Source: Basidiobolus meristosporus CBS 931.73 (taxonomy: Eukaryota; Fungi; Basidiobolomycota). Taken from it: a stretch of DNA of 64,000 bases. The stretch spans positions 140,215 through 204,214 of the forward strand of contig MCFE01000038.1 of NCBI GenBank assembly GCA_002104905.1, read 5' to 3'. A program made the translations under genes and the position numbers. Position 1 is the first letter of the stretch. Each line of letters opens with the position of its first letter. The notes under the pieces are model-generated. The model did no database searches, had not been told where the DNA came from, and saw only the letters and a list, made by a program, of their open reading frames with translations. Shown here in pieces: positions 1-64,000 of the stretch.

Positions 1-12598: not shown

Positions 12599-15500
12599 TG
12601 CGCTAAATACTATTTTGTACAGTGAAGGGGTGGATTGTATCTGAAGAATGGAGTGGAAAGTGATTGAATAGAAGGACGAAACGGAGCATATTATAGCAAA
12701 AATCCAACTAGGAAAAAGGGGCTAAATTGTCGATCGCTATCATAAGCATATGAAAGTACTTTTTGAAATAACCGAATTCGCATCCACTAGCTTTATTAGA
12801 TGACATATTTAGAACACGCCTTTCTAAAGGAAAAGTTTGGAGTCAACACTTTCACATGATTGTGAAGAGTTCTATGCATCAGATCTTAATTTGGGCATCT
12901 ATAACTACCAGTGCCACAAACCGTGGGGACTTGCTATTATAAAGAGATCCAATTAATTGACTACGATCCTTAGCCTTAGGCTTAGCCAATCATCATGTGC
13001 GCTTGCACCAGTGGGCATTGCTACCATCAATCCCCTTCCATTCCATAAGAATCGGTAATGTGGGTGAACGTAGACCACATCAAGCAGTAAGCTGCTTTAG
13101 GCTTCAAAACAACCTGATGGTTGATCGGTTGCATCATTTTGTATGGGCAAGCCATTGGAAAGATTACGGATGTCTTCTGGCATTGCCCATGTTAGCATGT
13201 GGCAGCAGAGCTTAGCTCATTGAATGTAGAGGCTGTAATGATGTCCATGTGAAAGTGGCTTTGGGTGAAATTCCAATTTGACCACAGCGCATCAATCTGA
13301 CTTAATCCAGAACCCGTTTCATCAGTGAAATTGTACCAAAATAGAGTATGGAGATCAGCTAGCGTGATCTGACCTCCATTGATACATTTCCTCCATTAAA
13401 ATAACAATGCATCCGAACATACAAGGGTCGTGTTCGCTCTAAGGTTTTGCCACAACAATATTGGGCATTATCACCTTGGACTCTACTAGGCTTATCATTG
13501 GAAAGGAGGCTGTACCACGATGTCAATTCATCGATTGCACTCATATGACAATTAGGGCGCTGCGATCTCATTGGATATGGGGCAGACATGTGAGAGCACA
13601 CTACCTAATCGAATTCCTTGAATAACGATTGAACAATAACAATATTGGTCCCATGGAATCACATGAAAACCAGCTCCATGAGCCTACGTGACGGTCCAAA
13701 CCGGTTTTTCCGCGGATTCCTCTCTCACATGTCGATGCAGCAAGTAGCAGCTGTACTCAAAGCTAGATTGATCCGGCATATCGAATTCAGGGTCCAGAAC
13801 ACATTGTATGAAAATATTCTCTCGATCAAGCAGTCCTTTTTTTCATGGTACTCTTGTCATCAGTGATAGGAGGCTGGCGACGGTGCGGAGCATCGGAATC
13901 ACATGCCAGCAGACAATCTCAATACCCGACTACTTCGTATCTGCTAGTCGATTTAGGAAAGATTGTGTCAGGGGGATTAGTCTAACTTACCCAGACAAAC
14001 GAGCTTTACTGAACAGATAATTTGCTCCACGGAGTAAGCGAAAAAATGAAACCCTAACCTGCTCGATGTTCAGTTTCAAGGTATGAATTTTCATATGATT
14101 TCATTTGTCACGTACAGTCGTTGGCCCACCTGTTTAATAAATGAAGATACCGTGAGGAGGTTTCGAAGAGTCTCCTTTGGTGCCTGGTAAAAGCTGGGGT
14201 GTTTCAACCAACCCAGCTATTCCCAAAAAATCCGCCAACTTCAGGGACACATCCCATCCACACCAAGCGCTAGAAATCCACTTACTACTCACTGCTGATA
14301 AGGCATGCCGACGCCAATCAAGTTTCTGAAGCATCTTTCAATCTCCTATTCCAAATAACCTTTACATCGTGTTTTTCATCTTCACATGCAACAACCTGGA
14401 GCTTGCATTGGGATACAAAATCGATTCGAATTATACCAGCACAGGTTTCAAACGTGACAGTCCAGTGAGCATGATTGGTGGATCTGATTTTGAAGGGAGA
14501 TCTCAGTTGTCTATCTTTGTATCATCCCAATATATAGAGTGATAGGAGATATACGGGATTCATTCATTTGACAATGCGTATTGTCTACATGAATGGAAGT
14601 ACAACTATAGTCAGTAAATACATTTAAGGATATGTCTTCAAGCCAGAGGATAAGTTAGTATTGTTTACATGTGATAGAACGTGGTAGAGGGCATTTGACA
14701 AACAACCTGGTTAGTTGGCAGCTCGTGATGTTTCCAAATCGATCCTTATTAGAACTGTTTACGGAATATTCACCGCAACTGTTATGTCTAAATACTGATC
14801 CATACGACCTAGATCCAAGGATTAGTGAGGACAGAGACTAGAATGGAAACTGATATATATTACCCAACTCCAAGGCTTCATGGTGACATGACATTGGTGT
14901 CGCCTCGGTAAGAGTGTACTGTCACAACATATAGGTGATCGTGGACGTAAGTGTGCCAAGGGTAAGAAAAGGGGTGGTGGACCTCTCCTACATGGCCACT
15001 GACACATGATAATAAGCAATTTTAAAAATACAATTAGGTGAGAGATTTGTAAAGATATTACAAACTAGTATTACTAGACGGATCAGAGTGCCTAGAGGTG
15101 ATGTCCCAAATGCATCTACAGTTGTATACGTTTGGAGCAATATAGTTGGCATCGAAAGCATGTAGCACCTGTACAATGGATGACAGCCTTTTTGGTATTG
15201 TAGCAAAGACCAATTTGTATGATTTTTCAACTCATCAATAATTGCAAGTAGCGAGGAGGTAGCTGTTCATTGCGTAGGTCTGAAAGACAACAAATACTAC
15301 CAATTCTGTTTGAAAAGCGGCAAACAGAATTTCTTGGATTCCCAAAAGCAAACTCACTCATGTTGTGCATTACTAGGTGGGCATCCTATAGCTTAAATTT
15401 TTTATATGCTCTCACAGCAGTTGGTTGATGAGCTTATCTCAATGCCATAAGATCCACGATGCTCACTGGCAACTAAATACAAAGCACCAAATAAATTCAT

Positions 15501-15952
15501 TATATCTACTAGAGATGATTGCTAGATACAAAGACACCAAGTATTCAATGAGCAATGGAATATTCATTTCTAAAGGTTTACTAGATTACTCTGATCATTT
15601 GACACATGAATAAAATTATGTGGGTTCAAATATCTCTAAATAGGTATGAAAATGTGGCTATTGTGACCTGGATCTCCTGATGGTGAGGAGGTATGAGCAT
15701 ACAGGGGGGAGTAGCAATGTAACAAATGTTGATTTACAGGAAGCACACATCACTAGTCCAGTACATCGACTCTGATTCCAGCACAGTTGGTGCTACTGCT
15801 GTAAGCGCAATACACTCACTCGAATAACTATGATGAAATTGCAACATCTATAATATTAATTTAACCTCGGGTCCAATGATGCCGAGGGAGTGTAGAAAGA
15901 CCTCGTAAACGAATGTGTGCGACGGTTCCATTTTCACTGAATGGTGGTATTA

Positions 15953-17279
15953 TCACAGACGATGTCCCGGCACTGCATAGAATACTACCACAATTGCTGC
16001 GCTGATAAATAGCGTGTAACCGGTGATTTGGAGCGCTTGAATCATATGCAAATGCCGGATATGCGAGTCTTTGACACGGTTGAAATGGAGTAAGCTTTTT
16101 TCACTGTATACTATAGTTAGCCAGGTCCGTTTTATCAAGATATGTGCTTTCGCAGAACTGAATCTCCTACCTTATTCCCAGGATTGTCAAAAGAGGAGAG
16201 AATCGTTTTTGGTGTACAATGATGTTCAGTACGCCGATCCAGATTGGTATAAACCCCTAAATAAAAGGTAAGTTCCACACGTTTGCCCCTAGATTTAAAT
16301 AATGCTTGGATAGACCTACCCATAAGCGAGTCAGTTTTGGTTGGTGGTCTAGAAAGATGAGAGCAAACTCAATAGAAAAGCCTAGTATCAATATAAAAAG
16401 ACCCAAGACTAGACGACTCATTGCATGCAAGGTAACAATATTGGAATAAGCTCTAGCCCAAATAAACCTAGGGAAAGAGTTATGCGCCATGTAGTCAAAC
16501 ACAAAGAGCTTGGCTTCGAGAAACACTTCAGGATCGTCACGGTGTTCGCTTTCGATCATTTGGCTTATACGTTGACGTATCATTTGTGGAAGCACGAGTT
16601 CCTTTTCAGCCCCCGACACGATGTATTTGTAGTATATTTTTTCGGCGGACAGTCTTAAATCATCTCGTTGAACCTTCTTATTACCCACACTCAATCCCCG
16701 GAATTCTGAGTCGATATGCCGTTTTGTATCATACCCATTGGAGTCAGCTAGAGGCTCCAAAGGTTCTGTGCGTGCAATGGGCGTGGTTTGATCCATGGGA
16801 TTTAAATTTTGTGTATCCCTGGCTTGACTGGCTCTCTTTTCGGCGCCAGAGCCGCTTATGGTACTGAATCTGAGTTCATCGGATACCTCCTTAAGGCTAA
16901 GCTTATTGTACGTCCCAGTACCATCCATAGAAGAAAATGAGCGGGAACCATTTTGAGAATTATGTAGGCTGGCAAGCAACTGTTTGCAATAAAGCTTACA
17001 CAAATTCTCGTGAGCAACGACGTCCAGCCAGAAATCGAGATTCTCTACTGAAAGAAAAGAATCGCGTAGGAATAGATAGTAGTTGTACAAACATACTGGT
17101 GGCAAGGTCTTTCTTGAAAGAATTTGCTCAAGGGTTGGAAGCTTAGGGTCGTTCACAACGAATCGAGAGTCTAAGAAATTCCACAAGATATACTGGTTAC
17201 CCTCCGATTTGACATGCTCTTGTCCTGTTTTCGCGGAATACTCTCCATATTGTGCTGCTCCTGGAAACTTTTCCGACAT
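15953..17279 (-). CDS. Rax1-like RGS-domain membrane protein (polarity/bud-site landmark family), 3 exons
   Basis: LPTLEQILSRKTLPPVCLYNYYLFLRD...ENLDFWLDV and IYYKYIVSGAEKELVLP mark the RGS fold, followed by hydrophobic TM segments. Two GT-AG introns near 16.32-16.26 kb and 16.17-16.11 kb lead to the final exon ending ...FYAVPGHRL*. Confidence 0.85.
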
Positions 17280-19303
17280 CTTGGAATATGAAACTGTTGA
17301 TCACGAATGAGTATCACCCTTTGAATTATATTGTCTATAGGTATGTTGCTGTTCCCCTGTCCTTGTGCGGAGGATGTGGTGTTGATATATGATATTGAAG
17401 TCTATAAATCGAATAAATTTGGGAACGTGTAGAAGTAATGACTTTGTTGGAGGCTACCCACGTCAATTGGTGAGCGTATTCTAGACAAGTTTAGAAAGTC
17501 TATTGTAGTAGTACAAGCCAGAATATAGAACGAGGCAATAAAAGATATAAAATGGAGACAGACACGGCTTATGATTAAGAATGAAGCAGGAATAAAATGA
17601 TACTAACTGCACGAATAAAATATGCGATCAATGAATGCTATATTGACCTGGTAGCCAGTAAAAGCTCCTGTTTATTATTTACTGCCTAATTCGAAAGTAT
17701 GCAAACATCATCCAAGTTGAATAAATGATGAATGTTGTACAGGTCTCCAGCAGCCAAAATCTACATGGTATATCATTGATTCTTTATTGACCGATCGATG
17801 GACTGATTGGTGAACTATACTTCGTGGTACAATAGAATATCTGGTCGGAAACTTTGCTATTCCAAAACGACCTCAACCAGCGATATCACATGGAACCTCG
17901 GTCACGTATGTAAATTAAGCAAGATGCGAATTTGGTTCTAGGGTGAATGGATCCAAGCTGCATGATTCTGAATACCGAAGCTCCGATCTACATTGTTTGA
18001 ATATATCCCAGCCCCTCCCAGCACCTTGAGCCAATGAACTCTCATTGACACACACTAATGAGCCATGCCAGGCACTGCAACACATACCGAAAATGAAGTG
18101 AGGAGCTCAGACAACTGAGGCGAATACAACTAAGGATCAAGATTCAATATGCGTCCCAGATAGAAGATCTATGCAACCTTTACTTAATGACCGACGTCGG
18201 GTGCATGGGCACTTCTATACGCAATCCTTGAAGTATCTTTGCTTGCAAGCTCTACGTAATAGAAAGGCTTAGATTTCCCCCTCCAGCGATGCTCTATCAT
18301 TGCCAATCATTGCCAGGTATGATCCAGACTGGATCCACCAGATATCTTCCAATCTATATGGATGGTCTACCAAATCACCCCAACCAATGGAAGAATAGGG
18401 ATTGTTTACATTATCATTCTGGACAAAGCCCTTACCTCCCATTGAGATTCAAGAAAAATTCTTCCCGACGTTTCTATCGCCTGTACGGCCCTTTCAAAAC
18501 GTAAATTCTGTCATACGCTCTGCTTACGTATTAACCATTCGAATCTGGATTTAGAAACCAAATCCAATCGACTAATATAATCTCCATATAGTAAAGATAA
18601 CGGTATATCCTCTACCAATGGCGTGTCGAGGGAATCTCAGCGACAGATCAAAGATGAGGAATGTGATCGCTTACGCACAAACACTAGGACACCGACTTGG
18701 TCTACTGGATAGCCGGTGTTCTCGTCACTGTGATTGCTCCAAACCGACGGTCCGATGTGGCCGTCCTAAACCAAAACCAGCTGTAGAGAAGTGAGCCAAA
18801 TGAAGATAACAATGAATCACAGCCAGCTGGCCGTAACCGGGCATGCGATGCTGGTGGAGAATACAACAATATCGTAAAAAAATTTTAATGCTATGATGAC
18901 AACTTGCTCAGGTACTGCACATGTGCCCAGAGGTTGAAATCTAGGCGATTGATTGGTCTACAATGGAAAAATGTCAAGTGATAATTGGTATCCACTACAG
19001 TGATATCACATTGGAATAACGCGTACAAGGATTTCGAATGGATTTTATGATTCACAAAATATGTTGATGGCTGGATATTTATTGATTTCGTCATATACGA
19101 TTAAGCGCATCGGGTTACTTGCGTTGCTGGATTTTGGGGTTCTACCCATAGAAAATGATTATTGGAGTAGTTTTATACCCCATGCATTATTGATATTTTT
19201 TTGTGGTTCGACCAGGGATACGCTGGATTTCGTCATGGCGCTTATAACGATCGAGTTGACTTTGGATCTCCTCTAAGTCTTTTCCTACTCATTGAACATC
19301 ACT

Positions 19304-20611
<1,308 letters not shown>

Positions 20612-21082
20612 GCGTTTTTTTCTACTTTATAATTTTGTTATGCATGCAAACTTCTTCCAGCACTTGATTTTAATAAGAAATGATTAAAATCCGATAAAAG
20701 GTGGTTTTTAAGTTGATAATTCTCTACCAGACCAAGAGTCGTTTTCCAATAGAATGTATCGAGCGTGCTCATGTGACTGGGGTGACCGCAGGTGTCCAGG
20801 TGGGGTTTTGGACGAATTCGTAATATAGTGGGAAGAATTAATTTGATTGTATGGTTTGAGAGGTTGCCCAACTAGCATAACCATCAGCTTTCTTTACTAT
20901 CGATCCCGATCTCAATGCTGGCTTGAATATTGTGAGACTCTTCGTATCATCATAGTCCTGCATAGGGCAAAGTAATCGAGGGAATGGTGGTATTTCAACG
21001 ATGCCTCTGCAAAAACGATGCACCTAAATGGAGGAATGCCATTTACCTCGTGAATATATAGGGACGATTCGTTCCTGGGCCT

Positions 21083-22547
21083 ATGCTTCATCTCGTAATA
21101 TTTGCCATGTATGACTACGACGACACTATTCCTGTTGTGCTAGTGGAGGGATTTCTTGGCTTTGCAAGTTCGAAGTATTGGGGTAGCGGGCTACAAAACT
21201 ATGGTGCCCGAAGAAGGCGTTTAATATATCTGGATCTGGGTTGCGTATCCTCTCTTCATGACCGTGCCTGCGAGCTGTTTTATCAACTTAAAGGTGGAAC
21301 CGTTGATTATGGCCAAGAACACTCTAGACAATTTGGCCATCAACGGTATGGGAAAACCTACCAAGGTATGGTGCTGGTACGGTGAGCTGGGTTTAGTCAT
21401 ACCTAACCAATTAATTAGGACTGTATCCGGAATGGAGCTCAGCAAAGCCACTGCATTTCATAGGCCATTCATACGTAAGTGCTGGGAAATTGCCGGAATA
21501 TAGTCCAAGCTCACCAACATTGCTTACTCTTTTCCAGGGTGGAAATACCGCATGGTATCTCCAACAATTCCTACATCAAAAGGAATTTGAGGGTCATCAA
21601 AACACTTGTGCCGATTGGGTTCAAAGTCTGACCACGATTTCCTCGCCTTTACGTGGTACCACCATCACGCATACCATTGGAAGATATGAGGATGAGATAG
21701 GCGGTGTGCGGGCGTTATCACTAGGCTCGCTTATGTACAGAGCTATCCTGCTTTATGAATGGCTGGATATAACATGGCTTAAAGAGCATGTCTTTAATTT
21801 TAACCTTGATCATTGGCCCTTCACTCCCAACAAGGGCATGTCATGGATGGAGCTAGTAAGACATCTACTGGTTGGTTGTGATTGGGCAGAGGGAGTAGAT
21901 AATGCCCCCTATGATCTCACCATCCAACGTATGGAGTCCATCAATAAGACGGCAAAAACCTTTGAATCCACGTATTACCGCTCGTTCGCCGCATCAATGG
22001 TACGGTCAAAAAGCCACTGCACACCAGCACATAACTCACGAATTATTGGTAGACATTCAGGCCGAGCTGGTGCTCCTATCACATTCCCAAACTGTGCGCA
22101 AATGCAGCCCTGATGGTTTCCTCAGCCGTTATTGGAAGATTCAGTTTCAACCACTCGGACATGAATATGATGGGCTGGCGAGAGAATGATGGTGTTTGTC
22201 CGTTGATTTCACAAGTGCATCCTGGCGAATGTAGGTATGTGATACAAACATCATTTCCTGGAGACAATCGTTTTGCTGAAGTGTTGTATAGGGTGGGCCA
22301 TTGCGAACACTCTTCTGGTTTAAACAGGTCCCCCGAATTGCCAATGCCAGGCATATGGAAGGTGAACGAACTCCATGGGTGTAACCATTTTAGTATTATC
22401 CCAAGTATATACCCCAGTCTGTTGTATATTGAGCTGTTTAAAGAGTATTTTGGATACTTGGATCAGATTGACTACCTCAAGCAAAGCCTGGGCTTTAGTT
22501 CGGCCTCCCAGCACAGCCCTACCACCAAATGTCGTGGTTTCAATTGA
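21083..22547 (+). CDS. Alpha/beta-hydrolase lipase, Geobacillus/Staphylococcus lipase-like family, 4 introns
   Basis: PVVLVEGFLG; SSLHDRACELFYQLKGGTVDYGQEHSRQFGHQRYGKTY; nucleophile GHSY|GG split by an intron; SLTTISSPLRGT; WRENDGV (Asp); GCNHFSIIP (His). Confidence 0.88.
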
Positions 22548-23356
22548 GGTTTTCACTTTTGTAGCAAATACACTTGTAGCTATTTTCAAGAACTGATGCA
22601 TAGATCCAAATTTTCCTTGATGCACATTGTTGTAGATATTTGGTCTATTGAAATATCAAATCATCAACAGAATGGGGGTTGTGAATTAAGTGAAAATGAT
22701 ATGTGCATGTCTGCTCTGTATTTTCGTGGGCTAAAGTCGGTGCAAGTTGGTAAGCTCAAATTATACCTAATATGCAATGTAGGTACACCACCGTCCTTGA
22801 TTAAATAACCTGTCGTAAGAGAGATCACTTGACATGTTCCTCAAAGGTATCGTGATTTGAAGTTGAGCCTACCCGAAGACCCAAAGATCAATAGATCGTA
22901 CTCCAGAGGAGGGCTCCTTCAAATACATCAAGTTATGTATAAATATCATGTTTATGCACTATCCACTCTTGAATGTACATTTTCCTGACATGGCCATAAT
23001 ATAAGGCTGACTTGATGCATTACCTGCTCATATGACCATGGTGACACCAATGTTACCCTTGTGATTTAACTATTTTTTTGATTCAAACCGTCGCACAGGA
23101 CGGTGTCAGTGGGATCTAGGTTTAGAATCCACACGATTGGTTATGCAAATAGGCACTCACGTTATGAAATTGTAGTGACTTTGATGATCTTTAATGGTAG
23201 GTGTTCAACTATTTGAGCCAAATGGTCTATTTAACTATATATATATGTAGGTTGGAGGTGGGGGAAGCAAAATCTATTTTCCTTAGTACACTCTGCCTGC
23301 CGATAGTGTGAACCTCATATTGCACAATATATTGCTTGTACAAAGTACCACAGCTT

Positions 23357-24886
23357 ATGCCCGTTCAAATACCTACACCTTGTTTAAGGCAAATCTTGAG
23401 ATGGTTGAAGTATGACAAAAACACATGTTCTAGACTTTGCATAGTCAGTAGAGCGTGGTCAGAGGTAGCTACTTTCTATCTTTACCGCGATCCCTGGGCT
23501 TTAATCTTGAGTAGTAGCATGTCGCAAAGCCAGCGCAAAATGAGCATTACAAAGTTGCTTAGAACCTATCTTAGTTGCTTGGACCTCGATACCTTTGACC
23601 CCGAAGAGCTAGACGCTGTTGCTACCATCGATGCGTTGTGTTCACATGTGGGCTATCTAAGTCGTTTCTACCTCTTAGTTCAAGGTTTTTTCAATCAAAT
23701 GAATCCGATTTTGGATGATAGAGAGCTTCAACATGCCGTAGAAACCTTTCAATCTGTATATTTCTCAGCATTCAAGCAGCCTATCTATAATTATATTGCG
23801 TTGGCTCGCAGTTTTGATTTGATCGGCATCCAAGAGTTTCTACGCCTAGCAAAGGCTGACCCATTCCCATTTCTTAGCTTCGAGTATACTCTTGAAGAAG
23901 TCATGGTTGATCAAAGGCTGACACTGAAGTTATGGAGCGTAGCCAAGAGCGTTTGTGCACAACGTATCACACGCTTGGCTTGGGATGCCACAATTCCTGT
24001 GAACGACCTATTTGCCGGAGCCCAGAGTTTTCATTCGTTGACACATCTAGAAATACAATGGAAATACGATTCTTCAAATTGTTTCCTCGACGATCACCTT
24101 GATTTCGTGGCTAAGGCGTGCAACAACCTTGCGATACTTCACATTGTTATTGAAAGCAAGCGTAGCATAATCCTTGACAGCGATCTGGCCAGAGTGATCT
24201 GCAGCCAGCGTTCCAGCTCTTTGAGAGAAGTCAAGATCTGCGGACAATGTGATCCTTTGCATGAAACGATAGAATCATTAATTAGGAAGCACCGTGACAG
24301 TCTCTCAACATTCAGGATCCTAAAGAACGATTCGGGTCGGATACCAATTGCTAGAATCTCTTCTTTTCTAAACCTAAGTGTCTTGGAACTCGTGGATTGT
24401 TTCATCAGAGAGCGAGATCTGGAATATATTGCTCAACATGGTGCACCTTTAAGAACAATAATATTGCGTCACTTACGACATATCACTTGGTCAAGTATTC
24501 GGAAATTAGCCCAGAAAGCTGGCTTAGCCTTGCACGAATTAATCGTCGAGGAAATTGAAGAACACACCATAGACTCGAACACAGTCCAGGTGATAGCACA
24601 TCACTGTCAAGATGTTGAACATTTCCAGATCGAGATGATTTGTGTTGATAACAACGATTTAGCTCAGCTTTTACGCAACTGCCATAAACTGAGGTTTTTG
24701 TCATTTGGAGAGTTGTCGAGAAATACGCCAACTGATGGAGATCAACTAGTCCAATTGATTATTGACAACTGTCCTCTACTTAGGTATCTCTATGCACCGG
24801 AAATGGTTACTACTGAGTCAGCTTTGCAAACTCTGCTGCAGCACCGACAATTAGAGAAGATATCTCTCCCAACTGTTCTTATCTAG
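23357..24886 (+). CDS. F-box-like / RNI-type LRR protein
   Basis: N-terminal IPTPCLRQILRWL...LCIVSRAWSEVATFYLYRDPW is an F-box-like motif. Repeated LxxLxL/C units follow (LTHLEI, LREVKI, LSVLEL, CHKLRFLSF, CPLLRYL). Intronless. First ATG is at 23357; the track start is TTG. Confidence 0.85.
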   Translation: MPVQIPTPCLRQILRWLKYDKNTCSRLCIVSRAWSEVATFYLYRDPWALILSSSMSQSQRKMSITKLLRTYLSCLDLDTFDPEELDAVATIDALCSHVGYLSRFYLLVQGFFNQMNPILDDRELQHAVETFQSVYFSAFKQPIYNYIALARSFDLIGIQEFLRLAKADPFPFLSFEYTLEEVMVDQRLTLKLWSVAKSVCAQRITRLAWDATIPVNDLFAGAQSFHSLTHLEIQWKYDSSNCFLDDHLDFVAKACNNLAILHIVIESKRSIILDSDLARVICSQRSSSLREVKICGQCDPLHETIESLIRKHRDSLSTFRILKNDSGRIPIARISSFLNLSVLELVDCFIRERDLEYIAQHGAPLRTIILRHLRHITWSSIRKLAQKAGLALHELIVEEIEEHTIDSNTVQVIAHHCQDVEHFQIEMICVDNNDLAQLLRNCHKLRFLSFGELSRNTPTDGDQLVQLIIDNCPLLRYLYAPEMVTTESALQTLLQHRQLEKISLPTVLI

Positions 24887-25096
24887 CAATTTATTATGTA
24901 TATTGAGAGTTGTGTGATAGTAATTTAAAAACATGTACGATTAAACATTGTTAGCATCCCAGCTGCACCTGTAAGTGATGGTTCCGATTGAAAAGCTTGT
25001 CCAGGATCACTGACAAGTAAACACTGTGTCAGTATACCCATTATGAGGGGGCTGCATAGAATTTTCCTAATGTCTTGTCGATACTCATCGTAAATC

Positions 25097-28000
25097 CTAT
25101 TTCTTCTGAATAATTGCTATCGGGGCAGTTGTTGGTCTGAAAGTATCATGTTACTAAATTGTAAATCCACAAGTAACTGAATCTAAGACCTTCCATGGGC
25201 GCACTGGAATGGGTTGGCACAATAACCTAACGACCTTATCAATCGTTGACACTCCAATTCATTTAGAGCATCGTTGAACATGATGGCGCCTAAAGAAAAA
25301 GGTTGAGCTGAGTAAATCATATGAATTGTCAGTGCAATAATACACTACTGCGACAAGCTTGTGAATTCAAAATTTCAATAAACCCTTGAGGACAGCCGGT
25401 CAAATTCTGCGCCCATGCTTTGCTCAATGAAAATGGTTGTAATCGGACCGCCCAACGATTTTCCTCTAGCCAGTGGATATGCTGTTTGATCATATTCCGA
25501 GTGGTGGTAAAATCGTTGAGACATCTATTAGCAATACATTTGGGTAGTTCTGATACAAAGATTGCACGTGTATTTTCCGTTTGAGGTTGAATCTTATCGT
25601 GTTCATCGACAGGCTTCCATTTAATTCCCCAACGGTGAAAATTCTCTTGAGCTTCTTGCAGGCCGTCGTACTCTTTGGGAGTAAGGCCAATTTCGATATG
25701 AAATGGTAATATTTCCGTCTCAACGATTAACTCGGTCTGACTTATTTTCGTAAATACTTTCTGAAAGAGGCGTTCAAGCTTTATACGCTCATCAGCAGCG
25801 TGCTGATCAACCAGAAGCAGAAGTTCAGATTGATCAAAACGAATAATTTTACAGAATACGAATTTTCTATAAACTTGAAACATCGCTTTCATCTTTTGAA
25901 AATCTTCGATTTTTAGCTCTATATCACTCTGAGTATTCACTGCTGATGGAATCGGTAATGGAGAATGATGGTGATCTTTAGTCCGGTACGAGGTCAACGC
26001 AGTCTGGTCTGCTGATTGCCCTTGATATTGTGAAACTGAATCTCAACACCGTTATTACTATGCTACTTCTGTAATAGAGACATATTGCACCTACCACATA
26101 ATAATTTGTCAAAATAGATTGAAAATATCCCATTTAGTACTTTCAGAAATGGCTTCATAAAACGATATTTTCTATGTAGCATACCTACACTTGTGGGATT
26201 CATCCGTATTAGCAATCAGTGTCATATAGAGTACTACGAGACAAAAATAAATACGAAATGTCATGCTTTAAATCCGATGGTTTGGTTGGATATGGCATTT
26301 GGTAAATCTCTTGCGGCGCCTGAGTACTACAGCATAAATACTCATGAACATATTTTTGACAGTTGAGGCTTACATATTGCACATCTTGTCGAGGTATAAG
26401 CTTGTATTCAGCCTTCTGAAAAAAACGTGACTGGAATATAGCATTCTACAAATACGTCGTCTAGTATTAGAACGCCTAGTATCAGAACAGATCTAACAAA
26501 TACTTGTCCATCTACATCAGATTCCTTTGTCGATTTGCTTCTAGAGAGACCGTACTCCTTCAAGAAATTGGTAACGAGTTCTGTGAACAGCGATCGGATC
26601 TCATCCCAATCCTTGTTTGTCATGAATATCATTATCTGCAGCTTTTGTAGATATTAAATATGTGCCTACCTCAAACTCAACTATAGACTTCGTGGGGTCA
26701 AGGCAGATATCGTATTCACTTGGTGAACAATGTAATTGAAGGGCATACACTGGATACTTTGGAATACATCAGCATCTATTGATTGTCCTTTTGTTGGGAA
26801 CATCACGTCTTGCGAAAATATTACCTGACTTCCAAAGTTGCTTGATGCAAAAAGTGAATTAATTGTAGAATGGAGTGAGTTGGCCAGAATTACTCTTTTG
26901 TTCAAGACTTCAAAGGGGCTTTCAGTGGAGATTCTCAATGATATTAGAAAAACCTCTAATCCTACATATATGTTGATGTTTCTGATAGTAGTAACATTAA
27001 TAATAGTCACGATTCTAGTTGCAAGTATTATTACCTGATTTGGATGTCCACAAAGAGATATGAAGCCTTTGATTGCCTTCTCATTTTTACTCCATTCGAC
27101 GCGTTGCAACTTTTTGACAAAACGTAACCATCAATCACTACAAGAGAGGCTAAAGTATGCATAGCTTACCTTTGTTCTAATGTTGCCATAGAATCGTCGT
27201 AAACCGACGGCCATTGATCGCTAGGGTAGTTAGCACTAATTACGCCAAAGTTTGTTGAAATACAGACCTTTTCAAGGGTGAGTATCCTCTGCTGCATACT
27301 GTCTCTTACGATAACACTGATCTGTGGGAAAGGAAGAAACAATATTTCTATTGCTCTCTTGATATCATGGATTTTGTGCCTCTTTGCTTGATAGAATTTC
27401 CGACGGACAGGATACTATATGTAAGATTTGTAAGACATCAAGGGCTCAATAGTGATGTGCGTATATGCACAACATTTTGGAATATGTCACAGAGTGCTGT
27501 TGTGGTTCCTACACCGTGTCTTCCAGAGCTTTTGCTAATTCCGGTATATTTAATCGTACCATTCTATCAACGAAGTCGTTAAATACACTGCCGAATCTAT
27601 AAAATAGAACATACCTTGATTATGCAAGAATATGAATCAAAATAATCCTTATGTAAACTAGATATCTCTATTGTTGCAAATTCGCTTATACTTGCTAATG
27701 CTAATCTGGATATTACTTCGTTATACCAGACATAAAAATGCACTGATGATTTACCTTCGCCCCGAAACCCGAAGGTAGTAATTGCCTTCAAGTCCTCCAA
27801 CGATTTACATTTCGATGTAGCTGTTGAGGATTTGTAAATACTCAATTCATCATTTTTCTCTAGATAGCCCTACCATATCTTTGCCCTAATTTCTTCATAT
27901 CATCCGGCTGTATGCCAGCCCCGTTATCCTCTACTCGAATATAAAACCTCTCTAAGTCAAGAGTGATTTGTATCTGGTTGGCGTTGGCATCTAAACCTTG

Positions 28001-28146
28001 TAAATTTGTATTAGTGTATGCGTAAAACGAAACTTCGTGATAGTGGTACTGTTTTGTAATAGCTCAAGAAGGCATTGCTCAACTGAGTTAATGTTGAGGT
28101 TTGCACGAAGTTGATGGACCACTTGTTGATCTAATTTACTTATCAT
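25097..28146 (-). CDS. MLH3: MutL homolog 3 (MutL-gamma endonuclease subunit), multi-intron
   Basis: MISKLDQQVVHQLRANLNINSVEQCLLELLQN|SLDA...VEDNGAGI...GQRY|ATSK...TFGFRGE|ALASI (GHKL ATPase). Endonuclease motif DQHAADERIKLE; SQACRS|AIMFND; PFQCAHGR|PT. Stop at 25097. Confidence 0.93.
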
Positions 28147-28887
28147 AATGGTAAGAGTAAAAACGTGTTGAAAAAGGCTTATATATACCTTTTTTCTTTC
28201 ATTATATGCTAATAATTGTGATAAAACCTATATCAGAACATGGCACTTCCTTTTTAACTCGCCTAATCACTGATATGTCGCAAAACAGCAAGACCAGTAA
28301 AGCTGAAGATTCCTTTGGCATAAAGGGATGTTGGATTTAATCTATTAAATAACCTCCAATTAGCTAGTGAGAGTATGATAACCTTCATGAAATCAACATA
28401 CAGATTCTCGGGCGTATCCTAAATTCCCATCACAATGCTATGGTACACTATGATTTAAGCTATAATTGCCTAATAATCTTTGCTTTGTTGCTAATCAACA
28501 TGTGTACATACACGAAAGTATTTTTGAAAACCTATAATCGCAAGTCGAGGTATTTTTAAAGGAGGAATTGAATCCGAAGAAAGTTTAATTAATTACAGGA
28601 CATGGTGTCAATATTTAATCAAGGTCAAAACTGGATTCATCAGCGGAAGGGCAGTGTAGAGTCAACTAGTTACAAAATATGGTCGCAATCCAAGTGAATT
28701 AAATAACAGTTAGGGGTGGGTCGCTGAACCACTTTAATACTGCAATAACATGAGATACGCTTGTATATCCACAGCAAATCAGGTCTGATTATGGGGAGAT
28801 GCTAGGATGATATGTAGACTAAAAAATTACAAATTTTAGAAGTAAAAACTCAATGCGATGATGGCAACTGCAAAAAATAGCTGGTAC

Positions 28888-30089
28888 TTAATTTTGGCTG
28901 ACTGATGGCTTTCGACTTCTGAATAGAGAAGTTAGAGCACTTTTAACAGTCTCGCTTTTGCTGCTGGCTGACATGCGCCGGACCAAACCACTCCCGCGTG
29001 GTGATAATTGACTGGGTGACGTGGGTGTAGATGACAGTGGCATTACTTGATCATCTTCCTCAGGTGAATCCAGAGGATAAGTCTCATTGGCGTGATCTAC
29101 TCTGGTCGTATTGATGACTAGTGGTTGTGTTGAGCTCCCAATTCCAATATCACACAAATCCACATCCGATGAATGTGAGCTATTTCCATTGCTCTCGTTG
29201 GAAGGCAGGTGTTCAGCAGAAGCCATATGAATGAATTCATCGGCCTTAAAAGTCTTGGACAGTGCCATCTCTTGTTCGCATGATGTGGGAAGTGGGAACG
29301 GATCGTCAACGGTAACATCCGCATCTAGGTCGGCGAAGTGGCGGCACAATGGACATAAAAAGCCAGGTTTGGTAGCAACCATGAAGCGGACACATTTAAA
29401 ATGGAAAGCGTGGGAACATGGAGCGACAAATAACGCTTGAAGTTGTGAAAGCGGATATAGACAAATACAGCATTCTTCTTTTCTGCAATTATCGCCTGAT
29501 TCGCAGTCTACTGTTAGTGACTTTAGGGTTTTTAAGGCGTTCTCCCTATGATCAACGTAATTAATTCGCGTGAAGGTATTTCGTGATATTCGACAACGCC
29601 TACCTGTATTGCTCGGACATTTTCATTTTTCCATGGTGGTTAAACTCAAACTTCATTCGAACACACCGATACACTTCCTCATATCCACCTTGGTAGTCAA
29701 CACCCAACTGAACGATATCACCATCCTTCAGAAGATAAGGCTTACTCTCGCAACCAGGCGGGCTAAGACGGAGGTTGTTTAAAAATGTTCCGGAGGAGGA
29801 CTTGATATCTCGAATAAAATACTGGGATTTGAAGAATTAATATTGCTGTTTGGGAAAGCGAAGCTTAACTTCATACCTGCCCATTCGTAGACCACAGCTC
29901 TGCATGACATCTGCTTACTACCTTACTCTTAAACGCGATTCTTAGCGGAGAATGCGCTTTCTCGGTAAAACGGCCAATCTTCAGTATAGTTCCTTCGGGC
30001 ACATCGGTCTCAATGATCGGGAAATATAGTGATTTGTTTAGATCCACTATATGTGGGACTATACGGATGTGCGGAATTTGACCTGACAT
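28888..30089 (-). CDS. Dma1/Dma2-like FHA-RING E3 ubiquitin ligase, 2 introns
   Basis: FHA: LKIGRF, FKSKVVSRCHAELW, IRDIKSSSGTFLN, DGDIVQLGVDYQGG. RING-H2: CCIC...APCSHAFHFKC...CPLCR, followed by ADLDADV. Confidence 0.92.
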
Positions 30090-32547
30090 AGCTAGGAAAG
30101 CAGATTTACGTTCTTGTGTTTTGTTTTATATTCAGCACACGGGGGTGTAGGTGTAGGTGTAGAGTTGATATAAAAGGAATTTATTGTTAGATACGAGCTT
30201 AAAAGGACAGAGTGCTTGCGGTAAATAGGAAATAGGTGATTGGAGAAATCAGCTGAAAAGGACAAAATTTTGGACCAAGTGAAACTTGTCGTGACCCATG
30301 TATTTATATCGGATGCAACACTGGTTTGAAATCTTTTACGTGAGTGTTCCCGAAACGGGTTTTATATGCCACTTCAATACTCTTTTGGTAGAATACACGA
30401 AGTGTCACATGAATTCCAAATAAGATACAATCCTAGCATATAAATGATATCAATTTTTGAAGTTCAGTTATATTTGCGCGGTACAAATCTCTTTATTTAT
30501 ATAGGGAATGAATAAGAAGGATCTATATAGTTGGTACAGGTTCGAGATGGATCCAACAAGTTGAGTGTAGAACCTTCGAATAGGTACCTTGATTTAACTA
30601 ACAATGCTATCAATAGACGGCGGTGGCTTGGAAGTTGCTTGTGTGCAATTCAAGACGCTGGCAAGGCTGTTGATCCTGTCGGTTGTAGCTTAATGTAATC
30701 GTTGAAGGCTTGTATTGATCTGTATTTAGATTTAATACTAGCGCAGCAGTGCATCTGTCATCACAAACATAGGAATAAAATAAGGGGCATTTGTACTATT
30801 TATATTCGATATTAATCTAGTAAATTTTCGCAAGTTCGTTTTATTTTCATTTCCCAGGTTACAAAATCGCCGGTTTACGCGGAATTTGGAACCAGGGTGA
30901 GGCAAATTCCTATGCTGGAGCTATACACCATATGTGCTAGAAGAAAGGTGCAACTGTTAATCTGCTCCATCAATATCTGACTAGTTTGAATTTGGGAAAT
31001 TACGGAAGTACACAGGTACTTGGATTGCCACAGAGTTGCGCATGGTTGCATCCGTTTTGGCCCTTGATGACTTCCGAAAATACACTATCAAATAACCATG
31101 AGGCTACCTAAAACCAGACCAATGGGCAATTTACGTTATTTTTTGCCATGTAGAATAAAGCGATATCGAAATTTCTGACTTTTGCCAATCGAGAACACAC
31201 TGAGTAGGCCGCTACGGCCACGAAAACATTGACAACTCTTTGGAAGCACTCAGCCCACACCATCAGTAGACCTGCAACGCTATTCTCCAGGTATTGCTTT
31301 ATCCCGTAGGATATATAGGCCAAAATGGCAATCAGGCTAAACGTGATACGAAATTTCCGTCTCTAGCTATCCATTCCATGTAGACTTCTAACACTGAATC
31401 AGACTTCTGTTTTCCCATTCCATTGAATGAATAATTTCATTTTGTTTTCCATTTGGTATCAGAGGTTGAGGATCGTTTCTAATTGGGCCATTGGTCTGAA
31501 TACTCTAGAATATCGATTCGCCTTGCAAACTCAGCCTCATTTCGTCCTGTAACGTATCAGGGGCCATCACATGACGCAGAGCTGCTTATCATGAGTATGA
31601 GGAGTGCTACACTGGTGGGTGGTAACGGAAATTGTGCAACATATGCATCAACCTAAATAAATGTGATTATTCCCGGCGCAACCAGCTCGTTAATCGATGT
31701 TGCATATCTTTACATCAAATATTTAGCCATCATCCAAATCCGCTTAAATACAAGTATCTTTTGTGCAAGAAGCGAAGATACCGGGCTCCAACTCCGCCCA
31801 CTATCACTTGAAAAAGCGCATACATATAGCGCAAAGAGTTCCGTGTATGGTAGCAATACATAAAAGTAGATGTATCTAGGTGCTTTAGCATTATATCATG
31901 CTCAAAGCACTCGATGCATGAATGTTGATTATCTTAATTAGAATTGATAACTCCAATTCTGGAGGCTTTAATTTGACATCACTATTAGAAATTCGGGGAA
32001 GCCTAGGTACATGACATAATGTCCTATTTGCATCTATTATTCCAAATCAGATGTGTAATAGTGAGCGATGATTCTTGCATCAATATCCTTCACACAACTA
32101 TTGATAAAATCCATTAGCGTAGAGCCATGGATGATCAACAATGTCAGAAAATTTACTTGTTGATAAAAACATACATTGCGGCTAGGTACCATTCACAAAC
32201 CGGTGTAAGTGACGAGCTGGCTAATCCTTCATACATCCCATACCTCTGCCATCGTTATCCATTGGTTATGCTCATTTAAACCCATCTTGCCAAATCAAGG
32301 TATCGGCATATGCGCTTCCTGATCCCTTTGTAGTAGTAATGGCCATACAAAAATGACAGTAACACATGTACCCGGGTAGTTAATATGAATGCTTGTTTCC
32401 ATAGAACAGTGGACGATCCTATATTACTAATGTTAGGACTCAATTTATGCTACATACGTAAGCAAACGTGTAATGTGATAAATATTTTATTCTGACTGGC
32501 TGGGCTGTAGATTTTTAAAAAACATCTTTACAGAAGCCTACCCACAA

Positions 32548-33513
32548 ATGGCCTCCAGAAGTGACAACCCTTACGAAACCGACGTCCAAGTCAGTCAATA
32601 TTGTGACTTTCACTATGGTCCTCCAACCCCTATACGAGAGGTTGAACCCTTTCCTGTTGTAATTGCTCGTATCTGTGAGGCAGTCATTCGACGCAGCGAT
32701 TTTTGGGATAAACAAAGCAATACTTCCAAGGTTGGTCCTTTACGCGCTTTTGACTTGGGATGTGCTGTTGGTCGCTCAACCTTAGAGCTTGCCAAGACAT
32801 TTGATCAAGTTGTGGGTGCTGACTACTCGTATAGATTTGTTGAGACTGGGTCAGAGATTGCCAAGAGTGGCAAGGTGAACTTTTCTGCTCTTGTTGAAGG
32901 CTCTATTTTTACCCAACATGAGGTAACCCTCGGTGATAAGCAAGTTCCTCTGACAGGTGAGGATGGCCAAACCCTCACTAAAAGTATATTTGGCAGCATA
33001 CCGTCTACAGAACCAATGGGCCCGGAGGACATTAAAAAGCTGACTGACCGAGTGTCTTTCATGCAACAAGACGCTTGCAAGTTGACCACTGAAAAGGAGC
33101 TCTATGGTTTTCACTGTGTATTGGCAGCTAACCTTATCGACCGACTGTATGAACCTCAGTTATTTTTGAATTCCATTCAGGAGCGGATAGTGCCAGGTGG
33201 CTATTTGGTATTGCTTTCTCCTTACACATGGCTTCCTGAATACACACCTGTTGAACATTGGGTTGGCGGGAAAACCGTAAATGGACAAGCTGTTATGACC
33301 AAGAACGGCTTGAAAGATATCCTTTCACAGTATTTTGAGCTTGTGGAGCTAAGCCCAGTGGACTCTTCGTTTGAAGACTTGAATACCTCTACATGCCTTG
33401 AGTCGAGGGAAACGAACACGATCACTTCTTTCCATGTTCCGTTTGTTATCCGTGAAACTCATCGTAAATATCAGCATAGTTTCTCAGAATGCACCATTTG
33501 GCGTAAGAAATAA
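32548..33513 (+). CDS. SAM-dependent methyltransferase matching the OvoA C-terminal (5-thiohistidine N-methyltransferase) domain, stand-alone
   Basis: NPYETD..VSQYCDFHYG; RAFDLGCAVGRSTLELA; DYSYRFV; LAANLIDRLYEP..FL..I.ERI.PGG.LVL.SPYTWL.E.TP...W.GG; VPFVIRET.RKYQH. These are the hallmark blocks of the OvoA C-terminal domain as recalled. The 321-codon body is intronless; a short 5' extension via an intron is possible (see findings). Confidence 0.87.
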   Translation: MASRSDNPYETDVQVSQYCDFHYGPPTPIREVEPFPVVIARICEAVIRRSDFWDKQSNTSKVGPLRAFDLGCAVGRSTLELAKTFDQVVGADYSYRFVETGSEIAKSGKVNFSALVEGSIFTQHEVTLGDKQVPLTGEDGQTLTKSIFGSIPSTEPMGPEDIKKLTDRVSFMQQDACKLTTEKELYGFHCVLAANLIDRLYEPQLFLNSIQERIVPGGYLVLLSPYTWLPEYTPVEHWVGGKTVNGQAVMTKNGLKDILSQYFELVELSPVDSSFEDLNTSTCLESRETNTITSFHVPFVIRETHRKYQHSFSECTIWRKK

Positions 33514-36512
33514 TACTCCCTTGCGGTATTCATTTGATCGTTTCACGCTCAACCTTAGAGGATAATAAGTATTCAATTTACCTCTCAAATTAAAACTATC
33601 AAATAGGCACTTGGCCATTCATTATTTTCATTTTGAAATTTTAATGCCTGAAGGAAATCACGAATACCCTAATCAAATGAGAATAACACTTCTATCATGC
33701 ATTCTACCTATTGGATATCTATACTCCACAAAGAAATTGAATCCTGCTCTTCAAGCATTGAAGTTGTGTAGTTGCCCTGGGAGAGCGCCTTCGATAAAAC
33801 TGAGAATTGGCTGAGGGTGACGCAACAATTCACTGATATGCTGCCCAATCGGAGGCACTAGATTACTTCTGGGGTCGATTAATTGGTAGCAAGATTCATT
33901 TCATAACGATCATCGGACTGAGATTAGTCTATGCTCACAATGGCAGTCAGCAAATGACAGGAGGGAAAGGTTCCAGCTGATTTGGAATAGGGCAACAATT
34001 TAAAGGGCCTTATTTTCCCGCGAATCTCATGAGCTACTGGTGATGTGGGAATTGTTTGTTGCACTGGACTTGTGATGCATCGAAGTGCTGATGGTGCATT
34101 CTCCATACGATGTAGATACTGCCGCTTTCAAGATCCATGACCTGTGCTACTTGCCACAATATTCATGTTGCTGTGAGTAAACACAGATATAGTAGATATT
34201 TCCCTCTCATTTGAGGTAGATTGTTGGTTCAGAAGTAGTACTACGGAGAAAAGCCTAGAAGGCACATCCGTACCGGTATGCACTGAAATCCAGCTAATGA
34301 CATGTTGATTCTGAGTCCTGCTAATGAGGTACTAGACGATACCTTGATCATCAGCGAAGCACTGAAGTGGCGACCTTCGACGACAGGGATTTCGGGTAGC
34401 CTCTACCTCGGGGGTTCAATTCGAAAATCATTAAGGGGTTTGATGCAACTTCCTAGTCCTCCAGAATCAGCTAGAGAAGGTCAATTCCCACTGTGTGGTA
34501 CATCGATCATGGCACATCCGCTTTGTATTTGCTCCAACCTACTTTATGAATATATTGATCGATCCAATAGTATGTCAATCAGACCAATTCCATGCCAATT
34601 TTGTGAGCATTTTTGATTTGTTGGGAGTTGTTTCCAATTCAAACATCCTACTGGAATTGTTGTCGAGGCTACTCAAACCATCAGATAATAAGTCCGTGTC
34701 ATACAACTCGAATAAAATCGCAGCTCAGCAATTCATTCTGAAAAATCGTACTATTCTTGGCTGACAGTATGCACCAAAGGTGTTTGTCCAAGTCATTGCC
34801 GCCATAAAAGGTGTTGAGGTGAGTTGAACGTTGGATCATAGTAATTAACATCCCAATGCTACCTCTAATACAGGTCAGCCAGTGGTATGTCATCCTCAAG
34901 CTAATCTACACTCCAGGTGTCTCCAGTGATTCGAGTAAATATGGTGACTGACCATGTGGTCAAGTCAAACCCTGGCTTGGATATTCAGGCTACATCGGAT
35001 GCCTCATAACACTGCGGTGTCACTAGCATGTTGCTGTGAAGAATACCGGAGTATACGGTGGCGAGCAGAAGATCCAGAGAGGAGCCTGCCTGGTTAGAAA
35101 ATGGAGTGGTTGTTGACTGTTCAACAATGTCTGATATGCCTCAAAGCACCATGCCATAATGAGCTCATGGTCAGTTAATCGTATCCGGTATGGGTGACGG
35201 CTGGATGGATCCCTCTGATCCATATAGCGGTCGTTCTGGCCAGCTTGGATCCTGGTGCTTTTCCCATCAAGAGTGGCGGGCAAACCAAGATTCATGTATG
35301 GCTTGGAAACTATCGGATTCTGTGAACGCATAATTTACTACAGCCACATAGACCAGATCCAAGTTGCGATGTAGATACCATAACAAATGATCCGAAGTGC
35401 ATGTCTACACTTCACTTACAAGGTGACCATAGAGACTTTAGATCAGAAGCTATGATTTGATCAGGCATCAATTCTGATTTATCATTTCATATATGCGCCA
35501 ATTTCTATTTGGCCGGTATCAGCTGTAGTGCAATCCTACTTGAGGAGGATATGGGAATAGGATCCCCCAAATAATTCATAAAGCGCTTTACCAAGGATTT
35601 ATACATTACTGGCCTTTGGGCGTAAATTCTCCAATCACAAGCAATCAAATTTGGCTAAACATCCATCCAGGCTTTGATAGGTTGGGGCTCCCAATCGGAC
35701 GGTAATGGTAGAGAGGACTGGTGATTTGTTTATTTTACTGATAGTAAGTGTGTCATGTTAGTGCTCAAAGATCTATGGTGACTAAAACCAAGCTGGTCGA
35801 TGACTCCCAGCTATATTGCCTTTTTTGTACCTGTTCCTTTTAGGTTCATCAAGTAGATGGTCACAAAGCGTTTACGTATATCTCCTCGATCCCAACCTAT
35901 GCTCTTCGTCCTGTTTGCCGCCTGGCTATGGCCCGGAATGCAACAGCAGGCAGTAATAGCTTCCTACCGAGGAGTCCGGGCGTTGGCGACTTGCGCTTTG
36001 GTGCCGACCTCAGTAAGCGAAGAACAGCAACATCTCATTTGATGTGGAGCGTTCAGACTCGACCTTCCCATTCAATAGTCACTGCCTTTGCCATTCCACC
36101 CGTACTACTGGCCTAATGATTTGCTGAGAAAAGCAATTCAATTTTTTAATTTTTAATATGTATCAATGGGGTTTCATACCATGATTGGTTTAGCAGTACG
36201 AAGAAAAACAGTAATGGGTGATGTATCCAAAGGTTCAACTGACAAATCGTGTCCATCTACTCTGTTTAGACACCGATCATTGGCCTGGTAATCAAAGGAA
36301 CGAAGATCTGCTTGACAAACATTTCTTAGTTTAAATACGAGGGCAGATTATGTACAATCCCTTTGAATAATTCCTTGCCTTCTTATCTTTCATTTACTTC
36401 GCCACCATGTCTGTGAATGTAGAGGCTGTAGGCTCTTTAGTACGTCCGATCTCCCTAGTAGTCGGCTGGCTTGTTTCTAACACTTTCATTCCCTTGGATA
36501 TAGGAAGCGTCT

Positions 36513-38410
36513 ATGGCAGAAACGCTGCTGTCAATGGGGAAAGCACAGCCTCTGGAAGCCGACAAACAGAGCTCACCAACAATCGGCCAAAATCCCTTGG
36601 CCCAGTTGATCGGGTCAGGTGTGGTATACGACTTGATTAAGCCAGAAGTGATAATTGGTCGCCAGAGCATGGATCTTGAAGACAATGCAAGCCAAGATTG
36701 TATATTGATTGGGGATAAGAGAGTATCACGGAAACATGCCCGGATCACTTACGACTCTAAAACGAAAGACTGGTACCTTTGGGTTCATGGTAGAAAAGGG
36801 GTTAGTGTGAATGGAAAGCTCTATTTACCTGACAACCAGCAGCCTATACTTCTCAAGTCTGGGTAACTGTATTCATCAGTATAGATCAGCTAATAATTTA
36901 CTAATGCCCATTCCAAAGCTCCAGCGTATCCATTATCTGTTACAACTTTCAGTTTCAAACATCCGTCGACGAAGCGAATCCTAGAGCTATGAAAGTGCCT
37001 ACTACGCCACCGAGACGGCTCGAAATAAGTACCGATTTCTACCACAAACCAGTTACACCTGTATCTCCTACTACTCCCAACATGCAGAAGAACAGCCAAG
37101 AAAAGATGCAATATCGTCCTATCGCAATTCGAGATATCCTGTCACCAGATGCATCCCAACGTGGAGGGCCTCTAAAAAATCAGCCTACCTTGTACTCCCC
37201 CATCACACCATATTCCCCTTTCAGCCCACAGTTGTATAATATACAACCGAACAACATGTACACTACTGAGAATAGAAGGATATCTTGGAGCCCCATTACA
37301 AACACAAGAAGCGCCTTCAATGGATCCACTCCGAATATCACACCCACCAGGAATACCTCAATCCTACCTAAACCCAAAGATTCCGGCCTCGAAAAAGACA
37401 CAGAAACAGGATTTGAGTCGAACGGAAAACCACCTGCTTCTCAGGAAGATGGAAAGCCCCCGTACTCCTATGCTCATTTGATTGCCGAGGCGATCACCTC
37501 ATCGCTCAACAAGAAAATGACCTTGGCGGGAATATACGACTACATCTCCACCCATTATGACTACTTCAGGAACAGCACTATAGGATGGCAGGTTGGTTAC
37601 AAACATAAAATTGGTTTGCTGGTAACTTTGAAAAACTGACATGCCTATGCCGATGATCCCTAGAATTCGATTCGTCATAATTTGTCTTTGAATAAGGCTT
37701 TTATGAAGGTTCCCAAAGGACCTAACGAGACTGGAAAGGGTATGTTTTGGCAGATAGCACCTGGGTACGAGGAGGCAGTAGATAGCTCCCTAAAGTCAAA
37801 TTATCGTGGGTTGAAGTCGCCGAAGGCCAAGATTAAACATTGTGGAGGGCAGTCGCGGAAGGTGAAGACGGACCTTGCACATTCTCCCACAAAGGTAACT
37901 CCTCTGAAGCCAATTGCGCCAACGTTACAAGCCTATTCGAGTCAGAGCCTCGGCAGGTTCGACAAGAAGATAGCTCCTCTGAACTACAATGGGTCTAGAC
38001 GAGTTTCCATTGGGTTTCCAGTAGAATCCCAGTTTTATCTACAAGAGAATGACCCATTCTGCTCAAGACCAAGAAGTAATAGTACCCCGGATCGCATGAA
38101 GCGTCTTATTCCCAAGTACACTGCCGCCCACCCGCTGGGATTGCTCGATCCCCAGAAAATCATGCAAACCATGCCAGTTCAGTACTATGGCCTGAAAATG
38201 ATGTTTTCCCCACCCAATATCCCTTATGAACACCTTTCTCAAGCAGAATCGCACAATCACGAATACGAAGGTAGTGTACATAAGTGGCCCCAGCTTGTGC
38301 CTGCCAAGAAGAATAGAAATTCAAGCAACATGGATCCAATAAGGGCAGTCACAGGCTATGCATCGTCCAACCACAGGGACTCTAGTAAAGAACAAAATCA
38401 ACGTTCCTAA
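36513..38410 (+). CDS. FHA + forkhead transcription factor (Fkh1/Fkh2-like), 2 introns
   Basis: FHA: VIIGR...VSRKHARI...GRKGVSVNG. Forkhead: [14 protein letters not shown]...[14 protein letters not shown]....GWQ|[17 protein letters not shown]...GKGMFW. Confidence 0.92.
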
Positions 38411-39100
38411 TGCTTAGGGTTAGGAAGAGTCCTGACATAATGCATCTATGTTTAGGAATCCGGGCAATGCCCGTAAATACCAAGGCGTTAGCCACTTGTA
38501 CAGGAAACAACTTGTAGAAAATGAAGTCAACTTTACATTCATACCTTTAATTTATGACTTACCATGGCTATTTCAGACCTCTCAGCATCAATTCACTTGC
38601 CAGACAGATACAAGGCAGCACTATGCAACAATCCACTCAATAATCAGTCGAGCAGGAAAAATTATACTGATATGAACGCCACTGTGCGCTAGCGGCCCCT
38701 CGTTTGATAAATCGCCGTTGGCATATGGGACGGCGAAGGCAAAGATTAATGGATATTGGTGTCCTCAGAGGACAGATATGTGGTCCATGAAAGGGGTCGT
38801 GCCAGTTTTTGCTATCTGTTGTGATGCTCCTGGACCATCAATTGCGATTTCGCTGCAGAATAAACTGATATCAATACGAAACAAACCAAGTGGCCCCATT
38901 CCATGTATGGACACATAGACGATTGTGTAGAGTTATATTATCAAGTTGATAGCTATACATATATATGTCATTGGATAGAAACGATAGGCAAATATCTGGT
39001 ATTATGGTACATAAGTTCAGACGTCAAAAAAGCAGGCTATATAGGCTTGAATCAAAAAGTAGGTAAACTAGTGTGCTATGAGGGATATGTAGGTTAAGGT

Positions 39101-39358
39101 TCAGAGAACAATCTCACTTCTCTCATCATCTTCATAATGATGCGGAAAAGAGATATAATCTGAAGCGAAAGGATCACAAGATTTACGACGGAGTGGAGGG
39201 CTTCGTAATATATCGGCCACAGAAAACGGATTCCAAGACTCTTTAGGCACTAGAGTTGCTTGAACATTGACCGTGGTGGTGTGGTTGGTGGACTGGTGAG
39301 ATTTTAATGGAACTTTCTTTTGGGGTTTTTGTTGTGGTTCAATTTGAAAACAAGCCAT
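39101..39358 (-). CDS. Small hypothetical protein (~85 aa)
   Basis: Clean ATG ORF downstream of a C/A-rich, T-poor leader and a TATA-like element. Protein-like composition with a C-terminal SPPLRRKSCDPFASDYISFP motif. Confidence 0.45.
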   Translation of the reverse strand: MACFQIEPQQKPQKKVPLKSHQSTNHTTTVNVQATLVPKESWNPFSVADILRSPPLRRKSCDPFASDYISFPHHYEDDERSEIVL

Positions 39359-40032
39359 CAACAAGGTTAGACTTTATTGGGTTTATGAAGAGTTGGGTTA
39401 GAGTTAGGCTTTAGGGTGATACGCAATTTAGTGAGATAGCTTCACAGGCCACAGCCCCTATTTATACCCGGAATTTACAAGCACGTAGGACCTCTCCAGG
39501 AATGCCACATTCTTTGGTAAATGTTGACACAGCTACATCTCGTCATTCACGTGGTTACCCACCCATTATTAGCAGGTATTCGAATGCTCCTGGATAATAC
39601 GTTTAGATGGATATATGTAGTTCTAGTGATTATATAATGTGTGCCATTGCGGGTCCGCTAAAAACAGTGCTCTGTAGTACGCTACACCATTTCCTGCACT
39701 TCATTCAACGATTATAGAATGTTGCAGGGCCTCTCCAATTCGATTGGTGGCTAGTTCCTTATTGAAGCTGACCATTGATCAATCAATCTGATCGATCTAG
39801 TCATGGGTGTCGCAGTTCGACATCAGATTTAGAAGTCTCTAGGATGTGACAACATGCCCCACATCACCACCACATTGGACTAGTGCTTGACACCCGCCAT
39901 GCTATTTAGATATACATTGGCTGTAGTTTATAAACATTTATTACGGACATATATTACAAACTGATCGATCGCAGTTGTATTCTATCTGAAATGTAAAGCC
40001 GAAACCTCACATACGCGCCATGTAGTGGCTCT

Positions 40033-42132
40033 CTAAATGGGGGTTTCCCGGTCAAGTACCTTTTGAAAGAAATCGGTAGTAAATGTAGCATCTGATGGCA
40101 TATCAGGGCCGCATGCCTGCAGGTTCCACCATTTCAAGTCCCTGTCCTTCTTACGGCCCGAAGGCTTGTGCGTGCTGTTGGATTTTACAAGCCATGACTC
40201 AGCCTTCAACTGCAGGTACGCGATTGCTTCGACGGGAGGTAAAATTCGAGTAGGGATTCTATCAGCATGCAGGCGTTTTCGCTTTTGCTTAGGAACGTAT
40301 ACATCCTGATGATCCTGATATAGTGAGGTGGACATGGCAAGAGCATACTGAAGATCTTCATCCGACTCTGGTTTGATTCGGCGGGGCTTGTGAAGAACAA
40401 CATTCGGTAAGGGTTGAATCACGACATCCTCCGTAAAGTCTTCATCCGCTTCTAGAAAAGCTACCTGGAATTCGCGAAGTTTTTGCGCCCTAGATGCTTC
40501 TGATACCTGTTCAATGGCTGGAGTAGGACTTTGATTGACCCAGTTCTGCTCCACACCAAGTTGATTCATTTGAATGATTAGCTGACTGTAGGTCAACTTT
40601 CGCAATTTGGCGCAGCATTTCAAATGAAGCATTCGAGCGTCTAATGTTGTCCATTTGAGAAGCCACGGATTTTGACAGCTTGGACAATTCGGGATGCTCA
40701 TGAGACAATGGATTCCTGTGTTGTACACTTCACTCGTTTTTACTGAGGTGGCATCCGTATTTGTTTCGGTGGATTTTGGCTTGGCAGGAATAATGTGATG
40801 CTTGCTATCTAAGCAGGCATTGATATGTAAGCTTTTGCGATCCTCATTCATAAAGGAAATATTCTCCTGACATATTAAACATCTCTCTACAGCGTTTGTA
40901 TCCAACAATACGGTCGAGTCGATGTCGGCCATCTTGGGTTGGACGAGTGCGTGCTGTGTGGATATATCAAGACAGTTATTTACATGATCTTCTTTGGCTT
41001 GGATGCTTTGAAAGGCAACTAAAGGGCATTGGCAGATAGGGCAGATCTCAATTGCTTGCTCTTGAATACTATGATCATTGGTAGGGCATGACGGGGCAAG
41101 AGCTTTTGCTGACTGAGCTTCTAGAGCAATTGTCGCGGGAATATCATCCATTGCATCTTGGGAAGCGATGTCCTCAGTAGCTCGAATGTCATATAATCTC
41201 TTGGAGTTTTGGCTGCACAGTTGAGGAGAGCAATGACTGTTCATCGATTCCGAGTCTATTAATGAGCTTGTATCTTCATGAAGTTCGAGCGTTGTGAGGC
41301 TCGCTGTCACTTTTCCTTCTTGGGATGTATCCTTTAACACTTCTAGATCTTGGTTGGTTTGATCGGTCCCTTTCTCGTCGCAACACCTTGCAGGCTCACC
41401 TAACTCTAAATGGAGCGGTGGTGATGTTTCTTGGCTATTCCGATCCTCCCTCAGAATTTTGATACTTGATGGCGTTACTTCCAATCGACATTTTGCTTCT
41501 TCACCGATGAAAGGCTCTTCCAAAGGAAACGCTTGAGTTGGTGGAATATCCTCCTTTTCTTCAGCTAAGAGTCGAGAAGCCAAAATGAATTGGTGCTTTG
41601 CAGGGGTTTCGTTTTGACTTAAAAATTGCTCCCATTTAGAACCTCGCTCAATTTTTTCCCGGTCATCTTTGATGGTTTCTATTTCCTCGGAGATGGGTGG
41701 AGTATTTTGGGGTTTCTGTGTCGTTTGGCTTAGCTTGATCTTATTTGTCGACCTGAGTGCCAATCTTCGGGGTTTGAAGGTTGAAATTGCCGCAGAGCCA
41801 AAGTACTTGGACACTAGTGAAGAGTTTAAACCAGAGTCAGTCTTCGACTCTACAACAGGATCACTGATTATTGGCCTTGCAGTCTGTTTCGTGCTCGAGG
41901 AGGCTGAACACCTATCGGCAGAACCAATTATAGAAAACAAAGAACTTTTTCCCCCAGACTTTCCGTTGGAATTCACTTTGATTGTCCTTCTTCGACTAGT
42001 TCCTAAATACTTTTTGTTTGAGGTGCCCCGTTCAGTCGTTCCATTTGTATTTGGAGAAGCCTTTATGGTACTCTTCTCCTTTGAGGCAGTCTTTATATTA
42101 AGATCACGGAAATCGTCGTCGTCGTCATCCAT
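40033..42132 (-). CDS. UBZ4-type zinc-finger/ubiquitin-binding scaffold resembling the N-terminal half of animal SLX4
   Basis: CPICQ...HVNNCLD, CLICQ...HINACLD and CPSC...HLKCC zinc fingers; UIM-like DEDLQYALAMSTSL; otherwise largely disordered. The long ORF is intronless from the ATG at 42132. Confidence 0.72.
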   Translation of the reverse strand: MDDDDDDFRDLNIKTASKEKSTIKASPNTNGTTERGTSNKKYLGTSRRRTIKVNSNGKSGGKSSLFSIIGSADRCSASSSTKQTARPIISDPVVESKTDSGLNSSLVSKYFGSAAISTFKPRRLALRSTNKIKLSQTTQKPQNTPPISEEIETIKDDREKIERGSKWEQFLSQNETPAKHQFILASRLLAEEKEDIPPTQAFPLEEPFIGEEAKCRLEVTPSSIKILREDRNSQETSPPLHLELGEPARCCDEKGTDQTNQDLEVLKDTSQEGKVTASLTTLELHEDTSSLIDSESMNSHCSPQLCSQNSKRLYDIRATEDIASQDAMDDIPATIALEAQSAKALAPSCPTNDHSIQEQAIEICPICQCPLVAFQSIQAKEDHVNNCLDISTQHALVQPKMADIDSTVLLDTNAVERCLICQENISFMNEDRKSLHINACLDSKHHIIPAKPKSTETNTDATSVKTSEVYNTGIHCLMSIPNCPSCQNPWLLKWTTLDARMLHLKCCAKLRKLTYSQLIIQMNQLGVEQNWVNQSPTPAIEQVSEASRAQKLREFQVAFLEADEDFTEDVVIQPLPNVVLHKPRRIKPESDEDLQYALAMSTSLYQDHQDVYVPKQKRKRLHADRIPTRILPPVEAIAYLQLKAESWLVKSNSTHKPSGRKKDRDLKWWNLQACGPDMPSDATFTTDFFQKVLDRETPI

Positions 42133-42460
42133 AACAAGACATTTCCGGAACACCAGGTATATTGAATAAGCCGTAGTAGGCTGACTGCAAAAGAGTGTGA
42201 AGGGGGAATATCATGTGACTTGATTCGGAACCTGGACTTGATTGGATGCCCATTATTTTGAAAATACTGATTGATTCTCTGGGACTCAATCTCTAGCAAT
42301 ATTTATTGAGGAGCCACTACGCTCTAGCCGCTCCCTTGGTGCGCGAGGAGAACATCCGATGCAATTATTATTTATTCATAGTCATTTGGCCCAAGATTAG
42401 GAAAACGATACACCAATTAATCCAACACTAGGTGATTCCAGAGCACCAAGAGAATTCACA

Positions 42461-42913
42461 TTAATCGTGATAAATAAATTGGGCTCCATTGATGTTGAAA
42501 TCGGCGTAGGTCTTAACATGAGGGCCTTTGTTGAAGTTGAAATTACTAGTGCTCACTGTTCCGTCATCGTTGATTTTTTCTACTACAGCGACATGTCCTT
42601 GTGATCCGGTGCCTTGGGTAAAGCTTGGTAACACGATGATCGAGGGAACTCTAGGCTCTCTAGAGACCTCCCAACCAGAATGCCTACGTGCGTTATTTGC
42701 CCACGATTCGGCATTGCCAGCCCATTCGGTGTGATATCCAGTTAGCTGGTAATATCTAGCGTCAGCCCAATCAGTGCATTGCCCATTTCCAAAGCGGAAC
42801 TCCAATGAGTATTCCCGCGCTTTTAGATTCGCGTTATCACGAATTGGTAAAGGATTAACAAAACCAACAAGAAGGACCAGAACAAATAGTGTAGTATTCC
42901 TAAGGAAAGGCAT
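42461..42913 (-). CDS. Secreted CHAP-domain cysteine/histidine peptidoglycan hydrolase (copy 1, minimal, 150 aa)
   Basis: Signal peptide MPFLRNTTLFVLVLLVGFVNP; GQCTDWA (catalytic Cys), GNAESWA, GHVAVVE (catalytic His), STSNFN. Intronless. Confidence 0.9.
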   Translation of the reverse strand: MPFLRNTTLFVLVLLVGFVNPLPIRDNANLKAREYSLEFRFGNGQCTDWADARYYQLTGYHTEWAGNAESWANNARRHSGWEVSREPRVPSIIVLPSFTQGTGSQGHVAVVEKINDDGTVSTSNFNFNKGPHVKTYADFNINGAQFIYHD

Positions 42914-44464
42914 TGTGTTGGTGGAAAGCGGGAAATTTGGAGAGATCGAATTGACTTGTACACGATGCCACAGAATTGAATGATTGAGAAACCTCGGCGT
43001 TTCCTCATGTTTATATAGAGGCCATGCACTTCCCTGTTTGTTAGAATGGAGATTACCAGGGGGCATCCAGTATGGATTGCAGATGCAAAGCGGAGGCTGC
43101 TCATGCCAACTGAAAACCCTCGTCTATGGTGAGAACACAAGCCCAAGATGCTAATATTTTATGTGCTGTAATAGAGGAATAGGGATTTAACGCAGAGTTA
43201 AGTTTCCACTGCGTCCTCCTCTTCCCCTTATTTTGCATTCATCCTGACTCGGTGAAAGTCAATACTCTTGCTGAAGTGCAGAGTTTATGCATGGGAGCAA
43301 TTGGTACCTTAAGCCATATGCAAATTTGAGATTTTTCGGTCGTTTAATTAACATGGAAGCTTTCCGGATTATCACATGCGACATATTACTCAATCCGGGC
43401 CTAGTAAGGTGTTTGACTGGAGGAGGCGCTGTTAATATCTAGCGTTGCTAAAGCCATATTCAATGTAGTCTCAACCTGGATACCACCACAGGAAAAGAAA
43501 TCAATATATAAAGGGATAGATGATACCCATATGCTTGGTATTCCGGTATAATTTCATTTGAGTACCTGGGGCTGGTAAGAAATGAAAACTCAAGACGCAA
43601 TCCTCTACATTTGTAAACATGGCGTTTAGATAGATCCTGAGGGCTCCTTACTTTGAGGATGTATAGACAACCTCCTTACAAGTAATACATCAATTTACAT
43701 GGTGCCACTATGCAGCGAGATAAATATTTCCTTTACCATTCAGTTGATAGCCTATTCCCAACCAACATGTAACACTTCCGAACTCATCTAGCTACAAGTG
43801 GTGTATCGGCTTTGTTTTATCCAAGAATATAGGGAAACACTGTTACACTCCACCTTCGGCCAATGTAAAAGGAGTAAGTGTTGCGGCAATAAACAATTCG
43901 GCTTACCCAATATGCTGTACGCCCATAACTAGCCTCGGTCCAACTACAAGGTTTACTATGAAGTTGCTAATCACTGCATATCTCTAATGATTCCTCTTGT
44001 CTATGGTGTTCGCCTCACTTCTGTTACTTTCCCATCCATTGAAGGGCCAGCGGTATGCAGACTTGTGATGGCTCTGCTTGAATACTATCTTCGGATTGCA
44101 TCTCGTCAATGATGCGATACACTCAACTGCTGTGCGCACTACAAGAATTAATACTTCAATGGGTTTATTTAATGTAGCGAGATGATTCGGAGACATCCCC
44201 AGGAGTACATAGCCTATTCAAAGTATTCTATTGACCTAGATTAATATATATACGTTATATATGTAAGCAAGCCAAGAACAGAACCCACTGTGTTTATCTT
44301 CTCACAGTTTGCCGAAGTTGCTGATGGATACATACCAGATCGCCACAGCTTTAACTATGCAAGCATCAAAATTTAACAACAAGGGTAGGGGAGGTAAGCA
44401 GCGTTCTTCAGCTCCGGAGGATTGATGCCCGAATTTTCAAGAGGTGGGAATGGGTTCTAAGTAA

Positions 44465-45118
44465 TTACAATGAATTGCCCTGCTGGGCCTTTTGTTTCTG
44501 TCCATTCTTCCACTCGGCTGCCTCGGTCTTTAAAGCTAGCCACCTGTTTTGACAACACTCGGGGGTTTTGCCTTTTACCAATTTAGAAACCTCCTCCCAA
44601 TTATCAAACCCGATGCTTTGTATCGCGTTGAGAAGAGTGTCATCTAATTTATGTGTCCACACATTCCAACGAGGGTCTGTTCGCAATCCTTGCAAGTACT
44701 TGGACTTCAGCTGTGCGCAAGAGCGGGTTTGGAAACCTTCTTTTTGGATGACGGTCCACACGAAACCGTGTTTTAGAACCAGTTTGTGAAGTAGTTTTTC
44801 GTCATCTTCAGTCCATACTTGTGAAGCAGCATATCCCTTGGATTTCATTAACCGTTGTAAGTTTATCTCCGGTTTCAATTTGACCAGGTAGTGGTAGCGT
44901 AGAGTTTGAAGCTGGCGACCAGGAAAACTTCTGGCGATGTAGGACCACTTCTCGCCATATTCATCAACAAGCCGAATCAACCGCTCGTTCTCCTCTGGTG
45001 TCCAATTTAAGATTCGTAGCGTCGAAGTAGTGGAGAATTGGTTTGACCTAGATCTCGTTAAAGCATAGCGAGCAAGTGGGTTGAGTTTACAAGTCAGGCG
45101 GGATTTTAACCAAGACAT
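44465..45118 (-). CDS. Three-repeat Myb/SANT protein with an Arg/Ser/Leu-rich, acid-free N-terminus
   Basis: WTPEENERL...KWSYIA...GR; WTEDDEKLL...VWTVI...TRS; WTHKLDDTL...NWEEVS...GKTPECCQNRW. Intronless. Confidence 0.85.
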   Translation of the reverse strand: MSWLKSRLTCKLNPLARYALTRSRSNQFSTTSTLRILNWTPEENERLIRLVDEYGEKWSYIARSFPGRQLQTLRYHYLVKLKPEINLQRLMKSKGYAASQVWTEDDEKLLHKLVLKHGFVWTVIQKEGFQTRSCAQLKSKYLQGLRTDPRWNVWTHKLDDTLLNAIQSIGFDNWEEVSKLVKGKTPECCQNRWLALKTEAAEWKNGQKQKAQQGNSL

Positions 45119-46521
45119 GCTCAGTTAGATTTTATGGCTCCCTGCGAAGGATATTTGAGAAGGACGCAGAAGAAACTCCAATAAAGGTATCGGAAATCGA
45201 AGATCACAGATCAATTTGCTACATCATCATTTGTATGAGTGATATTTCGTAACTAAGCCTAATCCCCATCCTAACCAACATGATTAGCGTTTCAATAGGT
45301 CTATTTAACGAAGGATCATGGATTGGACTGCGTTATTTTGGCTATACAACTTGCTCTCCTGCGACCATCTTGAGACAACCATATTGGCGGACAACTAAAT
45401 ATTTGCTCAGTATCGGTACCTGAGAATTGGGGAAATTTGCCAACACATTTGAGATATGAATGGCCGAATCAGAGGTTTGAGGGTGCAACACTTAGCTTTG
45501 GCCAGCGTATCACTCAGCCGACGGTGTAGGCCATTCTTGGCATGCTGGTACCATGACTTTTCCTGTCCGAGTTAGATAACACCGCGAAGGACTACATATG
45601 GCCCAGGTGAAGATAAAGGTACAGGTACAGGTGGGAGTACTCTGCCAATGGCTGGACGCGAATGACATCTGAATAACATCAACTCCAATCCAGTGATTCA
45701 TTCGGATATGACCAGTAATTGATTAGATGAACAGGTCTTGGTTCGTAAGGTGATACTGAAACTCCTTGATCTCTGTTTGTAACTCAATGGTTCGCCCTCC
45801 TGATTTAGGACATCAACCGCGAGGGGTTTATGCTCGTTGACGGATTGAATTCAAAGGGTGGAAGGAGCCAGGATTGGATTTAATTTCAAGACTGGCTCTC
45901 AATCGCGGCACCAGTTGAACTTGCAGCACACCCGTGGTACGGATATTCAATACTTCATTGAATTGATTTGATTGTAGTAATTAAGGTTCCTGCGCACGGG
46001 TAATATTAGCCCAACGGGATTCTAATCATATGCCCCATACTCCGATTGAGATGATCGGGATCTCCGTGGAAATGATTCAATCAATTTGAGCGCAATATGG
46101 AGGTCAGGCCCCAAAGGGCAGTTGAGAGATTCTGATTGATTGCAATGATGCTCTGGTCCAGTCAAGGATGCCATGATGTATTACCAGTTTAGTGGTTTCG
46201 AAAGATTCCTTTGAAATTTGGGAAATGCAAATGATTGTTCGAAACGAGGGTCTTCAGCTGCAAGCTAATATCGAAATCCCAGGCCGTGATTTGACAATCG
46301 CGGAATCTTCGTACGAGAAAAAGATCCCACACCAAGAGAATGAAGGGCTCAACAATACGGGTAACGCTCCTGAAAAGGAAGCTTCCGATGTCGCTCAGTG
46401 GCACTATGTTCTTCATTGAACTGCTATAAAATCCCCAGGTCGATGAATCACTACTGTATATTCCGATCTCCCTTGATCATCCCGCTCGTTAAGAAACTTT
46501 CAGGAAAAGTTGTCCCTTAAA

Positions 46522-47493
46522 ATGCATTATTTCTCTCGGTATCTCGTAGTGGCTCTTTGCCTTGGCCTTGCTGTGCAAGCCACCCCAGTAATGGTAAGCG
46601 CCAGCGTCGACGCTAGGTCTTTCCATCCTGAGGCCGCAGGTAGCCCAGGTATTTTTCGCCGCGATAGGCATTCTAGTGGTCATGGAAGAGGTGGTCGAGG
46701 AGACTCTGGTCACAGCATGAAGTCGAGTGATGGTCAGAGCTATGGCGATACGCCTGGCCATAGAATGAAATCAAGTGATGGCCAGAGTTATGGCAATACA
46801 TCTGGTTATGGCCATCGTTCTAGGCCCAGCAAGTATGGCGGTGACATGGGCCGTTCTCATGACGTTGGTAAACACAGAAAGCATAAGGGGAAAAAAGGTC
46901 ACTCGGACGATGGTGGATACGATGGTGGATACGATGGTGGATACGATGGCGGATACGATAGTGGCAATAGCGATTCAAGTGATGATGGCCAGGATGATAA
47001 TGGTGATTCGTATGGTAACTCTGATTCGGGAGACGACACTGACTCCGGTAACACCAGCACACCCACAGATAGCACCGGCGATCAAACCACAAGTGGTAGC
47101 ACCCAGAATAGCACCGATACTAGCACGAGTGCAGGCACAGGAAAGCTTGAATTCCGCTTCCATAATGGTCAATGTACTGATTGGGCAGATGCTCGCTATG
47201 CTCAACTCACTGGACACCATATCAGCTGGTCTGGAGACGCCCGGACTTGGGCAAGTAAGGCACGAAGTGCCAAAGGATGGACGGTCTCAGCTACCCCTAA
47301 GCAGCCTAGTATCATCGTCTTACAGCCAGGGGTTCAAGGTGCTGGCGGTCCAGGTCACGTTGCGGTGGTAGAGAAAATACTTTCCTCAACCACGGTCTCG
47401 ACCAGCAACTACAATTTCAACGGCGGACCATATATCAAGAAAACCGCCACCTTCAAGACAGGAAATGGAGTTGACTTCCTCTGGTATGGCTAG
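46522..47493 (+). CDS. Secreted CHAP-domain peptidoglycan hydrolase (copy 2) with long G/S/D/H-rich pro-region
   Basis: Signal peptide MHYFSRYLVVALCLGLAVQA; low-complexity linker; C-terminal GQCTDWADARYAQLTG...GHVAVVE...STSNYN. Intronless. Confidence 0.9.
   Translation: MHYFSRYLVVALCLGLAVQATPVMVSASVDARSFHPEAAGSPGIFRRDRHSSGHGRGGRGDSGHSMKSSDGQSYGDTPGHRMKSSDGQSYGNTSGYGHRSRPSKYGGDMGRSHDVGKHRKHKGKKGHSDDGGYDGGYDGGYDGGYDSGNSDSSDDGQDDNGDSYGNSDSGDDTDSGNTSTPTDSTGDQTTSGSTQNSTDTSTSAGTGKLEFRFHNGQCTDWADARYAQLTGHHISWSGDARTWASKARSAKGWTVSATPKQPSIIVLQPGVQGAGGPGHVAVVEKILSSTTVSTSNYNFNGGPYIKKTATFKTGNGVDFLWYG
46909..46956 (+). repeat. 12-bp tandem repeat (GATGGTGGATAC) x4 encoding DGGY x4
   Basis: Read directly; the fourth copy has one T>C change. 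Confidence 0.95.
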
Positions 47494-48135
47494 GATGCTT
47501 AGAACCCCTCGGTTTCCGCCCTGGATATATATGAAATTTGCTGATATGAATTGATCAAACATTCCAAATCAACTCGGACACTGGCAGTCTAATTTTGCCT
47601 TGGTTAATGGAATTGGTGCAGAAATAATAAAACTCCATCACTGAAACTAATACTTCAGTTGCCAGGCCCGTTGAATATAACAGACCAAAAGAAATGCATA
47701 CCGGATCCATAGTACCGTACAAAAGATTACAAGATGTTGATGGTAACCAGACGGCTGTGGGACTGAGTTATTGTCAATGAGGCAATTAGCATTAATATTA
47801 ATGAGTAGGATTCATTACCCTGTCATACGTACAAATTCACTAGCAGATGATGTGCAGAGCGATATTCATCCAAAACTAGAAATAATTCAACTCAAAGAAG
47901 AATATCCAGGGAAGTCCACCCGACCCTTATGCAAGCACTAACCTTTCAGAATCTTGGAAATCACTCAGGTTGTGATTCAGCCCAATCTCGAGGGTAATGA
48001 ACTCCCTAGACTACGACCGGGCGGTGAGGTACAAATTAAATACAGATGGGCTTCATTCGAGAGGTAACACGAAGATCTATATAAACACCGCATTCACCAT
48101 CACCAAGCACAAACTAACTTTCTGGCAAAGTGGCG

Positions 48136-48759
48136 ATGAATCCAACCTTCTTTTTGTGCACTCTAGCAGTCATCATATCCAGTTGTCTGATCCAGGCAAC
48201 ACTCTCAACCAATCCTCATCCTAACGATTTGCAGCCACGATACTACTATTCCTACAAGTATTCTTGGAGCTCTAATGGAGGAGACAGCGGTGGAAATGAT
48301 GACTCAAAGAGCAGGTCAAGGAGCACTCAGTATAAAAACAACAATAATAGGCATGGCAAACCAGGATCCTCCAAAAACAATGGTTATTCAGGGACCCAAG
48401 ACAAGGGAAGGCTCGTCTTTCAATTTGACAATGGGCAGTGTACCGATTGGGCCGATGCGCGTTACGCTCAACTTACTGGACATCATGTCAGCTGGTCCGG
48501 AGACGCCCGAACTTGGGCAAACAAGGCGCGAAATACTCCAGGGTGGTCAGTGTCTACCAGACCTATCAAGCCAAGCATCATCGTTTTGCAACCCGGTGTT
48601 CAGGGTGCTGGTGGTGCTGGCCATGTCGCAGTAGTTGAAAGCATCAAATCAAACGGAGAGGTGTACACAAGCAATTACAATTATAATGGTGGCCCGTATG
48701 TCAAAACATACACAACTTTTGAATCAGGATATGGCATTAGCTACATTTGGTATAAGTGA
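48136..48759 (+). CDS. Secreted CHAP-domain peptidoglycan hydrolase (copy 3)
   Basis: Signal peptide MNPTFFLCTLAVIISSCLIQA; N/S/G/K-rich linker; GQCTDWADARYAQLTGHHVSWSGDARTWA...SIIVLQPGVQGAGGAGHVAVVE...TSNYN. Intronless. Confidence 0.9.
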   Translation: MNPTFFLCTLAVIISSCLIQATLSTNPHPNDLQPRYYYSYKYSWSSNGGDSGGNDDSKSRSRSTQYKNNNNRHGKPGSSKNNGYSGTQDKGRLVFQFDNGQCTDWADARYAQLTGHHVSWSGDARTWANKARNTPGWSVSTRPIKPSIIVLQPGVQGAGGAGHVAVVESIKSNGEVYTSNYNYNGGPYVKTYTTFESGYGISYIWYK

Positions 48760-49368
48760 TCTGGACTTATGATTTTCCACCTATTTATCCCATGCTTCAT
48801 TCGCGAGGAGTTTGAAAATAATCATACCTATTTATTTTTCTCACCCGAAATGATTGGAACTTTTGAACAATTATTAAACTGATATTTCATTCAAAAACAC
48901 CCATCGTTGAGTTGATGCGGGCTTCTACGAAAATAGTGTGCACACATGTCCTGGAGGTACCTGGGACAACAAACCGGGACTTATGGGTTGTTTGAAGTGA
49001 CAGGCTTCACGACATCTCTCGACAACTCTGTAGTATCTAGCTGGGTATCACTGGATACAAATTCGTGTACGGCAGTAGGGATCATAGTAGAGGTTTTGAT
49101 GCTAACGCGTGCCTGTCAAAACTAACAATCAATCGCATCTTTTTCCCGCCACCCTGTGTCAAGTGTACCCCGCAGCAGCTCAGACAAACGAAATCCAACT
49201 GGTAGAGTAATAAAGTATCTTTTATTTATACAAAGATGTTGAGTATGTGGGAGAGAGCTAAACTGTATCGGTAGAAGTGTGGTAGTTTTATTATTGCGAC
49301 CAAAAAATGAAATTAACTCCCGCGAATGCATCCTTTCTAATTCCAATTCAATAAAGTTTGCCCGAAAC

Positions 49369-51076
49369 TTAGTGCTTCTTCTTCTTTCCCTCAAAGCCCG
49401 GTCTAGATTTCTAATGTGGAAAAGACGGTTAGTTATACGCAATCGCCCGTTGCGAAGGGTGTGCAACTAACCTTGGCACTCTTGCCCTTTCCTTTGTTCT
49501 TCTTGGCATCAATTCTAGCTTTGATGTTCTCGTTTCTCTTCTTTTGCTTGTTAGCAATAGACTCAGTAACCTGTGTCTTGCGCTCATTCCTTTTTCATTG
49601 AAGTGGCATGTCAGCATACACATCACGTGAACATTGCTACCAACTACGTACCATTCTTTACTGCTCTTCTTCTTCTTGACCTCATCACGTTTGATGGTCT
49701 TTTTGAGGAGTTTAGGATCATCCTTGAGCTTGGCACCTGCAGACATTTGGAGGGCCTTTTTCCACTGTTCGTTTTCAATGATCTTCTCAGCCTAGATGGA
49801 TAATTTATGGTTGTCAATAGACATTCCAGTGCATGATGGATATCGAATTAATTACCTTCTCCTTGTCTGTTGCCTTCAATTTCTCTAATTTCTCCTGCTT
49901 AGCTTCAACCTGATCAAACACGCTTAGATCCAGACTAGAGTGAGGTTTTGAAGTGCTACACGTACCTTCTTCAATGCAACAGCGGCTGGAAGAGAACCCT
50001 TCTTTTTCTTAGGGCCATCGAATTCAAACTTGCTGAAGGATATGTCACCGTCCATGTTGACTGTACTAGCCGAAGCATTCTTGGGAGCATTCTAAACTTG
50101 TGATTTAGCGAGAATTCAGAACTTTCGAATGTAACTGCGCACCCACCTTATTACTGTCTGTTTCTACAATGACCTCCTCAGCAGAGAGCTTCATCTTCTT
50201 TTGCTCTTGCTTACGCTTCTCCTTCTTCTCGCTCTTTCTCTTCTTTCTGCTCTCTAAGATACCGTCGCGGGTTTCGCTATTGCTTGATGGGACCTTTCTA
50301 TTAGCGCGGAGCTCAGCAATACGGCTTTGTAAGCGAGCTTTGAGATCTTCAATAGAAGAGCTGGGCAAAGGCTTGACGATTTCTTTTGAGCCTAAAAGTG
50401 AGTAAGCATGCCAGGCTGCTAGGTAAAAAGAATCAACAAACCTTCGGTCTCCTCGCCACTTGATTCTACCTTGGGAGAAACTACTTCAATTTTAGAGTCC
50501 TCATCTACAGACATAGCGTCTTCATCAAGGTCCGCCTCCGAATCGGAATCTTCCTCCTCCTTATCGGCATCCTGTGCCTTCTCGGCTTGAATCTCTACAA
50601 CGGACTTGTGGTTCTCGGGGTCAAGCTATGTAGCAAATGATTAAGTTACTAAACAAGGGTTGTCGGAATGTCTTGTCTTCGGTAAAATACCTTGGCTTTC
50701 TTGGCCTTCTTGGTTCTTTCTTTAATCTCCTGTCTAGGGGCACGTTTGTTTTTGTTGTGCTGATATTTGGTGTTCTAAATGTCGAAAGGGAGTACAAACC
50801 GGTTGGCCTTCACGCTACAAGTTAAATGAATATATCTCGGTAGAAAAACGTACCTCTTGAGAATCCTCTGAAATATAATACTTGGAGGGTATCAGGCTCA
50901 AGAGCGAGTCAAAAGCTTGGCTGTACTCTTGAAGACGATCCTGCGTTGAAAGTAAAAAGTAAATCAACTGCTTCCGATAAAGAGTCACCCCGGTATACGG
51001 GTGTATGTTGATATCGAAATGTGCCTGCCCACTGGGAAATTACCTCAAGTCCGGAGAGCGTGTATTCAGTCGCCAT
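49369..51076 (-). CDS. RRP14: Rrp14/SURF6 ribosome-biogenesis protein, multi-intron
   Basis: After intron 1: DRLQEYSQAFDSLLSLIPSKYY (RRP14 N domain). Then LKARLQSRIAELRANRK, AGAKLKDDPKLLKKTIKR, and the SURF6 terminal RPGFEG in the last exon. Confidence 0.9.
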
Positions 51077-51706
51077 AGTAAACGATATAGAAGAACCCAA
51101 GTAAAACAAGAGCACCTCAAGATTTACACACTAAGAACTCCGTAAAATCTGCCTGTTCGAGAAAAAAAAACGATTGATTCATAAATTTCTATTACTGGAA
51201 TATTTTAATCGACTACTACGAATTATCGATATTCTATTCACAATTCCAAGAAAAAAATTTGCTCAACACTTTTTTTTTCAACAGTATGTTGATATGGGAC
51301 GGGTTTTCAGAAAAAAAATCGTCTGAAAGGAATGATAAATATTCTGGAATAGTTGGTGGAGCTATTCTGAAGGGCCGTGCTCATCTTATGTGCTAGCAGT
51401 AACATTCTTCGTCTGAATGCCAACGTCCAGATGCGGCCAATCTACCGATCTCAATGTTGATATAATTCCAGAGCAATGCACAGGTCACAAAACGCTGCTG
51501 TGCTGCCTAGTTATTGTTTATTATTGTGATTACGAATCTGTTGGGTGGATTCACTAGTCCACTTGAATAAATTCGATCAAATGCCTGACGCAGTCATCCC
51601 CACCGTATTCGTAGCTTTTCAATCTGCCTTAAAAAGCTTCCTGTAGTGCATCGGCAACCTTTTGGATTCAGTTAGACCTCCTCAGTAGTGGTAATTTCAC
51701 GCCATC

Positions 51707-53239
51707 ATGGGAGCACACGTAGAAGTAGACGGTACCTCCGAGGAGCATAATAAAACCACTCAAAAAAAGTATCTAAAGGACAAAAAAGTTGGTGAGGGTA
51801 CTTATGCCGTGGTTTACCAGGGTACTTGAAAACACATTTCCTTGCCTTTCTCGGCGCACCCGTTGGTTCCAATCTTACGCTCAGCTGTCTATTCGTAACT
51901 TTGTAGGAACGCAAACAGATACAGGTAGAAAAATCGCTATCAAAAAAATCAAAGTGAGGGAGTTCAAAGATGGCCTTGATATGTCGGCCATCAGAGAGGT
52001 TAAGGCTTTGCAAGAGATGAGGCATCCTAATGTTATCGAGGTAATACTAGATTATCCGCCTTGCAAGCTCCCGAAAGTCTAAATTTCTCTATACCTTCAA
52101 GTTGATCGATGTGTTCTCACATAAGGGAAATCTCAACCTTGTTTTGGAGTTCCTTGACTCAGACCTTGAAATGATCATCAAGGATAAGAGTTTGGTGTTT
52201 ATGCCCGCGGATATTAAGAGCTGGATGATGATGATGCTTCGCGGATTGGATCACTGTCACCGAAATTGGGTCCTGCACAGGGTAACGTGGTTTAACGACC
52301 TTTTTGCTATTGTGAGCCACTGAACTGAAGATTTATTCATTGGAATGAAGGATTTGAAGCCAAATAACTTGTTAGTTAGCGGCGATGGACAACTGAAGCT
52401 TGCTGATTTTGGTCTTGCAAGGGAGTTTGGTGATGCAAATTCATTGCTAACTTCACAGGTGGTTACTAGGCAAGTAGTCTTCATTGACGGAATCTATTTG
52501 AGACAAATCCATCTTAATAGCATTGTCACATCATGAACAGATGGTACCGTGCACCAGAGTTGCTTTTTGGAGCCAAACAATACGGTCACGGAGTCGACAT
52601 ATGGGCAGTGGGTTGTATCTTTGCTGAACTCATGCTTCGTACTCCATATCTCCCTGGGGAGTCGGACGTTGACCAGCTCAACACCATTTTTAGAGCGTTG
52701 GGTACGCCAACTGAGGATGAATGGCCGGTAATTATTCCATAGTATGGAGTCTTAGCGCGACATCTAAGCCATTGCAAACATAGGGCATGACCGAGCTTCC
52801 AGACTATATCCCATTCAAACAATATCCAAAAACTCCTCTGAAGAGTCTTTTCACTGCCGCTGGTGCTGATGCCCTTGATCTTATGGAGAAGATGCTTGTT
52901 TATGATCCCTCAAAAAGAATCACTGCTCGACAAGTAAGCCACTTCTTCAATTCATTTGAATGAACAGTCTAACCATGCGCAACTTTAATCTAGGCGCTCC
53001 TGCATCCATATTTCCAAAGTAAACCTCGCCCAACAGCTCCACAAAAGTTGCCGAAGCCACCGGTTAAGGATGTGGTGGAAGAAGACGCGAAGAGAAAGCT
53101 GGATACTGGTAAAAGTTTGGCTCTGTGGGTGTACTCGTAATATACAACTTGACCCAACATTTTGTAATATATAGACTTGATCGACGATGGTGCGCGTAAA
53201 ATCGCAAAGAAGTTGAATTTCGAAGCAATTGCGGATTAG
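51707..53239 (+). CDS. KIN28: TFIIH/CAK kinase Kin28/CDK7, multi-intron
   Basis: GEGTYAVVY; IAIKKIK; [12 protein letters not shown] (Kin28-type C-helix); HR|DLKPNNLL; ADFGLAR; TSQVVTR|[11 protein letters not shown]; [12 protein letters not shown]. Confidence 0.94.
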
Positions 53240-53746
53240 AGCATATTGACTAGCAACGCCATGCCAAGTGCCCATTTGAAGTAGATAGAATGTGAAGAGG
53301 TTTTAATATTGTACTTTTATGACGTTCCCAACTTATTTTTTATTCTCACCAATAAACAAGTTTGCTTCGATGGGAATATCTTTTCTCATACGAACACCCT
53401 GGACACCATCTAATCAGGTAATGAGCAATGCTGCAAAGTGTGGCATGGGTGTCTGTAATGTTAATATGGATCCATTACTTGAGCTACATTAGGCTAGAGT
53501 CTCGTTGCTGTGCTGGTGCCAACAGAATACGGATAACCCTAGATAGATTCCAAGCTTGTATCGGGTAAATCGGGATTTTTATTCTTGCCAAAGGAATGGA
53601 GACTCAGCGGGCGAAGGTGATGTACCGTTGGGGGTGCTGTAAGACTGATGGCACCAAAGCCCACTATGATGGTGCATCAAGTTTGGCATTGCCAAGGGTT
53701 TGGTGAGGAATACATACATGTATATATACATAATTGCGCACAGAAG

Positions 53747-54595
53747 TTAGACACCGCTTAAGGAGGCCCATAGTTCATTTAAAGCTTGTGAGATGGATTG
53801 AACTACTCTATGTGCCATATTCCGCTCTTTGTCGTTTGTAATTCGCTCGTCAAATATTTGCGAAAACTTATCCGGATGCCAGCGAAGTTGTTCTTGCCGG
53901 ATGCTTTTTCGCTGTTCTGATATGGTAGCCTGAGGCAAAATGAGGAATTCACGTAGTGAGCTAGCAGTGAAAGCTTCGGGGCCCAAAGCTTTTTCGGAAG
54001 CTTCAACAGTAGGCCACGGGATGGATAAGAAGTTTAGCTCATCTCGGTTGGATCTGATCTGTTCCCAGCGAGAGTAATATGCTTTACGAGCCTGCTCCAT
54101 ATGGATGCCACGTTTTAGCTCCTGTTTTTTCTTGCGGTCTGCGCGTAATTTGGCTTCTTCCCTTTCCCATTCTCTTCTAACTTCCTCACGCTCACGTTTA
54201 CGAGCTTTACGGGCCTCTTCCCGTCGCTTTTTATCTTCTATCTCAGCAGCATGTTTCCGCTCATACATTCCGGACACCATGTACTGCCGGTATTCCTCAT
54301 CGTTCAACGCATCTATTCTGCTACCGTTTCCACGCCAGTTCCTGTGTTCAAAGTAATTGTCCCAGCGATCCTGACCTTCATCTTCAGCCATCATATCAAA
54401 GAAATGCTGCTGCCAATCTAGATCGGGCTTGTGAGAGCTTGACGGAGGCTGGTGACCCTCGTATAACTCATCGAATAGATTGGCTTGGCTTGGGCCATGA
54501 TGTTTTCTTTTACTTGAGTGCTCTTTACTATGTTTATCATGCTTTCTCTTTTTCTTTTTTTCTTTGAACCTCAGTGGTTTAACCGACTCAGACAT
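53747..54595 (-). CDS. NFKBIL1-like (NF-kappa-B inhibitor-like) protein with C-terminal HPD motif
   Basis: Basic N-terminus, LNDEEYRQYMVSGM, charged coiled coil, then IPWP...RQEQLRWHPDKFSQ...ERI. Intronless, 282 aa. Confidence 0.75.
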   Translation of the reverse strand: MSESVKPLRFKEKKKKRKHDKHSKEHSSKRKHHGPSQANLFDELYEGHQPPSSSHKPDLDWQQHFFDMMAEDEGQDRWDNYFEHRNWRGNGSRIDALNDEEYRQYMVSGMYERKHAAEIEDKKRREEARKARKREREEVRREWEREEAKLRADRKKKQELKRGIHMEQARKAYYSRWEQIRSNRDELNFLSIPWPTVEASEKALGPEAFTASSLREFLILPQATISEQRKSIRQEQLRWHPDKFSQIFDERITNDKERNMAHRVVQSISQALNELWASLSGV

Positions 54596-55814
54596 GGAAG
54601 ATGAAGGAATGTTGAATTAGGGAGTTATGATTCCTTGAATTCCATGAATCTGGTGGAATGCCTCGTGACCAATCAATGGGCTGAGGCGGCCTCAATAGCT
54701 AGAGCACTCAGACTACCAGCCTGTGGAGTAACACATCTGAAAATTAGCCGCAAAACACCCCGGCTAATGTCATCATCATCATTGGTTCGTTTGTTGTAGA
54801 GCTTCCCTTTGAGCTTAGATAACACTATGGATTCTGGAAATCATCCGTTGTTTCATTCCACTCAAATTGCACCCATGTCTGCTCAAAACCCACTGCTTAT
54901 TTAATCATGTCAATCGGTCCAACAGAGAAAGCACTTGACTCGAGACATCTGCAGACGATTAGCAGACACTGCTCCCACCAAACACCATTGGCAAGAGAGT
55001 GCTCCTGATGCGGGCACTGTAGAGCATTGTTTCAGGTGCAGTTAGTAAGCATCTCGGATATGTGCTGGTACGATCCCATTTACATTACCATTTGCCAGTC
55101 TGGCTCTACAAAGAATGCTGTTCGTGAATCCGGGTTGAATAGATTTGATAAGCAGCAGCTCCCTACAATCTCTAGATTCGTTGATTGTTATCAAGTTTGA
55201 TGTATCGTCACATCAGGGTGTGACAGCTGTGGAGTCGCTCCCACATTACTTTTCCATGACGCATTCTGGAGTTGATTTGTAGAGGCAATCCTACAATCAT
55301 TACTAGTGCTGATATAGTATTGAGGGATTGATTTTGAAATCAATATAGCCCGGCTTCTCATGTGCACAATGCCATCCAAGCTCAAAAAAAATAAGCCATC
55401 TAAGCTCATGTGCACAATGAAGTCATTGCCCGATGATGTCACTGATTTTTGGATTATGTCATCGTCACTCTGGCTAGTCTAAATTCGTTCGAATCACTCC
55501 ATCCTCCACAACTACTTGAGATCCCAGGGTTTAGTACTCCATATTGTACGATCAATTTAGTCCAGATGACTGGCATTAAATGATAAAGCTTTTCCAAAAG
55601 TACGCAATGCTCCTGAGCTATTGGATTCCCAACTCGCACAGTGTGAATAAATCTTGTTAGTCTGCATTTAGCTCACTCCACCGCCAATCACATCCCTGCA
55701 GTAGCTCACTCATGAGTTTATTTTGAGGGGTACTGGCACCATTCCAACTTTGAGTCTATCTAAACTAGTGGAAACCTTACCCTCTTCACTCAGTATAGCC
55801 CAAGTTTGGCGATA

Positions 55815-58800
55815 ATGCTGACCATGGGGCATTCGGAACTAACAAGTATTGAAACAAACGCTAAATTATTACCTGTGTCCCTGGAAGAGTATCTGGAATG
55901 CGCAGCCGAGCCCACATTTGTTGTGAAATTTCCTCAAAGCTCACCAACCAACTTTTCACCAACCATTCTATACGCCAACGGCGCACTCTTGAACTTATGT
56001 GGCCCACACTATATGCGACAAGTAAAAAACCTGGACCTACAATGTCTCTTCGATCAGCAGGACCTGTTCGCCTTGAGTAAATGGCTTTACAGAGTCGCCT
56101 ACAATTCAGACAAAACCCCGGTCATAACAGAGCAACGAAATTTAGAATACAGCTTAGACGACGAGCCTAGCACTGCTCAAGGCGAGTCGTCGGGCTCTAC
56201 CATATATATCAAGTGGACTGCGACATGTGTAAAGCAACTTCTCATAGTCGTTAAAGGGAATATACTCGAATCGGACGATGTCGCAAGATATAACACCGCT
56301 TTAGCGATCGCTAGGAGTACCTCAACTGAATATCCAGACGACCAAGTAGGGTATGGCGAAAGCTGGAGAAATATACCCAAAGTAATATTTACAGTTTCTC
56401 ACAATGCTTCACGAAACTCAGTATCTAACTACAATTCCACCAACAGTTTATCGACACCCTTTCTGGTGGAGGTTTTATGGGGGAGTATCTAAGAGGCTAC
56501 GACTGGGACAATAGTTCACTGGGCCCAATTTCACAGTGGCCCCAATCATTACTCACAGCCGTGTCTCTTTGCATGGCATCGTCGTTCCCAATGGCGGTGT
56601 GGTGGGGCCCCAAATTTGTCTTAATCTAGTAAGTATTTGGCTATTCAAGTGACTTCCTTTGGCCGGTTTATTAATGTATTACAGTAATGATGGGTATAGC
56701 GTAGTTGCTGCTGGGAAACATCCTTGGCTCTTCGGAAAGGAGGGTTCAACTGGGTGGAGCGAGATATGGCCAACTTTGGAACCAATGGCGGAAAGTGTTA
56801 TGAACGGGCAAAACTGTTACTCTGAAGATCACTTATTATTCATGACGAGGAATGGATTTATGGAGGAAACATATCACACGGTATTGCTTCTTTTATTATT
56901 TTGGCAAAAGAAAAGTACACGGGCGCCAACCTTTTTCATGTAGTGGTCTTATATACCTATCAGAAGGGAGGATGGATCGGTAGGAGGGTTGTTGAATCCT
57001 TCCATCGAAAGTACAGAAAAAGTGATCTCAGAGCGCCGGCTCAAGACACTACGGAATTTGGGAACGCTGACTGCTGGTGCCAAGCGTTTCGATGAAACAT
57101 TCAGTCTTATATGCCAGGCATTTGAGAGTAATACATACGATATTCCTTTCGCTTTGATTTATTCTTGTGTTTCTCCACTGGGTTCAATGGACGACTCCAT
57201 TGCAGAAAAAATATCTCAATTGGATGCCAAATTTAAGCTGGCTGCTACAGTCGGAATTTCTGACAATCATGCAGCGGCCCCGCACTGCGTAGATATATCC
57301 GACCACAATAACCACCACCCCTGGAAAGATGTTTTCTGCCAGGCTCTAAAAAACAACGCAAAGATCCAAATTAGTAATATTGGTGACTTGTTCTTCGATT
57401 TACCAACCCGAGGCTGGGGAGATTCACCAAGGGAAGCAGTGGCTTGCCCAATTGTGGGTAGCGACCAAGAAAATGTACTGGGTATGCTGCTAATTGGTCT
57501 AAATCCAAGAAGAAGCTACGATGAGGATTACAAGTAGGCTGATTTGAATGCTACTTATTCTATTTCTAATCACAAGTTACTAACATCGCTCAAAGAACAT
57601 TTATAGAGCTGTTATCACGACAAGCTGGAACCTCTCTGGCCACTGTTCGCGCATATGAGGACCAAGTCCGGCGAGCGGAGACTCTGGCGGCTGTCGATCG
57701 TGCTAAAACGGCGTTCTTTAGCTCGGTATCTCACGAGTTACGTACACCGTTAACATTGATACTGGGCCCAATCAAAGAAACCTTGGCGGACCAAAATCTA
57801 GCTCCCGAACAAAAATCCAAGCTAAATATGGTGCTTCGAAATTCCAAGAGATTACTGCGACTGGTAAATTCACTGCTCGACTTCAGCCGAATCGAAGCAG
57901 GAAAGCTACAGGTGACCATCGATTTAACTGCTCTTGAATTCGTGCCCGAGTTAATGTTCTGGCGATTTAGGCAACCTACCGAGAAACCAATCTCGGAATG
58001 TTCACAGCCGATTTGGCCAGCCTTTTCCGCTCAGCGATAGAGAAGAGTGGGCTCATATATAAGGTGGAGTGTGATGAGAGTGGTCGATCTGTGTGGGTGG
58101 ACCCCGAAATGTGGGAAAAGATAGTGTTCAACCTGATAGGGTTTGTCATTTGCAACCACAGTTTGACATTTGCCCCCTGCTTATTGAGTCTGTTCTATAG
58201 AAATGCGTTCAAATTTACACTTAAAGGGAGCATAAAAGTCACTTTACAGCCGGCTCCAGACCGCTCATGCGTTGTATTTTCTGTCGCTGATACAGGCAGT
58301 GGAGTCCCATCACACGAAATCAATAAGATCTTTGAGAGATTTCATCGTATAGAAGGTCAAAAAGGCCGAAGCCATGAGGGAACTGGGATTGGTTTGTCAC
58401 TGACTCAGGAGCTCGTAAAGCTACATGGTGGCCAAGTTGAGGTCAAGAGTGAGTATGGCAAAGGAAGGTTGGTGTTATTAAGTTCGAATTGTGGTCAGTG
58501 TTTTTTTTTAATTTCTCGCAATATTTTCAGTACTTTTTCAGTTACCATTCCATACGGGAGCGCCCATGTACCTCACAGTCAACTTTTAGACAGTGCTATG
58601 CAGTCCGCTGATAACCAACAATTGGCAGGGTCCTGGTCATATGGTTTATCTGTAGTGGAAGAGGCCCGTCTTTGGCTTCCAACTGACGACGAAGATCTCG
58701 AGTATCTTTCGGCTACCTCCAGCACGGATTCTAACAATGGTGCTACTAATACTTTCCCCATATCTAGTTCTGGGTCCAAAATACTACTCGTGGATGACAA

Positions 58801-61561
58801 CTCGGATATGCGCCGGTATGTGAAGGGACTGTTGAATAGGTGGTGGAAAATCACTGAAGCATCAGACGGCGAAGAGGCCTTCAACCTGGCGGTGCAAAAT
58901 CCTCCTGATCTCATCGTTAGCGATGTGATGATGCCCATTTTGGATGGCATTGGGCTGCTCAAGCTTCTAAGGACACATCAAAAAACTCAATTTATTCCAG
59001 TAATACTGCTTAGCGCTCGGGCCGGAGAAGATGCGCGGGTAGAGGGGCTAAAGGCTGGTGCCGATGACTTCCTTGTGAAGCCGTTCAGTGCAAAAGAGCT
59101 TATTGCTCGTGTACACACACATCTAGAACTGGGCAAGTTAAGATCGGAGTTGGAGCGGCTAGTTATCGAAAGAACCAAGGAGCTAGCAGAAAGTGAACTA
59201 CGTTATAGGGTTTTAACAAAGCTCAGCCCGGTTGGAATATTCCGGCTAGATTTGAATGTAAGGGATAATCATCCAATGGCCAATGGTCAATATCACGAGT
59301 CCTTATACCAACACTAATATCAATTACAGGGAATCATCACATATACAAATGACAAATGGTGGCAGATATCAGGACACGACCGTAAGCAAGATCCGGGTGC
59401 GCTGAATTTCATGTCAAGGTATAGTGGCAGAGTGTGACCGAAAAGGCTTAAGAATCGTAAATAATACCATTTTCACAAGTATCTATCATGAGGATCGTGA
59501 ACGCACAACGAGCATCTTCAAAGAGTGTATCCAAAAGGCAAAAGGCTTCATTATTGAGTTTCGTTGGAATTCAATCAATGGTGGAGTGAAATGGAGTTTG
59601 GGTAAGACGAAGCGTGCGTAAATCTTGTGTGGTGTCCGGTTCATTCAATGTGATCTATGACCTATCAATATAGGGGAAGTAATCGTAGAGTACGATGATC
59701 AACTGAAACCACGCGGCTTTGTTGGGACACTGACTGACATAACCGAAAGAAAGATGCTGGAGAAGGAACGCCTGAGAGCATTGCAGCTCGCCGAGCAGCA
59801 ACAGCGACGTCGTGCCGAGGATGCGGAGGAAATTAAGAGACAACAAGAACTGTTCATTGATATGACTTGCCATGAATTCCGAAACCCGTTAAATGGCATT
59901 TACCACAACGCAGATTTCCTGTACGAGAGTCTGGAAAAGCTTCAGAACGATGTAAGAAACGAGAGTATTTTGAAGGTGATGAATTGGCTGAATAGCGAAA
60001 TTGAAGAAGATTTGGAGGCTGTTGCAACCATCACACTGTGTGCACAACACCAGAAGGTATTGCATGTCATTCATATCTGACGTTCCATTCTAACCATTGA
60101 TATTGCAGAAAATTGCTGATGATGTCCTCAATATGTCCAAAATTAGCATGAATTTGCTGGTTCTGGCTAAAACGGAATTTCAGCCACATGCCGTGGTTAC
60201 AAATGTACTGCGTATGTTTGAGACTGAAGTAAAGCTCAAGAACATCGCTTTGGAGTTTAAAGTGGGCGAAGAATTTTCTCGAAGGCATATCAGTTGGGTC
60301 AAAGGAGATCCAACACGACTTTCACAGGTTTTGTAAGTAAGCTCGGTTCGACATTAACACCCTATCTTTCACTCACCAAGTTGATAGGATCAATTTTTTG
60401 ACCAATGCCATCCGGTTCACTGAAAAGGTGGCAATACGCCATATCACAGTGACGATGGAGGCATTCGATATGGCCCCTTATTCTTCTACACGCATTGAAA
60501 ACTGCTTGAGCTCAGCAGAGGACTCGGATCAAGACCAGGACAACATTTCCATTTCCAGTTCTACTTGGTCAACCAGCACTGATCGTCATCTTCCAGAATG
60601 CATATCCAATCCAGGCAATATGGATGATATTGATCCGGCAGACGCCGTATATGTGGAGATCTCCATCAGAGACAGCGGGGTGGGTATGACAACTGAGGAA
60701 CAGGCTTCCCTTTTCCGTCGATTTACACAAGCCAGTCCGAAAACCTATGCAGAGTTTGGAGGAAGTGGTCTTGGGCTGTTTATCAGCAAGCGTCTGGTAG
60801 AGCTGCATGGCGGAAGTATCAAAGTCCATTCTGTTAAAGGCAGTGGGACGACATTCTCGTTCTTTATCAAATGCGAGAGGTCGGAAGAAAAAGGGGCGCC
60901 GCAGACGGAGCAACATGAAGTCGAGGCCCGAAATGCAAACACAAGGTCACTAGCAAAATTGAAACCCCTTAGCACGAGAAAAGTGAAAAGCCCTGGTAGA
61001 GCAAACGAAAGCAGGGGCTTAGATCGAGATGACGAAACAAGCAATAGAAAGGTGAAGGTTAAAAATACCCAATCTCCAACCAAGTCCGAAGATTCGACGA
61101 CCTCTCCCATCTCGTCAAAAAGAATTTTGGTGGTGGAAGATAACATTATAAACCAACGAGTACTCAAACGGCAATTGGAGCTGGCCAGATATTCTGTGCA
61201 TGTTGCTAAGCATGGACTAGAGGCACTGGAGATATTAAAAGCAGTCGTAGTGGACTTGATTTTGATGGTAAGTTATAGTAACCGAATCTACATATGCTGA
61301 GTGTTGACAGGATTCACACCTATCCAGGATTTGGAAATGCCGGTCATGGGAGGGCTCGAGTGTACAAAGCACATACGCCAAGATGGATCCAACGCAAATC
61401 TATGCTATGTACCAATCATTGGAGTGTCTGGGAACACACGGACGGAGTACAAGCATCTTGCCATGGAAGCAGGAATGTCCGCATACATTACAAAACCTTA
61501 CAACAAGGGCGAATTAATACAACTGATTGATGATCTGATAGATCACACAACTACAAAGTGA
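55815..61561 (+). CDS. Dual hybrid histidine kinase (PAS/GAF-HisKA-HATPase-REC-PAS-HisKA-HATPase-REC), ~12 introns
   Basis: H-box 1 FFSSVSHELRTPLTLILGP; NAFKFT, VADTGSG, GTGIGLSL; REC1 LLVDDN...DLIVSDVMMP...KPF. H-box 2 DMTCHEFRNPLNGI; NAIRFT, DSGVG, GSGLGLFIS; REC2 LVVEDNIINQ...DLILM|DLEMP...KPY. Confidence 0.93.
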
Positions 61562-61834
61562 TACAAGGTGGCCGAATCAACAAAAGTGACAAAGATAAGT
61601 ACATTGTAAGTAGCTGATAATTTGTGAGTACTGAATCTGTATGTACTTGATACAAACTGTAATAATCAACCTACAGTACCACCACCTTTAATTAGCTGGT
61701 ACCAATATCATTGGCATAATAAACTCATCCCATCATTGAGATGTGCATCTATAGTGGTAGAGAAGATCTTTTGTTTGACACAAACACTATGCTGGCTGAT
61801 GCTCAACAGATCTAAAAGTGCTTTCTTATGAAGG

Positions 61835-62066
61835 TTGTAAAAGTATTGCAGATATCTAAAATCATTGGGATAACTAGTTGATTAAGTGGTTTTCACTTAA
61901 TGATTTATTAAATATAAGGTTATATCTGTGGTTTTACATGGTCTTAGCAAACAAACACATATAATATGCTTGGGAAGGTCCCAAAAACATGTGCGCAAAG
62001 TTTGGCCAACTTACCAAAATTTCATGTTCTGGGTAACTAATGTTGTGGTGAAAATATTGTAAGTAA
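61835..62066 (+). repeat. Diverged solo copy of the 8.2-8.95 kb inverted-repeat arm
   Basis: Colinear with 8610-8843, e.g. TTTTCACTTAATGATTTATT, AAAATTTCATGTTCTGGGTA and GGTGAAAATA are shared. Confidence 0.88.
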
Positions 62067-62267
62067 AGGTTTAGGGGAGGGAAAGTCACCAATATGGGTG
62101 AAATCTTTAAAGGGAGGGAAATTTTAGGGGGGGGGGAGACAGTCACCAACAGATGAAATTGTTGTGTCAGTTAGGGGGGCTAGGGGAGGGAAAGTCACCA
62201 AGTTGGTGAAATCATTATATAAGTCAAGAACTAATCAAAGCACAAATAAAGAAGCCAATTAAGAAGT

Positions 62268-62519
62268 CTAGAACCTCTCTAATAAGTAATCTAACTTATG
62301 ATTTGTTTCATCTCTTATGTTTGTTTCAATCAAGTAAAGCTCATCAGGGGTATATATAAAATTCAAGGGCTTTGGGGGAAGTACAAATTGTAGATGTTTC
62401 TGATCAATATAATCCAAGACTGGAACCCAGCCTGGGATTAGGTGTGGTAGGAAAGGTGTGTGGACTTGTAAGTAGCTCTGCCACATAGATCTAAGATGGT
62501 CCTGAGCCAGTAGTCTTGG
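62268..62519 (-). pseudogene. 5'-truncated ORF fragment (83 codons plus stop) starting at an internal telomeric-repeat junction
   Basis: The frame is open from the CCCTAA junction: PRLLAQDHLRSMWQSYLQVHTPFLPHLIPGWVPV...LDYLLERF*. It is followed by a 3' UTR homologous to that of the distal ORF. Confidence 0.5.
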
Positions 62520-62655
62520 GTTAGGGTTAGGGGAGGGAAAGTCACCAAGGTAGGTGAAATCTTTATTTGAATGCAGACAAGTCTAACTACAAATAAAGAA
62601 GCCAGCTGGGAATAGAAGATTCCCAAAGTAAACACTAAGTTGAATATGAATAAAT

Positions 62656-63384
62656 CTAAGCTAAAGTTAAGGCAGTATCCCAGAGTACACTGGAGTTCAG
62701 GTTCATGGGGGAGTGAAGTAGATAAGCTTGAGAGATATAATAATCTTTGAGATAGTGGGTAACAGCAGGTAAAGGGAAGTTTTTGATAAGTGAAGTGAAT
62801 CTTGAGAGCAGAGATTCCTCTAATGAGAAGGTCTTGTAAACTGGAGAATCAGGAAACTCTTTAAAGGCATGTTCAGTAGGTTCCCAGTAAAACTGGTCAG
62901 AGACATTTTGAGAGAACTCTTTAGCAATACTTTTATCAAGTACTACCTCCAGAGTGTGATTGTTGATAAATCTCATGTTGACAATCTTGGATAAATTGTA
63001 ACCTTGTTGCTTGAGATACATCCTATGCTCAGATATAGGAATGAACTCCACATTGGCAAAGTAGCAGACAGCCCAGTCAGTAGCAGGAGGCAAATCAGAA
63101 GTAGCAGGAAACTTTCTTTTAGTCTTGGGAGGAGCAACAGGATGTCTTGAGGAAGCAGGAACAGGCTTTTTGACAGCTTCAGAGTAGGAAGAGTGAGCAG
63201 GAGCAGATGATTCTTGGGGAGTCTTGTTGACAGGAACAGCTGGCAGAGAGACAATAGATTCTTGCAGATCAGAGAAGGCAGAAAACAGCTTTTGAACTTG
63301 TTTCTTGAGTAAAGCATTTTCAGCTTCAACAAGTGCAAGCCTTTCCTCAAGGAAGGAAATCTGAAGGGAATGGAGTGAAGGCAT
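62656..63384 (-). CDS. Gag/ORF1-like protein of the terminal element (coiled coil + Pro/Ser linker + RRM-like region)
   Basis: Intact 242-aa intronless ORF: LEERLALVEAENALLKKQVQKL (coiled coil), SYSEAVKK, then WAVCYFANV...RMYLKQQGYNLSKIVNMRFINNHTLEVVL. This layout is typical of non-LTR/Penelope-like ORF1 proteins (inference). Confidence 0.62.
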   Translation of the reverse strand: MPSLHSLQISFLEERLALVEAENALLKKQVQKLFSAFSDLQESIVSLPAVPVNKTPQESSAPAHSSYSEAVKKPVPASSRHPVAPPKTKRKFPATSDLPPATDWAVCYFANVEFIPISEHRMYLKQQGYNLSKIVNMRFINNHTLEVVLDKSIAKEFSQNVSDQFYWEPTEHAFKEFPDSPVYKTFSLEESLLSRFTSLIKNFPLPAVTHYLKDYYISQAYLLHSPMNLNSSVLWDTALTLA

Positions 63385-63424
63385 AAGAAATAAGAAGAAG
63401 AGGGTAGGATGGGGTGGGAGGGTG

Positions 63425-63753
63425 GGAAAATTAGCAGGGAGAAGAGAAGGAAGGAGCAAAAATTCCAGAAGTCAGAATTTATAGATGGATGGACAAGGGT
63501 AGATGGATGGATTATTCCTGGGTTAGGAAAATTAGCAGGGAGAAGAGAAGGAAGGAGCAAAAATTCCAGAAGTCAGAATTTATAGATGGATGGACAAGGG
63601 TAGATGGATGGATTATTCCTGGGTTAGGAAAATTAGCAGGGAGAAGAGAAGGAAGGAGCAAAAATTCCAGAAGTCAGAATTTATAGATGGATGGACAAGG
63701 GTAGATGGATGGATTATTCCTGGGTTAGGAAAATTAGCAGGGAGAAGAGAAGG
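63425..63753 (+). repeat. 101-bp tandem repeat, 3 full copies plus a partial fourth, abutting the telomere
   Basis: Units start at 63425, 63526, 63627 and 63728 and look identical. Each ends in a telomere-like GGGTTA(GG). Confidence 0.95.
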
Positions 63754-64000
63754 GTTAGGGTTAGGGTTAGGGTTAGGGTTAGGGTTAGGTTAGGGTTAGG
63801 GTTAGGGTTAGGGTTAGGGTTAGGGTTAGGGTTAGGGTTAGGGTTAGGGTTAGGGTTAGGGTTAGGGTTAGGGTTAGGGTTAGGGTTAGGGTTAGGGTTA
63901 GGGTTAGGGTTAGGGTTAGGGTTAGGGTTAGGGTTAGGGTTAGGGTTAGGGTTAGGGTTAGGGTTAGGGTTAGGGTTAGGGTTAGGGTTAGGTTAGGGTT
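63752..64000 (+). repeat. Telomere, (TTAGGG)n, about 41 units, right chromosome end
   Basis: G-rich strand runs 5'->3' to the end of the window. Two TTAGG variants at 63785 and 63988. Confidence 0.99.

Follow-up and report, generated by a model that had tools for sequence, protein, structure and literature searches.

The stretch of DNA analysed here, referred to as the window, is the terminal 64 kb of contig MCFE01000038.1 (204 kb) of Basidiobolus meristosporus CBS 931.73. It holds exactly three open reading frames (ORFs) that encode a CHAP domain, located at 42461-42913 on the minus strand (copy 1) and at 46522-47493 and 48136-48759 on the plus strand (copies 2 and 3). An earlier note had proposed a cluster of three CHAP paralogs at this locus, and this is borne out, as all three ORFs lie where they had been placed and pass the Pfam profile PF05257. 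The rest of the 64-kb window was searched for a fourth copy and the three intergenic gaps for remnants of CHAP genes; neither was found. The public annotation labels the CHAP proteins only as "hypothetical" or "peptidase C51 domain-containing". The features of the locus are the following:

42461-42913, minus strand: copy 1 (P0033), 150 aa, CHAP; ORF, Pfam CHAP E 2.8e-16, single-exon public gene
43011-43017, minus strand: putative TATA box TATATAA (pattern scan), 104 nt upstream of the copy 1 ATG
44465-45118, minus strand: three-repeat Myb gene, 217 aa, intronless, between copies 1 and 2; Pfam Myb_DNA-binding E 1.4e-28
46425-46431, plus strand: putative TATA box TATAAAA (pattern scan), 97 nt upstream of the copy 2 ATG
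46522-47493, plus strand: copy 2, 323 aa, CHAP; ORF, Pfam CHAP E 5.1e-14
46706-46964, plus strand: tandem repeats coding for the copy 2 linker, 2 x 48 nt at 46706-46799 and 4.8 x 12 nt (GGYD repeat) at 46907-46964
48078-48084, plus strand: putative TATA box TATATAA (pattern scan), 58 nt upstream of the copy 3 ATG
48136-48759, plus strand: copy 3 (P0001), 207 aa, CHAP; ORF, Pfam CHAP E 5e-15, PDB 2k3a E 1.5e-10
63755-64000, plus strand: TTAGGG telomere repeat, a run at the contig end read from the letters

The three proteins share a general layout. In copy 1, a short linker connects the signal-peptide-like start (residues ~1-22) to a CHAP domain of ~117 aa at the C-terminus. The ATG of copy 1 at 42913 is common to its ortholog in B. 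ranarum; a longer ORF, reaching to 43066, runs through the 5' leader. In copy 2, the signal-peptide-like start is followed by a ~185-aa linker rich in Gly, Ser, Asp and Thr and by the CHAP domain at 47137-47490. Copy 3 combines a signal-peptide-like start with an Asn/Ser/Gly-rich linker, which includes a PRYYYSYKY motif, and a CHAP domain at 48403-48756.

All three genes had been described as intronless. For copies 1 and 3 this is correct, since gene span equals CDS length in the public annotation and both are thus single-exon genes. Copy 2 is an uninterrupted ORF, but its public model is spliced (280 aa, span 46225-47493), and the copy 2 TATA box would fall inside the intron of that model. 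The GT-AG intron combinations giving 280 aa were enumerated, and both single-intron solutions remove the signal peptide. The B. ranarum protein P0009 carries an N-terminal signal peptide resembling that of copy 2. The public model, which starts upstream of the signal-peptide ATG, is probably wrong.

The TTAGGG run, the same repeat unit as in the human telomere, begins 15.0 kb past copy 3. Because this telomere terminates the contig, the cluster lies 15-21 kb from the chromosome end, near which the earlier note had placed it. According to the public annotation, intron-bearing fungal genes flank the cluster on both sides. The earlier description of the neighbours as intron-rich applies to SURF6/RRP14, a protein kinase gene and a 470-aa gene, whose spans are well above their CDS lengths, but not to the Myb gene between the copies, which has no introns. 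A Myb gene also adjoins CHAP genes at a B. ranarum locus (L079) and at a second B. meristosporus locus (L080), and the Myb protein of the window is 34-41% identical to the Myb proteins encoded there. The Myb gene belongs to the host, and its linkage to CHAP genes recurs at paralogous and orthologous loci.

CHAP domain, catalytic residues and predicted export

The Pfam PF05257 check proposed in the earlier note gave scores of 60.2, 53.0 and 56.2 bits for the three copies, all above the curated cut-off of 26, with E-values of 1e-14 to 1e-16. The catalytic motifs GQCT (Cys) and GHVA (His), reported as intact, are unvarying in all three copies and in an alignment of 22 sequences, and they align with the same motifs of PDB entries 2k3a and 2lrj. 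A third polar residue, the Asn of TSN(Y/F)N, follows the His by 17 residues; it is kept in the fungal as well as the Ktedonobacteria group and aligns to the Glu of SEMN in 2k3a. In the predicted fold of P0001:90-207, the Cys (residue 13) stands at the start of a helix (13-25) and the His (residue 74) at the start of a strand (74-81).

An AlphaFold2 model of the copy 3 domain (pLDDT 85.2, pTM 0.82) was compared with the PDB using Foldseek. The matches reached probability 1.00 and a TMq of up to 0.84 (S. aureus 5t1q), and the best 20 were all CHAP wall hydrolases, among them 5t1q, phage phi812, LysK and PcsB. Sequence searches of the PDB gave matches to staphylococcal CHAP proteins. By sequence profile and model, all three copies encode CHAP domains (Pfam PF05257; MEROPS C51) with a predicted papain-like alpha+beta fold. 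The staphylococcal SsaA-type and phage enzymes (5t1q, 2k3a, 2lrj, LysK CHAPK 4csh, PcsB 4cgk) share this fold (TMq 0.6-0.84) and the placement of Cys and His. They differ from the fungal proteins in sequence (20-33% identity), in the third residue (Asn in the fungus, Glu in 2k3a) and in their partner domains, as the fungal copies carry no SH3b, LysM or amidase domain. A recognisable wall-binding module is absent from most copies of the fungal family.

The signal peptides claimed for the three copies were assessed solely from a hydropathy heuristic and visual inspection. On this basis, all three have a signal-peptide-like N-terminus, with h-region scores of 3.0-3.4 followed by VQA/IQA/VNP-type ends. 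The same heuristic assigns such a start to 28 of 36 family members, among which an end of the VQA-LP type recurs. Putative TATA boxes lie 58-104 nt upstream of the ATG in each copy. A scan of the locus for sigma-70 promoters and terminators revealed no excess of either.

Age and spread of the family in Basidiobolus

Copy 1 had been described as inverted and more diverged. It lies on the minus strand and is 58-60% identical to copies 2 and 3 at the amino-acid level, compared with 71.5% between copies 2 and 3. The near-identical DNA blocks reported for the latter pair need a narrower reading: the quoted 30-nt block is identical at 28 of 30 positions, but it is a short conserved stretch within DNA that is 74% identical over 240 nt and 69% identical over the 118 domain codons. 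Beyond the CHAP-coding part, DNA similarity between copies 2 and 3 was sought and none was found. A recent tandem duplication or gene conversion of copies 2 and 3 was considered and rejected, given DNA identity of 69-74%, unrelated flanks and separate orthologs.

The three copies represent three different old subclades, and each of them has a syntenic ortholog in B. ranarum. The independent assembly of B. ranarum has the gene orders P0012-P0002-SURF6 and Myb-P0017-P0032 in common with the window. P0032 is the ortholog of copy 1 (86% identity in the domain, dN 0.076), P0012 and P0009 are 88-89% identical to copy 2 in the domain, and P0002, which occupies the equivalent place before SURF6, is the counterpart of copy 3. 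Within the CHAP domain, dN ranges from 0.07 to 0.14 and dS is saturated even between orthologs; these sequences indicate that the domain is kept under strong purifying selection.

The family forms at least 18 clusters at 90% identity (~35 sequences, genus-wide) and occupies at least five loci in the B. meristosporus genome. The "local expansion near the chromosome end" suggested earlier does not stand up against three old subclades, syntenic orthologs, saturated dS and a family of ~35 genes at five or more loci. Judged from the sequences, about ten lineages of the family already existed by the time B. meristosporus and B. ranarum separated. A description as a subtelomeric family was also tried and dropped. 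Of five B. meristosporus loci examined, four lie within 21 kb of a contig end (rough chance estimate 0.02), but only the end in the window is a proven telomere; the start of contig MCFE01000319.1, next to CHAP genes, was checked and is not telomeric.

Relationship to the Ktedonobacteria

A search with copy 3 against 5.8 billion proteins listed 120 matches. The 35 eukaryotic ones all belong to Basidiobolus; among the other matches listed, every named one is from Chloroflexota/Ktedonobacteria and the rest are metagenome proteins. Among 185,579 prokaryotic species genomes, the best 75 loci are all from Chloroflexota and nearly all labelled Ktedonobacteria, in a scan that is biased towards the closest kin because its two peptide patterns were taken from this CHAP subfamily. 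The nearest structure cluster in the Atlas is a 331-aa Chloroflexota C51 protein (TM 0.92), and the Atlas neighbours are all bacterial.

The closest known counterparts are the "surface antigen"/peptidase C51 proteins of Ktedonobacteria, typically ~330 aa long and found for instance in Dictyobacter, Thermogemmatispora and Tengunoibacter, which share with the fungal proteins a C-terminal CHAP domain (50-60% identity to the nearest Ktedonobacteria domains) and the motifs GQCT...GHVAVVE...TSN.N. Tandem arrays are found on the bacterial side too; strain brp13, for instance, has five such genes within 6.3 kb. Ktedonobacteria are filamentous soil Chloroflexota. Their proteins measure ~300-360 aa and begin with a membrane anchor or signal, and a region of ~200 aa precedes the domain, whereas the fungal ones measure 150-323 aa and have a eukaryotic signal-peptide-like start, short or low-complexity linkers, putative TATA promoters and host-like GC3. 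The latter is 0.45-0.48 in the CHAP copies, 0.43-0.49 in host genes and 0.59 in the bacterial homologs.

The phylogenetic check suggested in the earlier note yielded a divided answer. All 35 Basidiobolus domains form one clade (support 100/100) whose nearest relatives are all Ktedonobacteria, in agreement with the proposed single origin with bacterial nearest kin. In the maximum-likelihood tree, this clade lies inside a Ktedonobacteria polytomy (96/86; nesting nodes 100/91, 100/93 and 96/86) and has a long stem of 0.8 changes per site. The tree is unrooted, its alignment spans 120 columns, and its distant outgroups are metagenome proteins. The AU test did not reject the alternative of a clade that unites all Chloroflexota-type sequences and leaves Basidiobolus outside (p 0.39). 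Because this test was non-significant, nesting within Ktedonobacteria rests on the maximum-likelihood tree of 120 columns together with the taxon distribution.

Bacterial contamination had been thought improbable, rightly so in view of the 204-kb telomere-bearing contig, the intron-bearing neighbours and the synteny in the assembly of a second species. The CHAP genes are fungal chromosomal genes and members of one single-origin, Basidiobolus-wide family. The sequence relationships suggest that Basidiobolus took this family from soil bacteria long ago, apparently in a single transfer.

The same genome has been reported to contain 806 bacterial HGT candidates, described with a focus on secondary metabolites (Tabima et al. 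2020, PMC7466969). These resemble the CHAP genes in being mostly intronless, with host-like composition and fungal flanking genes. CHAP and peptidoglycan go unmentioned in the main text of that study (PMC7466969), and CHAP is not mentioned in the supplements of Ciach 2024. Literature searches found no paper describing a Basidiobolus CHAP family. The earlier note knew of no characterised fungal CHAP system, and searches on fungal CHAP agree with it, yielding just one case, from an oomycete: Saprolegnia parasitica has seven secreted CHAP genes, for which a bacterial origin was proposed and no donor named (PMC3681718). It resembles Basidiobolus as a eukaryote with a duplicated, secreted CHAP family attributed to bacteria but belongs to another eukaryotic kingdom. 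No Saprolegnia protein is among the 120 matches listed to copy 3, so the two acquisitions were probably independent.

Possible roles of the predicted secreted enzymes

The likely interpretation, drawn from sequence comparison, is that these genes encode small secreted cysteine peptidases or amidases that cut peptidoglycan, and that they derive from one bacterial gene transferred once and are used on bacteria. In this process, a single bacterial CHAP gene would have entered an ancestor of Basidiobolus, shed the part coding for the long N-terminal region of the bacterial protein, and acquired a signal peptide of eukaryotic type, a TATA promoter and a host-like composition. Tandem and block duplication may then have enlarged the family. 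Once secreted, the enzymes would act through a Cys-His-Asn triad and cleave an amide or peptide bond of the peptidoglycan stem or cross-bridge. Such cutting could lyse or weaken bacteria in dung, soil and the guts of amphibians and reptiles, for competition, food or both. Killing or digesting bacteria is probably the role of the family. The fungal clade's long stem does allow for a shift in substrate.

The enzymes may instead trim or destroy free peptidoglycan fragments, either scavenging amino acids and amino sugars or removing signals sensed by host immunity or by bacteria. This proposal, which accepts the same origin and fold, appears unlikely. CHAP proteins of a single domain, CHAPK among them, can lyse unaided, and the fold match to CHAPK seen here speaks against it. 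Likewise, ~35 genes with fast-changing linkers are less in keeping with housekeeping scavenging than with an arms race or a wide range of targets. Trimming would, in turn, suit the scarcity of recognisable wall-binding modules, which many lytic CHAP enzymes use on intact walls and which appear as LysM and SH3 partners among the Atlas neighbours, and it would suit a gut-dwelling fungus (PMC10964425).

It is quite improbable that the domain has been re-used on a substrate other than peptidoglycan, for instance amides in wall proteins of the fungus itself, secreted peptides or non-ribosomal products, or, as with glutathionylspermidine (Gsp) amidase, gamma-glutamyl compounds. The 41 strongly conserved columns identical in the fungal and bacterial groups argue against it, as do the top structural and sequence matches, all of them wall hydrolases. 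The one column that is fixed and different does adjoin the catalytic Cys (GQCT-D in the fungus, GQCT-Y in the bacteria), which is consistent with such a change, as are the long stem, the many bacterial-type peptides produced by Basidiobolus (PMC7466969) and the fold shared with Gsp amidase, though at a TM of just ~0.6. It is highly improbable that no bacteria-to-fungus transfer occurred: an unrooted tree gives no direction and the AU test leaves room for Basidiobolus outside the bacterial group, but contamination or mis-assembly conflicts with the contig, synteny and host-like composition described above, and the donation of an old eukaryotic family to Ktedonobacteria by a fungus conflicts with Basidiobolus being the sole eukaryote among the matches listed from 5.8 billion proteins, opposite many Ktedonobacteria genera and families with several paralogs each.

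The preferred reading, a captured bacterial enzyme used on bacteria, can be extended to a diversified bacteriolytic arsenal of ~35 secreted CHAP enzymes from one Ktedonobacteria gene. Paralogs with fast-evolving linkers and add-on modules would then serve different wall types, the arsenal would be, together with bacterial-type peptides, one of the chief ways in which the fungus influences the gut bacteria of amphibians and reptiles, and the linked Myb would act as a local regulator. This extension is speculative and must be regarded as doubtful.

Few cases are known in which eukaryotes turn captured bacterial wall hydrolases on bacteria. Examples are the Dae amidases of ticks and mites, derived from type VI Tae effectors, and the GH25 lysozymes, whose antibacterial action has been proven experimentally. 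The likeness to the Basidiobolus family, known from sequence, would lie in the capture of a bacterial peptidoglycan-cutting enzyme, the addition of a signal peptide and use outside the cell; the folds, families and donors are different. To these cases Basidiobolus, a fungus of gut and soil that can be cultured, would add one from the fungi, with a CHAP family that is large, old, conserved and expanded and a donor group, the Ktedonobacteria, that is unusual. Small lytic enzymes with a single domain are attractive in practice as scaffolds for enzybiotics. Basidiobolus and the bacterial communities of the gut co-vary, and the fungus has much bacterial HGT (PMC10964425, PMC7466969); the CHAP family would offer a testable molecular handle on its dealings with these bacteria.

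Gene models and chromosomal setting of the cluster

The three-gene cluster is a real feature. Exactly three CHAP-domain ORFs lie at 42461-48759, and the rest of the 64-kb window holds no more:

42461-42913, minus strand, copy 1, 150 aa
46522-47493, plus strand, copy 2, 323 aa counted from the first ATG
48136-48759, plus strand, copy 3, 207 aa

Against Pfam PF05257 (cut-off 26 bits) the copies score 53-60 bits, and a sequence comparison with solved structures ranks staphylococcal CHAP proteins first: 2k3a (E 1.5e-10), followed by 2lrj and 5t1q. The copy 3 domain was modelled with AlphaFold2 (mean pLDDT 85); all 20 top PDB matches of the model are CHAP wall hydrolases, headed by 5t1q (TMq 0.84), with the phage phi812 hub, LysK CHAPK, PcsB and others behind it. 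The catalytic Cys in GQCT and the catalytic His in GHVA are invariant across the copies; the third position of the triad (His +17) is Asn in the copies and Glu in 2k3a, according to a sequence alignment. A hydropathy heuristic gives each copy a strongly hydrophobic N-terminal stretch that closes with VNP, VQA or IQA and resembles a eukaryotic signal peptide. The linker between this stretch and the CHAP domain differs greatly in length and composition between copies; that of copy 2 spans ~185 aa and contains coding tandem repeats of 48 nt and 12 nt.

The window closes contig MCFE01000038.1 (204,214 bp; assembly GCA_002104905.1) of Basidiobolus meristosporus CBS 931.73, taking up its final 64 kb; the contig encodes copy 3 letter for letter. 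A TTAGGG run begins at 63755 and continues to the window end, which places the cluster 15.0-21.3 kb from a real telomere. The public annotation gives as neighbours a 470-aa gene, a three-repeat Myb gene, SURF6/RRP14, a protein kinase and a hybrid histidine kinase. Several neighbours carry introns, since their gene spans far exceed their CDS lengths in this annotation. No intron interrupts the Myb gene, which separates copy 1 from copy 2, and copies 1 and 3 are annotated as single-exon genes.

The 470-aa model corresponds to a long minus-strand ORF (40033-42153; 706 aa as read), which has no Pfam match and contains three spaced Cys-x2-Cys ... His-x3-Cys motifs (CPICQ, CLICQ, CPSCQ) resembling UBZ-type zinc fingers. 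The hybrid histidine kinase (1362 aa, 56477 onwards; L076:18344-20626) lies between the cluster and the telomere and has two HisKA/HATPase/receiver sets. Below the telomere, 61900-63754 holds a minus-strand coiled-coil-like ORF region and, just beneath the repeats, three tandem copies of a ~90-nt unit (~63420-63750); short G-rich motifs aggggagggaaagtcacca are scattered farther inward from these units.

The public model of copy 2 is spliced, yields 280 aa and spans 46225-47493, starting 297 nt upstream of the signal-peptide ATG. Its product has no Pfam match on record and is absent from the best 120 of 147 matches of the protein search. Read without a break from the ATG at 46522, the ORF has a predicted signal peptide similar to that of a B. 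ranarum relative, P0009, and a TATA box 97 nt upstream, in a part that the public model would make transcribed or intronic. Both single-intron routes to 280 aa remove the predicted signal peptide. Together, these three points favour an intronless copy 2, with the ORF from 46522 as the apparent true gene and the spliced model probably wrong.

Fungal residence and bacterial kinship

Beyond the telomere and the neighbours, the cluster is fungal DNA on four counts. Each of the three copies has a TATA box, 58-104 nt before its ATG. A pattern scan for bacterial promoters or terminators gave no excess. GC3 is 0.45-0.48 in the CHAP domains of the copies, compared with 0.43-0.49 in adjacent host genes and a mean of 0.59 in bacterial homologs. 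Finally, gene order is conserved in an independent assembly of a second species, B. ranarum AG-B5 (GCA_040143965.1): one contig carries the CHAP genes P0012 and P0002 and SURF6/RRP14 in the order and orientation of copy 2, copy 3 and SURF6, and another carries Myb, CHAP P0017 and CHAP P0032, the last being the copy 1 ortholog.

A small three-repeat Myb gene adjoins CHAP genes in the window (44465-45118), at a second B. meristosporus locus (L080:3294-3959) and in B. ranarum (L079:425-1131). The linkage is old, because the CHAP-linked Myb proteins share just 34-41% identity. At L080, two CHAP genes flank the Myb gene and a polysaccharide lyase family 14 gene (L080:4191-5101), in the order CHAP, Myb, PL14 lyase, CHAP; the lyase gene is possibly also foreign.

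Among the matches listed, the named relatives of copy 3 ranking below Basidiobolus are Ktedonobacteria (Thermogemmatispora, Dictyobacter), with "surface antigen" proteins of ~330 aa that are 50-60% identical over the CHAP domain. A scan of 185,579 prokaryotic species, one genome each, used two peptide patterns from the fungal subfamily itself and so favoured close kin; it returned 227 relatives, and all of the best 75 loci belong to Chloroflexota, almost every one carrying the label Ktedonobacteria. HMMER, run exhaustively against 1.84 billion representatives, yielded 142 proteins at E <=1e-30 and 4,763 at 1e-3, and the closest Atlas structure cluster is a Chloroflexota C51 family (331 aa, TM 0.92). 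The bacterial homologs are also tandemly arrayed, with up to five CHAP genes in 6.3 kb (L035 of Ktedonobacteria bacterium brp13, L006, L024, L054, L056). One metagenome relative (P0137, 545 aa) combines a Ser/Thr protein kinase and a CHAP domain in a single protein.

The 35 Basidiobolus domains are monophyletic in both FastTree (369 rows; 99) and IQ-TREE (107 domains, 120 columns; 100/100). Their clade has a long stem (0.8) and lies within a Ktedonobacteria polytomy supported at 96/86, outside which stand other Chloroflexota paralogs and metagenome proteins. FastTree places Dictyobacter as sister (88); IQ-TREE leaves the sister as a polytomy. A Chloroflexota-type clade excluding Basidiobolus was not rejected by the AU test (p 0.39). 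Judged from these sequences, a single origin and closest kinship to Ktedonobacteria are firm. The direction, from bacteria to fungus, is read from the distribution, in which a single genus of fungi stands opposite many genera of bacteria, and ancient acquisition of the family by Basidiobolus is well supported. Fungal and bacterial groups have 41 strongly conserved columns in common and one fixed difference, D in the fungus and Y in bacteria, at a position beside the catalytic Cys.

Bacterial gene transfer into Basidiobolus has been described as massive, with 806 candidates in CBS 931.73, mostly intronless and of host-like composition (PMC7466969); CHAP and peptidoglycan are not mentioned in the text of that paper. 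A literature search found no paper naming both "Basidiobolus" and "CHAP".

Age and expansion of the family

With copy 3 as query, a word-indexed search across 5.8 billion proteins listed 35 eukaryotic matches, every one of them in B. meristosporus or B. ranarum. The listed B. meristosporus matches form 17 clusters at 90% identity (34 member sequences), to which copy 2 adds one. At least six CHAP genes occupy 9 kb of B. meristosporus contig MCFE01000090.1 (L078:10001-18792), and two more CHAP gene pairs occur at further loci. Several members of the L078 array, 11-20 kb from the contig end, are 181 aa long and almost identical, with 6-7 member sequences per cluster. This array is young, unlike the old copies in the window.

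The earlier note had proposed local expansion after a single transfer. It correctly identified a 30-nt DNA block common to copies 2 and 3 (28/30 identical), which is merely their best-conserved piece: identity between the two is 69-74% and restricted to the CHAP domain. In the IQ-TREE analysis, the copies fall into three separate subclades. Copy 1 is sister to B. ranarum P0032 (100/99), and copy 2 groups with P0012/P0009 (100/98). Copy 3 is a long branch in a nine-member group (98/98), where its tree partner is P0007 (83/57); highest identity and a linker motif favour P0002, its positional counterpart in B. ranarum. Since the subclades are separate and old, dS is saturated and identity is limited to the domain, a recent local expansion does not hold. 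About ten well-supported cross-species pairs imply that the two main Basidiobolus clades inherited about ten paralogs from their common ancestor. Orthologs differ at dS of 1.8 to undefined (saturated) and domain dN of 0.07-0.14, which indicates long-lasting purifying selection.

One Basidiobolus subfamily on other contigs (P0018, P0020, P0021, P0022) has a Cys-rich module, C-P-x-G-N-G-L-Y-C-G ... L-Y-x-C, between signal peptide and CHAP domain. No Pfam family matches this module, which may serve in binding.

Probable function

Peptidoglycan is absent from the fungus itself. The copies would be extracellular enzymes that cut this polymer, a role suggested jointly by their fold, triad and secretion signal, by purifying selection and by the family's expansion. 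The likely use is bacterial lysis for competition or food. Alternatively, the enzymes might process free wall fragments, or their substrate might have changed. Basidiobolus is an inhabitant of soil, dung and the guts of herptiles; bacterial community structure and the presence of the fungus co-vary (PMC10964425). From the oomycete Saprolegnia parasitica, secreted CHAP proteins that form a family and are suspected to be bacterial in origin have been reported (PMC3681718). With its predicted function, the Basidiobolus family joins the known domesticated bacterial wall hydrolases of eukaryotes.
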